From a bacterium (GTDB taxonomy: Bacteria > Chlamydiota > Chlamydiia > Chlamydiales > 2-12-FULL-49-11), in assembly GCA_021847505.1 (NCBI GenBank), contig JAJZEO010000072.1:4417-68416 (forward strand): a stretch of 64,000 nucleotides of DNA, written 5' to 3'. The translations under genes and the position numbers were made by a program. Shown here in pieces: positions 1-64,000 of the stretch. How positions within the stretch are numbered: position 1 is the first letter of the stretch; each line of letters opens with the position of its first letter. Below the pieces are notes generated by a model. It did not search any database and was not told the DNA's origin. It saw only the letters and a program-made list of their open reading frames with translations.

Positions 1-854
1 AACATTCGTGCACCTGCATTCAAGAAAGCCGTTCGCACATCATTCGTTGTTTTCAATTTTAATTCTTTACGCATTTCTGCATCGGGGCATAAGGCTACTT
101 CCCAGTTTTGAACAAGGGTGGGTACTGTTCCAGGAGGAAAACCAAATCTTAAACAATCGAGTTCGCGTAAGTCTGGGCTCGATCCTTCAACCTTTCCAAA
201 TATGCTAGGGAATAAATCAGGGAGAGTTCCGTAGATGGACCTATGAAAAACCCGTGCAATTCGATCAAGTAGTAGTCTAGAAGAGCTAAAATCCTCAGGG
301 AAGTGGCCTTGTTCAAATGAAGTAATGATTTGAAATCCAATGGCAGCCTCAGTCCAAGTCAGCTGTCTAGAAAATACTAAATGACGAAGAGTTGCAAGAG
401 CTGTATGTTGAACATTTGTAAGAATGCTGTGATAGGGCCTTGGCCGTGCGATAAAACAGGCCCTTTGTAAACTCAGGGCTTCAAAAAATGTATGTGATAT
501 TTTAGTTAAGGTGCTTATGACCCAAGCAGGGGTAAATCTATCCTGATTTGAAGTGAAACGAAAGACGCCCTCAACTATATCAGGACCTAAAATGCCCTCA
601 TTTGAACGGGGTAACTCCTCAAGAGTTCTCTTTTGACCTGGTAAGCTTGCGTGAATAAATCTTAGTTGGGCAAGCATTCTTCCAGAAAAAAGATCATCAT
701 GTCGAGAATAAATATAATTGAGGTAAGGATCTGTGACACGGGAACTCCTTTGATGCAAGAACCTTCCATTAAAACATGGAGGTGCCGAAGGGGGCCTTCT
801 GTGAAACTCAGAAGGACTTACATCTCGCGCAAATGTAATTCTTAATTCATCCAT
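1..854 (-). CDS. Hypothetical protein, 5' end complete, 3' end runs off the window (not in the supplied ORF track)
   Basis: Manual translation of the minus strand from the ATG at 854 (preceded by an in-frame TAA) stays open for 284 codons to position 1 (MDELRITFARDVSPSEFHRRPPSAPP...NAGARM). It is co-directional with valS and 74 bp downstream of it. I recognise no motif. Confidence 0.5.
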   Translation of the reverse strand, partial: MDELRITFARDVSPSEFHRRPPSAPPCFNGRFLHQRSSRVTDPYLNYIYSRHDDLFSGRMLAQLRFIHASLPGQKRTLEELPRSNEGILGPDIVEGVFRFTSNQDRFTPAWVISTLTKISHTFFEALSLQRACFIARPRPYHSILTNVQHTALATLRHLVFSRQLTWTEAAIGFQIITSFEQGHFPEDFSSSRLLLDRIARVFHRSIYGTLPDLFPSIFGKVEGSSPDLRELDCLRFGFPPGTVPTLVQNWEVALCPDAEMRKELKLKTTNDVRTAFLNAGARM

Positions 855-928
855 TGTTGATCTAGCCTCATATTGTTATGGAGCAGTCTATCACAACTCC
901 AAAAGAACATAAAGGTGAAATAAAGAAT

Positions 929-3766
929 TTATAAAGAAGTAAGTTTGCTTTCCATCTCTTTTTTCTTTTCCTCTGCTTCGGCTAGGGAGAGTCTTGTTTT
1001 TTTTACCAATTCTTCAGGGGCTTTTTGAATAAACAAGGGATTTGAAAGTTTGTTTGATAGCTGCTCTATGATTTGTGTATGCTTTTCTAATTCTTTTTCA
1101 AGTCGAGCCCTCTCCTTTTCTAGGAGCTCTACAGGAAGAGGAATCAGTAGCTTTACACCCCTCACAAAGGCTGTGGATGCATGGGGAATATTGGGCTCAA
1201 GTTCTCTCGTAAACTCGAACTTTCCGATTTTTACGAGAGACAGCAGAAGTTCTCGATGGGGGGCTATATGATCGCCATGAATAATATATAGATCCGATGC
1301 AATCATGGGAGGAACCTGCATCTCGGCCCGTATGTTGCGGACAGCATAGACAATTTCACATACTTCATTAAAGTTTTCTTCCGCTTGGTCAGAGATCATT
1401 AATTTATCAAAAATTCGGGGAAAAGGAGCATTTGCAATGATGTCGCAGTTCAAAGAAGTGGCCAAATCCTTACAATATTCATCTGTTATCGAGAAGTCGC
1501 TTAAGCGAGGAAAGCGGCTTTTGAGTAAGGAAAAGAGTTCTTCTGTGATAAAGGGAGCAATAGGATGAAGAATGCGGATGGCCGCAGAAAGGAGGATAAC
1601 GAGAAGTTTTTGTTTATTGGATCGGATTTCTTTCGTGCCCGCCTTTCCAAAAAGGTAAGGCTTAACGGCTTCAAGATAGTAGGCGCAAAATTCATCCCAA
1701 AAAAAGGTGTAAGATCTTTTGGCAATGATATCAAAATCATAGCTTGTATAAGCCGATTCAATGGTTTGGATGGCTTTACCTAATCTAGAAAGAATCCACT
1801 GATCATCTAGAGTAAAGAGGGAGGGGTCTAAGCCTTTTGAAAGCTCCTGGTCATCGAGAGCAGGCATTAATGTCTTCTCATTTTCTCCCAAGTTCATGAA
1901 GACAAAGCGGGAGGCGTTCCAAACTTTATTAGCGAAGTTTTTGTATTCTTCGAATCGTCTGCGATCTAGATCTATCTGCCTTGCATGAGTGACGCATGAA
2001 GTGAGAGCGAGTCTCATCGCATCGGCACCATACTCATCAATGATCTCGATGGGATCGATTACATTCCCCTTTGATTTAGACATTTTTTCCCATTTTACTT
2101 TTACATCGGAGGGGATTTCTTCTCCAAGTTCGTAGGCAAGACGCTCCTTGCCAAGAATGTAACTTATCGACCCATCTTGATTCGTGCGCCAGTAGGACTT
2201 GCCATAAATTAAACCATGGACAAAGGCTTCCCGGAAAGGGATATCGCCAGCGGCATATTCACCCATGGCAATCATTCGAGCCACCCAAAAAAAGAGAATG
2301 TCATGCCCGGTAATCAACACAGAGGTTGGATAAAACTTTTTGAGTTCATCAGTTTTTTCAGGCCATCCAAGTGTGGTTAGAGGCCAAAGACCTGAAGAGA
2401 ACCAAGTGTCAAGGACATCATGATCTTGCTCCCACATAGCAGGTTCCTTTTCCACCTCAGGAGGATTACCCTCTCCTGCAAAGCAAATGATTTTCGAAGG
2501 ATCAGCTTTATGGTACCAGACAGGAATTCTATGTCCCCACCAAAGTTGGCGTGAGATACACCAATCGCGAAGGTTTTCAATCCAGTGGTTGTAGACTTTT
2601 TCCCATTCTTCAGGGATAAGCTTTACCCGTTTAGATTTTACGGCATCAAGAAGCTTTTGCTTAAAAGGGCCCATTTTAACAAACCACTGCTTAGATAAGT
2701 AGGGTTCTATGACCGCCTTTGTGCGATAAGAAACCCCAACCCGTTGTGCGTGAGGTTCGATCTTTTCTAATTGACCACTGGTTCTAAGGGTTTTGACGAT
2801 CTCTTCTCGAGCTTTCTCTGTTGTCAATCCAGCAAAAGGACCGGCATGGGCATTAAGTGTTCCATCGGGATTTAAAATATTGATCAAGGGTAAACCGTGC
2901 CTAGCACATACCTCATAGTCATTGAAATCATGAGCGGGAGTCATTTTAACAGCCCCAGTTCCAAAACTTGGGTCAACATAATGGTCTTCGATGATCCCAA
3001 TAGGTCGATTAATGACGGGAATGAGCACTTTGCGCCCTACAAGGCCAGCATATCGGACATCATTGATGGCTATAGCTACCGCAACATCTCCCATCATCGT
3101 CTCGGGACGTGTAGTTGCAACCGTCAAGCTTTGGTCGCTGCCATCTATTTTGTACTTAATGTAATAAAGAGTCGACTCTCTTTCTTCGTATTCTACTTCA
3201 TCATCGGCGATTGCTGTTTGCAATACAGTGTCCCAATTGACGAGGTAGTCGCCGCGGTAGATGAGACCATCGTCGAACATCTTTTTGAAGATTGTTTTAA
3301 CAGCTTTGGTTGCCGGCTCATCCATCGTGAATCGGAGTCTTGACCAATCGAGACCCGAGCCGATCTTTTGCAATTGGTCCAAAATGCGGTGTTCATGCGT
3401 CTCTTTCCACTCCCACACATGAGAAAGGAACTCTTCTCGAGAAAAGTCGCTTCGTCTTTTCCCTGTCAATGCGTACAAATGACGCTCCACCACTGTTTGG
3501 GTTGCAATGCCAGCATGATCTGTGCCGGGGAGCCAAAGGACCTCGTAACCTTTCATTTTTTTATAACGGATCAAAATATCTTGAAGGGTATTGACAAGCG
3601 CGTGCCCCATATGTAAAGAGCCAGTCACATTGGGAGGGGGTAGAACAATGGAGAAGGGCGGCTTTTTGCTTTGGGGATTTGCCCTAAAAAGTTGGTTTTC
3701 CTTCCAAAATGTGTGCCACTTCTCTTCAACGAGTGAAGGGTCATATGATTTAGACTGCTGTTTCAT
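929..3766 (-). CDS. valS: Valyl-tRNA synthetase
   Basis: 945-aa ORF with class I aaRS signatures PPPNVTGSLHMGHA (HIGH) and KMSKSKGN (KMSKS). It has a long editing insertion and a C-terminal coiled coil typical of ValRS. Confidence 0.97.
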   Translation of the reverse strand: MKQQSKSYDPSLVEEKWHTFWKENQLFRANPQSKKPPFSIVLPPPNVTGSLHMGHALVNTLQDILIRYKKMKGYEVLWLPGTDHAGIATQTVVERHLYALTGKRRSDFSREEFLSHVWEWKETHEHRILDQLQKIGSGLDWSRLRFTMDEPATKAVKTIFKKMFDDGLIYRGDYLVNWDTVLQTAIADDEVEYEERESTLYYIKYKIDGSDQSLTVATTRPETMMGDVAVAIAINDVRYAGLVGRKVLIPVINRPIGIIEDHYVDPSFGTGAVKMTPAHDFNDYEVCARHGLPLINILNPDGTLNAHAGPFAGLTTEKAREEIVKTLRTSGQLEKIEPHAQRVGVSYRTKAVIEPYLSKQWFVKMGPFKQKLLDAVKSKRVKLIPEEWEKVYNHWIENLRDWCISRQLWWGHRIPVWYHKADPSKIICFAGEGNPPEVEKEPAMWEQDHDVLDTWFSSGLWPLTTLGWPEKTDELKKFYPTSVLITGHDILFFWVARMIAMGEYAAGDIPFREAFVHGLIYGKSYWRTNQDGSISYILGKERLAYELGEEIPSDVKVKWEKMSKSKGNVIDPIEIIDEYGADAMRLALTSCVTHARQIDLDRRRFEEYKNFANKVWNASRFVFMNLGENEKTLMPALDDQELSKGLDPSLFTLDDQWILSRLGKAIQTIESAYTSYDFDIIAKRSYTFFWDEFCAYYLEAVKPYLFGKAGTKEIRSNKQKLLVILLSAAIRILHPIAPFITEELFSLLKSRFPRLSDFSITDEYCKDLATSLNCDIIANAPFPRIFDKLMISDQAEENFNEVCEIVYAVRNIRAEMQVPPMIASDLYIIHGDHIAPHRELLLSLVKIGKFEFTRELEPNIPHASTAFVRGVKLLIPLPVELLEKERARLEKELEKHTQIIEQLSNKLSNPLFIQKAPEELVKKTRLSLAEAEEKKKEMESKLTSL

Positions 3767-6588
3767 GAAAATATTCTAGTATATCCCGCTGTTTTGTTCA
3801 ATTTTCTTTCATAGAAAATAGTTTTTGAGCGTTTAGAGGAAGAATGATAAAACAAGACCAACTGGCGATAAAGTTGAGTTTTTTCATAGCTAAAAAGGCC
3901 ATCCACCCAACCTTTGCCTTCTTTTTCCTTCTTAAGGTAATGGCTGAGGAGGGAAAAAACAGGAGGAAAGGCGAACTCAATGCTCCTATCAAAATGTTCA
4001 AGGGCAGGGGCAAGGCCAATCGTTTGGGCGAGCATGCATCCGTAGAGAAAGAAGAAGGGGGAGTGGCATCTTTGTGTGCTGAGCCTCTCTTTTGTAAGAA
4101 GTAAATCTCTTGCTTTTTCGCTCTGCTTAAGCAGTAAAAGGGCCCAAATGCGTAAGACGAGCGCTTGCTCTTCTACTTTGGGGCTTAATTCAAATGCAGA
4201 AAGTTTTTTCAAGGCCAAAAGAGCTTTGTCGGCAGATTTTCTGGTAAGAGCACTTTCAATCTCAAAAAAGATTGGTCTAACCATACGAGGATTAGGCTTG
4301 GGCGGTAGAAGCTCAATCAACTTATCGACATCGTGATGTTTTGGCTCAAGGTACCCAAGAAGACGCAAGGCATATTCGATGTTTTCTTTAAGGAGGGGGG
4401 AGGTTTCTTCTGAGTGAAGATCTCTCAACACGACCGGTTTGTCCAACCAAAAAGCAACCTGGATAGCCATAAAGCGGTACCGTTCCGCTAAGGAATTAAA
4501 ATTTTCCACATCAGAGAAAAAGTAGAGCTTTTCTGAGTAAGTCGATAGGTTATGAATCAGGGCATGTGTCTCTCGGTTCGCAAGCTGATGGGAAAGATGT
4601 CTGAGAGTAATTAAAGCGAAGCTATAAACGCCAATTCGGTCATTTTTTGCACTTTCATGGAGCCTAAACAAAACCCTCTCTTCGATTAGATGTGCTAAAG
4701 GATCTTTATTGAACTTGCGTATAGCGAGCTCTAAGCATTTCAATTCTTCCTCTAAATCGCCCCGTCTTCGATAAACAAGAGATTTGCCTAAATACTCGAG
4801 TGGTTCGCCGCGCGTATTGTGGAGTCTTTGAAACGTAGCTAAAGCCCTTTCATAAAGTTCGTCACGAGCTTCTTCACTGGGATTGACCTTTGCTTCTTCA
4901 ATCAAAGTAATTCCTAAACGAAAGAGAGCCTCTCGTCCTTGAATCCGTCCTGCAAAGGATTCAGCAATCCTCTCGTACTCAAGAGCAGCTTCTTTGAAGT
5001 TCTTTGAAGCTAGGAATGCATCAGGAACAGAAAGACACCCGACCATTGCATTATGAGAGCCAACGTAGACTTTAAATGAAGTAAGGCTAAATTCCATATC
5101 TTGGCACAGAAGCCCTACGTGAGTGCCGACAATAGGAAGCGGATCGGTATAGCTTAAGACTAATTCATGATTGATGAAAAGGCGAACTGTTTGGTCCATT
5201 TTTTCAATCTCAATGAATGTTTCTTCATCAGAAGGGATCGATTTGCCCTCAAGTTCAACTAAGGTGACATGAGAGCGGTGCAATTTAATTCCAGGGGACT
5301 TTTTTGTCCCAATCCATAGGCAATAACCATCTTCAAGTCCTTCTCTTTCTTTTGGTTCAGGGATGTTGAGCAAGAAGCCAATTCCCTCTGAGTTGGGATT
5401 CACTGTCAGTTTTGCTGTAATTTTCTTATTCCCTGAGAACGATTGTTTGGAAATCATCAAAATAAACCATTGCATGATCTCGGTAGAACGGGTGATGGGG
5501 ATCAATTTGCTCATCAAAACGTTTTCCTGAAGCTCCCAATCACTTTGACGGTCAACATTAAGTTCACCCTGCAAGATCCAATCAGGCAAACCAGAATTAT
5601 ACCTATCTAAATCACGCAAAAGCTCAGCGACAGAACCGTACCGCTGTTCAATGGTGGTTGCCAAACATTTTTTGGTAATCTCTGAGAGTTGGGGTGGAAT
5701 ATCGCGATAGGGAGCAGCTTCGAGAGCATCTGTGAGAGTTTCATGTTTTCGGATTTTTTTGTATTCCTCAATAGTGGTCCGTTGAAAAGGCATACGAAGT
5801 GTCAAAAGTTGGTAGAGGATGACACCAAGAGCGTAAATATCTGAATGGACCCCGGCTGGCTCTCCATCGACCCTTTCGGGAGGCATGTAGGAAAGAGTAC
5901 CGATCACTTTGCCCGGACGGGTCAAATTGTGAGTCGACCGGCGCTCTTCTGTGACTACTTTAACTTCAGGCATTGATTCTTCGTTTTCATCGATGTAGCC
6001 TGCTAATCCCCAATCGAGAATGAGCACCTGTCCAAAATTGCCCACCATGATATTTTCCGGCTTTAGATCCCGATGTAAGATCCCCATCGAATGGCAGTAA
6101 GAGACAGCTTGGCAAACACTCGTAAAAATTCTCAGCAAATGAGTAATCGAAATTCCAATCGGATGAGGAGGGGAGCCGCTCTTCTCTCTCCGAATCGTAT
6201 CCCGTAATATATCTTTAAGGGTCGCCCCTTCTACGTAGGGCATTACGTAGTAGAGGTCGTTCTCTGATTGATGAATAGAATATACGGGAATAATAGACGG
6301 GTGGAAGAGGGAGGCTGTGATTTTCGCCTCTTTTAGGAATCTTCTGCGGACAACCTTATGTTGGATCAGGTCAGATCGGACCCGTTTAATCGCCAAGGTA
6401 CGATCTACAGAGGGATCTTTCCCCAGAAATACTTCGCCCATTCCCCCCCTTGCCAGACGAGACTGGATTTTATAGGGACCAATGATTTCGGGGACTGGCT
6501 CTGTTTTTTCTTGTGGATTGACGCGTTCCATGGTTCCCGAGCCTATCATATTTAAAGATTGATTCAAAACGAATGTTTTTGTTAACAT
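3763..6588 (-). CDS. pknD: Ser/Thr protein kinase, chlamydial PknD type, with a long C-terminal helical-repeat region
   Basis: Hanks kinase motifs are present: GGMGEVFLG, AIKRV, HRDLKPENIM, DWGLA, SYMPPE. The ~650-aa non-kinase C-terminus matches the PknD architecture. The stop overlaps the valS start by 4 nt. The real start is probably internal (Met at 6531, MERVNPQEK), because 6588 lies only 6 bp from the divergent trpS. Confidence 0.88.
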   Translation of the reverse strand: MLTKTFVLNQSLNMIGSGTMERVNPQEKTEPVPEIIGPYKIQSRLARGGMGEVFLGKDPSVDRTLAIKRVRSDLIQHKVVRRRFLKEAKITASLFHPSIIPVYSIHQSENDLYYVMPYVEGATLKDILRDTIRREKSGSPPHPIGISITHLLRIFTSVCQAVSYCHSMGILHRDLKPENIMVGNFGQVLILDWGLAGYIDENEESMPEVKVVTEERRSTHNLTRPGKVIGTLSYMPPERVDGEPAGVHSDIYALGVILYQLLTLRMPFQRTTIEEYKKIRKHETLTDALEAAPYRDIPPQLSEITKKCLATTIEQRYGSVAELLRDLDRYNSGLPDWILQGELNVDRQSDWELQENVLMSKLIPITRSTEIMQWFILMISKQSFSGNKKITAKLTVNPNSEGIGFLLNIPEPKEREGLEDGYCLWIGTKKSPGIKLHRSHVTLVELEGKSIPSDEETFIEIEKMDQTVRLFINHELVLSYTDPLPIVGTHVGLLCQDMEFSLTSFKVYVGSHNAMVGCLSVPDAFLASKNFKEAALEYERIAESFAGRIQGREALFRLGITLIEEAKVNPSEEARDELYERALATFQRLHNTRGEPLEYLGKSLVYRRRGDLEEELKCLELAIRKFNKDPLAHLIEERVLFRLHESAKNDRIGVYSFALITLRHLSHQLANRETHALIHNLSTYSEKLYFFSDVENFNSLAERYRFMAIQVAFWLDKPVVLRDLHSEETSPLLKENIEYALRLLGYLEPKHHDVDKLIELLPPKPNPRMVRPIFFEIESALTRKSADKALLALKKLSAFELSPKVEEQALVLRIWALLLLKQSEKARDLLLTKERLSTQRCHSPFFFLYGCMLAQTIGLAPALEHFDRSIEFAFPPVFSLLSHYLKKEKEGKGWVDGLFSYEKTQLYRQLVLFYHSSSKRSKTIFYERKLNKTAGYTRIFS

Positions 6589-6594
6589 TTTGCC

Positions 6595-7620
6595 ATGTCA
6601 AAGAAAGTCATACTATCAGGAGATAGACCCACAGGCCCTCTCCATATTGGGCACTATCTTGGAACGCTTAAGAGTCGGGTTGAGATGCAACACGACTACG
6701 AAACGTTCATTATGGTGGCCGATGCACAGGCAATCACCGATAATGTGGGAGATATCGCTAAAGTTCGAAATAATATCTTTGAAGTGGTTTGCGACTATCT
6801 TGCCGTGGGGATTGATCCAAAAATCAGCCATATTTTTATCCAGTCGTGTTTGCCACAACTACCTGAGCTGACCATGTATTTTCTCAATGTCGTTTCGATC
6901 CAAAGAATCGGACATAATCCCACTGTTAAGTCGGAAATGAAAACTCGTGGTTATACGGACAGCGTTCCCGCGGGATTTTATCTCTATCCGATCTATCAAG
7001 TGGCTGATATTGTCGCCTTTGGTACTCACGTGGTGCCTGTGGGCAATGACCAAGTCCCTATGATTGAGCTTGCCCGAGATGTCGTCCGAAATTTCAACGA
7101 ACAGTTTAACAAAGAAGTTTTGGTTCTTCCTGAGGTATACCAGCCCAAAATTGGGGCGAGACTGCCAGGGGTTGACGGGAATAAAATGTCTAAGTCACAA
7201 GGGAATGCTATCTATCTTTCTGATGAAAATGATGAGATCATCAAGAAGATTAAAAAGATGAAATCAGACCCTAATCGAAAAAGCCTCGAAGATCCAGGTG
7301 ATCCTAGTGAGGCTGTCGCCTTCAGTTACCTTGAAGCCTTTCATCCCGACCCAAGACGAGTCGAAGAGCTCAAGGAGCACTACCAGCGGGGAGGAATGCC
7401 CGATAAAGTCCTAAAAGAGGAAACTGCCCAAGTCCTCATCGCATTCATTGAGCCAATTAGAGAAAGGCGTAAGGAGTTCTCATCCCAGCCTGATCTTGTC
7501 TATGAGATCATCCGTAAGGGAACAATGGCCGCCGAAGCTAAAGCAGCTAAGACTCTCGCTGCTGTGAAAGAAGCAATGGGCATCAATTATCCTTTCATTA
7601 AGCCTCATGTGTTACAATAA
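6595..7620 (+). CDS. trpS: Tryptophanyl-tRNA synthetase
   Basis: 341 aa with GDRPTGPLHIGHYLG (HIGH) and KMSKSQGN (KMSKS). The size is typical of bacterial TrpRS. Confidence 0.95.
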   Translation: MSKKVILSGDRPTGPLHIGHYLGTLKSRVEMQHDYETFIMVADAQAITDNVGDIAKVRNNIFEVVCDYLAVGIDPKISHIFIQSCLPQLPELTMYFLNVVSIQRIGHNPTVKSEMKTRGYTDSVPAGFYLYPIYQVADIVAFGTHVVPVGNDQVPMIELARDVVRNFNEQFNKEVLVLPEVYQPKIGARLPGVDGNKMSKSQGNAIYLSDENDEIIKKIKKMKSDPNRKSLEDPGDPSEAVAFSYLEAFHPDPRRVEELKEHYQRGGMPDKVLKEETAQVLIAFIEPIRERRKEFSSQPDLVYEIIRKGTMAAEAKAAKTLAAVKEAMGINYPFIKPHVLQ

Positions 7621-7648
7621 TTATTATTAAATAATATTTAGCGTAATT

Positions 7649-8887
7649 ATGCATTTAGAAGGGCTAAAAGACTTTTCTTCTTCAATTCATAAACTCTTAG
7701 AATTTAATACTTATTTCGAGATCAAGAAGTCAAATGAAGGGTATCATTTTTATCCCCTGCACCGGACAGAATTTGCAAGATATGTGACTTCAGTTCATCA
7801 GTTTGCGAAAGAATTCTCTGAAGAAGTAGCCATTCACGATATTACTGTAATGTCGAATAAAGAAATGGCCCCGCTTATTGAGATTTCTGAATTTCTCCAG
7901 AAGTTTTTAAAAAAATACGAGAAAGTGGGTTCCAAAGGTCCTTGGAAGGAAGAAATGGATGAAATTGGCAAGTATGCTCTTTCTCTATCTTTAGGGGCCA
8001 AAATTTCAGTTGCTGAGCTTGATAAAATGGACCCAGAGGCTAAGAAATTCCTTCTAGTCAATGAGTTTGCGAAGAAAAGCCTGTTCTTTAGACTCCCGAT
8101 ACGTTCTACCTGGGATGAGGGGGTCTTATTTCCTGTAGAGATTCAGGCAAAGCTATTTCATCAGGTTCCTTTTAAGAAGATGAGACGAGAGGAGCTCAAA
8201 GATTTTCAAGGGAAAAAAATTGGCTATCGATTTTATTTAGGAAGCCATTTTCTTTTTCAAACAGATCAAGAGTTGAGATTAAACGAAAATTTTTCCCTTC
8301 TTGCAGATGGGATTGCTCATTATCATCGGATTAAGTCTTCAACGCTCTATAGAACTTTAAAACAGACTCCCGAAGATGTTGAAAGTAAAAACTCCATTGA
8401 AATTTGGAAGAATTTAGAAAAATCACAACTTTCACTCGTAATGAAACGCGAGGATGGTTCGATTTTTTCTATTGGAATTCTAGATGATCGGTTTGTTTCT
8501 CCTGATCCGAAGTTTCTGAGTAGAAAGGAGAGGGCAAAAACGATTAAATATATCCTCCCTTGTACACGTGATCAGATCAATCTCTTAAAGAAAAAAATCG
8601 AAGACGCTCGATTTGCGCTTTCTGAAAAAAGAAATCAACTTTGCTTGATGGAAGTAGTTTCAGCAGCATTAGGCAAGCCGTTGGCACCGAAGGCACCTCT
8701 TATGTCAAGACATCGTTGGATCGCAACATTGATTCTTCCCTTGGGAATTATTAAAAGGGTGTTCAAAAAGCAAAATTGCACACCCTCGCAGTTTTCAGAA
8801 CTGATGAAAAATCCTCATCACCAATATTGCTTAGACGTCAAAAAACTTAAGCATTTGTTAGAAAATGAAAGGGGGGGGCAATTGTGA
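7649..8887 (+). CDS. Hypothetical protein, paralogue A of a tandem pair
   Basis: 412-aa ORF that overlaps the next ORF by 4 nt. It is collinear by eye with the next ORF (LSLSLGAKISVAEL / LSIKLGGKVPVEWL; FFRLPIRSTWDEGVLFPVEI / ALRLQVPFDYADGPFIPVKL; DGIAHY / DGIQRY; EIWKN / EVWTV; GSIFSIG / GYIRSVG; NQLCLMEVV / KKNCVSYTL). Confidence 0.6.
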   Translation: MHLEGLKDFSSSIHKLLEFNTYFEIKKSNEGYHFYPLHRTEFARYVTSVHQFAKEFSEEVAIHDITVMSNKEMAPLIEISEFLQKFLKKYEKVGSKGPWKEEMDEIGKYALSLSLGAKISVAELDKMDPEAKKFLLVNEFAKKSLFFRLPIRSTWDEGVLFPVEIQAKLFHQVPFKKMRREELKDFQGKKIGYRFYLGSHFLFQTDQELRLNENFSLLADGIAHYHRIKSSTLYRTLKQTPEDVESKNSIEIWKNLEKSQLSLVMKREDGSIFSIGILDDRFVSPDPKFLSRKERAKTIKYILPCTRDQINLLKKKIEDARFALSEKRNQLCLMEVVSAALGKPLAPKAPLMSRHRWIATLILPLGIIKRVFKKQNCTPSQFSELMKNPHHQYCLDVKKLKHLLENERGGQL

Positions 8888-10380
8888 GAAAGTCGATTAC
8901 CCATCTTATGACTACTCTTTCGTCTCTTTCCGAAGAGGGGGTGGCCTTTATAGTCAAAGAGCAAGATAAAGAAATTAAATTAGTCGCTCAACTGGTTGTT
9001 TCACTTGAAGATGAGTTAAAGAATTGCGAACTGATTTCCAACTATTTGCTTAGTGTAATCAAGAAGCTTAATATCAACGAACTAAAGTTCGAAGAATTTC
9101 ACGAAGTGCGCCGAATTGTCGATGAGCACTATATATATGTAAAGAAAGTAACGAGGAAAGAGGGCGTAGGGGAAAAACAAACATTGTTTCTGAGGGCCCA
9201 AACTTTATCCATAAAACTGGGGGGAAAAGTTCCGGTTGAATGGTTGTTAAAAGAAGAGAATAGGGCTTTTTGGCTTTTTATCATCAGAAACTATCTCCAC
9301 CATGATTTGTTTGCTCTTCGTCTCCAAGTTCCTTTCGATTATGCCGATGGACCTTTTATCCCTGTGAAACTAGACGAACTTGGATTGGTTTGGATTCCTT
9401 TTAATCGTATGACGATAGAGCATGATTTAAAAGAGTCCAAAATGAGGTATGAATTCGAGGGAAAATTTCTCTTCGATTCTAATCTTTCTTATGTGCTGGG
9501 TAATGAATACAGTTGCTTTTATGATGGAATCCAACGATACAATATCTATCTAAATACAAGTTGGATCCCTCATGAAAAACGAAACCCTGAGGAATGGGGA
9601 AATAGAAATCTTTTGGAAGTATGGACGGTTAGCAATAAAGACCCAAAAAAACCATCAATGTTTACAAAGACCCATGCTTATATCGTATTAAAAGATCGTC
9701 AAGGCTACATACGAAGCGTTGGGCAAGATGCTTTAATCGATGTGAAACAATACAATCTATTCGAAGTCCTAAGTCGAAAATCGGGATATGGAAAAATTAC
9801 TACCCCAGACAAATACGTCTTTTACCCCACAAACTCGAGACGTTTTTGGCACGTTAAAATGGAGGTAAGTGACCAGGAGTTAGCCAAAGTCATTTCTATT
9901 GTTGAAGCTGATAAGAAAAATAAAGCCCACTCCGTGTCTATCATGAAAAAAAACTGTGTAAGTTATACCTTAAAAATATTGCGAGAAGCTCTTGATTTTG
10001 ATTTGGATGCTTCTATGAATGGGATACATATCTTTTTTAAAAGCCTTCTTCCTGACCACTGGTATCGAAAATTCATGAAACGATTTATTCCTTGGTATGA
10101 GAGACAATCTCCCACAACCCAAAAGCTTATTTGCTTCTTTCCCCCTTTTTATATCGTTTCTGTAGCGACTTCCATCGTGGCTTGGATGATAGCGCAAAAT
10201 AATTACCAAGGTGAAAAGGATTACCATTTGAGTGACTTGATTCTGTATCCTTGGCGCTTACAAGTTGATCATCCTCTTGCATTACATCGGGCATTAGAGC
10301 GTATTGCCGACCAAAAAGGGGTCGTAGATGTGAAAAAGGCAAGGAATGAGGGAGCGCAAGAGCCTAATCAACTTTTTTGA
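8884..10380 (+). CDS. Hypothetical protein, paralogue B. Putative permuted papain-fold (His...NC) enzyme with a C-terminal TM helix
   Basis: 498-aa ORF. His264 lies in a strand-like THAYIVLKD (codon 9673-9675). Cys358 lies in KKNCVSYTLKIL (codon 9955-9957), 94 residues later. A hydrophobic helix ICFFPPFYIVSVATSIVAWMIA follows. This spacing and the NC motif resemble LRAT/H-RAS-like suppressor and PPPDE/DeSI families. Confidence 0.55.
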   Translation: MRKSITHLMTTLSSLSEEGVAFIVKEQDKEIKLVAQLVVSLEDELKNCELISNYLLSVIKKLNINELKFEEFHEVRRIVDEHYIYVKKVTRKEGVGEKQTLFLRAQTLSIKLGGKVPVEWLLKEENRAFWLFIIRNYLHHDLFALRLQVPFDYADGPFIPVKLDELGLVWIPFNRMTIEHDLKESKMRYEFEGKFLFDSNLSYVLGNEYSCFYDGIQRYNIYLNTSWIPHEKRNPEEWGNRNLLEVWTVSNKDPKKPSMFTKTHAYIVLKDRQGYIRSVGQDALIDVKQYNLFEVLSRKSGYGKITTPDKYVFYPTNSRRFWHVKMEVSDQELAKVISIVEADKKNKAHSVSIMKKNCVSYTLKILREALDFDLDASMNGIHIFFKSLLPDHWYRKFMKRFIPWYERQSPTTQKLICFFPPFYIVSVATSIVAWMIAQNNYQGEKDYHLSDLILYPWRLQVDHPLALHRALERIADQKGVVDVKKARNEGAQEPNQLF

Positions 10381-11329
10381 TGGCCAGAATCACTTCGACA
10401 ATGTTGGGGTCGTCTCCGCGTATTCGCGTCAGTTCCGCTCTACAAATAGCCTCTGTATTTCCAGGAGGACGGACTTGATCTCGATTAAAGGTGGCTACTT
10501 TTGCGCTCAGTTCTTGATAAGAGGGTAGAGAGACTACGGCTCGCAGCTCGAGTTCCTGACTTTTTTGGTTGTAAAAGACGGAGGTAGATCCATTTTTTGG
10601 AAGAGCAAAAATTGACTCTTCAAAAAAATCGAGGAGCCTATCGACTGGATGCCCGCTATTTTGACTCACGACTTTGACGCCACAAAGATCCATTCCTTCC
10701 TGCACTACTTCTCGTTTAAATGCGATACGATCAGCATAATTGAGTACCAGGGCCCCTTCTTCTTTGATCTGTCTTGAAATCAAACGATTTTGTTGCCATT
10801 CTTGAATCTCCCGGTTTTTTCTAGAAAAAGTGCAGATCTCGTTTTGCTGTTGGGGGGAGATGTAGGTCATAATCGAGACCTGAGTAAGCAAGTCTCCATG
10901 GTAGGTTCTTCGAATGAGAATTTGATGGGATTCTCTATTCCCCCGTTGAACTAGCTCTGAAGTAATCAGGTCAAGATCGACATCTTTCGATGAAGAGAAG
11001 GGGAGATAGGCCTCTTCAACTAGATGACGAAAGAACTCATGGGATTTTAGGCCGCCAGATTCTTTTTTCAAATGTATTAATTCTTCTCTAACAAGTTTTG
11101 TTGTTGTCCAAGACCATTTGGGCCAAGGTTTGTCCCAAGAGCAAAATAGGAGCTGCAATAGCCTTACAGCCATCTCGTAGACATAGTTTGCGAGCCCGAC
11201 GATCCCTTCGTAATAACGAACAGTCTCTGTGCTCAGGGCTAAAGGTTCCCTTGATACTTCATAGGAAACTGTATCAATTCCTTCATGATGGAGGAGGAGT
11301 CTATTAGCGTCAGCGCTTACAAGATTCAT
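10364..11329 (-). CDS. Hypothetical protein (orphan)
   Basis: 321-aa ORF at the distal end of the ruvB-spoIID co-directional string. It converges on and overlaps the 498-aa ORF by 17 nt. I recognise no motif. Confidence 0.5.
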   Translation of the reverse strand: MNLVSADANRLLLHHEGIDTVSYEVSREPLALSTETVRYYEGIVGLANYVYEMAVRLLQLLFCSWDKPWPKWSWTTTKLVREELIHLKKESGGLKSHEFFRHLVEEAYLPFSSSKDVDLDLITSELVQRGNRESHQILIRRTYHGDLLTQVSIMTYISPQQQNEICTFSRKNREIQEWQQNRLISRQIKEEGALVLNYADRIAFKREVVQEGMDLCGVKVVSQNSGHPVDRLLDFFEESIFALPKNGSTSVFYNQKSQELELRAVVSLPSYQELSAKVATFNRDQVRPPGNTEAICRAELTRIRGDDPNIVEVILAIKKVD

Positions 11330-11341
11330 AATATCAATGTA

Positions 11342-11710
11342 TTACTTTTTTGAAGATTCATCGATTTCGTGGCTCAAGCTTTCTTCATCCTCAGCCTCGG
11401 TGCTGATCTCTGGGTCTAAAAATTCCCTAGCAATCATATAGATTGCGGCAATGACCAGGATGACAGGGGCAAGGACTTCCCATTCTATGTCATATCCTGA
11501 AACGAGAAAACCCCCGCCAAAAATGGCAATGGTAAGAAACATGTCGTACATTCTGCCGAGAAGAAAGTGTCGAATCGCTAGTGGTAGCCCAATGGCAAGC
11601 AAAACTCCTGGCCACCATTGGTTGGTGAAGAGGAGAAAAGCTATGGCTATCAAAAACGCAGAAGAGGAAATCGCTTTTGCTCTACGGTAGGAAACCCTTG
11701 GATGTGACAT
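11342..11710 (-). CDS. Small integral membrane protein with an acidic C-terminal tail
   Basis: 122 aa with three hydrophobic segments (AFLIAIAFLLF, GVLLAIGLPLAI, FLTIAIFGGGFLV / LAPVILVIAAIYMI) and a tail EAEDEESLSHEIDESSKK. It lies 6 nt downstream of spoIID. Confidence 0.55.
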   Translation of the reverse strand: MSHPRVSYRRAKAISSSAFLIAIAFLLFTNQWWPGVLLAIGLPLAIRHFLLGRMYDMFLTIAIFGGGFLVSGYDIEWEVLAPVILVIAAIYMIAREFLDPEISTEAEDEESLSHEIDESSKK

Positions 11711-11716
11711 ATACTC

Positions 11717-12919
11717 CTAATCTTTTTTGAATGACTCAGGCATTTTACTCAATTTTACAATATGTGTCGACGGGTAAAATTCGGCAAGAATTTGGGGCAT
11801 CGAGGTCCCATTTTTGGCCATTTGGTCTGCAGTAAAGAGGCAAATACCCACTCCCGAGCCTTTACCATACCCCTCAAAGAAGAGGTCGTCCTTGACTAAA
11901 GAGACGTTAAATTCGGTGCTTAGGATGCGAGATGTGCCCACGAGCTTTTGAAACTCAAATATAGACATCTCATTAAACTGCTTTTTATCGTTAAAACGAA
12001 TCGCGTAGACTTTTTTTGAGACGGGATCTTTATAGACATCGACTGATTCGACCTTTTCTAGATTAAGGAGTCTGGCCAAGTAGGAGTTGTTGAGGGTGCA
12101 TTTCCATCGGGAATCAGCCCGTTCTTTTTGTGCATAACCGACGAGCACTCCGTCAGGTCCATCGCCCTTTTTTCGAAAAATTGCCTCGTAACTTGCAGTT
12201 TTTCCTCCGCAATGTTCTGTCCAAGTGGTCGAAAAGGGGAGTTCTTTATGAGTCATAATCATCCCTTTAGTGGAGAGTACGGCCTTTTCCATTGCATCGT
12301 TGATTTTTGTCTGGGCTTCCCCAAAGTATTGGACATCTTTAGCCCGAACATCCCAATAGGGATTAAATGAATGAGCTACGGTATTATAGACATGGGTCCT
12401 TAATGCAATTGCGATCGCATCGCAGACGGCCGGCTCATGCTTTTCGCAAGCAAACTCCTGTGATAAAACGGAGCGTAAGTAGTCTTCAACATCGACTTCA
12501 TTGACGATTTGGATTTTGGCATTGATATCATAAGTCTCGATATTGCCCTTATATTGAATGCCGTCAACGAGTACTGTGGAATCGGGGCTTGAAGGAACAA
12601 TCTTTATTTGGTGCACCCCTGGGTAACCCTCGCCCCATTTCAGGCCTGCTTTATTGGTTTGGAGGTAGTAACGTTTCCCTCTAAATCCAGAGCTGAGCAG
12701 TTTTTGGTTTTCAGGGTTGAAAACTTTATAAGCACCTCGAACGTCAAGGAGTGTTCCATCGACATTTTCCGAGATGAGGACTTTTATGTATACTGGCTTA
12801 ACCACTTCTTCAGGGGTGGCTTCTATAGAAGAGAGCTCATCCTCAAATGCAGCATGAAGAATAGCCGTGAAAGCAATGGCAATAAAAGTAAATCTAGTAA
12901 CCCAAGTGTTCATAGGCAA
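11717..12919 (-). CDS. spoIID: SpoIID/LytB-family peptidoglycan-remodelling protein
   Basis: 400 aa with an N-terminal signal/anchor. The SpoIID-like pattern is VEDYLRSVLSQEF...AIAIALRTHVYN...DVRAKDVQYFGE...STKGMIMTH...TEHCGGKTASYEAIF. Confidence 0.8.
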   Translation of the reverse strand: MPMNTWVTRFTFIAIAFTAILHAAFEDELSSIEATPEEVVKPVYIKVLISENVDGTLLDVRGAYKVFNPENQKLLSSGFRGKRYYLQTNKAGLKWGEGYPGVHQIKIVPSSPDSTVLVDGIQYKGNIETYDINAKIQIVNEVDVEDYLRSVLSQEFACEKHEPAVCDAIAIALRTHVYNTVAHSFNPYWDVRAKDVQYFGEAQTKINDAMEKAVLSTKGMIMTHKELPFSTTWTEHCGGKTASYEAIFRKKGDGPDGVLVGYAQKERADSRWKCTLNNSYLARLLNLEKVESVDVYKDPVSKKVYAIRFNDKKQFNEMSIFEFQKLVGTSRILSTEFNVSLVKDDLFFEGYGKGSGVGICLFTADQMAKNGTSMPQILAEFYPSTHIVKLSKMPESFKKD

Positions 12920-13868
12920 ATTTTGTTACCTCCCGTCCTCTTGGCCCACGTTTGATAAATCCTTGCATAATTAGATAAGGTTCATAAACCTCAGCTAATG
13001 TTGTTTCATCCTCGCCCAATGTTTGAGCAATGGTCTTGAGTCCCACCGGTCCCCCGTCATGAAGTTCGATGATCATCTCAAGAATTTTTTTATCCATTTC
13101 ATCGAGGCCTTTCTCATCGACCTTGATCATAGTACAAGCCTCTCTTACGCAGGAAACATCGATCTGATTTCCATTATGCAGCTGAGCATAATCGCGCACC
13201 CATCGGAGTATGTTGTTAGCTATGCGTGGTGTTCCTCGGGCCCGTTTAGCAATCGCCTCGGCCGCTTCGCGGCTCGTTTCACAGCCTAATATTTTTGCTG
13301 AACGGAAGACAATTTCGGTCAAATTGTGTAGGTCATAATATTCAAGTCGGATCACAATGGGAAATCTAGAACGTAAGGGTGAGGTTAGGTTGCCTACTTT
13401 TGTCGTTGCCCCGATCAGGGAAAAATGGTTGAGGGTAACTTGGACAGATCTTGCATTAGCCCCAGAATCAATCATCAAATCGAGATGAAAATCTTCCATT
13501 GCTGGATAGAGGTATTCCTCCATAGTCCTGGACATTCGATGGATCTCGTCGATAAAGAAAAGATCATTTTCGCCAAGGTTGGTCAATATCCCAGCAAGAT
13601 CACCGGCTTTTTCTAACGCAGGCCCCGATGCAGTGACGAGAGAAGCGCCCATTTCATGGGCAAGAATTGAAGCGAGTGTTGTTTTCCCAAGTCCTGGTGG
13701 GCCATGAAACAGAATGTGTCCCACTGCCTCATTACGTCCTTTGGCCGCCTCAATAATTACTTTGAGTCTACGGACGACATCATCATGCCCAATGAACTCA
13801 GACAAGCTCTTGGGCCTAAGTTTCAGCTCGAATCCTTGATCAGAATCTTTCAAATTAGTCCCGCTCAT
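12894..13868 (-). CDS. ruvB: Holliday junction branch migration helicase RuvB
   Basis: 324 aa with LRPKSLSEFIGHDDV, Walker A GPPGLGKTTLA, FIDEIHR and a C-terminal winged helix (YEPYLIMQGFIKRGPRGR). Confidence 0.96.
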   Translation of the reverse strand: MSGTNLKDSDQGFELKLRPKSLSEFIGHDDVVRRLKVIIEAAKGRNEAVGHILFHGPPGLGKTTLASILAHEMGASLVTASGPALEKAGDLAGILTNLGENDLFFIDEIHRMSRTMEEYLYPAMEDFHLDLMIDSGANARSVQVTLNHFSLIGATTKVGNLTSPLRSRFPIVIRLEYYDLHNLTEIVFRSAKILGCETSREAAEAIAKRARGTPRIANNILRWVRDYAQLHNGNQIDVSCVREACTMIKVDEKGLDEMDKKILEMIIELHDGGPVGLKTIAQTLGEDETTLAEVYEPYLIMQGFIKRGPRGREVTKFAYEHLGY

Positions 13869-13938
13869 GAAATTCTTATAGCAGAAAAACTATTTGTGCA
13901 TCTATAACTAAAACAAACCATTGTTAAAGGAGTGAAGA

Positions 13939-14505
13939 ATGTCGCTGCAACCTGATTCGTGGATTAAAGAAATGGCTGAGAAGAATGAGATGATAGAGCC
14001 TTTTGTTGATCATCTTGTGCGAGAGGAAAATGGAAAGAAGGTAATTAGCTATGGATTATCGAGCTACGGCTATGATTTAAGAGTTTCAAATCAATTTAAA
14101 GTGTTTACCAATATCAATTATTCTCTAGTTGATCCCAAGGGATTTACTGAAAATGAATTCATCCATGTTGAAGCCGATGAATGTATAGTCCCTCCCAATT
14201 CATTTGCTCTTGCAGTGAGTGTTGAGTATTTTCGCATTCCTAAAGACGTGCTTACTATTTGCATTGGAAAATCGACTTATGCTAGATGTGGGATCATAGT
14301 CAACGTTACACCTTTTGAGCCCGAATGGGAAGGCTATGTTACCTTAGAAATTTCGAATACGACGCCTCTTCCGGCAAAAATTTATGCAAATGAGGGATTG
14401 GCTCAAGTGCTTTTCTTGAAAGGGGCAAAACCTTGTGACGTGACTTATGCTGACCGAAAAGGTAAGTATATGAAACAAGTAGGAATCACCATCCCAAGGA
14501 TGTAA
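13939..14505 (+). CDS. dcd: dCTP deaminase
   Basis: 188 aa with [18 protein letters not shown] and the [13 protein letters not shown] motifs of the dCTP deaminase/dUTPase fold. Confidence 0.93.
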
Positions 14506-14506
14506 C

Positions 14507-14944
14507 GTGGTTAAAGAACACTTTGATACTCACGATAAGCCAGAGAATGAAATTCGATACTGTATCTATCAGTTGATGGATCATTTTGAAAAGATTGATT
14601 CGATTATGACTAGACTGCTTGCCTTTGAGGTGAAAGAAGAAAAAGCGATCGACCAGGTTGAACAGCTTTTGATTGAAATGGAAAAACACCATTTACGCAT
14701 GCATCACCTGGTCAAAGAATTCGAAAAAGAGCAATCGATTGGTGAGGAAATTGTTTACCAATCATCTTCGCTTCATGAAGCGATTCGTCGGACCTATAAT
14801 TTGCTCTCTACACTCAATATTATCGACCTTAATCATGAGAGTTGGGTATCCAAAACAACTCGTTGTTTGGTTGACAAAGTCTACTATCGACAGATCAAGT
14901 CACTTGTTTATAAAAGTGTTCCGAAAAGAGTTGAAGAAATTTAA
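14507..14944 (+). CDS. Hypothetical small helical protein
   Basis: 145-aa ORF with a GTG start 1 nt after the dcd stop. It is predicted to be all-helical and charged. No motif recognised. Confidence 0.4.
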   Translation: MVKEHFDTHDKPENEIRYCIYQLMDHFEKIDSIMTRLLAFEVKEEKAIDQVEQLLIEMEKHHLRMHHLVKEFEKEQSIGEEIVYQSSSLHEAIRRTYNLLSTLNIIDLNHESWVSKTTRCLVDKVYYRQIKSLVYKSVPKRVEEI

Positions 14945-14977
14945 AAAAATTTTTCACAAAATTGACCATTTTTGCTA

Positions 14978-15002
14978 GGTTGCGGTCATGTAACCGATTT
15001 TT
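14978..15002 (+). terminator. Possible weak intrinsic terminator or attenuator hairpin
   Basis: GGTTGC-ggtcat-GTAACC (6-bp stem including one G-U pair) is followed by gaTTTTT. It sits between the first and second small ORFs. Confidence 0.25.
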
Positions 15003-15305
15003 GTGGGGATCGATTTGATAGAAAAGTTGTTTTCAGATGTGTATCAGGGGCAGTTGACGACGAGAGAGGCAGGAAGAGTCTTGCATGCTTTGTGCAATTT
15101 GAGAGGTTTAAATCCGACAATCGAATCTCCTGTCACGTTGCTGATGACGACAGAACAGGGGAGAAAAAGTTTGCACGAGTATGAAACGTTTTTCACACAA
15201 ATGAATTGGTTAATGGCTAAACTTTCAGCGCAAATCATTCCAATTGAGATTGCAATTGAACAATTTAGGCAATCTATGGATGATTTGAGTAGGACATTTA
15301 AGTGA
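15003..15305 (+). CDS. Hypothetical small helical protein sharing a module with the next ORF
   Basis: 100-aa ORF with a GTG start and no upstream ATG. By eye it aligns with residues ~25-115 of the next ORF (IDLIEKL / IDLLHKL; GQLTTREAG / GKLGKEEVK; ES; LHEYETFFTQ / LEHFLNQ; IIPIEIAI / KVPLYEAI). Confidence 0.4.
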   Translation: MGIDLIEKLFSDVYQGQLTTREAGRVLHALCNLRGLNPTIESPVTLLMTTEQGRKSLHEYETFFTQMNWLMAKLSAQIIPIEIAIEQFRQSMDDLSRTFK

Positions 15306-15319
15306 GCGAGGAAAATGGT

Positions 15320-15982
15320 ATGCAACAATTTATTAAAATGAGAAAACAGGTAAGTATGACAGAGTCAACGAGGCTTGTATTGAATAAGTCAATAGACTTA
15401 TTGCACAAACTTTCAAATGGCAAATTAGGAAAAGAAGAGGTGAAGAAGGAGATCACTATCCTTCTTTCGACTTATTATGTCACTGTCCATCCTGAGAGTG
15501 GGCATGTTGATAGCCCAGAAAAAAAATTAAAACTCGAGCATTTTCTAAATCAAGCTTATGAAATTGCTGAACAGGTAGAATCGGGAAAGGTGCCGCTCTA
15601 TGAAGCCATCATGTTGATGAATAAGGTAGTGGTCAGTTTAAAGCCGAATGAGAGTGAATCTGAAGAAGAAAATAGAGTTCAGACGACTACGAAGGCCCCC
15701 TCATACCCTGCTGAGAGAGAAGTTATTCGATTTCGACCTGTGGAGAAACAAACTAACAGTGCAGTCTTTGATGAAGTCGCCCTTGAGAACCAAGAGACGA
15801 ATCTCAAAGTGGCTGATCGATTCGAACTTCGTAAACCAGAAAGGCAAAGCCAAAATGAAGATTCTGAAGTGACCGAATTAATTAGTGATGTGTTGAAACA
15901 GAAGAAGGCGCTTGAAAATTCGATCTCTCATCTCAATCAATCATTAAGCAAGATCGGATTTGAGCTAAGGCCAATTAAATGA
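15320..15982 (+). CDS. Hypothetical protein: helical N-terminal module plus an acidic low-complexity C-terminus
   Basis: The track ORF 15302..15982 starts at GTG. The ATG at 15320 (MQQFIK) is preceded by GAGGAA 6 nt upstream and is the more likely start. The stop overlaps the adh start (ATGA). Confidence 0.5.
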   Translation: MQQFIKMRKQVSMTESTRLVLNKSIDLLHKLSNGKLGKEEVKKEITILLSTYYVTVHPESGHVDSPEKKLKLEHFLNQAYEIAEQVESGKVPLYEAIMLMNKVVVSLKPNESESEEENRVQTTTKAPSYPAEREVIRFRPVEKQTNSAVFDEVALENQETNLKVADRFELRKPERQSQNEDSEVTELISDVLKQKKALENSISHLNQSLSKIGFELRPIK

Positions 15983-16977
15983 GAGCTCAGGTATTAAGAA
16001 AACCTGGTCCTGTAGAATCCTCTCCTCTTTTAATGGAAGAAGTGGAGCCACCTACGCCTGGTCGGCTTGAGGTTAGGATCAAAGTGCTTGCCTGCGGCAT
16101 TTGTTTAACGGATAAACACATTATCGAAGGCGAGATTCCTCTAATAAAGTCCCCGATCATTCCTGGCCATCAAATTGTGGGAATCATCGACCAGCTAGGG
16201 GAGGGGGTTGACCGTGCTAAAATGGGATTGCTGGTGGGGATCCCTTGGCTACATTCTACTTGCTGTCACTGTTATTATTGTAATATGGACCTCGAAAATT
16301 TGTGTGATCAGGCAACGTTTACTGGATATCATTGTAATGGTGGCTACGCTGAGTACGCATTAGCTAGAATTGATTATCTAGTTGAGTTAGAAGAGAATCC
16401 TGATCCTATTAAAGTGGCCCCACTCTTGTGCGCCGGTGTTGTTGGTTACCGCTCTTACAAACTTTCTACAATAAAACCAGGGCAAAAATTGGGTATATTT
16501 GGGTTTGGGAGTGCTGCCTCTTTAACGATCCAAGTTGCTACGAATTTTGATGTCGATGTAGAGGTCTACACAAGGTCTCTAGAACATAGGAAGATGGCCC
16601 TTGCCTTAGGAGCTACTGTTGCAGAAGATGCCATGGCTGCCCCAGGTCGAAATCTCGATGCAGCTATTATGTTTGCACCGTCAGGGGATTTGATTCGAGT
16701 TGCATTGCAATCGCTTAGAAAATCTGGGTTTCTTGCCGTCAACGCTATCCATACTTCCCCGATTCCTTCAATGTCTTATGATCTTCTTTATCAAGAAAAA
16801 TGCATCAAAACCGTCACTAATGCAACCAGAGAAGACGCGAGAGAGTTTTTCGACCTTGCTACTTCAATTCCCATCAAAAGTACTACAGTTTCTTATCCTC
16901 TTGAGAAAGCCAATGAAGCTTTGGTCGATTTAAAAAAATCAAAATTATGTGGCTCAGCCGTTCTTTCTATGGTATAA
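15979..16977 (+). CDS. Zinc-dependent alcohol dehydrogenase family oxidoreductase (MDR superfamily)
   Basis: 332 aa with CGICLTDKHIIEGE, PGHQIVG, a structural-zinc Cys cluster (CCHCYYCNMDLENLC) and a Rossmann GIFGFGSAA. Confidence 0.85.
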   Translation: MRAQVLRKPGPVESSPLLMEEVEPPTPGRLEVRIKVLACGICLTDKHIIEGEIPLIKSPIIPGHQIVGIIDQLGEGVDRAKMGLLVGIPWLHSTCCHCYYCNMDLENLCDQATFTGYHCNGGYAEYALARIDYLVELEENPDPIKVAPLLCAGVVGYRSYKLSTIKPGQKLGIFGFGSAASLTIQVATNFDVDVEVYTRSLEHRKMALALGATVAEDAMAAPGRNLDAAIMFAPSGDLIRVALQSLRKSGFLAVNAIHTSPIPSMSYDLLYQEKCIKTVTNATREDAREFFDLATSIPIKSTTVSYPLEKANEALVDLKKSKLCGSAVLSMV

Positions 16978-16997
16978 AGAACTCATCAGGGGTATCG

Positions 16998-17315
16998 ATG
17001 ATGGTTGGGCAAGATCATTTCAAGAGTAATTGTGTTCGAGGTGTCATTTCTTGGAGTCCTGTTTTGGTCTTTGTGTTCGTCTCTTTTTTCTCTTATTCTC
17101 ATGCACATAAGAAAAAGACCGCTGTTTTCGAAGAGTTAAAAACCCGATTTGAAGAGCTGACTATACAGAAGAAAGAAGCGCAAAGAATCCGAGAAGATCT
17201 ACAACTACAAATTGAAAGCCAAAGTGATCCCTTATGGATCGAACAAACCCTCATGCGCGGACTTGGCTTAGTTCCTGAGGGGCAAAAAAAAATTATTTTC
17301 CGTGAGTTAGACTAA
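16998..17315 (+). CDS. ftsB: FtsB/DivIC-like septum formation initiator
   Basis: There is one TM (WSPVLVFVFVSFFSY) and a coiled coil (FEELKTRFEELTIQKKEAQRIREDLQLQIE). The characteristic C-terminal DPLWIEQTLMRGLGLVPEGQKKIIF follows. The start was moved to the ATG at 16998, downstream of the adh stop. Confidence 0.6.
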   Translation: MMVGQDHFKSNCVRGVISWSPVLVFVFVSFFSYSHAHKKKTAVFEELKTRFEELTIQKKEAQRIREDLQLQIESQSDPLWIEQTLMRGLGLVPEGQKKIIFRELD

Positions 17316-17325
17316 GAGACAGTTC

Positions 17326-18591
17326 ATGGCTTTTTTACTTCTTATTGTTGGACTTAGCTTATTTCTTGCGACATCGGGTTTTTTTTCCGCTTCAGAGACA
17401 GCGCTTTTCTCCCTTTCACCCATGAAAGTCAGGAGCTTTAGAACGTCCTCATCAAAGCGCTCCCGGCTTATTGCTAATCTTCTTGACCGTCCCAATGATC
17501 TTTTAATCACAATTTTGATGATCAATGTGGCGATCAACATTTGCATACAAAACTTCGTTTCTTCCCTTTTTGGTTCTGAATCAAATTGGTGGATGAATGT
17601 GGGTTTGCCTCTTGTATTGACCCTTCTATTTGGAGAAGCCATCCCCAAATCGATTGCCATTTCGAGGAATGCAAAGATGGCCAAGATTGCCTCTCCCATC
17701 TTGGTTTCTGCAAGATTCTTTTTTGGCCCCATCCGGGTCATCATGAATAAAATTGCCTCACTACTTTCACAGGTCATCTTTTTCTTTTTAAAAAGAGAAG
17801 AAGTGATCTCGATTGATGAATTAGTGCATGCTCTCGAAACTTCTAAAAAGCTAGGAGTGGTATCGACCGATGAAGCCAAACTAATCCATGGTTCGCTCAG
17901 AATTGATGAACTTGTCGTCAAGGAAGTTATGCGTCCAAGGCAAGAGATCCTTGCTTATGACATTCGAGATCCCCTAGATGCTCTTCTTAAACTTTTTATC
18001 GATGAAGAATGTAGTCAAATCCCTGTGATTCAAGGGAGTGTTGATACGATTTATGGTATCGCCACAAGCGATTTATTTTTTCTTCATAGGAAAGAGATTC
18101 ATGAACCACTTGATTTAAAACGATTTATTAGAGAGCCCTTCTTTGTTCCCGAGACATTGACAGCACATCGATTATTGAGTCAATTTCAAGAGAGAAAAGA
18201 AACAATGGCCATCGTTGTAGATGAGTATGGGCAAACTTCAGGTCTTTTGACCAAGGAAGATATTGTAGAAGTGGTGATAGGTCAAATTTCTGATAAAATC
18301 GACACCCAAGCCCCTTTTACAAGACAAAGCGAAGATGTCATCATTTCCAGTGGAAAATTAGAACTTCATGAACTTGAAGAAATCTTCGATGTCCGAATTG
18401 ATACCGCTGATAACATGGTAACGGTAGGGGGATATCTTACAGAAAAATTAGGTGATATTCCGAAAAGTGGGGCTAAGTTTGTGACTGATCAACTCCTTTT
18501 TCATGTCCTTTCTGCCACACCCTCGCGTGTTACCCGCGTCTATATACGTAAATTGAAACCTAAGGAAAGGGGAGGAAAAAGCCATGCATAG
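17326..18591 (+). CDS. CNNM/CorC/HlyC-family transporter (DUF21 + CBS pair + CorC_HlyC)
   Basis: 421 aa with an N-terminal 4-TM DUF21 (SASETALFSLS), a CBS pair (VKEVMRPRQEI...IPV) and a C-terminal transporter-associated domain. Confidence 0.85.
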   Translation: MAFLLLIVGLSLFLATSGFFSASETALFSLSPMKVRSFRTSSSKRSRLIANLLDRPNDLLITILMINVAINICIQNFVSSLFGSESNWWMNVGLPLVLTLLFGEAIPKSIAISRNAKMAKIASPILVSARFFFGPIRVIMNKIASLLSQVIFFFLKREEVISIDELVHALETSKKLGVVSTDEAKLIHGSLRIDELVVKEVMRPRQEILAYDIRDPLDALLKLFIDEECSQIPVIQGSVDTIYGIATSDLFFLHRKEIHEPLDLKRFIREPFFVPETLTAHRLLSQFQERKETMAIVVDEYGQTSGLLTKEDIVEVVIGQISDKIDTQAPFTRQSEDVIISSGKLELHELEEIFDVRIDTADNMVTVGGYLTEKLGDIPKSGAKFVTDQLLFHVLSATPSRVTRVYIRKLKPKERGGKSHA

Positions 18592-19807
18592 TTGGCAAAT
18601 CTTCCTTCTACTTACAATTGGAGCCATCATTCTGCAAGGTTACTTTGCTATGATGGAGATGGCAATCGTCTCATTTAACCGGGTTAGACTTCAATATTAC
18701 GTTGCAAAGGGGAATCGAAAAGCCGTTTGGCTTTCAAAACTCTTGCAAAGACCGACCTACTTGTTTGGTACTACTTTGATTGGGGTTAATTTTTTCCTCC
18801 AACTTGGATCGGAATCGGCACGTCTTTTCTATAGCAGTTTAGGGCTAAACCCTGATTATGCTCTTGCTTCGCAAATCGTTATCGTAGTGCTCTTTGCTGA
18901 GTTGATTCCTCTTTTTGCCGCCCGAAGTCATGCAGAACATGTCACTATGATCGGAATTACTTTTATTTATTTTACTTCAAAACTTCTTTCACCCTTTGTT
19001 TGGCTCCTTGACTTGATTTGTAAGATAGTCGATTGGATTTTTAGATCTCCCCCTGCAAGTCACAACTATTTGACCCGTGAAGAGCTTCAAAGGGCAATCG
19101 AGGGAAAGGATGATCACCTCTTTAATCCTGAGGCTGAACAGCTTGATAAACTTGTACAAAACGTATTTGAGCTCAAAGAGAAAAACCCCACTGAGCTGAT
19201 GATCCCTATTCAAGAAGTCAAAATGATACCTTACAATACCAAGGCGATCCAGGTAAAGCAGATGTTGGAGAAGACCTATTTTCCCTACATGCCGCTTTAT
19301 TATCTTCGTGAGGAAAACGTAGTCGGCATCATCTACTCAAGAGACCTCTTGCGTCTCGATGATGAAGCCCAAATCCGAGACATTGCCAAGTCGCCCTGGT
19401 TTATCACGGAAAGAAACTCCCTCCTTCAAATCATCAAGCAATTTCGATGGAATAATCAACATCTAGCCATTGTACTTAATGACAATGGAGGAGCTTCGGG
19501 CATTCTCACCCTTGATGCGATTATCGAACGAATCTTTGATCACAGACAAGCCCGCGAAGTGATCTCCTCTAGAACGCAAATTTTAGTAAATCGGTCCTTT
19601 TCAGCAGAGATGAATGTGACCGAAGTGAATCGACTATTAGGGATCAACTTACCAGAAGGCAAGGAAGAAACTCTCGAAGAACTCATGTCAGAATATCTTG
19701 GCCGAACGGCTCAAAAGAAAGAATCGGTCAAAGTGGGAAACTTCCGTCTCACCCTGGAAGAAGTTCCCCTCCTCGCTGATAAAAAAATTCGAGTCGAATC
19801 AATCTAG
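18584..19807 (+). CDS. CNNM/CorC/HlyC-family transporter, tandem paralogue
   Basis: 407 aa with the same DUF21 + CBS + CorC_HlyC layout. It overlaps the previous gene by 8 nt. Confidence 0.85.
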   Translation: MHSWQIFLLLTIGAIILQGYFAMMEMAIVSFNRVRLQYYVAKGNRKAVWLSKLLQRPTYLFGTTLIGVNFFLQLGSESARLFYSSLGLNPDYALASQIVIVVLFAELIPLFAARSHAEHVTMIGITFIYFTSKLLSPFVWLLDLICKIVDWIFRSPPASHNYLTREELQRAIEGKDDHLFNPEAEQLDKLVQNVFELKEKNPTELMIPIQEVKMIPYNTKAIQVKQMLEKTYFPYMPLYYLREENVVGIIYSRDLLRLDDEAQIRDIAKSPWFITERNSLLQIIKQFRWNNQHLAIVLNDNGGASGILTLDAIIERIFDHRQAREVISSRTQILVNRSFSAEMNVTEVNRLLGINLPEGKEETLEELMSEYLGRTAQKKESVKVGNFRLTLEEVPLLADKKIRVESI

Positions 19808-20896
19808 GACGGACTTTAGTAATTGTGCTCCTTTCTCGACTTCGTCTAAGGTGTTGAGTCGGGAGAAAGAAAAGCGAATAGAGCTTTGGATGCGACTTTT
19901 ATTAAATCCCATCGCCCTTAAGACGTGAGATGTGTGGATGGTGCCAGCGGAGCAGGCAGAACCTACGCTAGCAATCAAGCCAGCTTGATCGAGTTTGATC
20001 ATCATCAGTTCAGCATCTTGATCGGTAAAGCTAATGTTAGTAGTATTGGGGACTCTGGGGCCGGCTCCATTGATTTCAAAAGGAATATGCAATTGACGGA
20101 GTCTGTTTTCAAAGGTTTCTCTAAGAAGGCACATGTGAGAAAAGTGTAATTCGTTGATGATTTCGATTGCCTTGCCTAGGCCCAAGATGGCGGGGGTATT
20201 TTCGGTGCCAGCCCGCATATCATGTTCCTGGTGCCCTCCTTTAAAGAGTGGGGGGATGCGGTGCTTTTTTCGAATGATGGCGAGTCCTGATCCCTTTGGA
20301 CCATGAATTTTATGTCCGGAAAATGAGATGGCAGCAATTTCTTTGGGGAGGGGAAATAGATTTTCTCTGCCTAGAAGGACGACACCGTCAATCAATAGGG
20401 GGATTTTTCGATCCTTGGAAATTTGACACATGGCATCAAGGTCGATTTTGACACCGGTTTCATTATTAGCACCTGTGAGAAAGATAAAGGAGGTGTGAGG
20501 TTTGATCGCTTCTTCGACTTGGGAAGGGGTGACAGCACCGTAAGCGTCGACGGGGAGGAAGGTTTTCTCGCCAGGAAGATCTTCAATGGGTCTTAAGACG
20601 CAAGAATGTTCAATTTGAGAGGTGATCACATGGCCAGGCTTGAGTTTTGAAAATCCTTGGATGAGCATCAGGTTACTTTCGGTGGCACCTGAGGTAAAGG
20701 TGACTTCTTCGGGGGAAACGCCAAATCGCTGTGCGATGGTATGTCTTACGCTTGCAATCCGGGCTCGTCCTTCACGTCCATAGCTAGTAATGCTAGAGGG
20801 ATTGCGAGGAATGCCATCAAGCTCTTCCATCATGGTGGCGATGACTTCCGGTAGAGGGGGAGTTGTCGCATTATTATCAAAGAATATCTTAAACAA
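19799..20896 (-). CDS. Cysteine desulfurase / class V aminotransferase (NifS-like)
   Basis: 365 aa with the PLP-lysine motif SFSGHKIHGPKGSG and the catalytic-loop GSACSAG. Confidence 0.85.
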   Translation of the reverse strand: MFKIFFDNNATTPPLPEVIATMMEELDGIPRNPSSITSYGREGRARIASVRHTIAQRFGVSPEEVTFTSGATESNLMLIQGFSKLKPGHVITSQIEHSCVLRPIEDLPGEKTFLPVDAYGAVTPSQVEEAIKPHTSFIFLTGANNETGVKIDLDAMCQISKDRKIPLLIDGVVLLGRENLFPLPKEIAAISFSGHKIHGPKGSGLAIIRKKHRIPPLFKGGHQEHDMRAGTENTPAILGLGKAIEIINELHFSHMCLLRETFENRLRQLHIPFEINGAGPRVPNTTNISFTDQDAELMMIKLDQAGLIASVGSACSAGTIHTSHVLRAMGFNKSRIQSSIRFSFSRLNTLDEVEKGAQLLKSVLD

Positions 20897-21650
20897 TTTG
20901 TACTAGCACTAGAGTAATGTTATCGTGCCCGCCGCCAGCCTTGGCCATCAAAATGAGCTCATTTCCCGAATCATCGAGAGAATGGCTATGCTTGAGAACG
21001 CTTTCTATTGTTTCGTCTTCGACACAATCCGAAAGGCCATCAGAACAAATCAGGTAAAGATCTCCCAGTTGGGCGTCTATTTCACCCACTTCCGGAGCTA
21101 CCAGAATCGAGGTTCCAATTGCTTGTGCGAGCATTTTTCTGCCCAATTGTATACGATCTTCCGATTCTTGGACAGCGAGATCTTCGTCGACTCCAAAGGA
21201 GGGAATGCTTGAAACAACCTGGTCTTTGGTGATTTGGGTCAGTTTCCCATCTCGAAAGCGATAAATGCGGCTATCTCCTACATGCGAATAAAGTATTTTA
21301 TTATTGAAGAAAAGCAGAGAGCTGAGGGTAGTGCCCATGCCGAAAAGTGCTGGGTCACTGGCACCTAAGTGGTGGACCCAAAGATTGGTATTTTCAACGA
21401 GGGCAATAAGATGGGATTTTAAGTCATCGCTTGAGAGGGTTGAATGAGGGGAGATAAGGAGGCTTTGCATAGCTGAGCACATATATTCAACGGCTCTTGA
21501 GGCTGCGACCTCACCGGCATTGTGTCCCCCCATGCCATCAGCGAGGACAAAGAAGCGCTCTTTTTCCAAGAGACGAAATACGTCCTCGTTGTTGTCCCGT
21601 TTGAGACCAACGTCAGAGATTCCGTGACTTCTTATCGAAAGTGCAGACAT
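20889..21650 (-). CDS. PP2C-family Ser/Thr protein phosphatase
   Basis: 253 aa with RDNNEDVF, LADGMGGHNAGEVAS, ICSDGLSD and GGHDNITLV. It overlaps the desulfurase gene by 8 nt. Confidence 0.9.
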   Translation of the reverse strand: MSALSIRSHGISDVGLKRDNNEDVFRLLEKERFFVLADGMGGHNAGEVAASRAVEYMCSAMQSLLISPHSTLSSDDLKSHLIALVENTNLWVHHLGASDPALFGMGTTLSSLLFFNNKILYSHVGDSRIYRFRDGKLTQITKDQVVSSIPSFGVDEDLAVQESEDRIQLGRKMLAQAIGTSILVAPEVGEIDAQLGDLYLICSDGLSDCVEDETIESVLKHSHSLDDSGNELILMAKAGGGHDNITLVLVQIV

Positions 21651-21676
21651 GCCTCTTTCCCCACCACCAACTATCG

Positions 21677-22504
21677 CTAGTTTAAAATAATTCTCATAAC
21701 ACTTATTAAATTGAATGTCACGTGTAAAACAATCGGTGAAAAGAGAGAACGGGATTTTTCATAGACAAACCCTAGGTAACATCCGAAGGTAAATAGACTG
21801 ACAATGAGAGGGATATTTGTCCAATCTTGCCTAGGCGAGAAGTGAAGAAGAGCAAATGCTAGAGCAGCAATAAAAATTGCAGGTATAGGTCCAGCTTTGC
21901 GCCTGATCCATGATTGAAGAACACCTCGAAAAAGATATTCCTCAAGAATGGGGGCAAATAGCAAAATGGAAATGAGAATGGTGATCAGTGCAATAGGCGA
22001 TGAGAGAGACTGTTTTAATGCTTCGACAGCAATTTGGTCTGTTTCAGGATTGCCTGCAAACATGGAGGTAAGGATTTCGGCTAATTGGGAAAATGAAATT
22101 ACGGTTGGTGTAGCAATCAACCAGGTCAAAGCTCCTAGAAGAACGTCATATTTAAGAGAGCGATTGCCAGGAAATTGAGGGTCTTTAAAGATCTTTAGCA
22201 TGGTAGAATGATCTTGGAATAAATCATAGACGAAGAGGCAGACCACTGTGAGAATAAAAGCAATAAAGTGAACAACTGAGGCGAGGACGTGGGTTCTTTC
22301 TGCAAGATAGGGTGATTTATGAAGAATGATCATGATCGTGGGACCGAGAAATAGATAGACACCGAAAAATAGTAAAAATGAAACGATGACGTCCTTAATG
22401 GATAATGCAGGTCCAGAAAATTTCCGAAATGGGAGGGCAAAATAGCGCCTAATATAGGCAATCCAGGAGACTGCTACTGCAACGGTCAAGAACGTAAGAA
22501 ACAC
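21677..22504 (-). CDS. CPBP (CAAX) family intramembrane glutamic endopeptidase
   Basis: 275 aa and polytopic, with APILEEYLFRG, FALLH and HVTFN motifs. Confidence 0.8.
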   Translation of the reverse strand: MFLTFLTVAVAVSWIAYIRRYFALPFRKFSGPALSIKDVIVSFLLFFGVYLFLGPTIMIILHKSPYLAERTHVLASVVHFIAFILTVVCLFVYDLFQDHSTMLKIFKDPQFPGNRSLKYDVLLGALTWLIATPTVISFSQLAEILTSMFAGNPETDQIAVEALKQSLSSPIALITILISILLFAPILEEYLFRGVLQSWIRRKAGPIPAIFIAALAFALLHFSPRQDWTNIPLIVSLFTFGCYLGFVYEKSRSLFSPIVLHVTFNLISVMRIILN

Positions 22505-22555
22505 AACGAATTCTTCTACGAAATTTTGTCCCAGGATGCCTCTCCTTGTACCCCT

Positions 22556-23215
22556 CTAATGTAACTTTGCCAGCATGATATAATCTTCTACTTGCTTGGC
22601 GATACGTTTAATGATTTTGCCATGGGCCATTCCGATGGGGGAGAGAGCAAAGGCCTTTTTGTTCCAGCCACCTTTTTGGTAGTCAATGGAGGAAAAACGC
22701 CAGGGAATGTAGTAGTTCCCTTGAACGAGTTCTTGGAGAATCACCTTGGGTTTCTTTTCTCTAAGGTCAATCACTTTAATCCGCATGGCTACATCTAGAG
22801 AGTAGGTTTGGAATAATTTAAATCCGCTTTCGCCATTTGTCGGAGTAAGGTTGTGTTGAACCAACTCGATGAAAATGATGAATTCAGTCCCTGTATCGAC
22901 TTCCCCCAACCAGCTTATGTCATCAAGAAATGGATTAATTTCTTGAAGGGGGAGTCGGTTGACTCCTAACATTTCAAAGTCGGTAGTCATGTAAAATTTC
23001 CCAGAAAGAAAGATCTTTTCTTCAAAAGCTTCAGTTAATTCATGGGAGAGATTCCAGGGCATTTCAGCATGACTTTTATCATAAACGGGGACCATGGCAA
23101 CTTTAGGTTTCGGCACTCCATCGTCATGATAATGAAATTGCTGTGTATAAGTGGGATTTCTAGTTGTACAACTTGTAAAGAGAAAAATCAGTGAAATCCC
23201 TAACAATTTTCGCAT
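22556..23215 (-). CDS. Putative lipoprotein
   Basis: The internal Met gives MRKLLGISLIFLFTSCTT, a signal peptide with a lipobox Cys. The rest has no recognised motif. The track ORF extends to 23266, overlapping the glgX stop. Confidence 0.55.
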   Translation of the reverse strand: MRKLLGISLIFLFTSCTTRNPTYTQQFHYHDDGVPKPKVAMVPVYDKSHAEMPWNLSHELTEAFEEKIFLSGKFYMTTDFEMLGVNRLPLQEINPFLDDISWLGEVDTGTEFIIFIELVQHNLTPTNGESGFKLFQTYSLDVAMRIKVIDLREKKPKVILQELVQGNYYIPWRFSSIDYQKGGWNKKAFALSPIGMAHGKIIKRIAKQVEDYIMLAKLH

Positions 23216-23262
23216 GGATATGCCTCCAAAAGTGTGGAATATAGCAAATTTGACAACGCCAA

Positions 23263-25125
23263 TCAAGGGCGAATTGCAATTAGGGAGGAATGGGACTCAA
23301 GAAGAAGTGAGGGGGTTTTGGCAGAAGACAATATTGGAAGCCAAATCCCTGGAAGTTTTTGAGACAGGTCGAATGAAGCTGGACGGTTGTTAAAAGCTAC
23401 GATCATCTGATCATCGTAGCAAATCACAACGACCCCATTTTCTTTTACAATGGGGTGAACTTCTTTAGCGGGTAGCACTCGGTGTTTTCTCAATTCACAC
23501 AGTGCTGAAATGAGAGCCTGTTCTTCTGATTTATTTTTCCAATTAAACCAATTGATCGGGCCATCCTGACAATAAGGATTGTTGTTTCCTTTATGACTAA
23601 GGCCATTTTCATCGCCCATGGTGATCATAGGAATGCCTATTGCCATTAGATTGGCAATGTGAAAATTTTTTCTCGTCCGTAAGCGTAGATCAAGAATGTG
23701 ATAATCGTATGTTGCCCCCTCAACCCCCCAATTGTTTGAAGCATTGTAATTATCTCCATCTCGATTTTCTTCTTTGTTGGCCTCATTGTGTTTTTTAGAA
23801 TAGGATACTAAATCGGCCAAGGAAAATCCATCATGTGATGTGGGGTAGTGGACGATATGACGAGTGTTTTTAAGTTTGCCAAAGAGATCGGGGAAGCCCA
23901 ATAAGGCATTGGCAAATTCCCCCTCATTATGTTGATTCAAATTGAGAAATCGGCGTGCGGCGTATCTATATTCTCCATTCCACTCCGATAGTTTGGTATG
24001 TCCAAGTTTTCCTACTAAATTGGTCCCTACTGCATCCCAAGGTTCAGCGGTAAAAAATTTATCTTTTAAGATATCATCTTGAAAAATAGCTTGGTAAAGT
24101 GGAGGATGTTCCAAAATTTTTCCCGATTTTCCTCTAGCAAGAGCGCCTCCTAAGTCAAATCGAAAGCCGTCGACATGAAATTCTTCAACAAAGTAACGTA
24201 ACGAGGAGAGGATCAAATTGATAGAAGGGTTGCTGTTGGCATTGATCGAGTTTCCGCAACCTGTATAGTTTGTGTGAGTGCCATCTGGATCGAGTAAAAA
24301 ATATTCATTGAGTCCAATAGCTTCAAGGTTCATTAGCGGCGAAACGTGGTTGTAAACAACATCTAAGAAAACCAAAATGCCCGCTTTGTGAAGCTCTTTA
24401 ACCAAAGTTTGAAACTCAACAATGACCGCAAGTCTTGAACTATTTGAGGCAAAACGCTTCATGATGGCAAAAAAATGGGTGGAGTTGTAGCCCCAGTAGT
24501 TTACCAGCCCATTCTTTTGTTGTTCTCCCTCATCGAACTCAAAGATGGGCATCAATTCAATTGCATTCACACCTAATTGTTTCAAGTAGGGAATCTTCTC
24601 GATAATTCCCAAAAAGGTACCTCTTCTTAGGACTTTGCTAGAAGGGTCTTCTGTAAAGCCCCTTACATGCATTTCGTAGATAACCAACTCTTCATGCTTG
24701 ATCTTGGGGGCCGTCACCCCCTCCCAGTTAAACGAATGGTCAAATGTAAATTGCCCTCTTCTGTAAAGGGGGTTGTTAAGCCATTCGCTGGAGGTAGAAA
24801 TTGCCTTAGCAAATGGATCTACAACCTCTACATCGTCAATCAGATAAGAATAGGTTGATTCCGGAGAAGGAAGGGGAATGGCTCCCCACCATAGTTGATC
24901 TTTATTTTTTGTTAACGGAAATTTTTGAATTTGCTTTTTCCCATCAGGAGAATAGAGGAGAAAAAAAATGGATTGAGCTTGCGAAGAAAAAATAGAGAAC
25001 TCTAAGTAGTTATTAATACTTAACGGGCCTTGCGTAAGCGGCTTGTAGCACATTTCAGGCTGATGGTTGTTAGGGTCATTCTGGTCCATATAGGTTAAAA
25101 TTAGCCAAAATTTGTGAAAAATCAT
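23263..25125 (-). CDS. glgX: Glycogen debranching enzyme (isoamylase, GH13 with N-terminal CBM48)
   Basis: 620 aa with GH13 regions VVYNHV, GFRFDLGGAL, EPWD and PTSHDGF. The start is uncertain (alternative Met at 25089). Confidence 0.9.
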   Translation of the reverse strand: MIFHKFWLILTYMDQNDPNNHQPEMCYKPLTQGPLSINNYLEFSIFSSQAQSIFFLLYSPDGKKQIQKFPLTKNKDQLWWGAIPLPSPESTYSYLIDDVEVVDPFAKAISTSSEWLNNPLYRRGQFTFDHSFNWEGVTAPKIKHEELVIYEMHVRGFTEDPSSKVLRRGTFLGIIEKIPYLKQLGVNAIELMPIFEFDEGEQQKNGLVNYWGYNSTHFFAIMKRFASNSSRLAVIVEFQTLVKELHKAGILVFLDVVYNHVSPLMNLEAIGLNEYFLLDPDGTHTNYTGCGNSINANSNPSINLILSSLRYFVEEFHVDGFRFDLGGALARGKSGKILEHPPLYQAIFQDDILKDKFFTAEPWDAVGTNLVGKLGHTKLSEWNGEYRYAARRFLNLNQHNEGEFANALLGFPDLFGKLKNTRHIVHYPTSHDGFSLADLVSYSKKHNEANKEENRDGDNYNASNNWGVEGATYDYHILDLRLRTRKNFHIANLMAIGIPMITMGDENGLSHKGNNNPYCQDGPINWFNWKNKSEEQALISALCELRKHRVLPAKEVHPIVKENGVVVICYDDQMIVAFNNRPASFDLSQKLPGIWLPILSSAKTPSLLLESHSSLIAIRP

Positions 25126-25169
25126 AGAAAAAAATTGCTTAATTTGGTATGAATGAGCAAGTTTAATTA

Positions 25170-25198
25170 TTGAGAATGAAACTAAAAGGGTGTATAAT
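25170..25198 (+). promoter_or_regulatory. Sigma-70/66-type promoter candidate for the T3S chaperone gene
   Basis: TTGAGA (25170-25175), a 17-nt spacer, then TATAAT (25193-25198). A strong SD AAGGAGGG lies at 25295-25302, ahead of the ATG at 25306. Confidence 0.5.
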
Positions 25199-25305
25199 AG
25201 GGTCTGCTAGTGCAGGTCTTTAAAGAAGCTAAACACAATTGGTTGTGGGAGGGCTCTTGAATATACATAGCCGCAAGCAAAACAGTTAATCCCTAAGGAG
25301 GGCGA

Positions 25306-25827
25306 ATGTCTCTAGAAAACGCCGAACACAACTTGAAAGAATTTGGCAAAGAGCTGAATCTAGAAGGCTTAGCGTTTGATGAAAACCATACTTGTATACT
25401 TGGGATCGATAATACGTTCTCGCTCCACTTGACGTATGAGCCTAATTCTGATCGACTTTATCTTTATTCACCGATTTTGGATGGACTTCCACAGGACCCA
25501 AAAACTAGATTGCAGCTCTATGAGGCTCTATTAGAAGGCTCTATGCTTGGCGGCCAAATGGCTGGAGGCGGCATTGGGGTGGCCACTAAGGAAGAGTTGA
25601 TTTTGATGCACTGTGTCCTTGAAATGGCATCTGCCGATCCTTCAACACTTCGTCGTTTTGCGCCTATTTTCGTCGAAGCGGTAGAGAGATGGAGAGATAT
25701 TGCAACTAAGATTGTTGAGGGACGATACGATAAAGATCGTGATGGACCAAAGCTTCCCTCTGGTGCCCCAGGACGTCCACAAAGTGGTGGTCATCAAAAG
25801 CCTGGTGATTCTTACATTAAAATCTAA
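25306..25827 (+). CDS. slc1: Type III secretion chaperone, chlamydial Slc1 (CT043) family, CesT/SycE-like
   Basis: 173 aa. The strongly conserved core ...LTYEPNSDRLYLYSPILDGLP...LYEALLEGSMLGGQMAGGGIGVATKEELILMHCVLEM... is what I recognise as the Slc1/CT043 family. It is divergent from glgX, as in Chlamydia. The C-terminal tail is Gly/Pro-rich. Confidence 0.85.
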   Translation: MSLENAEHNLKEFGKELNLEGLAFDENHTCILGIDNTFSLHLTYEPNSDRLYLYSPILDGLPQDPKTRLQLYEALLEGSMLGGQMAGGGIGVATKEELILMHCVLEMASADPSTLRRFAPIFVEAVERWRDIATKIVEGRYDKDRDGPKLPSGAPGRPQSGGHQKPGDSYIKI

Positions 25828-25841
25828 CACGCGCTTAGAAT

Positions 25842-25883
25842 ATGCCCCGGGTTATCCTTAAGACATCCAGGGGCATTTTTTTT
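25842..25883 (+). terminator. Rho-independent terminator after slc1
   Basis: ATGCCCC(G)GG ... CC(A)GGGGCAT forms a 7-bp perfect GC-rich stem, plus 2 bp beyond one mismatch, with a 15-nt loop. It runs into T8 (25876-25883). Confidence 0.6.
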
Positions 25884-25889
25884 ATATTT

Positions 25890-26600
25890 ATGACGCTTGA
25901 TTCATCTATTAATTTCACGTTGCAGATTCTCACTTTGTCCGTTTCTTCTCATGTGACAGAAGGGCTTTGTAAAATAGCAGGATTTGAGTGCCTAAGACAC
26001 GGGACTACTCCAGGCCATTATTGGTCCATTGTAAAAAATGGAGCTGATCCAGAGATTGCTAAAGCGATTGGCACGCACCAAGGTGAGAGTAAATTTTTTC
26101 TTTTAAGGGACTCTGATAAGGTTACTTGTTTTGATAAACTTCGTTGGCCACGTGTTTATGCTGCAGGGCAGGCTTTTTGTTCCACTCCAAAGGCTTTAAG
26201 AGCCTTTACGAATAATACTAGTGTAATTGCTCCAGCTACACTCATCTACACATTTCTAAATTTTGTTTGTCCTCCCACGGTTCGTTTTGTATATAGAAAA
26301 TCTGAAATCGAGGAAGGAGATATTTTTCAGAGGGATGGAGTGGCAGAGACAGCAAAAAGATTGAACCCCTTAATTGGTCAAAGCGAACTGGACTATTATG
26401 AAAGATTAGGGGGCATTGCTGTAGAAACTATTCAACGCCTACCAACGAACCGCATAGGATTGGTAGGTATTTGCGCTCAGATAAAGCTCGAAGATGTTTC
26501 AGGTGCTCTTAAAAGAGATCCCCTACGCGTTATCACTGGTGTGGCTGAATTGGCGATCGGTTTAGCGATTACTTATTATGGGTACGGATTGGTTCTTTAA
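25890..26600 (+). CDS. Hypothetical protein with a C-terminal hydrophobic anchor
   Basis: The track ORF starts at 25842, but that ATG is the 5' arm of the terminator hairpin. The ATG at 25890 (MTLDSSINF...) follows the T-tract. The C-terminus VITGVAELAIGLAITYYGYGLVL is a TM-like tail. No motif recognised. Confidence 0.5.
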   Translation: MTLDSSINFTLQILTLSVSSHVTEGLCKIAGFECLRHGTTPGHYWSIVKNGADPEIAKAIGTHQGESKFFLLRDSDKVTCFDKLRWPRVYAAGQAFCSTPKALRAFTNNTSVIAPATLIYTFLNFVCPPTVRFVYRKSEIEEGDIFQRDGVAETAKRLNPLIGQSELDYYERLGGIAVETIQRLPTNRIGLVGICAQIKLEDVSGALKRDPLRVITGVAELAIGLAITYYGYGLVL

Positions 26601-26606
26601 AGCTTT

Positions 26607-27374
26607 CTAAAACCACTTGGCAATTTCTTCATAGAGAGGTTCACCAGACTCCTTTCGGTGTATCACTAAAGGCTTATTGGTTGTCTCGACGACGGTGATG
26701 CTTTTCTCAACCTCATTAATGGCGACTTCCTCAGGCTTTAAATTAGATAGGGTAAGAAAGAGTGCGTTCCTTGTATCAAGTTTGATTAAGGTGGGATTTT
26801 GAGCATAGTATCTATGCAAATGCAGTTGGTCATTTTGCAATTCTAGATATTGTCTAAGGGGGATCTGATAATGATTCGAAATGACCTCATCAATCATAAG
26901 CTTGAGAAAGCCCACACGCCCCATATAAGCTCCTGAATCGAGGTATTTGAAGGATGAATCGGAAGAAGGGTATTTGATCCTTAACCCTGCTAAAGAATCC
27001 TTTGGTGTGAGCGCTTTTTCTGCTGAAAAAATGCACGGAGTATTCAAAGTTCTATAATGTTCTAAGAGTTCTTCTTCGGTTCCTAAAATTAGGGTATTAA
27101 ACGCATCAACATAAAGAACGATATCGCTATCAGGAAGGGTCTTCAAATATTCCTGGATTCTATAGAGTTTAGTAAACCCGTTTTTGAGAGGCCGTTCTAA
27201 ACCAATAACTTCTAGATCCATTCCATGGCTTAATGCGCTCGATCGAAGAAGGTCGAGCGATTGGTTTTGGAAGCTAACTACGGTACATAGATGGAGTTTT
27301 TGGTCAGGCAAAGCAGCCAGCTCTATAAGAGAAGTGGCACAAAGTATATTCAGGATGATCGCTTTTAGTTTCAT
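26607..27374 (-). CDS. Secreted glycosyltransferase-like protein homologous to the N-terminal GT domain of procollagen lysyl hydroxylases (PLOD/LH3 type)
   Basis: 255 aa with a signal peptide (MKLKAIILNILCATSLIELAA). By eye it is collinear with the LH3 N-terminal domain: KLHLCTVVS, DIVLYVDAFNTLILGTEEELLEHY, CIFSAEKALTP, YP...FKYLDSGAYMGRVGF, NDQLHLHRYY, LIKLDTRNALFLTLS, KPLVIH. Confidence 0.7.
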   Translation of the reverse strand: MKLKAIILNILCATSLIELAALPDQKLHLCTVVSFQNQSLDLLRSSALSHGMDLEVIGLERPLKNGFTKLYRIQEYLKTLPDSDIVLYVDAFNTLILGTEEELLEHYRTLNTPCIFSAEKALTPKDSLAGLRIKYPSSDSSFKYLDSGAYMGRVGFLKLMIDEVISNHYQIPLRQYLELQNDQLHLHRYYAQNPTLIKLDTRNALFLTLSNLKPEEVAINEVEKSITVVETTNKPLVIHRKESGEPLYEEIAKWF

Positions 27375-27970
27375 TAGAAACCTAAAGAAAAAGAAGCTTC
27401 TAATGTGGGCGTTGGTAAAAGAGTGCCCGCTCTCAATGCAAGTAGAGGCTGGTTGACATCAACCTGAAAAATTTGCCTAATGCGAGAGCTTCTGTTTCTT
27501 TCAATACCCGCAGAAATAACCCCTGAAAGACCATTGAATTCTTGTTTAGTCACCCCATTTTGAATCGATGACCAGGCTGATCCAAATCCTACATAGAGTG
27601 CACTTGGAGAGTGGGAATTTAGATATTTGAGGTAGAGGAGTTTTGGACCAAAGAAGTGAAAGATCGATTCGTTATCTTTGGTCTCTACAAATGCCCCTGA
27701 AAAAGAACAGTCAACAGCGCTGGTATTGCTCTCAGAGCGAAACCCAAGGCCGAGCCCAGGCATCACAGTGTTGTATTGTCCTAGGTTAGTAACTCCAGGT
27801 CCTAGCTTAATGTAGGGAATAAATCGTCTTGAATAATTAGCGTCGTAAATTGAAGAGGAACCGTCCTCTGCGAGCATTGCTGATTCATCGATCGAAGAGG
27901 TGATCGAAGGGGCGGCTGCATAGATTTGGGTGGCGGCTAATAATGCTAGGGATAACGAAATAAGTTTCAT
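27374..27970 (-). CDS. Small outer-membrane beta-barrel protein
   Basis: 198 aa with a signal peptide MKLISLSLALLAATQIYAA, alternating hydrophobic strands and a C-terminal aromatic signature ...EASFSLGF. The stop overlaps the start of the downstream GT gene by 1 nt. Confidence 0.6.
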   Translation of the reverse strand: MKLISLSLALLAATQIYAAAPSITSSIDESAMLAEDGSSSIYDANYSRRFIPYIKLGPGVTNLGQYNTVMPGLGLGFRSESNTSAVDCSFSGAFVETKDNESIFHFFGPKLLYLKYLNSHSPSALYVGFGSAWSSIQNGVTKQEFNGLSGVISAGIERNRSSRIRQIFQVDVNQPLLALRAGTLLPTPTLEASFSLGF

Positions 27971-28037
27971 GGGATTGACCTTAAGTTATGATCATTTGAA
28001 GGAATGATAAAGTAAGTTTCCTTGATTGTCAATAGAG

Positions 28038-29348
28038 CTAATTCATCAGTGAGCTTCTGAGTTGATTGAAGTAGTAAGCGATATCAGGGTTATTAGCATC
28101 GAGCTCTTCTTTGATTTGCTTGATCGAAGACATGACTGTTGAATGATCGCGACCAAAGAGATCACCTATCTTCATGTAGGGGAGCTTAAGCTCCTTTCTT
28201 AAGAGATACATGGCAATTTTTCTGGGGAGGACAGCATCTCTTGTTTGTGATTTGGAGAGGATATCTTCTTTTCGAATTCCGAAGGCGAGAGCGACCGAAT
28301 CTAAAATACGCTCTGGGTTGAGAAGTTGCTTTTGCTCCACGTCGGCAAGTTTTTTTAAAATAGGTTCAACATGGGAGAGTTCCAAAACCTGTAGAGGGGC
28401 CTCCATGTGACTTTGCAAATACTCTAAGGCTCTACTGAGAGCTGCCGGACTTGAAAAATTCTTCAATAGGTAGTTGCTGAGCACTTTGTTGATTTCTGAT
28501 TTGTAGAGGTGACTCCGCATTTCTAAAATCTGAGAAAGGATCGCCTGATCAAATGATTTCTCGAGCGGGAGTGATATCCCCCATTCAAAGCGGCTAATCA
28601 ATCTCTCTTCGATGTATTCAAGGTGTCTAGGGGGTGATCGTGAGCTCAATATGATTTGCTTTCCTGCAGTATGGAGAGTATTGAATGTATGAAAGAATTC
28701 CTCTTGAGTAGCAGCCTTTCGACCAAATACATCAACATCATCGATGATGAGAACATCGCAACTTCGGTATTGTTGTCTAAAGCTTTGCATTTTTGATGAT
28801 CGGATGGCATTGACGACATGTTGAGTAAACGTTTCTGCCTTCACAAAAAAGACTTTTAATCCACGGATAATGAGGTGATTGGCTGCGGCCATTAAAAGGT
28901 GAGTTTTTCCCGTTCCCGGAGGGCCATGGATGTAAATTGGATTGGGACGATTTGAGTCGCTACTATCAATTAAATTACACAAAATTTTGTAGGTCATTTC
29001 ATTGTTCTTTGACCATGCATATTGTTCAAAGGTGCAATGGGGGTAGATGACATCACTTTCAAACTTGAGGAAAGAAATTACCGGTTCAGAAAAGTCGGGC
29101 TCGCCACGTTTTTTTTCAATGACCTGCAGGTGGATATGAATCTGATGGCCGTTATTATTGCGAAATTTCTTTTTGGCTATCGGGAGGATGTGCTCCTCTA
29201 TCCACATGACCTGAAACGAATCCGTCGGCTCTAAATGGAGATTGCAGGCGTCAAAGCGTTGAATTTTGAGAGTTCGGAGCCATTTATCAATCGTCTCCTT
29301 CCCAAAAGACTTTTCCAATTCTATGAGAAATTCTTCCCATGCCTGCAT
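28038..29348 (-). CDS. dnaA: Chromosomal replication initiator protein DnaA
   Basis: 436 aa with Walker A GPPGTGKTHLL, Walker B LIIDDVDVF and the domain IV DNA-binding helix GRDHSTVMSSIKQI. Confidence 0.95.
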   Translation of the reverse strand: MQAWEEFLIELEKSFGKETIDKWLRTLKIQRFDACNLHLEPTDSFQVMWIEEHILPIAKKKFRNNNGHQIHIHLQVIEKKRGEPDFSEPVISFLKFESDVIYPHCTFEQYAWSKNNEMTYKILCNLIDSSDSNRPNPIYIHGPPGTGKTHLLMAAANHLIIRGLKVFFVKAETFTQHVVNAIRSSKMQSFRQQYRSCDVLIIDDVDVFGRKAATQEEFFHTFNTLHTAGKQIILSSRSPPRHLEYIEERLISRFEWGISLPLEKSFDQAILSQILEMRSHLYKSEINKVLSNYLLKNFSSPAALSRALEYLQSHMEAPLQVLELSHVEPILKKLADVEQKQLLNPERILDSVALAFGIRKEDILSKSQTRDAVLPRKIAMYLLRKELKLPYMKIGDLFGRDHSTVMSSIKQIKEELDANNPDIAYYFNQLRSSLMN

Positions 29349-29379
29349 TCTTGAACCTATCCGAATAATAAGTTTCTTA

Positions 29380-31224
29380 TTAACGGGCCTTCTTAGTTTT
29401 GGTTTTTTTGTTTGCCACTCTCATAACAAACCACTGCTGTACAATACCGAACAAAGAGGAGAAGATCCAGTAGATATTCAATCCCGAAGCCATATTGTAA
29501 AAGATGAAAATCATCACGATCGGTAATATGGTGGCCATGCTGTTCATCTGCTTCTGTTGATCTGTCAGCTCACCCTTTTGTTCTTGCATCCAGCTATTCA
29601 TTTTTCCTTGAACATAGGTCAAGGCCCCTAAAATGAGGGGGAGGAGGTGAAAATTGCTTCCAAGGAAGGGTAGAGGAGTGCCCCAGCTAAAGAGCACATC
29701 GGGTGCAGCTAGATTTTCAATCCAACCAGGAACAAAGCTAGCTCCACGCAATGCATAGTTAGACTGAAGCAATTGGTACATTCCGATCAAAAAGGGAAAC
29801 TGAAGGAGCATGGGGAGGCAACCCATGAAAGGATTAACCCTTTCATTGCGATAGAGCATCGCCATTTCCATCTGCATTCTCTTAGGATCGCTCTTGTACT
29901 TGTCTTGAATTGCCTTTTGTTTGGGGGCAATTTCTTGCATGCGCTTTTGTGATTTAAGGGCCCATTGGTTGAGGGGGTAGACTAAAACACGTAATAAGAG
30001 GGTGAGCAAAATGATCGAGAATCCCCAAGAACGAGTAAGTGAATAGAACATATTGAGGAAAATCGAAAGGAACTTGGCGAAGGGGTCGATCACTGATGAG
30101 AGCCAGCTCGAATATGACATGGCACTAGCGAGTTCATCATTGGTTCCATTTTGGGATAAGGCTTGATCGACACTAGATAAAACTTTCTTATCGAAGGGGC
30201 CTGCATAGATCAAGTATTTCATCGATTGAGAACTCATTTTGTAAGGAGTCAAAATCTCATAACCGGGAAATTTTTTTGCAGGGTAGGTCTTATAGTCAGG
30301 ATCAATGAGGCTTAAACGGGTAACAGCCTCTTCCCCATCAATTTTCTCAGTCTTCATACCCATTGATTGAGTAGAAAGCGAATCGATGATTAATCCAAAA
30401 AAACCATTCGAAATCCCGCTCCAAATGGGTCTCACAGAGTCATAGGTAACAGGACCGCTGGGAAGAGAGATCTTCTTTAATTTATGCTTCTTCCCTTCTA
30501 GACTGTTGTATTGCATGAGGGGAGAATATACCCCATTCATCAAATCAACCTCTGTAATCCCTGAAGAGAGCCACAACCCACCGGCATTGCCCTCTACTTG
30601 AAGCTCAAGTTCGATGGAATAGGGGGCTTCTTTAGAGAGATGGTAGGTCTTATGAATCGTGCGGTCTTGGCTTTTGCTTATAAATTCAATGGTGTCTTCC
30701 GAAAATCGAACAACTTCAAAAGGGGTAGTTTGGTGATGTTCTTCTTGAAGTAGGGCTGTTGCATAGAAGGAGGGCTGCATACGGAAGGTAAGCTCGCCTT
30801 TTTCATTTTTTAGACTTCGACGCAGTAAAGGGGTGTGTCCGCCAAAAGTGGGGTTTTGGAGGGTCTCTTTTCCTGAGGCATCGACAATGTGGTAAGGGAA
30901 GTTAGGAAAGTAAGCATTTTGCGGGGATTTCTCAGCAATCTGTTGATCAACGCCAATCTTTTCGATATCGCCTGTCACAACCAAGTTGATTTCGGCAATG
31001 GCTCCCTCTAACGTCGAAAACACGACTTGCTGTTTTTCATTCTGAAGGACATAGAAGTCTTCATTCAAAGGCAATACCGGCGCTGGCTTTGAGGCCTCGA
31101 CGACTTGCTCTACTTGTGTCTGAGAGGGGGCATTGCTTTCAATTTTGCGATCGAACCAATAGTTGTTCATGAGAAGAAATACCGTCGTCATGACAAAAAT
31201 GAAAATCAAAGATCGTTTATCCAT
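29380..31224 (-). CDS. yidC: Membrane protein insertase YidC
   Basis: 614 aa with an N-terminal TM, a large periplasmic domain and a conserved 60-kDa IMP core (WGFSIILLTLLLRVLVYPLN...MQEIAPKQKAIQDKYK...NPFMGCLPMLLQFPFLIGMY). Confidence 0.93.
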   Translation of the reverse strand: MDKRSLIFIFVMTTVFLLMNNYWFDRKIESNAPSQTQVEQVVEASKPAPVLPLNEDFYVLQNEKQQVVFSTLEGAIAEINLVVTGDIEKIGVDQQIAEKSPQNAYFPNFPYHIVDASGKETLQNPTFGGHTPLLRRSLKNEKGELTFRMQPSFYATALLQEEHHQTTPFEVVRFSEDTIEFISKSQDRTIHKTYHLSKEAPYSIELELQVEGNAGGLWLSSGITEVDLMNGVYSPLMQYNSLEGKKHKLKKISLPSGPVTYDSVRPIWSGISNGFFGLIIDSLSTQSMGMKTEKIDGEEAVTRLSLIDPDYKTYPAKKFPGYEILTPYKMSSQSMKYLIYAGPFDKKVLSSVDQALSQNGTNDELASAMSYSSWLSSVIDPFAKFLSIFLNMFYSLTRSWGFSIILLTLLLRVLVYPLNQWALKSQKRMQEIAPKQKAIQDKYKSDPKRMQMEMAMLYRNERVNPFMGCLPMLLQFPFLIGMYQLLQSNYALRGASFVPGWIENLAAPDVLFSWGTPLPFLGSNFHLLPLILGALTYVQGKMNSWMQEQKGELTDQQKQMNSMATILPIVMIFIFYNMASGLNIYWIFSSLFGIVQQWFVMRVANKKTKTKKAR

Positions 31225-31325
31225 CGGAATCCTATTTTAGCTTGGTCTTGGGGGAACTATACCACAAAAGAGATTATCCCCAAAGGAATTCAAAAATTTG
31301 AGCTAAACTATTTTAGAGGTCAAGA

Positions 31326-33341
31326 TTAGAGGTGAGAGATGAATGCTTGGAAAACCTCGGTATTTCTTAGGTTTTCAAGCCAGTCATCGCTGAGGACGTC
31401 ATCTAAGGCGGGCAAAGCATCAAAGGCTTCGGCCTTTTCAAGAAAGTAGATGGATTTTTCTAGTTGCACTGTAAGAGAATAGAGGCAAGCTAAGTGGTAA
31501 TAGGCCTCAACATTCCCCAGTTTGGCTGATTGGACCAATTTATACTCGGCTTCGCGAAGACTTTGTTCGCGCAAAGAGGCGTCCGGTGTGATTTGGGACA
31601 AGTTAATTAGGGAAAGGGCCCAATCGAGGATCAAGAGTTCGTTTTCCTCATTTGATTGGTAGGCAATTTTGTAGTGTGAGGAAGCTCTTTCAAAGATTTC
31701 AACGCTTTCGACAAGTTCCCCTAGGTGAGAGTAGACGTAAGCAATTTTGTAATGAATATCAGGATAATCAGGATCTAAGGTTAGCACTCTCTTTAAAATC
31801 TCTATCGCTTTGATGTAAAAGTGGTCTTCATCTGCGAGGTCTCCCATCAGATCCAAGGCCATGGCATACTTATAGAGCCAGTGTGGGTGTAAATAAACTG
31901 CGTTTCTCTGTAGGTTAAATGCCTGTTCAAAGCGGATAAGGGCTTGTTCTAAGGCTCCTTTATTTTGGCCACTTTCAGCCAGAGCTGTCAAAATGCAGGC
32001 ATACTCGTAGTAGTAAAGGCTATTGCAGCTAAGAGAAATCGCCTTGATGAAGAATTTGCCGGCTCTTTCGTAGAGTGAGGGGTCATTCTCTTCTTCAGCA
32101 AGGAGGGCATAGGTGTGTCCTAAATGGTACCAGAGAAAGTCTTTTGATCGATCAATCGACAAACCTTCTTGAAACTTTTCAATGGCTAGGTAGTAATAGT
32201 CGAGGTCCTTATAGTACTTGCCAAATGCAAACTGGACTCGCCCTTCTGCATGTAAAAGATAAGGGGTTGGAGAGAATTGATCGATGGCTTCCATGACTTT
32301 ATTGTTTGCTTCAAAAATCAGCTCAAGTCGGTCAGAGATGCATCCTAGGGTTGCAAGTGCAATTGCCCAGGTTTCCATCACTCTCTGTTGATTTTGTTTA
32401 CAGGCGTGGGCTCTATGGCATTTTTCAATGCAAGAATGGAGCCGTTTTGTGTCCGAAATGCGGATTCCTGATTCGAGTAAGAGCTGCGCCCAACTGTACC
32501 AAATCGTCTCGTTTTGTGGGTGAAGCTTTGCAGCACTGGTAAAGCACTCGTTGGCCTGGCAAAAATGGTCTTCATCGTGAGTTAAGGTATAGAGCTGGCT
32601 GAGGGCATGTGCCAATAGGTACCAACTTTTAAAGTGGGACTTTGACTTACTGATCGCAGTCTTGTGACAGTTGATTGCTTTTAGGTAGAGACGGACATCA
32701 TTGATCTGTTCACCTAGTTTAAGGGAAATCTCGCCAAAATCTTCCCAAAATGCCACGGGTAAGTCTTCATAGTAGCCAGCAGCCGCGGAATGGGCTTCCA
32801 ATGCCTCGCAAAGGTCGGAAGATTCGTTAGAATGTGCGGCAATATGAGCTAATACTTGGCCAAAATCCCACGAAATCTGGGCCGGTGCAAGGCCTGTAGT
32901 GCCATTCATAAGTTTTATAGCGTTAAGATACTTTTCTTTGGCCTCTAGGAAAAAATGAAATTCCTTAAATACTTGGCCTAGAATGAAGAGTGATTTGCCC
33001 CAAGCAGCCCAAGCGGAAATGAGTTCTGGGTTAAGTCCAACGGCCTTTTTAAAATGTTTATTCGCTAGTAGGAAAGTTTTTTTGACTCCTGTGTCTTGGG
33101 CAAAACGGAAGAGGGCGAGCCCTTGCTCATAAAATAATTCGTGATTTTCGGGGCTGAGGGTGGCAGCTAAAGAAAAAAGTTTAATTCCTTCAGCATCTCC
33201 TTGGGCTAGCTTCTTCTGGCCCTCTCTTAAAAGAAAGTCAGCATGGTTATAATTTTCTTGATCAAATAGCAGTGGATGGAAGTTGGACTCCACAGGATTT
33301 GCGGGTGACGAAGCTGAACGATTACAACCCTTTTTTGCCAT
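31326..33341 (-). CDS. Tetratricopeptide-repeat protein
   Basis: 671 aa of reiterated ~34-aa helical-hairpin repeats (W/Y..LG/A..Y...G....A...F..A pattern throughout). Confidence 0.75.
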   Translation of the reverse strand: MAKKGCNRSASSPANPVESNFHPLLFDQENYNHADFLLREGQKKLAQGDAEGIKLFSLAATLSPENHELFYEQGLALFRFAQDTGVKKTFLLANKHFKKAVGLNPELISAWAAWGKSLFILGQVFKEFHFFLEAKEKYLNAIKLMNGTTGLAPAQISWDFGQVLAHIAAHSNESSDLCEALEAHSAAAGYYEDLPVAFWEDFGEISLKLGEQINDVRLYLKAINCHKTAISKSKSHFKSWYLLAHALSQLYTLTHDEDHFCQANECFTSAAKLHPQNETIWYSWAQLLLESGIRISDTKRLHSCIEKCHRAHACKQNQQRVMETWAIALATLGCISDRLELIFEANNKVMEAIDQFSPTPYLLHAEGRVQFAFGKYYKDLDYYYLAIEKFQEGLSIDRSKDFLWYHLGHTYALLAEEENDPSLYERAGKFFIKAISLSCNSLYYYEYACILTALAESGQNKGALEQALIRFEQAFNLQRNAVYLHPHWLYKYAMALDLMGDLADEDHFYIKAIEILKRVLTLDPDYPDIHYKIAYVYSHLGELVESVEIFERASSHYKIAYQSNEENELLILDWALSLINLSQITPDASLREQSLREAEYKLVQSAKLGNVEAYYHLACLYSLTVQLEKSIYFLEKAEAFDALPALDDVLSDDWLENLRNTEVFQAFISHL

Positions 33342-33516
33342 AGATTCTCACCACATAAGTCTTTTGAGAAGTTTGTGATTATAGGAGAGTGTAGGTTTTT
33401 TCACAATGAGTTCTCGTCTGAAAAATTCCTTCTATCTTTGAAAAAAAACATTGTAGAGAAGATGAGTTGTAAAGAATAAGATGTTACAAAAAACAGAGTT
33501 TACATAAAATTAATTC

Positions 33517-33870
33517 ATGCTCATAAAACAAACTAGAATAGTCAGACTTTCCGAAACAGATGCTACAGGAATCGTGTACTTTACAAACATTTTCAAGTAT
33601 GCTTGCGAACTTTTTGAAGAGTACCTCTTGAAAAGAAAAATCACCCACCTTTTTCCCCTAGTTGACGCTAGAAGTAGTTTTTCCTCTCCCCTTAGAGCAG
33701 GGGATGAAATTGTAGTCGAGATGGAACAGTTGGAATTGGGAAATTCATCTTTAAAGGCGAGTTATAGAATCACAACAAGCGATAGGCTTGTTGCTGAAGT
33801 AGTGCTTACTCATGTAGCACTTTCGCGTGAGACAGAGGAGAAAATCCTCGTGGGCGCCTTAGGCTTATAG
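33517..33870 (+). CDS. 4HBT/YbgC-type hotdog-fold acyl-CoA thioesterase (candidate DHNA-CoA hydrolase)
   Basis: 117 aa. The N-terminal ETDATGIVYFTNIFKY contains the catalytic Asp context of 4HBT-class thioesterases. It is adjacent to the men operon, converging on mgtA with a 6-nt overlap. Confidence 0.65.
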   Translation: MLIKQTRIVRLSETDATGIVYFTNIFKYACELFEEYLLKRKITHLFPLVDARSSFSSPLRAGDEIVVEMEQLELGNSSLKASYRITTSDRLVAEVVLTHVALSRETEEKILVGALGL

Positions 33871-36519
33871 CCAAAACTGAAAGCGGCGGATAAACCAAAA
33901 TTTCATGACTTGTGTCGCAATCATGTACAGGACAATGATGGGGGCTAGGAAGAAGAAATATTCCAAGGGTAAGGGTTGCATTCCTAGGAGTAGACCCGTG
34001 TGAGAATAGGGGAGGAAGATTCCAATCGCCATCATAGTTAGGGTTGATATAAGGAGAAAAGGAGAGGGGAAGCTTTGGATAAAAGGAAGGTGCGCGGTTC
34101 GGAGCATATGCACAATGAGTACTTGAGAACAGAGTCCTTCAACAAACCACCCCGTCTGGAAGAGGGATTGAGAAGCAATCGTGTTGGCGCCAAAGTAAAA
34201 GAAGAGGACGCCAAATGTCAAATAGTCAAAAATGGAACTGAGTGGCCCCAAAAATACCATAAACTTCAAAATGCCTTTGGGGTTCCAACTTTTAGGCTTC
34301 TCTATAAAATCTGAGTCGACTCGATCGAAGGGTATGGCCAATTGAGAGAGGTCGTAAAGGAGGTTTTGAGTTAGAATTTGAAGGGGAAGCATAGGTAAGA
34401 AAGGAAAGAGTAAAGAGGCTCCGAGGATACTGAAAACGTTTCCAAAATTCGAACTAATCGCCATTTTGATGTACTTTAAAGTATTGGCAAAGGTCTTTCT
34501 TCCTTCTATAACGCCTTGTTTGAGGAACATGAGGTCTTTTTCAAGCATCACAATGTCGGAGGATTCCTTAGCTATGTCGACAGCACTGTCAACGGAAATT
34601 CCCACATCGGCTTCCCTAAGGGCTGCTGCATCATTAATTCCGTCTCCTAAAAATCCAACGCTATGACCTTGTTTTCTTAGAAGTGCAACGATCTCTGCTT
34701 TTTGAAGGGGGGCCAATTCCGCAAAAATACCTGCGGTTTCAACGGCATTTTCTTTCTCTTCTTCATTCCATTGGCTGAATTCTTGACCTGTAACTAATCT
34801 TTGGGAGGAAAGCTTTACCCATTCACAGACCTTTTTTGTGACAAGTGCATCATCGCCCGTTAATACTTTGATGTTCACCCCGTATTGCATCAAGGCTTTG
34901 ATTGCTTGCTCTGATGTCAGTTTTGGAGGGTCCAAAAAGGTCAAGATTCCGACCAAGGTCATCCCTTCTTCATCTTGCACATGGTATTCTTGCTTAATAG
35001 GAACCTCCTTGATTGCACAAGCAAGAGTTCTCATACCTTGGTTATTGATTTGCTTTTGTAACTGGAGAGCATTCGTCATTTGGTCTTCTGAAAGAGCAAG
35101 ATCGATACCGCCTTTTCTGACCTTTGTAACCACACTGGCTACAGAATAAAAGGCTCCCTTCATGATGAGGAGGTTTGATTCCTTCCCTTTGGATACGATA
35201 ACAGACATCCTTTTTCGGGTAAAATCAAAGGGGATCTCATCAACTTTTGTATAAACGGATGTTTCATTGTGAGTAAAAGGATGCTTTAGAATCGCTTGAT
35301 CAAGTAGGTTTTTCAATCCTGATTGGTAGGTGCTATTAAGAAATGCATATTGAAGAACTTGCTCGTCATCATCTCCTTCTAAGTTGATGTACCTTTCTAA
35401 CACCACTTGATCTTGGGTGAGAGTCCCTGTTTTATCCGTACACAAGATATCAATGGCCCCAAAATTTTGGATGCTGCTGAGTTGTTTCACAATCACTTTG
35501 CTCTTAGACATTCGAAGAGCTCCCTGAGCTAGGGTGGCTGTCACAATCATAGGAAGCATTTCTGGAGTGAGCCCCACAGCAACTGAGAGAGAGAACAAAA
35601 GCGATGTGAACCAGTCGCCTTTGTCAAGGCCGTTGATCACAAATACAACGGGTGTCATACAGGCCATTATCTGGATTAATAGCCAACTGACTTTATTTAT
35701 ACCTATGTCAAAATTTGTAAGGGGGTGCTTATGAACAATGGCTTCGGCAATAGAGGCTAGATAAGTATTGCGTCCTGTTTGAATGACGATACCTTTAGCA
35801 ATTCCACTAACTACGTTTGTTCCCATTAGACAAATGTTTGGAAGATCAAAAACTCTTTTTCCTGTGGCAGTTAAAGTGGCTCCCTCACCGCATTTTTCAA
35901 TTCCAAAGGCTTCGCCAGTAAAGGAGGATTGACTGATAAATAACTCATGCGCTGAGATAATCCTAAGATCAGCAGGGATCATGTCTCCCGCAGAGAGAGT
36001 GACGATATCTCCTGGCACCAAATTTTCAAGGGGAGTCTCTTGTTCATTGTCGCGAATTACCGTTGCTTTCGTAGTGACAAGGGATTTCAGATGAGAAAAG
36101 GCTTTTTCAGAGCGCATCTCTTGAATGAAACGCATGATGACCCCCAAAAAGACCATCACTAAAATGATCGTTACCGTTTGGTAATTATGGAGGATAAAAG
36201 AAATTCCGCTGAGTGCAAGGAGAAGGAGTACGAAAGGGTTGGAAAAATTGTGAAATAACGTAGTGTACCAAGGATGAGGCTTATCCGAAATGATCTCATT
36301 TTGCCCCCACTTTTTTCTTAGCCGATCTATGTCCCTCTCATGCAATCCATTTTCAGAGGTCTTGTAATGGCGAAAAAGTTCATTTAACGGCATTTCAGAC
36401 AATCTGCGGTATTCAACCCCTTTTTCAGGAGCAACCCCGGCTTTTCCTGTTCTGTGCAGGGAGAATAGATGCTTCAGAATCCATTTGCTATGCCCGCGAT
36501 GGCGTACAGATCTTCTCAT
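33865..36519 (-). CDS. mgtA: Mg2+-importing P-type ATPase (MgtA/MgtB type)
   Basis: The motifs are CTDKTGTLTQD (phosphorylation site), TGDDALV, GDGINDAAAL and an MgtA-like N-terminus (NPFVLLLLALSGISF). The track start at 36528 is TTG. The ATG at 36519 lies 6 nt after the menE stop. Confidence 0.9.
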   Translation of the reverse strand: MRRSVRHRGHSKWILKHLFSLHRTGKAGVAPEKGVEYRRLSEMPLNELFRHYKTSENGLHERDIDRLRKKWGQNEIISDKPHPWYTTLFHNFSNPFVLLLLALSGISFILHNYQTVTIILVMVFLGVIMRFIQEMRSEKAFSHLKSLVTTKATVIRDNEQETPLENLVPGDIVTLSAGDMIPADLRIISAHELFISQSSFTGEAFGIEKCGEGATLTATGKRVFDLPNICLMGTNVVSGIAKGIVIQTGRNTYLASIAEAIVHKHPLTNFDIGINKVSWLLIQIMACMTPVVFVINGLDKGDWFTSLLFSLSVAVGLTPEMLPMIVTATLAQGALRMSKSKVIVKQLSSIQNFGAIDILCTDKTGTLTQDQVVLERYINLEGDDDEQVLQYAFLNSTYQSGLKNLLDQAILKHPFTHNETSVYTKVDEIPFDFTRKRMSVIVSKGKESNLLIMKGAFYSVASVVTKVRKGGIDLALSEDQMTNALQLQKQINNQGMRTLACAIKEVPIKQEYHVQDEEGMTLVGILTFLDPPKLTSEQAIKALMQYGVNIKVLTGDDALVTKKVCEWVKLSSQRLVTGQEFSQWNEEEKENAVETAGIFAELAPLQKAEIVALLRKQGHSVGFLGDGINDAAALREADVGISVDSAVDIAKESSDIVMLEKDLMFLKQGVIEGRKTFANTLKYIKMAISSNFGNVFSILGASLLFPFLPMLPLQILTQNLLYDLSQLAIPFDRVDSDFIEKPKSWNPKGILKFMVFLGPLSSIFDYLTFGVLFFYFGANTIASQSLFQTGWFVEGLCSQVLIVHMLRTAHLPFIQSFPSPFLLISTLTMMAIGIFLPYSHTGLLLGMQPLPLEYFFFLAPIIVLYMIATQVMKFWFIRRFQFWL

Positions 36520-36524
36520 GTACG

Positions 36525-37670
36525 TCAATTTACATGAATGTCCGAATAGTTGGGAACTTTAAACCGAGGCAACTGTTTTTCTAGGATCTCTCGAATGGCT
36601 TCGATTTTTATGGGAGCTGAGAGGAATAGATGAGCCACAGGTCTTGCGCCGAATTCTTCGCAAGGACGCCATGTTAGACTAGCACTAGCTACTTCTGGGA
36701 TTTTAAGAAACTCCATTTCAAGGTCATCGAGAGAAATATTTTCGCCCCCTGAAATGATGACTTTGTCGCGTCTTCCCAAAATTTCTAACCCATACCTGCC
36801 TTGCTTTCCTAAATCGCCCGTTTTGAACCAACCCTCTTTGAAGGGGGATTCTTGGTCAAAATAACCCCGAAAGAGTGTTTTTCCTTTAACCCAGATCACT
36901 TGGTCTTGATCGATTTTAAGTTGTCGCCCTTCGAGTGGCTTGCCTACGTGAACCCCTTCCTCTTTATTGTATCGCGCTGACGAGAAAGAGCCAGATGTTT
37001 CAGTAAGTCCATAACTGAGGACGAGAGGAATGCCCTGATCAAAGGCATCATCGCAGATCTTTTTAGGGATGAGGGTTCCTCCCAATAGGACCACCTTTAG
37101 GTGGGGGAAATGAAGACGATGATCTAAAGCGAGAAAACGTTTGAGTTGGGTGGGAACAAATACAACACGAGTTGCACGGTGTTTGTGGGTTTCTCCAATG
37201 ACGATTGAGGCCCCAGAAGAAAAGGCCCGAAAGAGAATCGACATCCCTCCAATAAAGTTGTAGGGAAGGGAAAGGAGGAAGCAGTCGCTGGGATCCGGGG
37301 CTAGAGTTTGATGGGGATGTTGAGCTGCATAAAGATGCTCTTCAAGGCCATGCATGGCAAGTTTTGGAGCCCCCATCGTTCCTGATGTGCAGATGAGAGT
37401 GTTGATTCCCTGAGGAACTTTACTAAAATCGATCTGGGGTAAGTAAGGCTCTCTTAATGAGATGGGAAGAGCTACTTTTGAGTTTCTCAATAGGGAGAAA
37501 AAATGGGCAATTGTGGGAACTGTTTGATAGGCGTAGAAGATTTGATCGGTTCGGCGATTTTGTTCAATCAAGTCATTGAGCTGTCGATAAGTATAGATTC
37601 CGTCATCGGAATAAATCGCTACTTCATTAGAAAAATTTTTGCATGCATTCAAAATAGGGCACAGGGTCAT
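36525..37670 (-). CDS. menE: o-Succinylbenzoate-CoA ligase (compact form)
   Basis: 381 aa with adenylate-forming motifs ICTSGTMGAPKL, SYGLTETSG, TGDLG and GGENIS. It sits in the men operon and overlaps the menC 3' end by 44 nt. Confidence 0.85.
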   Translation of the reverse strand: MTLCPILNACKNFSNEVAIYSDDGIYTYRQLNDLIEQNRRTDQIFYAYQTVPTIAHFFSLLRNSKVALPISLREPYLPQIDFSKVPQGINTLICTSGTMGAPKLAMHGLEEHLYAAQHPHQTLAPDPSDCFLLSLPYNFIGGMSILFRAFSSGASIVIGETHKHRATRVVFVPTQLKRFLALDHRLHFPHLKVVLLGGTLIPKKICDDAFDQGIPLVLSYGLTETSGSFSSARYNKEEGVHVGKPLEGRQLKIDQDQVIWVKGKTLFRGYFDQESPFKEGWFKTGDLGKQGRYGLEILGRRDKVIISGGENISLDDLEMEFLKIPEVASASLTWRPCEEFGARPVAHLFLSAPIKIEAIREILEKQLPRFKVPNYSDIHVN

Positions 37671-38538
37671 TCAATTTTCCTTGGTTAAATGATTCTTCAC
37701 CAGGCAATGGGTTATCTTCGAATCGTTTAAGGGTGTCGACACCAAACGGGTTTTCCCCGCCCATGCGAACAATATGAGAAAGACCTACCAAGCCTTCCAT
37801 GGCAGAGGAATAAACGACTTGTTTATTTGCCTGTATGGCTTTGGCTGCAATTTCATAGCATTGCCTTTGCCCGCCAATCAATGTGGGTTTAATGATCAGA
37901 TGAGTCACTGATTTTTTTGCTAAAATGATGTCTAGGGGAACAATGCCTAAGGTTTTATCGATGGCAATGGAGACATGGGTTTGACTTGCAAAATAGTCTA
38001 ACAATCGAAAGGGTACCGGATCCTCAACATAGAGAAGTTCTCCCATCTCAAACCGATTGACAAAAGCGATCAATTCCCCTAAGTCCCATTTCTCATTGAT
38101 ATCGACCCTTACTTTAGCGCCGAACTTAAGCCATCCACGGATTCTCTCTTCTGTTTCTTCAACTGAAGGGGAAGCTTTGATTTTCACATGCAGAAATCGA
38201 TCGAGTGGAGGCTCATTTTCAAAGGAAAGATGGGTCATTGTGAATGAGCTGGACGCCGGTCTTTCCGCTAGATCATTTAAAGCGGATGAAAACCCGAAGA
38301 GTATAGAAGGGGGAAGGGGAAATAATTGAAAATTCCCTTTAAGTAACCCCTTTCCCATTTCTATGGTTGTCTTTTGCACTTCGTCAAAGGTTTCAATGCT
38401 TCGTCCAGGGAGGGGAGCAATCTCACCAAAGCCTACGGCCCCATGTTCGTCCATTAGGCGGATGAGCAGGCTCTTTTTTATCCCCCACTCTTTTAGATTC
38501 CGAGTAGAGAGCCTTAACTCAAAATCAATGATCCTCAT
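37627..38538 (-). CDS. menC: o-Succinylbenzoate synthase (enolase superfamily)
   Basis: 303 aa with metal-ligand contexts VRVDINEKWD and LLYVEDPV plus the lysine context IIKPTLIGG. Men operon context. Confidence 0.8.
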   Translation of the reverse strand: MRIIDFELRLSTRNLKEWGIKKSLLIRLMDEHGAVGFGEIAPLPGRSIETFDEVQKTTIEMGKGLLKGNFQLFPLPPSILFGFSSALNDLAERPASSSFTMTHLSFENEPPLDRFLHVKIKASPSVEETEERIRGWLKFGAKVRVDINEKWDLGELIAFVNRFEMGELLYVEDPVPFRLLDYFASQTHVSIAIDKTLGIVPLDIILAKKSVTHLIIKPTLIGGQRQCYEIAAKAIQANKQVVYSSAMEGLVGLSHIVRMGGENPFGVDTLKRFEDNPLPGEESFNQGKLNDPVPYFECMQKFF

Positions 38539-39584
38539 ACCAATAGTCCATAAGAAAGAGCTATAATATAAACGAGGGCGAGGAGGGCTACTTTGCTAAA
38601 AATTGCCAAGAACTCTTGAGGTTTTGTAGAAGAAAATGTCGCACGTACCAGGTGGAGAGCGGGAAAGATAAGGAGGAAGACTCCACCAACTCCCAGTGGT
38701 AAACAATAGAAGTAGACGAGCAGCCAAGGAAGAATCAATGGATAAAGTGTAAGAATGGCAAAAAGGGTTTTACCAAATTTTTGTCCGAACCTAACAACTA
38801 AAGTCCCCTTGTAAGCCACTTTATCAGAGATTTCATCGCGCAGGTTGTTCATGCATAATACGGCAGAGGTCATTCCGCCCAAGCAAATTCCTAACCAAAA
38901 TGGGGCAAAGCTGAATTGATGCGTTTGCATGTAATACATGATTTGAGTGGGGAGAGCTGCCATGAAGATCAAGTTGGTAAGCTCACCGAGTCCAAGATAG
39001 GCCAAAGGCATACCTACGTAAAATGAAGAATTGGGAATTTTTGAAGGCGGCGCCACAGATTTTTTCCAGGCGTCAGCCGACCGCGAAGCAGCCCCCTGTT
39101 GAAGACAGGGGCGATGCAGCGGGGCAGAAATATGCGGATGCCGCCGATGAAAAAACCAATTCTTCATTTTACGTGGGTATGAAGGGCCTTTTGAATAGCT
39201 AATGGCAATCATAACTACGCAAAGAAAAACTAAAGCTAAAATAGCTCCTTCCCTCCAGATCAATGGGGAAGCAAAAAGAAATGCAAGGGAAAATACAGTT
39301 ACCATCCCGATTTTCATCGCCCGAGTAGTTAAAGCTCCAGAGGCAACGGCTCGAACAGGTCCTATACGATTTTGCCGATCAGCTCCATTTTCGTAGTCAT
39401 AAACATCATTGGCATAATTGGCCCCAATTTGGAGAAAAAGAGCTGAAAAAAAACAAAGAAAAAACGTCATCCAGGAGAAAAAACCCTCATGATAACTGAG
39501 TGCGGAACCAACACAAACAGGAGCTAATCCGAAAGGTAGTGTTTTTGGTCTTGCCGCTTGAATCCAGATTTTTGGCGAGATCAT
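38535..39584 (-). CDS. menA: 1,4-dihydroxy-2-naphthoate polyprenyltransferase (UbiA family) carrying an in-frame ~57-aa insertion
   Basis: The protein is 349 aa, whereas I recall MenA being roughly 300 aa. It has the first Asp-rich motif NYANDVYDYENGAD. The conserved loop YSKGP...PLAYLGLGEL is split by SYPRKMKNWFFHRRHPHISAPLHRPCLQQGAASRSADAWKKSVAPPSKIPNSSFYVGM. Confidence 0.88.
   Translation of the reverse strand: MISPKIWIQAARPKTLPFGLAPVCVGSALSYHEGFFSWMTFFLCFFSALFLQIGANYANDVYDYENGADRQNRIGPVRAVASGALTTRAMKIGMVTVFSLAFLFASPLIWREGAILALVFLCVVMIAISYSKGPSYPRKMKNWFFHRRHPHISAPLHRPCLQQGAASRSADAWKKSVAPPSKIPNSSFYVGMPLAYLGLGELTNLIFMAALPTQIMYYMQTHQFSFAPFWLGICLGGMTSAVLCMNNLRDEISDKVAYKGTLVVRFGQKFGKTLFAILTLYPLILPWLLVYFYCLPLGVGGVFLLIFPALHLVRATFSSTKPQEFLAIFSKVALLALVYIIALSYGLLV
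39009..39181. repeat. GC-rich imperfect palindromic element inserted in frame in menA
   Basis: The terminal inverted repeats are CATACCTACGTAAAATGAAGAATTGG (39009-39034) and CCAATTCTTCATTTTACGTGGGTATG (39156-39181), matching 26 bp with 1 mismatch. Internal arms are partly complementary (GGCGGC.../...GCCGCC). The central hairpin is CCCCTGT-tgaag-ACAGGGG (39093-39111). The interior is visibly more GC-rich than the flanks. Confidence 0.85.
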
Positions 39585-39593
39585 GGTACCCTC

Positions 39594-40430
39594 TTAAGCC
39601 CTTTTGGGGAATTTATGAAAGTTGGGTTTTCTTTTCTCTAAAAAGGCATTTCGACCTTCTTGTGCCTCTTCGGTCATGTAGTAGAGCATTGTTGCATCCC
39701 CAGCAAGCTGCTGAAGGCCTGTTTGTCCATCACAGTCAGCATTCATTGCTGCTTTTATACAGCGAAGGGCCATCGGTGAATGGTTAAGCATTTCCTGAGC
39801 CCATTGCATGGTGGTCTCCTCAAGTTTATCGAGGGGAACAACAGCGTTGACTAGACCCATTTGAAGTGCCTCAGTGGCAGAATATTGTCTACATAAAAAC
39901 CAAATTTCCCGAGCCTTCTTTTGTCCCACAATGCGGGCTAAATAGCTTGAGCCAAAGCCTCCATCAAAAGAGCCCACTTTGGGACCCACTTGGCCAAAAA
40001 TCGCATTTTGGCTTGCAATAGTAAGATCACATACAACATGGAGAACATGCCCTCCACCAATCGCATATCCTGCAACCATGGCAATCACTGGCTTGGGACA
40101 AGTTCGGATTTCTCTTTGAAAATCGAGAACATTAAGGAACTCTCGCCCCTCATTACCTTTATAGCCAGCATTTCCTCTAACAGATTGGTCCCCCCCTGAA
40201 CAAAATGCCAAGTTTCCTGCACCAGTCAATATGATGACTCCGATGGTGTCGTCCATTCTTGCATCATAAAGAGCGCGGCGCATTTCTTCGACTGTATGTG
40301 GGGTAAAGGCGTTTCTTACCTGAGGACGGTTGATGGTGATTTTAGCAACTCCATCAAACTTATGGTAAAGGATTTCATCAAATTGTCCAACTTCTTCCCA
40401 AGGGTAGGTGGGTACAGAACATTGTTGCAT
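39594..40430 (-). CDS. menB: 1,4-dihydroxy-2-naphthoyl-CoA synthase
   Basis: 278 aa of the crotonase fold, with [27 protein letters not shown] and [19 protein letters not shown]. The C-terminal FLEKRKPNF is typical of MenB. Confidence 0.95.
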
Positions 40431-40451
40431 AGCGGCTCCTTTAATTGGGTA

Positions 40452-41339
40452 TTACTGGAAAAATTGAAGGGTATTTATGGAATCCTGGACGGTGACATTC
40501 GGAAAAGATTGGTCATCAATGCAGGAGAGAAAATGCTCAAGTTCACCCTCCAAGGGGGCCTGATTTTCGACTTGGATCGAAACTTCTTCTCCGCCCTTAT
40601 TGCAAAAAAGTAGGGTTTGCTCGAACAAGTTACCTCGATATTGTCCAAATTCTGACAAAATCTCAATTTGTCTTAGTTTGTATGGATAGAGCCAGCTTGA
40701 TTCAATAATGCAAAAGCAATCACCCAAATTAAACGTAAGAGTTGAATAGTCACATAATTCTACATTAATGTTGCTATAAGACTTATATAGATTGACATTC
40801 CTTGTTCGATTTGAGCTCTCTTTGCTTTGAGAGGCTAATAGATAGAGACAAAGATCGATATCATGCACCGTAAGATCTTCATAGACGTTGATCGATTCGC
40901 GAGAGGGGGAATTACCCACTCGCTTACAGTTTACCGAGATAATTTTTCCGATTTGCCCTACGTCAATGAGCGACTTGATTTTTTTGATCACAGGATTAAA
41001 TCTCTCGAGGTGACCCACTAAAATTCGATCACTATGGGGAAGAAGAGTACGGGCTCTCTCAATGATGGTATCGACCGGCTTTTCTAAAAGAATGAACAAA
41101 TGGGGATTTTGCTCAAGAGCATGAACGCAATTTTCAACATGGGTGTTGGTGGGAGAGGCGATAATCAGCCCATCAAGCTTTTTGCAATCCTTAAGGAACT
41201 GGGTGTAATCACCATTGCAATCTCCCCCCTTGGGGTCATAAATAATCGGAATATCTGCTTTGTTAAGCTTCTTCAATTGGCGATAATGATTTTTCCCCAT
41301 TACACCAAAGCCGCAAATACCGATTTTAGCACGTTTCAT
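40452..41339 (-). CDS. Gfo/Idh/MocA-family NAD(P)-dependent oxidoreductase
   Basis: It has a Rossmann KIGICGFGVMGKNH, the EKP motif (LLEKPV) and GHLERFNP. The start is set at Met 41339 (MKRAKIG...). The track ORF extends to 41384. Confidence 0.8.
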   Translation of the reverse strand: MKRAKIGICGFGVMGKNHYRQLKKLNKADIPIIYDPKGGDCNGDYTQFLKDCKKLDGLIIASPTNTHVENCVHALEQNPHLFILLEKPVDTIIERARTLLPHSDRILVGHLERFNPVIKKIKSLIDVGQIGKIISVNCKRVGNSPSRESINVYEDLTVHDIDLCLYLLASQSKESSNRTRNVNLYKSYSNINVELCDYSTLTFNLGDCFCIIESSWLYPYKLRQIEILSEFGQYRGNLFEQTLLFCNKGGEEVSIQVENQAPLEGELEHFLSCIDDQSFPNVTVQDSINTLQFFQ

Positions 41340-42147
41340 ATTGGAAAATACCTTCGTGAATTTCTCTTGCAACCCTTTCGGCAACAGGACAATCTCCTGT
41401 GATGCCTAATTCTCTATAGATAGGCTGGTCATAAACCACTCTTGGGTAGTGGCCCGATTCAGGGCCTCGTAAGCCAAGCTCAGATTGTATTCCATGCATA
41501 TGTAGTTTCATTTGCTCATAAGCCATTAAACAGAGTGGCTCTGCAAGTCGGAAATTAAATCCTAGGTAGACATGATTATACTTGCCATCTTGCCCGTGAT
41601 CACAGATAGAACGGATCTTTCTTGCATCTAATATGGAATGTTTAGGGACGCAAATCATCCCCCCTTCAAAGGTAGAAATGTTTTTTGTCTTATAGAAGGA
41701 AAATGTTCCCACGTCGCCGATCATCCCTGCATAGCGGCCCCGCTCGTCCCTAGCTCCAAAGGCCTGCGCGGTATCTTCAATAACGATCAGGTCATAACGT
41801 CTGGCAATGTCCATGATTGCATCCATATCACAAATCCGACCAAAGAGGTGTATCGGCATGATGGCCTTCGTATTTTCCGTAATCGCTTCCTCAATTTTTG
41901 TGGCATCAAGAAGTAGTGTATAAGGGTCAATATCCACGAAAACAGGCTTTGCCCCTGCAAACAATATTGCATTGCTTGAGGCTATAAAAGTGAAAGGACT
42001 AAGGATCAGTTCATCTGTGGGTTTTAAATCTAATGAATACAAGGCTGCCATTAGAGCGCAAGTGCCATTGCAAACGGCAACACAATCTTCCACATCAAAC
42101 TGCTGCTTTACATAATCTTCAAATACGGCTCTTACGAAGGCGGGCAT
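41326..42147 (-). CDS. DegT/DnrJ/EryC1/StrS-family PLP aminotransferase, unusually short
   Basis: The protein is 273 aa, whereas I recall this family running about 360-390 aa. It has AVCNGTCALMAAL, DELILSPFTFIASSNAILFAGAKPVFVDID, IEDTAQAFGA and the PLP-lysine context FSFYKTKNISTFEGG, plus GFNFRLAEP and CPVAERVA. About 25-30 N-terminal residues, an internal stretch and the C-terminal tail appear to be missing. Confidence 0.7.
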   Translation of the reverse strand: MPAFVRAVFEDYVKQQFDVEDCVAVCNGTCALMAALYSLDLKPTDELILSPFTFIASSNAILFAGAKPVFVDIDPYTLLLDATKIEEAITENTKAIMPIHLFGRICDMDAIMDIARRYDLIVIEDTAQAFGARDERGRYAGMIGDVGTFSFYKTKNISTFEGGMICVPKHSILDARKIRSICDHGQDGKYNHVYLGFNFRLAEPLCLMAYEQMKLHMHGIQSELGLRGPESGHYPRVVYDQPIYRELGITGDCPVAERVAREIHEGIFQYETC

Positions 42148-42148
42148 A

Positions 42149-42823
42149 TTATTTCCTTATGGTTTTTGCGATTTGTTTTAGAACGAAATGAGGAGAGTTT
42201 AAATGTAAAGCATGAGATCTGTTTAGGATTGTCTTAAGTACTATTCGTTTGTCGGTATCGATTTCTTCAATCTTCCTTTTCAAATTCATGTATTTTTTAT
42301 CCAATCCACCGAAGATCATTTGTACACGGCAGGGACTTTGTAGCAAATGATCCCATAACGGGGGAAGATTAGCAATAGAAAATTTTCGAAAGATTTTCAC
42401 CATTGAATCCTTATCTTGTTGAAATCTCCTGGCAGGGGGGCGAAATCCCAAAAAAGCAGGTTGTGAGTACCATTCGCGAACAAATTGCTCTACGCTTAGT
42501 GTTTCCATTTTGAGTAGCCACTCTTTTTCCCAAAGAATCCGTTCCCTTTTTTCCTCTTCTGAAAGAAGGCCGGGATTTGTTGAAATCAAAGTCAGGGAAG
42601 AAAACCAATCGGGCTTCAAGGAGCTATAATGGAGAGCAAGTCTTCCTCCCATGGAATAACCAACTAGATGAGCGCCTCGGGGAATGATTTCAGGAACCCG
42701 ATCGACTTCGCAATCTTCCAAACTAAGGGCTAGCGCTTCGTAGCCTTCACGCCGAAGATGCTCAGCATAAAAGCTCCAATCATCAGGCACACCTAAAAAA
42801 CCATGAAAAAAGACTACTGTCAT
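42149..42823 (-). CDS. menH: SHCHC synthase (alpha/beta hydrolase)
   Basis: 224 aa with VVFFHGFLG and the nucleophile elbow GYSMGGR. It lies between menD and the rest of the operon. Confidence 0.8.
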   Translation of the reverse strand: MTVVFFHGFLGVPDDWSFYAEHLRREGYEALALSLEDCEVDRVPEIIPRGAHLVGYSMGGRLALHYSSLKPDWFSSLTLISTNPGLLSEEEKRERILWEKEWLLKMETLSVEQFVREWYSQPAFLGFRPPARRFQQDKDSMVKIFRKFSIANLPPLWDHLLQSPCRVQMIFGGLDKKYMNLKRKIEEIDTDKRIVLKTILNRSHALHLNSPHFVLKQIAKTIRK

Positions 42824-44607
42824 CGAACTTTTTCCATCGCAAAGTAGGTCAATTCCTTTTCTTTTTTGCTACGCATCATCCTTTTTTTTAGATACTCCTC
42901 TAATTCTAAGTGTAGTTGATAGTTTTGCCCGCTATCGGTTTGCACCTCGACTATACAAAGACCGCGTGACTCAGCTGAGGAGGAAATGAGCTCTTCATAT
43001 TGCTTTTTTGTTTCTATTTTGAAGTAGGGAATATCAAATGCCTGAACAAACTTATCAAACTGTCTTTCATGTTTTTGGATCCAATATTCGGAGCATTCTC
43101 TTTTTTTAGTGCCGATGGGAAGGAAATGAAAAATGCCTCCACCGCCGTTATTAAGTAGGATGATGGTGACGGGGATATTCTTTTCTTTTAAGAGTGCTAA
43201 CGTATTGAGGTCGTGGAGAAAAGCCATGTCTCCAATCAAACAAATGAGTGGTCTTTTTGTTCCGGTAGAAAGCCCCCCAGCCATAGCTAAAACCCCATCG
43301 ATGCCGCTGAGCCCCCTTTTGCTATAAATGGTTCCAATCTCTTGGGTAGGAAAAAGAAACGAATCAGCATATCGGATAGGCAAACTATTCGAAAAAAAGA
43401 GATCGGTATCGTTACTTAGAAACTTAATGAAGGAAAAAACTGTGTAAGGTTCATTGATAGTTCCATGTTCTTCAAAAAAGTCAGTTAAAATTTCTTCGAT
43501 ATGAAGGGAATATTCCTTCCATAAACTTAGCCAATAACTAGGCTCTCGAGAGTTGATTCGCTTAGCGAGCCCCAAGCAAAAACGACTGCTCTTCATTTCA
43601 ACATGGTGCGTAAAAGAAAAAATCGAATCATACGAGTAGGGAGAATTCACCACATGAACAAACAATTTACAAAGAACAGAACTTACCCATGCTAAGAGAG
43701 GTTTAGAGACAACTGTCCCTCCTAAGTAGAGAATTGCTTCAGGGATTAGCTTTTCTTTAGAATAGGTTGTTTGCAAGATGTGATTGTAAAAAGGGATAAA
43801 GGTTGTATCTCGACCAAAAGAACGTAAGCCAGAACCAGTATCAGCAAATAGGGGCCACTGCAACTTCATGGCGAGGTTTAAAATTGGTTCCAATTCCTCA
43901 TCGTTGGGAAGTTCCCCTACGATAATGATCCCCCTTTCTTTACCTGCAAATTGTGCCGCTAAAAATTCAAATTCCTCATCAGAAATCGAAAGCTCACCCC
44001 TGGTATAAGTCGTTGCAGGAAGTGGAGTCAAATGATTATCGAAGGATTTTTTGCTCGTTTTACTAAAAAGCGGCTCAGGAATCATGACATTAATATGAAT
44101 AGGACCCATAGGAGCCTGTATTGCTTGGTAACAAGCTTGATCAATACGCCTCGATAAACTCTTAATGTTCAAATTAAGACCGGGCGGGGGAATGTCCACT
44201 TCATCCTTCACAGCCAACTGAAAAAGGCCCACCTGTTTCATTGTTTGGTTTGAAAAGCAATCATGTTGTTCAAAGGGGCGATCAGCCGTAAGTAGGATTA
44301 GTGGAACGCCATCTTTTTTTGCCTCGACGGCAGCAGGCAATAAATTAGCGGCTGCGGTACCTGAGGTGACAATGACGCATACAGGACGTCTTGTAGCCTT
44401 TGCAAGGCCATAAGCATAGAAAGCGGCGCCTCTTTCATCAAAGTGAACAGTTGACTTTGCCATAGGATCTTCCAAAACAGCAAGGACAAGCGGCGTTGAC
44501 CTCGAACCTGGTGAAATGACAAACTGGTCGCAAGAGCATTTAATCAACTCAGAGATGATTGCTTTTGCTTGCGTCTCATTTAACTCTTCTACACTTGGTC
44601 CAGACAT
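42820..44607 (-). CDS. menD: SEPHCHC synthase (ThDP-dependent)
   Basis: 595 aa with ISPGSRSTPL, TSGTAAANLLPA and the ThDP motif GDMAFLHDLN...NNGGGGIF. Confidence 0.93.
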   Translation of the reverse strand: MSGPSVEELNETQAKAIISELIKCSCDQFVISPGSRSTPLVLAVLEDPMAKSTVHFDERGAAFYAYGLAKATRRPVCVIVTSGTAAANLLPAAVEAKKDGVPLILLTADRPFEQHDCFSNQTMKQVGLFQLAVKDEVDIPPPGLNLNIKSLSRRIDQACYQAIQAPMGPIHINVMIPEPLFSKTSKKSFDNHLTPLPATTYTRGELSISDEEFEFLAAQFAGKERGIIIVGELPNDEELEPILNLAMKLQWPLFADTGSGLRSFGRDTTFIPFYNHILQTTYSKEKLIPEAILYLGGTVVSKPLLAWVSSVLCKLFVHVVNSPYSYDSIFSFTHHVEMKSSRFCLGLAKRINSREPSYWLSLWKEYSLHIEEILTDFFEEHGTINEPYTVFSFIKFLSNDTDLFFSNSLPIRYADSFLFPTQEIGTIYSKRGLSGIDGVLAMAGGLSTGTKRPLICLIGDMAFLHDLNTLALLKEKNIPVTIILLNNGGGGIFHFLPIGTKKRECSEYWIQKHERQFDKFVQAFDIPYFKIETKKQYEELISSSAESRGLCIVEVQTDSGQNYQLHLELEEYLKKRMMRSKKEKELTYFAMEKVR

Positions 44608-45611
44608 CTACCAACTCCCCATAAATCCATCTTACTGTTCAGTTCATCCCATTCATCTTCAGCGATTGATGAATGAACGATACCTGCTCCAGCAAAAAGA
44701 TGCAATTTATTTTCCACAATAAGTCCGGAGCGAATCCCTACGAAAACACTCGACTCATCATGGGAGAGTTCACCTAAACTAGAAGCGTACCATCCTCGAT
44801 CGAACGGTTCTAATTCTTCGATAAGCTCAAGGGCTTCCTCCTTGGGATACCCACAAATTGCGGCAGTTGGATGAATTTGATCGATGAGAAATTCGTCACT
44901 GTATCTTTTCTTAAGTTCCACAGAAAAAGGATAGCTTAAGTGGCAAACATTGGGGGTTTTCTTGAGGTAAATCTCCTCATCGATACTAAACGGTTTGGCA
45001 ATCGTATAGAGTTTTGACCCTATATCTTTTTTCACGAACTCAAATTCAAGTAGATCCTTAGAAGAGTTTAATAAATCAGCAGCCTGACTGATGGGTCTCG
45101 TTCCTGCCAATGCTTCGCTCTTCAATAGAGTATCATCACGATGAAATAATAGTTCAGGAGTGGCGCCAATGAATGCAACATGAGGCGCCATGATATAAGC
45201 AAAAGGAGTCGAGGTGCCACATTTGTGATAAAGCATGGTGAAGATTTCAAAGGGATCAAGAAGTTGATCAAAGACAAAAGTTGTTTTTCGGGCAAAGACC
45301 ACTTTGGGAATGTTGCGCCTTTTGAACTCGCCTACCATTGCACACCACTCTTCAAAGTCTGGGGTATCTTCCCGGTAAACAGGGGAGGGTAGGGTGTGTG
45401 CCATATGTGGCACATCCAGTATGACCTCATGCTCAGGTTGAACATGAAATTTTTTGGGGAAAGCATCCCAAAGATGAGTCTTTCTTTGAATAGGAAAATC
45501 GCAAGCAAAGTAACTTGTCTTCGACCCATCAATTTCTTTAAGAGCGCCTATCGCCCCGCGGTCTCTAAATAAAACGATTGGGAAGTGATTTTCAAGGCGC
45601 AATCTCCTCAT
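44589..45611 (-). CDS. menF: Isochorismate synthase (compact form)
   Basis: 340 aa with chorismate-binding motifs ALAGTRP, HPTAAICGYP, FDRGWYAS and AGAGIV. Confidence 0.9.
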   Translation of the reverse strand: MRRLRLENHFPIVLFRDRGAIGALKEIDGSKTSYFACDFPIQRKTHLWDAFPKKFHVQPEHEVILDVPHMAHTLPSPVYREDTPDFEEWCAMVGEFKRRNIPKVVFARKTTFVFDQLLDPFEIFTMLYHKCGTSTPFAYIMAPHVAFIGATPELLFHRDDTLLKSEALAGTRPISQAADLLNSSKDLLEFEFVKKDIGSKLYTIAKPFSIDEEIYLKKTPNVCHLSYPFSVELKKRYSDEFLIDQIHPTAAICGYPKEEALELIEELEPFDRGWYASSLGELSHDESSVFVGIRSGLIVENKLHLFAGAGIVHSSIAEDEWDELNSKMDLWGVGRCLDQV

Positions 45612-45614
45612 TCT

Positions 45615-46319
45615 TTACCTATTGTGTTGCGGTTTTTCTCCAATGTAAAGAGAAACGGTACCAAAGTTCATGGTTTTTTGAGAGGTATGAATAAAACCAT
45701 TATCCTCCATCAATTGGACAAAAGACTCCCCACTATAAAACTCTTCGATGGTGTCGGATAAGTAGGTGTAGGGGAGCTGTTTTTTTGTGATTTTCTTGCC
45801 CATCCAAGGAACAATTTTATGAACATAGAAATCAGAAAAAAACCGGACAAAATTACTCTGAGGAATTGAAAATTCCAAAATCAAGATCCGCCCGCCTGGT
45901 TTCAAAACACGAAGGATCTCCATCAAACAACGTGCCGGATCAGAAACATTTCGAATGCCAAACGAGATGGTTACGGCGTCGGCGACCTCATCATCGAGAG
46001 GGATCTGAAGGGCGGAGCCTATCATTAACTCTATTCGATCATTGTCCCCCAGTTTCTTTTTTGCGATTTTGAGCATTTCCTTTGAAATGTCGATGCCATA
46101 AAATTTGATGTTAGGCTGATCTATGGCAGCAATTTGATTGCCTGTTCCGCAAGCAAGATCGACTACTACGAGGGACTCTTTTTGGGGGAGATATTTTTTA
46201 AGACTTTTTCGCCATCTGAAGTCTTGTCCAAGCGACAAATAGCGGTTAGTACGATCATACTCAACCGCTATTTGGTCAAACATTTGTGCGATTTTATGTC
46301 TAGATTTTGTCTGATTCAT
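45615..46319 (-). CDS. ubiE: Demethylmenaquinone methyltransferase
   Basis: It has YDRTNRYLSLGQDFRWRK and the SAM motif VVDLACGTG, plus the PGGRILILEF motif. The track start at 46337 is TTG, so I prefer the ATG at 46319. Confidence 0.9.
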   Translation of the reverse strand: MNQTKSRHKIAQMFDQIAVEYDRTNRYLSLGQDFRWRKSLKKYLPQKESLVVVDLACGTGNQIAAIDQPNIKFYGIDISKEMLKIAKKKLGDNDRIELMIGSALQIPLDDEVADAVTISFGIRNVSDPARCLMEILRVLKPGGRILILEFSIPQSNFVRFFSDFYVHKIVPWMGKKITKKQLPYTYLSDTIEEFYSGESFVQLMEDNGFIHTSQKTMNFGTVSLYIGEKPQHNR

Positions 46320-46388
46320 AGCCCGCGATCGTAGCAAAAAAAGCGAGAGAAAACAACAAAAAAAACTTTAGGGTTTAGTAAAGATCGC

Positions 46389-48215
46389 TTATTTTTTTGG
46401 TGGCCGTTTCCTTTCTGCTTCCGTGAGGTACATTTTCCTCAAACGAATGTGTCTTGGGGTGACCTCAATTAGTTCATCATCCTGAATAAAGTCGATCGCC
46501 TGTTCAAGGTTGAGTTTGCGTGGAGGAGCTAAAATAATGTTCTCATCAGAACCCGAGGCTCGAACGTTAGTCAATTGCTTTCCCTTGACGGGGTTAATGA
46601 CTAGGTCATTGGCGCGATTGTGCTCACCTACGATCATTCCCTCATAAACTTCGATCGTTGGATCGACAAAGAATGACCCCCGATCCTGAAGGTTAAAGAG
46701 AGAATACCCAGTACATTTGCCCTGAGCGTTTGAAATGAGAGAGCCCCGTTTGCGTCCAGGAATCTCCCCCTTCATAGGCATAAAGCTGTCAAAGACTGAA
46801 GTGAGAATACCTTCCCCTTTGGTGGCGGTTAAAAATTCGGAGCGATATCCCATTAATCCACGGGTGGGGATAAGAAATTCAAGCGTCGTAATCTTATGCT
46901 CATTCGTCGACATCATGCGCATTTCCCCTTTACGGCGGGCAAGTTCCTCAATCACGATTCCAGAGGACTCTTCAGGAACCTCAATATGGGCCACCTCAAA
47001 TGGCTCACAAGTTTCCCCGTCGATTTCTCTGAGAATAACCTTGGGCTTGGAAACGCTAAATTCAAATCCTTCTCGTCTCATTGTTTCAATCACAATAGAA
47101 AGGTGAAGCTCGCCGCGGCCTGACACCCGAATGGCATCTTCGCGTCCCTCAACAGTTTCGATCTTTAGAGAAACGTTAGAGCGCTTCTCTCGCATGAGTC
47201 GTTCACGGATCTTATTCATTGTCACATGCTTTCCATCTTGTCCCACAAAAGGTGAGTCATTGACGAGGATTTCAATCGAAATCGTTACATCGCCCAGTTC
47301 GATCGGAGGAAGTTGAACTAAGTGATCGGGGTGGGTGAGGGTGTCGCCGATCATGACCTCGGGTATGCCTGAAATGGAGACGATATCACCAACAAAGGCC
47401 TCTTTAAGCTCGATTTTTTTGAGGCCAGAATAGCCCTCAATAAGACTCACTTTATGATTAGTGGGATGGCCATCTTTGTCGATGCAAGCAATGGTGTCTC
47501 CCTTTTTAATCTTTCCTTGAAGGATCCGTCCTGTCGCAGAGCGCCCTGTAAAGTCATTATAAGATAGGGTTAGGGCTTGCATAAGGAAAGGGCCGTCTTC
47601 GTCGCCAGACGGGGCGGGCACGTACTCTATAATTGCTTCAAATAAAGGTCTCATATTGACCCGGGGATCACCCTCTTCTAGGAAGGCAAACCCGCCAAGG
47701 CCCGAAGCATAAACATATTTAAAATCAAGTTGTTCATCAGTAGCCCCAAGCTCAACAAATAAGTCAAAAGTTTTATTGAGGGCGTTTTCTGGGTTTGCGT
47801 GTGGGCGGTCGATTTTGTTGAGGACGACAATCGGCTTTAATCCTTTTTTCAATGCTTGAGATAAGACAAACCGTGTCTGGGGCATGGGCCCTTCGTTTGC
47901 ATCGACAAGAAGTAGTACCGAGTTGACCATTCCGAGTACCCGCTCTACTTCTGCGGAGAAATCGGCGTGTCCCGGAGTGTCGATCAAATTAATTTTATAT
48001 TCCTCGAATTGCAAGCTCGTATGCTTTGCAAAAATAGTGATGCCTCGCTCTCTCTCAAGGTCAAAAGAATCCATGACTCTTTCTTGGATTTCTTCGTTTG
48101 AGCGAAAAGTCTGGGTTTGTTGTAGAAGGGCATCAATAAGGGTGGTTTTGCCGTGATCAATGTGCGCTACGATAGCAACATTTCGGATGTATTTTGCTTT
48201 TGTCATGTTCTCCAA
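46389..48215 (-). CDS. typA: Translational GTPase TypA/BipA
   Basis: 608 aa with G-motifs AHIDHGKTT, DTPGH and NKID. The EF-G-like domains and C-terminal domain are typical of BipA. Confidence 0.95.
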   Translation of the reverse strand: MENMTKAKYIRNVAIVAHIDHGKTTLIDALLQQTQTFRSNEEIQERVMDSFDLERERGITIFAKHTSLQFEEYKINLIDTPGHADFSAEVERVLGMVNSVLLLVDANEGPMPQTRFVLSQALKKGLKPIVVLNKIDRPHANPENALNKTFDLFVELGATDEQLDFKYVYASGLGGFAFLEEGDPRVNMRPLFEAIIEYVPAPSGDEDGPFLMQALTLSYNDFTGRSATGRILQGKIKKGDTIACIDKDGHPTNHKVSLIEGYSGLKKIELKEAFVGDIVSISGIPEVMIGDTLTHPDHLVQLPPIELGDVTISIEILVNDSPFVGQDGKHVTMNKIRERLMREKRSNVSLKIETVEGREDAIRVSGRGELHLSIVIETMRREGFEFSVSKPKVILREIDGETCEPFEVAHIEVPEESSGIVIEELARRKGEMRMMSTNEHKITTLEFLIPTRGLMGYRSEFLTATKGEGILTSVFDSFMPMKGEIPGRKRGSLISNAQGKCTGYSLFNLQDRGSFFVDPTIEVYEGMIVGEHNRANDLVINPVKGKQLTNVRASGSDENIILAPPRKLNLEQAIDFIQDDELIEVTPRHIRLRKMYLTEAERKRPPKK

Positions 48216-48276
48216 ATAGGTAATTGAGCTGATGGAAAAAAGTATAGCATTTTAGACACCTTTTCGCTAGAATAAT

Positions 48277-48642
48277 ATGATGGGAGACTCTTTTAAAGAG
48301 AGCAGGATTTTGAGTAGAAAGCGTTCATGGTTCATACGACAATTTGAAGCTTTTCCTGCGGGAAAGGAGGCAAAAGATCTTCTTACCGCCGTTCTTAAAA
48401 AAATTGATAATCGTCAGAAAATCAATATCAATCAAATTCGAGAGGAATGGTCAAGGATCATAGGGGAGAAGTATGCTCCTATGACCCAAGTGATGGAGTG
48501 TCATGAGGGACTTTTGACCATTAAAATAGATTCAGCCCCCCTTTTTAGTGTTTTACAAGGAACAGAGAAAGTTAGACTAGAAAATGAATTAAAAAAGAGG
48601 CTGCCCAGTTTGAATTTGAAAAAACTTAACTTCCGAAGGTGA
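48277..48642 (+). CDS. DUF721/DciA-like protein
   Basis: 121 aa with W..IIGEKYAPMTQVMECHEGLLTIKIDSAPLFSVLQ...LNFRR, matching the DUF721 pattern. It lies immediately upstream of gyrB, as in many bacteria. Confidence 0.65.
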   Translation: MMGDSFKESRILSRKRSWFIRQFEAFPAGKEAKDLLTAVLKKIDNRQKININQIREEWSRIIGEKYAPMTQVMECHEGLLTIKIDSAPLFSVLQGTEKVRLENELKKRLPSLNLKKLNFRR

Positions 48643-48653
48643 GAAAGAGATAG

Positions 48654-51173
<2,520 letters not shown>

Positions 51174-51183
51174 GAAGGGATTC

Positions 51184-53730
51184 ATGGAAGGCGAAGATCA
51201 CTACATTGATGGCGCAATTGTCGAGCGCAATGTCGAAGAAGAAATGAAGGATAGCTATCTTAGGTACTCGATGTCTGTGATTATTTCACGGGCACTTCCT
51301 GATGCGCGAGATGGGCTTAAGCCGTCACAAAGACGAATTCTTTATGCAATGAGGCAATTAAACCTTACACCGGGAGCCAAACATAGAAAATGTGCTAAAA
51401 TTGCCGGTGATACATCGGGGGATTTTCACCCACACGGAGAGACAGTCATTTATCCAACACTTGTCCGGATGGCTCAACCTTGGGTGATGAGATATTCGCT
51501 TGTCAACGGGCAGGGAAACTTTGGATCGGTTGATGGAGACCCTCCTGCAGCGATGCGTTATACAGAGGCGAGACTGACTGCATCAGCGATTGCTTTGATG
51601 GAAGATTTGGATAAAGAGACCGTTGATTATGTGGCTAACTATGACGAGACGAAAAAAGAGCCAGTTGTTTTTCCCTCGAAGTTCCCGAACCTGCTTTGCA
51701 ACGGTTCTTCAGGGATCGCAGTAGGTATGGCGACTAACATACCTCCTCATAACCTCAATGAATTGATCGATGCTACCACAATCGTCATTGATAACCCGAA
51801 GGCTTCGATTGAAGAGATTATGAAAGTGATGCCAGGGCCCGATTTTCCGACGGGTGGGGTTATCTGCGGCGTCACTGGAATTCGTGAAGCATTCCACACC
51901 GGACGTGGTAAATTGAGACTTCGTGGGGTGATGCACGTTGAAGATGATAAAAATGATCGACAAAAGATCGTCATCGATGAATTGCCTTATAACGTCAATA
52001 AGGCGATGTTAATCACTCATATTGCTGATTTAGTGAACGACAAAATCATTACAGGGCTCTCCGATATTCGTGATGAATCGGATAAGGGAGGAATGCGCAT
52101 TGTCCTCGATATGAAGAGGGGAGAGATTGCTGATGTGATCATCAATCAGCTCTTCAAATTTACCGACTTACAAGTGACGTTCGGTTGCAATATGCTCGCT
52201 CTTGAAAATGGCCTTCCCCGTACCATGAACATCAAGCACATGATTTCTGCTTGGGTTGATCACCGCATTGAAGTGGTCAGAAGACGGACCCGTTTTGAGC
52301 TCAAAAAGGCAGAGGCAAGAGCCCATATTTTGGAGGGCTACCTCAAGGCGCTAGACCATCTAGATGAAATCGTCAACCTAATTAGAAAGTCAAGCGACCG
52401 TGCTGAAGCAAAAATAGCCTTAGTGGCCAAATACACTCTCTCTGACAAACAAGCAGATGCGGTTCTCGAATTGAGACTCTACCAGTTGACTGGACTTGAG
52501 CGTGAAAAGGTCGAGACAGAATACAAAGAGCTTCTAGCAAAAATCGAAGAATACCGTGCAATTTTAGCCTCAGAGCTCAAAGTCCGAGGAATCATCAAAG
52601 ACGAACTCGATTCCTTAAGAAAACTTGAAAAAGAAGGGGAGCGTAAAACAGTCATCACTCCTCTTGAAGAAGATACCTTCGAAATGGAAGATCTGATCAC
52701 AAATGAAGCAGTGATCATCACCATTTCCACCGATGACTACATCAAACGAATGCCTATAGACACCTTTAAGGAGCAGAAGCGAGGCGGTCAAGGAGTGATA
52801 GGTCTCGATGCCAAAAAAGAATCAGAAGGTTTAAAGGACGTTTACGTTGCCAATACTCACAATCATCTATTGGTTTTCTCAAGCTTTGGAAGATGTTATT
52901 GGCTAAAAGTATGGCAAATTCCTGAGGGAGGTCGCCGTACAAAAGGAAAAGCCCTTGTGAATCTCATCGAAGGATTGCAAAAAGACGAGAAAATTGCGGC
53001 GGTTTTAAGAGTTCAAAGTTTTGAGGAAAACGCCCATATCCTTTTCTCTACAAAAAGAGGCGTAATCAAGAAAACCGACCTTGCTAGTTATTCCTCTCCA
53101 AGAAAGAAAGGGGTCTATGCAATCACCATCGATGAGGGAGATGAAGTGATCGATGCTTCTCTTGTCCGAGAGGGTGATCAGGTGATGCTCTTTACTCGTG
53201 GAGGAATGGCTGTCCGGTTTGACCAAGCCATGGTTCGCGCCATGGGACGTACGGCACGTGGAGTGCGCGGTGTAACGCTGAAAGGACAAGAGGACCGTGT
53301 TGTCTCTTCGATAATTGTCAGTGAAGGGCATTCGGTTCTAGTGGTTTGTGAAAACGGATTTGGAAAACGTTCTAAAGTGACCGATTTCAGACAAACCAAC
53401 CGAGGCGGAAAAGGGGTAAGATCGATCATCACCAATAAGAGAAATGGCAGCGTCGTGGGTGTCATTGCTGTTCGTGATGAAGATAGCGTCCTGATGATGT
53501 CAAACTCAGGGCAAACTCTCAGAACTTCGATGAAAAATATCCGAGTCATGGGAAGATCAACCCAAGGTGTCAAACTTGTTCAACTCAGCGATGAAGATTA
53601 TCTTGTGGCTATCCAAAAGATCGAAGCTATGGAGAATGAAACAGGAGAAGAAATTGCCGAGATAGCTCCTGTGGCCACTGATGTGACTCCGGATACTACT
53701 CCCGATATGATTCCGGGAGATGAGGAGTAA
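51184..53730 (+). CDS. gyrA: DNA gyrase subunit A
   Basis: 848 aa with [29 protein letters not shown], the active-site region [10 protein letters not shown] and C-terminal beta-pinwheel repeats. It ends in an acidic tail. Confidence 0.97.
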
Positions 53731-53731
53731 A

Positions 53732-54361
53732 ATGAGGGGACTCTTTGTAACAGTAGAGGGCGGGGAGGGATCGGGAAAATCGACCTTGATTGATAGGCTC
53801 TACGCCCATTTAACTCTAGAAAAGGGAGCTTCTGTGATTAAGACGTTTGAACCGGGGGGTACCCCGTTCGGACAGCTGGTCAGGGAGCTCCTTTTAGAAA
53901 AACACGATGTCCAAATGGCAGGAAAAGCTGAGCTTCTCTTGTTTCTTGCAGATAGAGCTCACCACGTGGAAACATTGATCAAACCAGCTCTAGAAAAAGA
54001 TATGGTCGTTTTGTGCGATCGATTTACAGACTCATCCCTCGCCTACCAAGGAGGGGCTAGACAAATAGCAAAGATCGATCCTAAGATTGAAGAGGTTTGT
54101 CTCTTCGCCACGGGGGGGCTCATTCCTGATATTACCTTCTATCTCGATATACCTCCGGAAGAAGGATTGGCGCGCATCAAAAGGGGAAAAGATCGCCTTG
54201 AAAAAGAGCACCTCTCATTTCACCAGCGGGTCCGAGAAAACTACCTACTCTTGGCAAAGAAACATCCCCAAAGAATTGTAGTACTCGATGCACGAAAAAC
54301 GACTGATGAGGTGTATCGGGAAGCATTAGAAAAACTAGAAGCCACGTGTCATGCAATCTAA
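53732..54361 (+). CDS. tmk: Thymidylate kinase
   Basis: It has the P-loop FVTVEGGEGSGKST, DRFTDSSLAYQG and a LID region. The ATG at 53732 is preceded by GAGGAG. The track start at 53720 lies inside the gyrA 3' end. Confidence 0.92.
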   Translation: MRGLFVTVEGGEGSGKSTLIDRLYAHLTLEKGASVIKTFEPGGTPFGQLVRELLLEKHDVQMAGKAELLLFLADRAHHVETLIKPALEKDMVVLCDRFTDSSLAYQGGARQIAKIDPKIEEVCLFATGGLIPDITFYLDIPPEEGLARIKRGKDRLEKEHLSFHQRVRENYLLLAKKHPQRIVVLDARKTTDEVYREALEKLEATCHAI

Positions 54362-55124
54362 AGTAATTCCAAAGCTTATTGAGAATGAGAGCTTCGGTTC
54401 GCCATTCATCATTGAAGGAACGAGTCGTGGCACAACCTACGATTTGGCGGTCGACTTTGCAAAGAAGATCCTCCTGCGATACAGCTCTCCCACTACAGCG
54501 ATTAAACTTGAAAAAGGGTCCCACCCCGACTTCTTTATTTTCAAACCCGAAGGAGCCCGGTCTATGCATTCGATTGCCGACATTAAACGGCTTATCGATG
54601 ATGCGGTGATGCCCCCTTTTGAGGGCAAATACAAAGTTTATCTGATTGTTGATAGTGAGGCCATGCTTCCTATCCATGCCAATGCTCTATTGAAAACCCT
54701 TGAGGATAAAAATGACCATACAGTGATCATTCTCACCACCACCGATTCGACCGAGCTGCTTCCCACGATTGTCTCACGCTGTAAGGTGATTACACTTAAC
54801 GAAGGGGCTGAAGGGCCTCCTATCGACCCTGAATTTCAATCCCAAGTGAATCATCTATTGCAAGAAGCCGCCTCAAGAAACTTCACCACTGCCTTTACAA
54901 AGATTTCTCCTATTGAGAAAGCCATCGAAAATGGGGGACTTTGTAAGATGGAAGAGTTCATTGACCTCGTTTTGCTTTTCTATCGAGACATTCTTCTTCA
55001 GGCCAAACAATACCCACCTTTTGATAAGATCAACCGGCTGACGAGCCAAATTGCCCTAGGATATCAAAGACACATCAAAATCAAAACCCTCATTGAGCAG
55101 GTTGTCATAAGTTTTTCGGCCTAA
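54351..55124 (+). CDS. holB: DNA polymerase III delta-prime subunit (short form)
   Basis: 257 aa with HPDFFIFKPEG, ANALLKTLEDKNDHTVIILTT and the LPTIVSRC motif. It follows tmk, as is usual. Confidence 0.8.
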   Translation: MQSKVIPKLIENESFGSPFIIEGTSRGTTYDLAVDFAKKILLRYSSPTTAIKLEKGSHPDFFIFKPEGARSMHSIADIKRLIDDAVMPPFEGKYKVYLIVDSEAMLPIHANALLKTLEDKNDHTVIILTTTDSTELLPTIVSRCKVITLNEGAEGPPIDPEFQSQVNHLLQEAASRNFTTAFTKISPIEKAIENGGLCKMEEFIDLVLLFYRDILLQAKQYPPFDKINRLTSQIALGYQRHIKIKTLIEQVVISFSA

Positions 55125-55192
55125 ATCGCATGTAGCAAATTTATTGGGTTCTGGTATGATCAGATTTGTGCTAACGCAAAAGAGAGGTTATT

Positions 55193-55330
55193 ATGAAGAA
55201 AAAAGCAAGAAAACATAAACCAATTTATCAAGATTTTGCTAAAAAAATAGCACAAATGACGACATGCAGTTCGCACCAAATACAAATCGCAATGACAGAG
55301 CTAGGCGGTTGCCTTAAAGATTGCTCATAA
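55193..55330 (+). CDS. Possible small basic protein (45 aa), below the ORF-track size cutoff
   Basis: The ATG at 55193 is preceded by AGAGAGG 5 nt upstream. The product is MKKKARKHKPIYQDFAKKIAQMTTCSSHQIQIAMTELGGCLKDCS. It occupies an otherwise empty 212-bp gap. Confidence 0.25.
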   Translation: MKKKARKHKPIYQDFAKKIAQMTTCSSHQIQIAMTELGGCLKDCS

Positions 55331-55336
55331 ATTCTT

Positions 55337-55948
55337 CTAACCTAAGGGCGCCCTGTAGCCAACTACTTTGTTATAGCACTCGACGAGGTGTGAGACCCCA
55401 TTTCCAGCTCTATGGGGTCTCTCTTCTGGAGATAAGCCATAGAACCTTGCGATCATATCTTTTGACAAGCCAATCTCTTCAATAGGATAACCGCCTCTTA
55501 GGCTTCTTGCCCAATGCATGGAGGCAAGGTCAAGCCAGTTGTAAGGAAAATTATGCTCTTCTTGAAGGCTTGTGGGCACAATTTTTGTGAAGAAAATCCT
55601 ATCGAAAGAGGGGTTTTGGCAGATAAAGATAGCCTCTTTTCGAACGAGATGATGTCTTTTAAACAATTCCAAAATCTCTTTACGTACTTGGGGAAGAGGT
55701 TTTCCCTCTTGAAGCTCTTGAAAAGTAATTCCTGTAAAAGCAAGCGATGTAGGGTCACTTCGGCCAAAAGCCTCAGAAGAAATCTGAATAAGTGTTCTGT
55801 AGGACTCGATCCTTTTACCGCTTTCAAGATCGATTAATTCAATGGCGATCTCGATAGCCTCATGCACTGTGAAGTCCAGCCCATTCGTTTCAGTGTCTAA
55901 AAAAATCCCTATCAAAGCAATTGCTCCAAAAATTTGGATCATAATCAA
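55337..55948 (-). CDS. DEDD-family 3'-5' exonuclease (DnaQ/RNase T-like)
   Basis: 203 aa with Exo I FLDTETNGLD and Exo II CQNPSFDRIFF. The Exo III-like HRAGNGVSHLVECY lacks the expected Asp five residues after the His. Confidence 0.7.
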   Translation of the reverse strand: MIMIQIFGAIALIGIFLDTETNGLDFTVHEAIEIAIELIDLESGKRIESYRTLIQISSEAFGRSDPTSLAFTGITFQELQEGKPLPQVRKEILELFKRHHLVRKEAIFICQNPSFDRIFFTKIVPTSLQEEHNFPYNWLDLASMHWARSLRGGYPIEEIGLSKDMIARFYGLSPEERPHRAGNGVSHLVECYNKVVGYRAPLG

Positions 55949-56050
55949 GCCAAAGTTTAACGGATATAAATTTATTGAATTTTTCTCTCTTTGATCTTGA
56001 TTACCGTTATGATATAGTCCTCTTTAATACTTTTTAAGGTTGATCAATCA

Positions 56051-56467
56051 ATGAAAACTAAGTTCAACGAGTGCATTCTTCATTTTCTTTACGGTCAAGA
56101 GATTACGGGATTTCTTGCTGACGCAGACGATCTTAAATTGACCATGAAGCTCCTATTGATTTCTAAACAAAAAGTTCAAGAAGCGCACCAGTTTGCCTCC
56201 AAGGTACTAGAAAAACTTCCTCACCTCGATGAAGAAATTAGGCAGCTATCGAAAGAGTATGATCTTGAACGAATTTCGAAAATTGACCTTGCGATCTTAC
56301 GCTGGGCTCTGTTCTCTCGTGAGCAGGGACTCGATTCAGAAAAAGGAATTCTGAATGAAGCCATCCGCCTTTCCAAGAAGTTTTCCACTTTAGAGGCGAG
56401 CAAATTTATCCATGCAATTTTAGATACGAGGGTGCATGAAGCTTCTAAAGGATGTCCTACTCTCTGA
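56051..56467 (+). CDS. nusB: Transcription antitermination factor NusB-like
   Basis: 138 aa with DLAILRWALFS...ILNEAIRLSKKFS...SKFIHAILD, matching the NusB helical pattern. Confidence 0.75.
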   Translation: MKTKFNECILHFLYGQEITGFLADADDLKLTMKLLLISKQKVQEAHQFASKVLEKLPHLDEEIRQLSKEYDLERISKIDLAILRWALFSREQGLDSEKGILNEAIRLSKKFSTLEASKFIHAILDTRVHEASKGCPTL

Positions 56468-57305
56468 GTATACCACTTACAAGATCGGAGGGGTCGCCAA
56501 ACAGTTTGTTGTAGTCTCAACCGTCGAAGAGTTATCTCAAGTGTTGGTTCAATTAAGTAGAGCCAAGGAGAGATACATGGTTTTAGGTAAAGGCTCAAAT
56601 ACACTTTTCGATGACCGAGGATTCAACGGCACAGTGATTCTCAACAAGATCGTCGATATCGAATGGCAAGAAGAAAGCGTGAGAGTGGGGGCTGGATATA
56701 GTTTTGCCCTTCTAGGGGTTCAAGCCTCACGCAAGGAACTAAGCGGTCTTGAATTTGCCTCAGGAATACCAGGGACTGTTGGAGGGGCCGTTTATATGAA
56801 CGCCGGAGCCAACGGGTTAGAAGTCAAAGATGTAATTGCCACAGTAGAATACATCGATCGCGAAGGGAAAACCCACCTATTGCAGAGAAATGATCTAAAA
56901 TTTGCTTATCGTTGGTCGATGTTTCATGAAATGGAGGGCGCTATTGCTGGTGCTACGTTTCAATTATCCCGATCATCCCAAGCCAAACAAAAACAAAAAG
57001 AAATCCTCGACTACAGGATGGCTACACAACCATACAAAACCAAAAACTGTGGGTGTGTCTTTCGCAATCCAGAAGGCCACTCAGCAGGAAGACTCATTGA
57101 TGAATGCGGCTTAAAAAACACCACAATAGGGGGAGCTACGATCTCGCCCCTTCACGCAAATTTTATTGAAAATCGCGGGAATGCCACTGCAAAAGAGATC
57201 ATCGAGCTGATGTCTTTCATCCAAAGGACTGTCAAGGAGAGAACAGGCATCCAGTTAGAAGAAGAAGTACGTAAAATTCCATTTGAGGAGTCGCAGGATG
57301 GATGA
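56436..57305 (+). CDS. murB: UDP-N-acetylenolpyruvoylglucosamine reductase
   Basis: 289 aa with YTTYKIGG, LGKGSNTLF, GGAVYMNAGA, SAGRLIDECGLK and HANFIEN. Confidence 0.93.
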   Translation: MKLLKDVLLSEYTTYKIGGVAKQFVVVSTVEELSQVLVQLSRAKERYMVLGKGSNTLFDDRGFNGTVILNKIVDIEWQEESVRVGAGYSFALLGVQASRKELSGLEFASGIPGTVGGAVYMNAGANGLEVKDVIATVEYIDREGKTHLLQRNDLKFAYRWSMFHEMEGAIAGATFQLSRSSQAKQKQKEILDYRMATQPYKTKNCGCVFRNPEGHSAGRLIDECGLKNTTIGGATISPLHANFIENRGNATAKEIIELMSFIQRTVKERTGIQLEEEVRKIPFEESQDG

Positions 57306-58131
57306 AAAACGATGGGATTTGCATATGCATTCGACTTGTTCGGATGGTTCCTATGACCCAAAAAAATTGATCGAAGAAGCACAAAAAATCGGCCTAGCAG
57401 GAATTTCAATTACTGATCACGATTCAATCATGGCTTATACGCCCGAATTATTTGGATATGCAAAAGAAAATGGCATCGAATTAATTCCCGGAGTGGAATT
57501 TTCGACTATGGTTCAGGAAATGCCCGTACATATCTTGGGGTATAATGTTGACCTTAATGATCCAGGGTTAAAAGGTTTATGCGAAGCTCATAAAATTAGA
57601 AGAAAAGAACGCAATTTAAGTATCATAAAAGAGCTCAAAAAGCACGGCATTCAGATTGAAGAAGAAGAGCTTTTAGCATTAGGTTCAAAAACAATTGGAA
57701 GGCCTCATATTGCTAAGCTACTCATCGATAAAGGAGTGGTCTCCTCCATCCAAGAAGCGTTTGATTATTGGATAGGCGACTCGAAGAAATGCTATGTGTC
57801 CGGCAGAATGTTTTCTCCTGCCGAGACAATTGAAGTGATTCATAAGGCCAAAGGAAAAGCTATATTAGCCCACCCCATTTTGCTAAAGAAAAAGGCAGTC
57901 ATTAAGGGACTCCTTCAAAATAATCAGTTTGATGGGATGGAATGTTATTATGCAGCGTTTTCTGAAGCGCAAAATGAACAAATGGTCAAGCTTGCCCAGA
58001 ACTTTAATCTCATTATGACCGGGGGCTCTGATTTTCATGGGGATGCCAAGCCCTACCTAAAAATAGGTATCTCTTACACCAATGAAGAGCAAATCAATAG
58101 ACTCAGAGAGATTGAATGGAAACCTACTTAA
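57298..58131 (+). CDS. PHP-domain phosphoesterase (TrpH/YciV family)
   Basis: It has DLHMHSTCSDG, ISITDHDS, LAHP and GGSDFHG. The ATG at 57298 is preceded by GAGGAG. The track start at 57283 lies inside the murB 3' end. Confidence 0.85.
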   Translation: MDEKRWDLHMHSTCSDGSYDPKKLIEEAQKIGLAGISITDHDSIMAYTPELFGYAKENGIELIPGVEFSTMVQEMPVHILGYNVDLNDPGLKGLCEAHKIRRKERNLSIIKELKKHGIQIEEEELLALGSKTIGRPHIAKLLIDKGVVSSIQEAFDYWIGDSKKCYVSGRMFSPAETIEVIHKAKGKAILAHPILLKKKAVIKGLLQNNQFDGMECYYAAFSEAQNEQMVKLAQNFNLIMTGGSDFHGDAKPYLKIGISYTNEEQINRLREIEWKPT

Positions 58132-59252
58132 AAGTTAAGAAAAGATCTGGTTCAAATCTTACTCTCGAATCTATTAGAGAAGTCGACGGGATATTTGGGC
58201 ATCCCTCAAAGCAATTTAAGACAATACACGTTAGTGGGACCAATGGGAAGGGGAGTGTGAGCACAATGATTGCCACGACTCTCACCTCACAAGGCTATAA
58301 AACAGCTCTTTATACTTCACCCCACATTAGCACATTTAGAGAAAGAATGACCATTGATGGAGAGATGATCTCTGAGGCCGATGCTCTTTCTCTACTTAAT
58401 GAGATTTTAGAAGTTTCTAAACGGATCACTTTCTTTGAAGTGATGACAATTATGGCCTTTCTTTATTTTCAACGACAACAGGTCGATTTTGCTGTCATAG
58501 AAGTAGGGATGGGAGGAGGCTTGGATGCTACAGCGATCATAGAGCCCATTGTTTCGATATTGACTAACATCACCCCTGATCACCTTGAAATTTTGGGGCC
58601 TACTCTCGATGACGTAGCACGATCCAAAGCAGGTATCATAAAAGAAAATGTGCCCGTTGTCCTGGGGCCAAGAGCGGTAAGAAATCCCGTCTTAGCTAAA
58701 GCTTTTCTAGAAAATGCCCCCATACATTTTGTCAGAGAATTTGATAGCTATTATGAAGAAAATCAAGCGATTGCAGAGCAAGCTCTAAAGTTAATCCTTC
58801 CCCAAACTAATTTTAGACTCTCGACGAAGATCCCTCCCTGCCGATTTGAGATTCATACCATTGATGAGTTAACTTGCATCTTTGATGTTGCGCATAACAT
58901 CGACGGGCTTGAGCGCCTCTTCAGGCGAATTAGACAAACTTTCCCAGAAAGAAAGGTCTTCACGATCTTTGCCATTTCAAAGAGTAAGGACCTCGAAAAA
59001 ATGCTGCCCGTTCTTGCTAGAGAAAGTAGCGCCCTTCACTATTTAGAAAACCTCCACCCCCGGTTGGCTACGAGGGAAGAAATCGAACATTACGGTTTTC
59101 CCCTCGATAATTCTGAAATAGAGCTCTTCCTTGAAAAAGCAAGAGAAGAAAAGGGCATTGTACTGATTACCGGGACATTTTTTATCATGAGTCAAATGAA
59201 AAGACACTTTGGCCTAGAAAAAATCACAGACCCTATTCTTCTGTATGATTAA
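58116..59252 (+). CDS. folC: Folylpolyglutamate synthase/dihydrofolate synthase (Mur ligase family)
   Basis: 378 aa with the P-loop HVSGTNGKGS, EVGMGGGLDAT and ITPDHLE. Confidence 0.88.
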   Translation: METYLKVKKRSGSNLTLESIREVDGIFGHPSKQFKTIHVSGTNGKGSVSTMIATTLTSQGYKTALYTSPHISTFRERMTIDGEMISEADALSLLNEILEVSKRITFFEVMTIMAFLYFQRQQVDFAVIEVGMGGGLDATAIIEPIVSILTNITPDHLEILGPTLDDVARSKAGIIKENVPVVLGPRAVRNPVLAKAFLENAPIHFVREFDSYYEENQAIAEQALKLILPQTNFRLSTKIPPCRFEIHTIDELTCIFDVAHNIDGLERLFRRIRQTFPERKVFTIFAISKSKDLEKMLPVLARESSALHYLENLHPRLATREEIEHYGFPLDNSEIELFLEKAREEKGIVLITGTFFIMSQMKRHFGLEKITDPILLYD

Positions 59253-60069
59253 GAAGATCTAGGTCCTTGAAAATGCGATGAATCTCTACGATGGTGGGAT
59301 AAGGAGATTCGTCCATGTAATAATCGGTCAACTCATGAGCATAACCCAATATTCCCTGAATGGTACGAAGTCTTTGCTCTTTAGATTGAACTTCGTCTAA
59401 ACACCCTCTCGTCATCGAAAGGTGGAACACGATTTCTTTACGTGTCTCTTCAGAAAATGAGTTTTTCAAACTATCCTGAAACTCATCCATTTGCTCATTA
59501 TACAAAAGCTGAGCCAATGCATAGAGAGCTTCAGCTAGATCGAACATTTCTAGCGTCACTTCTTTGGATTTAAACGACTCGATGGAAATTACCTTTTTTA
59601 ATCGACCATTCTTACCTCGAATAAGAACTGGTTCCCGTTTTTCCGCTTTTGCCAAACAAGCCCTAGCAAAGCGAAGGAATTTCGAGTTGGTTTTAGAAGG
59701 CCTGTGAGATTGGATAAAATCATCGATTCTATCCCGCAGTTTATTTGTCTCGAAAGAAAGGCGGTCTTGAGGATAGTCGGGGCTTTCATTAGCAAGGGTT
59801 TCGGCGTCCTCGGCGAGGGCGATGACATCCCGTCTTACGCCAAGGTGGTGACAACGCCCCTCAAGGTCGTGAACCAATTCCAGTTGTTTTTCAAGAAATT
59901 TTTTACATGAAATATCTGATGTTTCTAACGCCTTATTGATAGAAAGGTCGATTTTTTCAAGCTGAAGAGAAAATTGTTCTAACATTTCCTTTTCAGGAAG
60001 AAATCGTTTCTTCAAAAGGGCTTTAATGGCGTCTAGGTCACCTTGGTGATTGATAAGCTGCGTTGACAT
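59233..60069 (-). CDS. Hypothetical helical protein (orphan)
   Basis: 278-aa ORF that is co-directional with the 857-aa ORF and 95 bp downstream of it. It converges on folC with a 20-nt overlap. No motif recognised. Confidence 0.5.
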   Translation of the reverse strand: MSTQLINHQGDLDAIKALLKKRFLPEKEMLEQFSLQLEKIDLSINKALETSDISCKKFLEKQLELVHDLEGRCHHLGVRRDVIALAEDAETLANESPDYPQDRLSFETNKLRDRIDDFIQSHRPSKTNSKFLRFARACLAKAEKREPVLIRGKNGRLKKVISIESFKSKEVTLEMFDLAEALYALAQLLYNEQMDEFQDSLKNSFSEETRKEIVFHLSMTRGCLDEVQSKEQRLRTIQGILGYAHELTDYYMDESPYPTIVEIHRIFKDLDLLNHTEE

Positions 60070-60164
60070 GATTTTACCGGGGTCCCAACATAATCAATTA
60101 TATGAAAGCAAAGTAAAAATGTCAATTGACTAATTAAGGCCCAAGAGGCCAGATTGTAAAATTA

Positions 60165-62738
60165 TTATTTTAACGCTTTGGGGCGTTCCTTGGGTAAACG
60201 ATGGGCAGTTTCTAGGACCGTGCGATCTTTAGCCCTATTTTTTTGCCGCCTAGTATTCAAGGCTGTCGCATAGGCATCGGCACCTTGTAAGAGATCTGAG
60301 GGTCGCCCTCCAGTCGTCGCCCGTATGGGAAGAAGTTTGACCGAATTCTGCGTAAATGATTCATTCCCTGAATGGGGGTGATGAAGGCTTAGAAAACTGG
60401 CGGCATCATCGATCGATTTGAAGGAAATCTTAAAGGCACGATCATAATCACTCTGATCAGTTGAGGAGACAGTGGGATTAAGACCATGAGAATCCACAAT
60501 AGTAAAAAGGTATTGTTCTTCTCCTGTTTTTTCAATTACGAGAGCATAAATCGTAATTCCATTTTGAATAAAACCACCCACTTTGCTGGGAGTCTCGTGA
60601 ATAAGTCCGGCAAGCCTCATTAAAAGATCTTTGTAAATCCCTCTTTCTTGACCTTCGACTAGTGAGATTCCTTGAATAAATTCATCTTGTAAAAAGCCCA
60701 TGTTTGTAACCAATGGGACGACATCATCCTCGAAATTAAGCATGTGATTTGTTGTCAAACCACCAAGCTCAGGAGGTACTACTCGATAATACAAATATTC
60801 AGCCTCATCCATGATTTGATCAAATTCGAATTTCTTTCCGGGAGTCAGTAAGTAGACCAAAGCTAAGGCTGCGTAGCAAGAGCAAGCACAATTCGTGGGA
60901 GAGGCCTCTAATGGAGAATCTTTTGGAGGTTTCTGAGGCCACCAATTTCTTTCTCTTGATTGGGTAGGGCGATTAAATTGTGAATAGGCATGTAGTTGAA
61001 GTTGGCCCACTTCCTTTAATCTTTGGAATTCTCTTTTTTTAAAGTCTAATTGTTTTCTTTCAATTTGGCCTATCAATGGGGTAAATCTCGGGTTAAATGT
61101 GCTAACCCGTAATCGAAGCACTGCAGTTGTCGATGAAGGGTTTTGTTGCAATGCAGTGATAAATTGGGGATATCTGACTTGATCTCCAAAAAATTGCATT
61201 TGAAATAACCCCTTCAGGGTGCGATGGATGATGGCTTGGATGTTTTCTTGCTCTTTTTTAAGGAGAGCTCTTGATGCCGGGTCTCTCGAGCTAGTATAAT
61301 TTGAAAATAGCCCGACTGTTGTTTTGACTAATTGGGAGAGAATTAGGGCAAGAGTAGGAGCATCGATTATTTTTCCCCGATCACCAGAATAGAACAGCTG
61401 TTCATTCGTCGTTAGTCTTTTCTCAACACCAGCTAAATCAATGGCGGTTTTTGGTTCTGGTTCTAGTGGAGGCATACGCTTTGTAAAATCATCAGCGCGA
61501 ATTTGTATAAGTGTAAAGATTTCTGGTTGATCACGTCTTTCAATTTCGAAAAATTGATTTGCGAATTCAAGTGTGTAGGCAAAAGTAAATCGAACAAAAA
61601 GATTGGGAAACCCCTGTTTTGCATAGCTTTCTGTAATAGCTAAGAAAATCTGAAGATCATTTGTTAGTGAAATCAGTAGAGATAGATTGTCTCCATGCGT
61701 CACCTCTCTTTGAGAAAGCAGCTTAAGAAGCGAGGGCAATTGATCAAGAAAAAATAGAGCCGCCTCAGAATACAACATATTGAGAGGAGGAGTCATTTCT
61801 TGAGTTTTCAAGAGTTCTGAGTAATTTCGTAATACAACTGCAGCGAAATAACCAAGAGGGCAAGGGCGGGTAATCTCTTTAGCAAACAACATTTCGGCCT
61901 GGGGATGGAGAAATAGCAGACGAACTATCGTGAGGAGCTCATGGCCCTCTAATTGTTCAGCACCTTCGATAAGCACTAGAATAGCTTTCGAGTAAAGCTC
62001 CTGGATCTTGCCACTAGTTTCTTTATCCGATGCGAATCCATCTAGATCTTTCTGATCAAGCGCTAAGAATCTTTTCACTAAAGGCAAAGGATTGGTAGCC
62101 TTTGTGTACTCAAGGAGTTCTTTTCTAGCTTGAGGTTGGGTGTACTTTGCTGAGGTTGGGAATGAAATTTGTGGCTTTGGAATTTTAGAAGCACTTGAGG
62201 AAGGCGGTGGTAAACTCTCGGATGGTCCGGGAGGCGTTGGCGCTTTAACAACTCTAACTCTTGTTTTTTTTCTAGCAATTAAGAACATGGAAATTGGTTT
62301 TCCAAAGAGGTCTCTCTCTTCCGACTGTTCAAGAGGAGAGTCTAATTTCGTCTCGCTAAGGATCTTTTGCAGAGAGGTGACGAAATCTTTCTTCCCTGCC
62401 GAAGCATGTTTTTCGAGGTCTTTATAGCTGACGGATAAAATTGCATGAAGACCCTTTGAGATTTCGAACAAATCAGAAAATTTATCATGAATAGATTGAA
62501 TAAGATGGTCTAGATAAACCTCCCCGGATTCTCTTGTCTCTTGTTGGAGACTCAACTTCATTTGTACGGCTTGCGAAATTTGATCACAAAGAACCGCAAT
62601 CTCATGCTCAGCTTTGGTTCGGGGATACTTTTTTTCATTTGCGATTGTTGCTTCCACAGCAGCAACTTGCTGTTCTAGGGCTTGGAGAGCCTCTCTAGAT
62701 CTAGCTATAAGGGCAGGGGTAGAAGAAAGACTGTCCAT
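60165..62738 (-). CDS. Large hypothetical protein: coiled-coil N-terminus, Pro/Ser-rich linker, helical middle and C-terminal Cys...Asp-x-His peptidase-like module
   Basis: 857 aa. The linker is VKAPTPPGPSESLPPPSSSASKIPKPQ. The candidate nucleophile is in PTNCACSCYAALALVY (Cys codon 60888-60890). About 134 residues later comes a strand-turn YLFTIVDSHGL (His codon 60486-60488). The order and spacing fit a papain-like UBL protease (UfSP/C78-like D-x-H, or OTU-like). Confidence 0.55.
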   Translation of the reverse strand: MDSLSSTPALIARSREALQALEQQVAAVEATIANEKKYPRTKAEHEIAVLCDQISQAVQMKLSLQQETRESGEVYLDHLIQSIHDKFSDLFEISKGLHAILSVSYKDLEKHASAGKKDFVTSLQKILSETKLDSPLEQSEERDLFGKPISMFLIARKKTRVRVVKAPTPPGPSESLPPPSSSASKIPKPQISFPTSAKYTQPQARKELLEYTKATNPLPLVKRFLALDQKDLDGFASDKETSGKIQELYSKAILVLIEGAEQLEGHELLTIVRLLFLHPQAEMLFAKEITRPCPLGYFAAVVLRNYSELLKTQEMTPPLNMLYSEAALFFLDQLPSLLKLLSQREVTHGDNLSLLISLTNDLQIFLAITESYAKQGFPNLFVRFTFAYTLEFANQFFEIERRDQPEIFTLIQIRADDFTKRMPPLEPEPKTAIDLAGVEKRLTTNEQLFYSGDRGKIIDAPTLALILSQLVKTTVGLFSNYTSSRDPASRALLKKEQENIQAIIHRTLKGLFQMQFFGDQVRYPQFITALQQNPSSTTAVLRLRVSTFNPRFTPLIGQIERKQLDFKKREFQRLKEVGQLQLHAYSQFNRPTQSRERNWWPQKPPKDSPLEASPTNCACSCYAALALVYLLTPGKKFEFDQIMDEAEYLYYRVVPPELGGLTTNHMLNFEDDVVPLVTNMGFLQDEFIQGISLVEGQERGIYKDLLMRLAGLIHETPSKVGGFIQNGITIYALVIEKTGEEQYLFTIVDSHGLNPTVSSTDQSDYDRAFKISFKSIDDAASFLSLHHPHSGNESFTQNSVKLLPIRATTGGRPSDLLQGADAYATALNTRRQKNRAKDRTVLETAHRLPKERPKALK

Positions 62739-62798
62739 GGACTACCTAGTAGGTGTTAAAGGAAATATTATAACTTATTTAAAGTTAATTGTATATAA

Positions 62799-63362
62799 TT
62801 ACGTTCTATATTTGATTATAAGCAAACTGGGGGATTTAGAGCTATTAGGTCTATAATGGTGAGAAAGTCCATAAGTCTCATTAGATAGAGCTGAAGCCCA
62901 GTTTAAAATGGTTTGGGCCTCAAAAAGCCCCTCATGATGGCCTGGGTAGAGCATAACAGAAATCAGCCCCCCAGGCAAAAGTCGTTTTAATGCACTTTCC
63001 AGGCTCACTATACTTGTTGGCGAAAGGGTTTTAATCGATTTATCGCTTCCTGGAAGGTAGCCAAGATTATAGACGATTAGGTTGGCTAAGGGGAGCTGAG
63101 AGGGGAGGGGCGCATGGCTCATATGTAGTAGAGTGACTCGACTGCGGTGGGCTGGGGGTAAATTTTCTGAGATCAAGGCCTCTGTTCGATCGATCGCCTC
63201 CTTTTGGATGTCTATACCATAGACCAGGCCCGCTTGATCCCTTAAACAAGTTTCAGCTAAAAATAAGGTGTCATTCCCTGCCCCACAGGTAGCATCGACC
63301 GCAATATCCCCCGGTTTTAAGTGGTTTTTCCAAAAGTACCGAGCTAAAGAGATGTGATCCAT
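62799..63362 (-). CDS. SAM-dependent methyltransferase, YtqB/MnmM-like (PF06962-type)
   Basis: 187 aa with the SAM motif VDATCGAGNDTLFLA, then NLGYLPGSDKSI and MLYPGHHEG, characteristic of this small MTase family. Confidence 0.75.
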   Translation of the reverse strand: MDHISLARYFWKNHLKPGDIAVDATCGAGNDTLFLAETCLRDQAGLVYGIDIQKEAIDRTEALISENLPPAHRSRVTLLHMSHAPLPSQLPLANLIVYNLGYLPGSDKSIKTLSPTSIVSLESALKRLLPGGLISVMLYPGHHEGLFEAQTILNWASALSNETYGLSHHYRPNSSKSPSLLIIKYRT

Positions 63363-63470
63363 AAACGAGTGGGGGTATTATTCAATTTGTTCTTGATAGA
63401 AAATCATGTGTAGTATAACCTTGGCCAAGTTTTTTTCAAGTGTGATCATTCATTGTGGTCCTAAAAACTC

Positions 63471-63544
63471 GGGGTATTAGCTCAGTTGGTTAGAGCGCCA
63501 CGTTGACATCGTGGAGGTCAGCTGTTCGAGTCAGCTATATCCCA
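63471..63544 (+). tRNA. tRNA-Val (anticodon GAC)
   Basis: The 74-nt cloverleaf has acceptor GGGGTAT/ATATCCC (one G-U), D-arm AGCTCAGTTGGTTAGAGC and anticodon stem CCACG/CGTGG with loop TTGACAT. The T-arm is TCAGC-TGTTCGAG-TCAGCT-like (GTTCGAG). The discriminator is A and no CCA is encoded. Confidence 0.93.
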
Positions 63545-64000
63545 ATGAATCAAGCACAGAGACAAAAATGGCAAACGGCTGCAGAGCTGTTTGCCATGTC
63601 CATCCTAGAAGTCTGCCCTAAAATTATTTTTAAAACCATTAGAGCTGACTTCCTCGGTTTTACTTGTGAGTTCCTCCACCCCGAAAATCTTCACAAAAAT
63701 CATCTTGAGGTAGCTATCCAGCTTTTAAAGGAGCGGATTCAGAAAGGGGTAAAAATCGAAGTATTGGAAATGTATTCACCCAATGTGGTTGATTATATGA
63801 AATACCTTAAACAACCTTTGAGGGCAAAGGCAGTCGACTGCTCCAAGCAATTTACCCATGTAGTCCGGATTGATGACCGGTATGCTGATGTTCTTGATGG
63901 CCCCCTTGACCCAGACCTTGATTCGATAAAAGCTATTGAGATTGAGCCGCCCACCCTTGTCGGAGAAGCTTTATTTCACAAGAAGATGGCCCCCCTTTTT
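63545..64000 (+). CDS. thrS: Threonyl-tRNA-synthetase-like N-terminal (N2/second-additional-domain-like) region, partial, runs off the window
   Basis: A manually translated open frame of 152 codons starts at the ATG directly after the tRNA (MNQAQRQKWQTAAELFAMSILEVCPK...DVLDGPLDPDLDSIKAIEIE...). The pattern resembles the ThrRS N2 domain (..A.LLA.A+..L.P ... D+C.GPH....IKAFKL). The start is uncertain (next Met at 63596). Confidence 0.45.
   Translation, partial: MNQAQRQKWQTAAELFAMSILEVCPKIIFKTIRADFLGFTCEFLHPENLHKNHLEVAIQLLKERIQKGVKIEVLEMYSPNVVDYMKYLKQPLRAKAVDCSKQFTHVVRIDDRYADVLDGPLDPDLDSIKAIEIEPPTLVGEALFHKKMAPLF

Follow-up and report, generated by a model that had tools for sequence, protein, structure and literature searches.

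Introduction

The palindromic elements of Rickettsia, designated RPE-1 to RPE-10, were described by Ogata et al. (2000, 2002). They are found in intergenic DNA as well as in-frame in unrelated housekeeping genes, where they encode a conserved peptide that is apparently compatible with the fold of the host protein (PMC10969869). In R. felis, ORFs contain 85 of the 728 RPEs.

Correia elements of Neisseria are MITEs of the Tc1/mariner-IS630 type, which duplicate TA, are mostly intergenic and are known for promoter, IHF and RNase III effects and not for coding in-frame. Intragenic MITEs sometimes fused in-frame with host ORFs are mentioned, in PMC10969869 and PMC5896051, for QMITE1 of Coxiella, ERIC, Anabaena MITEs and pneumococcal BOX. 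MITECca01, known from one strain, the Cardinium endosymbiont of Oedothorax gibbosus (Bacteroidota), is derived from IS982 and is described as pseudogenising other mobile elements (Halter et al. 2022). REPs are extragenic palindromes of 20-40 bp with GTAG/CGTC heads (PMC3733652). The accessible literature on environmental chlamydiae deals with IS elements only.

Here we describe a palindrome that lies within a chlamydial menA gene. It is very likely a MITE copy belonging to a family dispersed among Chlamydiota, inserted in-frame by a transposase acting in trans and tolerated by the host protein as a loop.

The palindrome and its host gene

Features of the locus are listed in Table 1.

Table 1. 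Features of the palindromic element and its host gene (positions refer to the window, i.e. the whole 64-kb stretch of DNA that was analysed)
Feature	Position	Strand	Remarks
Palindromic element, limits of the original prediction (173 bp)	39009-39181		inside menA
Element core, 169 nt	39011..39179	-	very probably a member of the chlamydial MITE family
Core sequence on the menA-sense strand			TACCCACG...CGTAGGTA
Left terminal inverted repeat as originally defined, 26 nt	39009..39034	+	bases 1-2 (CA) are at the position of the target-site duplication
Right terminal inverted repeat, 26 nt	39156..39181	+	final 2 bases (TG) are at the position of the target-site duplication
Flanking dinucleotide CA (menA-sense: TG)	39009..39010	.	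site holding the TA duplication in 41/50 family copies
Flanking dinucleotide TG (menA-sense: CA)	39180..39181	.	second copy, presumed mutated TA duplication
Central hairpin CCCCTGT-TGAAG-ACAGGGG	39093..39111	.	marks the centre of symmetry; from DNA/RNA folds
171 nt = 57 codons (S135-G191), extra in MenA relative to orthologues	39012..39182	-	phase-0 frame of the element; from protein alignments, DNA comparison with the orthologue and frame analysis
Family end sequences			TACCCAAACAA...TTGTTTGGGTA
menA (1,4-dihydroxy-2-naphthoate polyprenyltransferase, UbiA family), 349 aa, intact	38535..39584	-	within the men gene cluster

The original prediction of a palindrome at 39009-39181 proved accurate: its 26-nt arms are complementary at 25 of 26 positions (96%), the single mismatch included in the claim. 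When the 64-kb window was searched allowing up to three mismatches, only the two arms matched (0 matches expected, 100 shuffles). For the 181-nt region the folding energy was -52.6 kcal/mol (z -8.2) for DNA and -82.3 kcal/mol (z -9.3) for RNA, and in neither case did any shuffled sequence fold as well. Both the 7-bp central hairpin and the GGCGGC/GCCGCC inner stems that had been proposed are present in the folds, and the interior is indeed GC-rich (up to 0.63 in the core versus ~0.43 in the flanks). The extra ~13 nt ascribed to the left arm are roughly right, and are seen as unbalanced indels in an alignment of the element with its own reverse complement. Only two of the six frames of the element are open; they form a symmetric pair, one on each strand, and both read RKMKNW...NSSFYVGM. 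Comparison with the family members described below indicates that the element proper is the 169-nt core, with the outermost CA/TG excluded.

The insert breaks the Pfam PF01040 match of MenA (2.4e-25) into two stretches. From ten close orthologues (~292 aa) exactly 57 residues are missing, between YSxGP and xPLAYLGLGE, in agreement with the claimed interruption by about 57 residues between GP and PL, and the insert is also absent from 68/68 homologues in a deeper MenA alignment; thus neither set contains a homologous loop. All DnaA matches that carried an organism name belonged to Chlamydiota. The identical 349-aa MenA is present on 11 contigs from independent assemblies, and assembly GCA_027452445.1 contains an identical protein.

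An AlphaFold2 model of MenA has the nine-helix fold of UbiA prenyltransferases and matches the UbiA-family structures UBIAD1, AfUbiA and ApUbiA (8djk, 4tq3/4, 4od4/5). Its pLDDT is 87.6 overall, 95-98 in the core and 41-64 in the insert, which, if translated as we infer, would be a basic, disordered loop. Modelling had been proposed as a way to see whether the insert projects from a cytoplasmic loop. It would form a loop on the side of the membrane where the two Asp-rich catalytic loops are also located, and to judge from UbiA enzymes of known structure this side would be cytoplasmic.

As the insertion splits a conserved motif adjoining the active site, with YSxGP and xPLAYLGLGE on its two sides, the function of MenA could be impaired. 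Inactivation or crippling of the enzyme has thus to be considered, with the open frame being due to a stop-free element and a recent event, and with menaquinone synthesis decaying or rescued otherwise. Since the element is built without stops in this phase, the open frame alone is no proof of selection. Several observations speak against inactivation: all family-invariant MenA residues are kept, among them both invariant Asp-rich motifs (N59/D60/D63/D69 and N247/R249/D250/D254), the protein outside the insert is 75% identical to the nearest orthologue and its core is modelled with high confidence, the men genes next to it are intact, and the gene, including the element DNA, is the same in all of the seven loci retrieved, which represent several samples, and contains neither a frameshift nor a stop. 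Moreover, other copies of the element lie in-frame in intact AroB, RecC and RecD-like genes. Taking these observations together, we consider loss of MenA function unlikely.

Alternatively, the 171 nt could be removed after transcription or translation, as a mini-intron, an intein or by translational bypass, so that mature MenA would be normal. The conserved insertion site, often encountered with homing elements, and the strong RNA structure are consistent with such removal. However, Rfam was negative at the gathering threshold and also at E<=1, Pfam and NCBIfam gave no match, 171 nt is far smaller than group I/II introns, the junction (S...G/M, the slash marking the boundary) is without the nucleophile and HN boundary residues of inteins, and copies of the element that are flanked by TA duplications lie between genes as well. 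Identity with a self-splicing intron or an intein was therefore rejected, and removal by any of these routes seems extremely improbable.

Related elements in other Chlamydiota

The family was traced with a profile of the two open frames of the element and then with a degenerate pattern of the arms. Exhaustive profile searching detected the element peptide, in either orientation, in six other proteins; no contig was located for the profile-search proteins P0121 and P0122, and P0124 and P0125 were rejected as carriers because they are LRR repeat proteins with partial, spurious matches. The null result of a word-index protein search with both element peptides was discarded, as this search missed even the window MenA (130 bits locally).

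The degenerate arm pattern identified 97 stretches, most of them in ~30 Chlamydiota MAGs, and 67 full and 52 partial copies were counted in 830 kb. Counts of flanks, lengths and frames given below are based on 50 curated copies; since copies were retrieved by intact arms or open frames, this census is biased to well-preserved, translatable copies. The core lengths are 154-217 nt. The terminal inverted repeats are conserved over ~25-30 nt (TACCCAAACAA.TTGAAGAAT.GG), and the consensus arm of the family reads TAC[CT]CAAACAA[AC]TTGAAGAAT[CT]GG. In nhmmer the window copy scored 175 bits over model positions 1-172 of a three-copy profile, and 98 bits with a 42-copy profile.

Full-length copies with the same ends, 72-78% identical to the window copy, were found in two loci, L014 and L015, which share its central hairpin motif; other subfamilies have different central palindromes. 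L014 contains two full copies and fragments in 21 kb, one copy being intergenic. Many separate element loci are present in the closed chromosomes OY970364 and OY970179, CAVQHD010000001.1 is likewise a closed chromosome rich in copies, and nested and truncated copies also exist.

Several short matches were dismissed. A 19-mer match in the metagenome collection (L011) is due to chance and lies in a cysS gene encoding ARKMKNW. Likewise, no element stands behind the 24-mer matches in L070 (Bacteroides), L100 (Acholeplasmataceae), L111 (Saprospiraceae) and L113 (a giant-virus bin), which are chance matches. In L108 (Flavobacteriaceae) only a solo arm was present. The exact 19-mer of the window arm had no match in the genome collection, the plasmid collection gave no match, and a relative close (>80%) to the window subtype was detected neither in the genome collection nor in the metagenome collection.

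The claim that the window holds a single copy was correct, and neither another copy nor a relic turned up in ~82 kb of the genome of the window organism or in ~43 kb from relatives. The copy count that had been suggested as a check has two outcomes: copies exist in related genomes, some of them in ORFs, and ~82 kb of the organism's own genome yielded just the one. The possibility that no other copy exists anywhere, named at the outset as fatal to the idea of an element, did not materialize, as many copies, both intergenic and in-frame, are present in other chlamydial genomes.

The single copy in ~82 kb, together with flanks that are not TA/TA, would also be compatible with a local, lineage-specific expansion of the loop by replication foldback or inverted duplication, in which no mobile element is involved. 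This explanation is effectively refuted, and hardly credible in our view, given the full-length homologues with the same ends that occupy unrelated genes and spacers in many other genomes. Together with the loopless orthologues, the copies elsewhere support the original view that the palindrome is a mobile element and that it preserves the frame in the manner of RPEs.

Mobility signature and the putative transposase

In 41 of the 50 copies (82%) the element is flanked by TA on both sides (TA/TAC...GTA/TA, slashes marking the element ends), and sequence conservation ends at the TA, which thus represents a target-site duplication. The elements are small (<~600 bp), are without a transposase gene of their own, carry terminal inverted repeats and are dispersed; multiple copies within a genome were seen in L014, OY970364 and OY970179, the window organism having one. 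The best reading of these properties is that the family is a non-autonomous MITE. Duplication of TA on insertion, which characterizes the Tc1/mariner-IS630 group, suggests that the family is probably moved by a Tc1/IS630-type transposase.

No autonomous element with matching ends was detected in 8-kb windows around the matches, no arm pairs were found 0.5-4 kb apart except for the separate L014 copies, and no recurring ORF was found beside 65 solo arms; consequently, it is the TA duplication alone that indicates the class of the transposase. The window copy has CA/TG flanks, which differ from TA/TA by a complementary pair of transitions, so the TA-target model requires two later transitions for this copy.

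The lack of a DDE partner in these searches could also mean that an HUH/Y1 transposase moves the family in the form of single-stranded DNA hairpins, in the manner of IS200/IS605-type PATEs or of REP/RAYT, and not by a DDE enzyme of the Tc1/IS630 type. The palindromes extend over the whole length of the elements, and the stems covary beyond the terminal repeats, as would be expected if the hairpin were the substrate. However, IS200/IS605 elements have neither terminal inverted repeats nor target duplications, whereas the chlamydial family has symmetric repeats of ~25 nt and a duplicated TA in most copies, and its elements, 154-217 nt long and starting with TAC, are unlike REPs. We regard an HUH/Y1 mechanism as very improbable.

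Palindromy and frame preservation

All 50 curated copies are palindromic over their whole length, and the palindromes are maintained by compensatory changes. In the pairing analysis 94% of the cells were paired and 130 cells were compensatory, as compared to 44 in shuffled and <=37 in slid controls; in helix 1 the paired fraction was 97% (36 aligned copies). Fold z-scores were between -6 and -19 across all copies, including decayed intergenic ones.

Core lengths are mostly 3n+1, the core length plus 2 being divisible by three in 34/50 copies and in 22/38 of those outside long ORFs. On each strand there is a stop-free phase-0 frame (TAC-CCA-AAC...). The phase-0 frames were open in 18 and 28 of the 50 copies, with 2-4 expected, and phase 1 was open in none. 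Twelve of the 50 copies are in-frame within long ORFs, the hosts being AroB, RecD-like, RecC, AMP-ligase, Hsp70-like, amine oxidase, GT2, ankyrin and other proteins. Subfamilies with unrelated centres have in common the 3n+1 cores, the stop-free phase-0 frames and the whole-length hairpin pairing. It is possible, and we suggest it tentatively, that the family is adapted to life inside genes and thus constitutes a second, independently evolved case of 'protein-coding palindromic selfish DNA', located in an obligate intracellular phylum and convergent with the RPEs of Rickettsia.

The strong secondary structure raises the question of domestication, i.e. of a hairpin that acts in the menB-menA-menC-menE transcript in RNA processing or stability, or of a basic loop that provides MenA with a new interaction, either being kept by selection. 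The very stable RNA hairpin (-82 kcal/mol), the compensatory changes that maintain pairing family-wide and beyond the terminal repeats, the CA/TG flanks, which lengthen the stem of the window copy by a compensatory pair, and the net charge of +9, which suits a loop on the cytoplasmic face, are all in line with such a role. On the other hand, palindromy is common to all copies, even those decaying between genes, and is therefore a property of the element and not of the menA locus. Rfam gave no match to the hairpin, and signals for transcription were not above chance (no terminator and one weak promoter-like site, at chance level). Moreover, the peptide is predicted to be disordered, and the nearest relatives do without the insert. 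Domestication at menA thus appears quite improbable.

Proposed history of the menA copy

If the palindrome is a transposed MITE copy, as we believe, a Tc1/IS630-type DDE transposase supplied in trans would have cut and pasted the 169-nt copy into a TA of menA. This TA would have been located within the variable codon between GP and PLAY, the ancestral sequence being something like CCT-TTA-CCT. Because 169 + 2 = 171 nt correspond to 57 codons, and with the TA at codon positions 2-3, the element would have been entered in its open phase and read through. The product would be a MenA with a proline-rich loop of 57 residues, carrying a net charge of +9, between TM4 and TM5. Since the insert is predicted to be disordered and the catalytic core is intact, MenA most likely tolerates it without benefiting from it. 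The insertion would be younger than the divergence from the nearest sequenced relative, and would have become fixed in every sample of the window organism.

Implications

No prior description of the chlamydial palindromic family was found in the literature, in agreement with the remark in the original prediction that such elements had not been described in chlamydia-like organisms. A family of tiny mobile elements in environmental chlamydiae has thus apparently gone undescribed so far. It spans Rhabdochlamydiaceae, Parachlamydiaceae, Simkaniaceae and deeper lineages, and would add a layer of mobile elements to the evolution of genomes that are usually called repeat-poor. In-frame colonisation of essential enzymes (MenA, AroB, RecC, RecD-like, Hsp70-like) would not be peculiar to Rickettsia, and may be what intracellular life generally leads to where genomes are gene-dense. 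The TA duplication, the 3n+1 core and the stop-free frames together would provide an arithmetic rule for frame preservation, a handle absent from work on RPEs. If the family is indeed adapted to residing in genes, its readable transposition signature (TA duplication and terminal inverted repeats), in which it differs from RPEs, would make the mechanism of in-frame gene invasion testable. In practical terms, the family accounts for odd 'loops' of 50-60 aa and for split domain matches in the annotation of chlamydial MAGs, and presence or absence of copies could be used as strain-typing markers.

Comparison with known elements

MITECca01, a 'widespread MITE' of Cardinium, resembles the chlamydial family in being a MITE of a host-restricted intracellular bacterium, but it is unrelated, with a different origin and host, and was dismissed as a prior description. 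Identity with REPs or BIMEs was also dismissed, as the chlamydial elements are 154-217 nt long, start with TAC and are often intragenic. QMITE1, ERIC, the Anabaena MITEs and BOX belong to hosts that are not related to chlamydiae and, to the extent of the searches, are not related to the family in sequence either; in-frame insertion is described as occasional with them, whereas in the chlamydial family it is built into lengths and frames, and this in several subfamilies.

Similarity to the Correia elements is closer and comprises terminal inverted repeats of ~26 nt, a size of ~100-170 bp, TA duplication, dispersed copies and co-transcription as long hairpins. The chlamydial family differs from them in its systematic 3n+1 cores and stop-free frames, in the sequence of the arms, and in that no parental IS was found.

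With RPEs the chlamydial elements share the character of short palindromes (~100-150 bp in RPEs, 154-217 bp here), an obligate intracellular lineage as host, and the occurrence of copies both intergenically and in-frame in unrelated housekeeping genes, with an encoded peptide that is conserved and apparently tolerated by the protein fold; the proportion within ORFs is 12/50 copies as compared to 85/728 for the RPEs of R. felis. The hosts are Chlamydiota in one case and Alphaproteobacteria in the other. NCBIfam includes the TIGRFAM models of RPE domains, and eight element peptides, representing both orientations and four subfamilies, matched no RPE or other curated family in NCBIfam or Pfam at E<=10; the likeness to RPEs is therefore one of behaviour only. 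As judged from peptide models, which were compared instead of nucleotides, the chlamydial family is not RPE by sequence. Terminal inverted repeats and TA target duplication, which are clear in the chlamydial family, are to our knowledge not a stated feature of RPEs. On account of these two properties, a Tc1/IS630-style MITE is a better description of the family than an RPE.

The palindrome in menA

From the sequence alone, a palindrome of about 173 bp had been described with 26-bp arms differing by a single mismatch, inner arms around GGCGGC/GCCGCC, a central 7-bp hairpin, an interior more GC-rich than the gene and symmetric open frames on both strands, in one copy in the window. All these features were recovered. 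The predicted fold contains inner stems of GGCGGC/GCCGCC with the hairpin CCCCTGT/ACAGGGG at the centre, the GC content of the core is 0.63 as against approximately 0.43 in the flanks, and only two of the six frames are open through the element, a symmetric pair, one per strand, both reading RKMKNW...NSSFYVGM. The element region is predicted to fold far more stably than shuffled controls, with -52.6 kcal/mol (z = -8.2) as DNA and with -82.3 kcal/mol (z = -9.3) as RNA. No third match to the arms was found in the window at up to three mismatches, and 100 shuffles gave none.

Coordinates of the palindrome, its host gene and selected family copies (core, element without the flanking TA duplication)
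Feature	Sequence	Position	Strand	Size	Remarks
Imperfect palindrome	window	39009-39181		173 bp	inside menA
Arms	window	39009-39034 and 39156-39181		26 nt each	96% complementary
Core	window	39011-39179		169 nt	
Flanks of core	window	39009-39010; 39180-39181			CA; TG (TA/TA in the family)
menA	window	38535-39584	minus	349-aa ORF	UbiA family
Oxidoreductase and aminotransferase genes	window	40452-42147			between menH and menB
Nested and degenerate copies	locus L014	7384-7582 and 8350-8450			one chlamydial contig
Composite/expanded copy	locus L020	6655-6958		304 nt	in-frame in 625-aa ORF, Rhabdochlamydiaceae MAG
Phase-2 copy	locus L077	2432-2603		172 nt	942-aa ankyrin-repeat ORF, Rhabdochlamydia MAG

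The neighbours of menA are menB, menC and menE. In the ten closest MenA orthologues (approximately 292 aa), exactly 57 residues are missing between YSxGP and xPLAYLGLGE, which makes precise the predicted interruption of about 57 residues between GP and PL, and a 69-sequence alignment agreed with this comparison. The window reads GGC CCT T[171 nt]TG CCT TTG where the nearest orthologue has GGC CCC TTC CCT TTA, and the core plus 2 nt (169 + 2 = 171 nt, 57 codons) equals the gap in the protein exactly. Eleven contigs from several ENA and Logan assemblies encode the identical 349-aa MenA, and in all seven loci retrieved the element agreed base for base, which rules out an assembly artefact.

The men cluster also holds genes for a GFO/IDH/MocA-type oxidoreductase and a DegT/DnrJ-type aminotransferase, which would not be expected in a classical menaquinone operon. 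This arrangement is conserved in relatives (loci L001, L004, L012 and L013).

Consequence for the MenA protein

An AlphaFold2 model of MenA built on the 69-sequence alignment (mean pLDDT 87.6) matches the fold of UBIAD1 and archaeal UbiA structures. The helices flanking the insert are modeled with pLDDT 95-98, residues ~135-191 with pLDDT 41-64, as coil except for one short helix. Helix counting puts the insert, which connects TM4 (114-131) to TM5 (200-221), on the side of the membrane where loops 2-3 and 6-7 bear the Asp-rich motifs. In solved UbiA enzymes this side faces the cytoplasm and covers the active site; by analogy, the insert would be cytoplasmic. The insert peptide contains 5 R, 5 K, 4 H, 1 D and 7 P, and its net charge of +9 suits a cytoplasmic loop. 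Since the alignment shows all invariant MenA residues to be present, we infer that the insert is a tolerated, translated, floppy loop. That the insertion cripples the enzyme appears unlikely, and exaptation of this copy as an RNA or protein feature even more so. RNA splicing or intein excision is highly improbable, as the insert has no match in Rfam, Pfam or NCBIfam.

Search for further copies

Searching with the exact 19-mer of the window arm yielded nothing genuine: the only metagenome match (L011, 3040-3058) was a chance hit where a cysteinyl-tRNA synthetase gene encodes ARKMKNW in its C-terminal region, with no palindrome. A word-index protein search returned nothing and was discarded because, queried with the 57-aa insert, it missed the window's own MenA (130 bits in local phmmer). 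A profile was built from both open frames, which in simulations detected either orientation down to ~60-70% identity, and was searched exhaustively against 1.84 billion representative proteins. Six proteins matched the whole profile: two of them (P0121 and P0123) have the peptide in menA sense (...LKNWFFHR.HP...APLHRPC...SKIPNSS...), and four (P0122, P0126, P0127 and P0128) have that of the opposite strand (...LKNWEFSK...EKTNSS...). P0123 is a 3-dehydroquinate synthase encoded in an aro operon, in which the element separates the N- and C-terminal domains; P0127 (287 aa) resembles the archease and 2'-5' RNA ligase families weakly, with scores under the Pfam thresholds. At the DNA level, these copies share 72-78% identity with the window element along its entire length.

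A leucine-rich-repeat protein (P0125, 562 aa) scored E = 1e-4 in the same search; its repeat unit NWDFLKALPQLT is similar to the beginning of the opposite-strand peptide, KNWEFLKAAPQI, probably by coincidence.

Locus L014 (21 kb) contains another full copy, located in a spacer, in which stops interrupt five of six frames and the phase-0 frames (phase 0, TAC-CCA-AAC...) are closed. A solo arm at this locus directly abuts a full copy (TA-TA junction), and a truncated copy is followed by a mini-derivative of ~45 nt that runs from arm to arm. Copies thus exist in other chlamydial genomes, both intergenic and within ORFs. With these copies, and no such loop in the close orthologues, the finding is real, and its interpretation as a mobile palindromic element is supported. 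A local, non-mobile duplication, hardly conceivable to us, is refuted by the existence of the family.

Distribution among genomes

A degenerate arm pattern covering both subtypes matched 97 stretches in a collection of species-representative genomes, among which the window organism was not included. The matching assemblies were labeled Chlamydiota (24), Verrucomicrobia(e) (7) or otherwise (5), and in 830 kb a 42-copy profile recognized 67 complete and 52 partial copies. The Chlamydiota-labeled carriers comprise Rhabdochlamydiaceae, Parachlamydiaceae, Simkaniaceae, unclassified members and two fragmentary bins named 'Chlamydia trachomatis'. The loci from the seven Verrucomicrobia(e)-labeled MAGs (L017, L018, L025, L030, L032, L036, L042-L044, L050, L060 and others) hold genuine copies, and their syntenic orthologues are ~50-65% identical to chlamydial-labeled loci and to the window; the carriers are therefore probably chlamydial relatives, which suggests mislabeled bins and not cross-phylum spread. 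Pattern matches in Bacteroides, Acholeplasmataceae, Saprospiraceae and a giant-virus bin were bare 24-mers.

The environmental MAGs titled 'Chlamydia trachomatis' (MaH-04nov19-12 and -293; loci L035, L037, L040, L045, L052, L053, L057, L059, L066, L072, L082, L083, L085, L089 and L099) are among the richest in copies; they appear to be environmental chlamydia under a wrong taxonomic name.

By its DnaA, the window organism belongs to Chlamydiota but is distant from named taxa (identity no higher than 51%). In its nearest relative (DnaA 85% identical) MenA has no insert, and no further copy was found in ~82 kb of the window organism or ~43 kb from relatives. A protein encoded in MAG GCA_027452445.1 (L118, DAIEDQ010000198.1) is identical to that of window ORF 60165-62738, so the organism has been binned before.

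Structure of the family copies

Fifty different full-length copies were compared in a census, which favours copies with intact arms or open frames and in which counts are inflated by subfamily inheritance. Forty-one copies are flanked as TA|TAC...GTA|TA and family conservation ends at TA, which is a TA target-site duplication. The common core lengths (154, 160, 166, 169, 172, 184 and 217 nt) are all 3n+1; length plus 2 is divisible by 3 for 34 of the 50 copies overall and for 22 of the 38 outside long ORFs. The phase-0 frame is open in 18 copies on one strand and in 28 on the other, against 2-4 expected, and phase 1 in none. Twelve copies lie in-frame within long ORFs (MenA, AroB, a RecD-like helicase, RecC, an AMP-binding ligase, an Hsp70-like protein, a flavin amine oxidase, a glycosyltransferase, an ankyrin protein and three others). 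In a UPRTase, a copy is found at the N-terminus. The composite copy of L020 obeys the same arithmetic (304 + 2 = 306 nt, 102 codons).

The L077 copy, read in phase 2 (IPKQLEKLGIW...FFRLFGY), indicates that more than one phase is tolerable.

In the six profile-search proteins the codon preceding Y-P is I, L or V (NTA), or T or S where the flank is mutated to CA; the last element codon is I (ATA) in every carrier but the window copy, where it is M (ATG). These junction codons fit TA at codon positions 2-3. The CA/TG flanks of the window copy are two transitions away from TA/TA, and because they are mutual partners in the hairpin, adding a C-G pair to the stem, they lengthen the palindrome to 173 bp. 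If the ancestral target was CCT-TTA-CCT, two transitions would be needed to reach them; Leu does occur at this position in MenA orthologues. Chance, hairpin-templated correction or repair, or a non-canonical target could account for these flanks.

All copies are palindromic over their full length (fold z -6 to -19), and the central sequence differs between subfamilies, each of which has a palindrome of its own there. In the outer 34 alignable pairs 94.3% of cells are paired, compared with 84.1% in shuffled and at most 60% in slid alignments, with 130 double-sided changes (44 shuffled, at most 37 slid); covariation was seen at every pair beyond the terminal repeats. This covarying palindrome would fit movement as single-stranded DNA hairpins by a Y1/HUH enzyme, but the TA duplication and terminal inverted repeats speak against it, and we consider such movement very unlikely. 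The menA insert is one member of a dispersed, TA-duplicating family with terminal inverted repeats and without transposase coding, which would be mobilized in trans by a Tc1/IS630-type DDE transposase; no such partner was found in the loci retrieved.

Comparison with known elements

The original prediction knew of no such elements in chlamydia-like organisms, and no description of a MITE (miniature inverted-repeat transposable element) or coding palindrome in Chlamydiota was found in the searchable literature. The family thus seems to be a new MITE or coding palindromic repeat in a phylum without apparent prior report, and its frame-preserving design is unusually clear. The MITE described from Cardinium by a chlamydia-oriented laboratory derives from IS982 and is not related to this family. 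Correia elements are TA-duplicating bacterial MITEs, which the chlamydial family resembles in its transposition signature. Closest in behaviour are the Rickettsia palindromic elements, which are palindromic, ~150 bp long, found in an intracellular host and frequently inserted in-frame with a conserved peptide (PMC10969869). The predicted likeness to them stands for the in-frame palindromic insertion and does not extend to membership: the host phylum differs, the encoded peptides have no similarity to any curated family, and the chlamydial element is not one of them.
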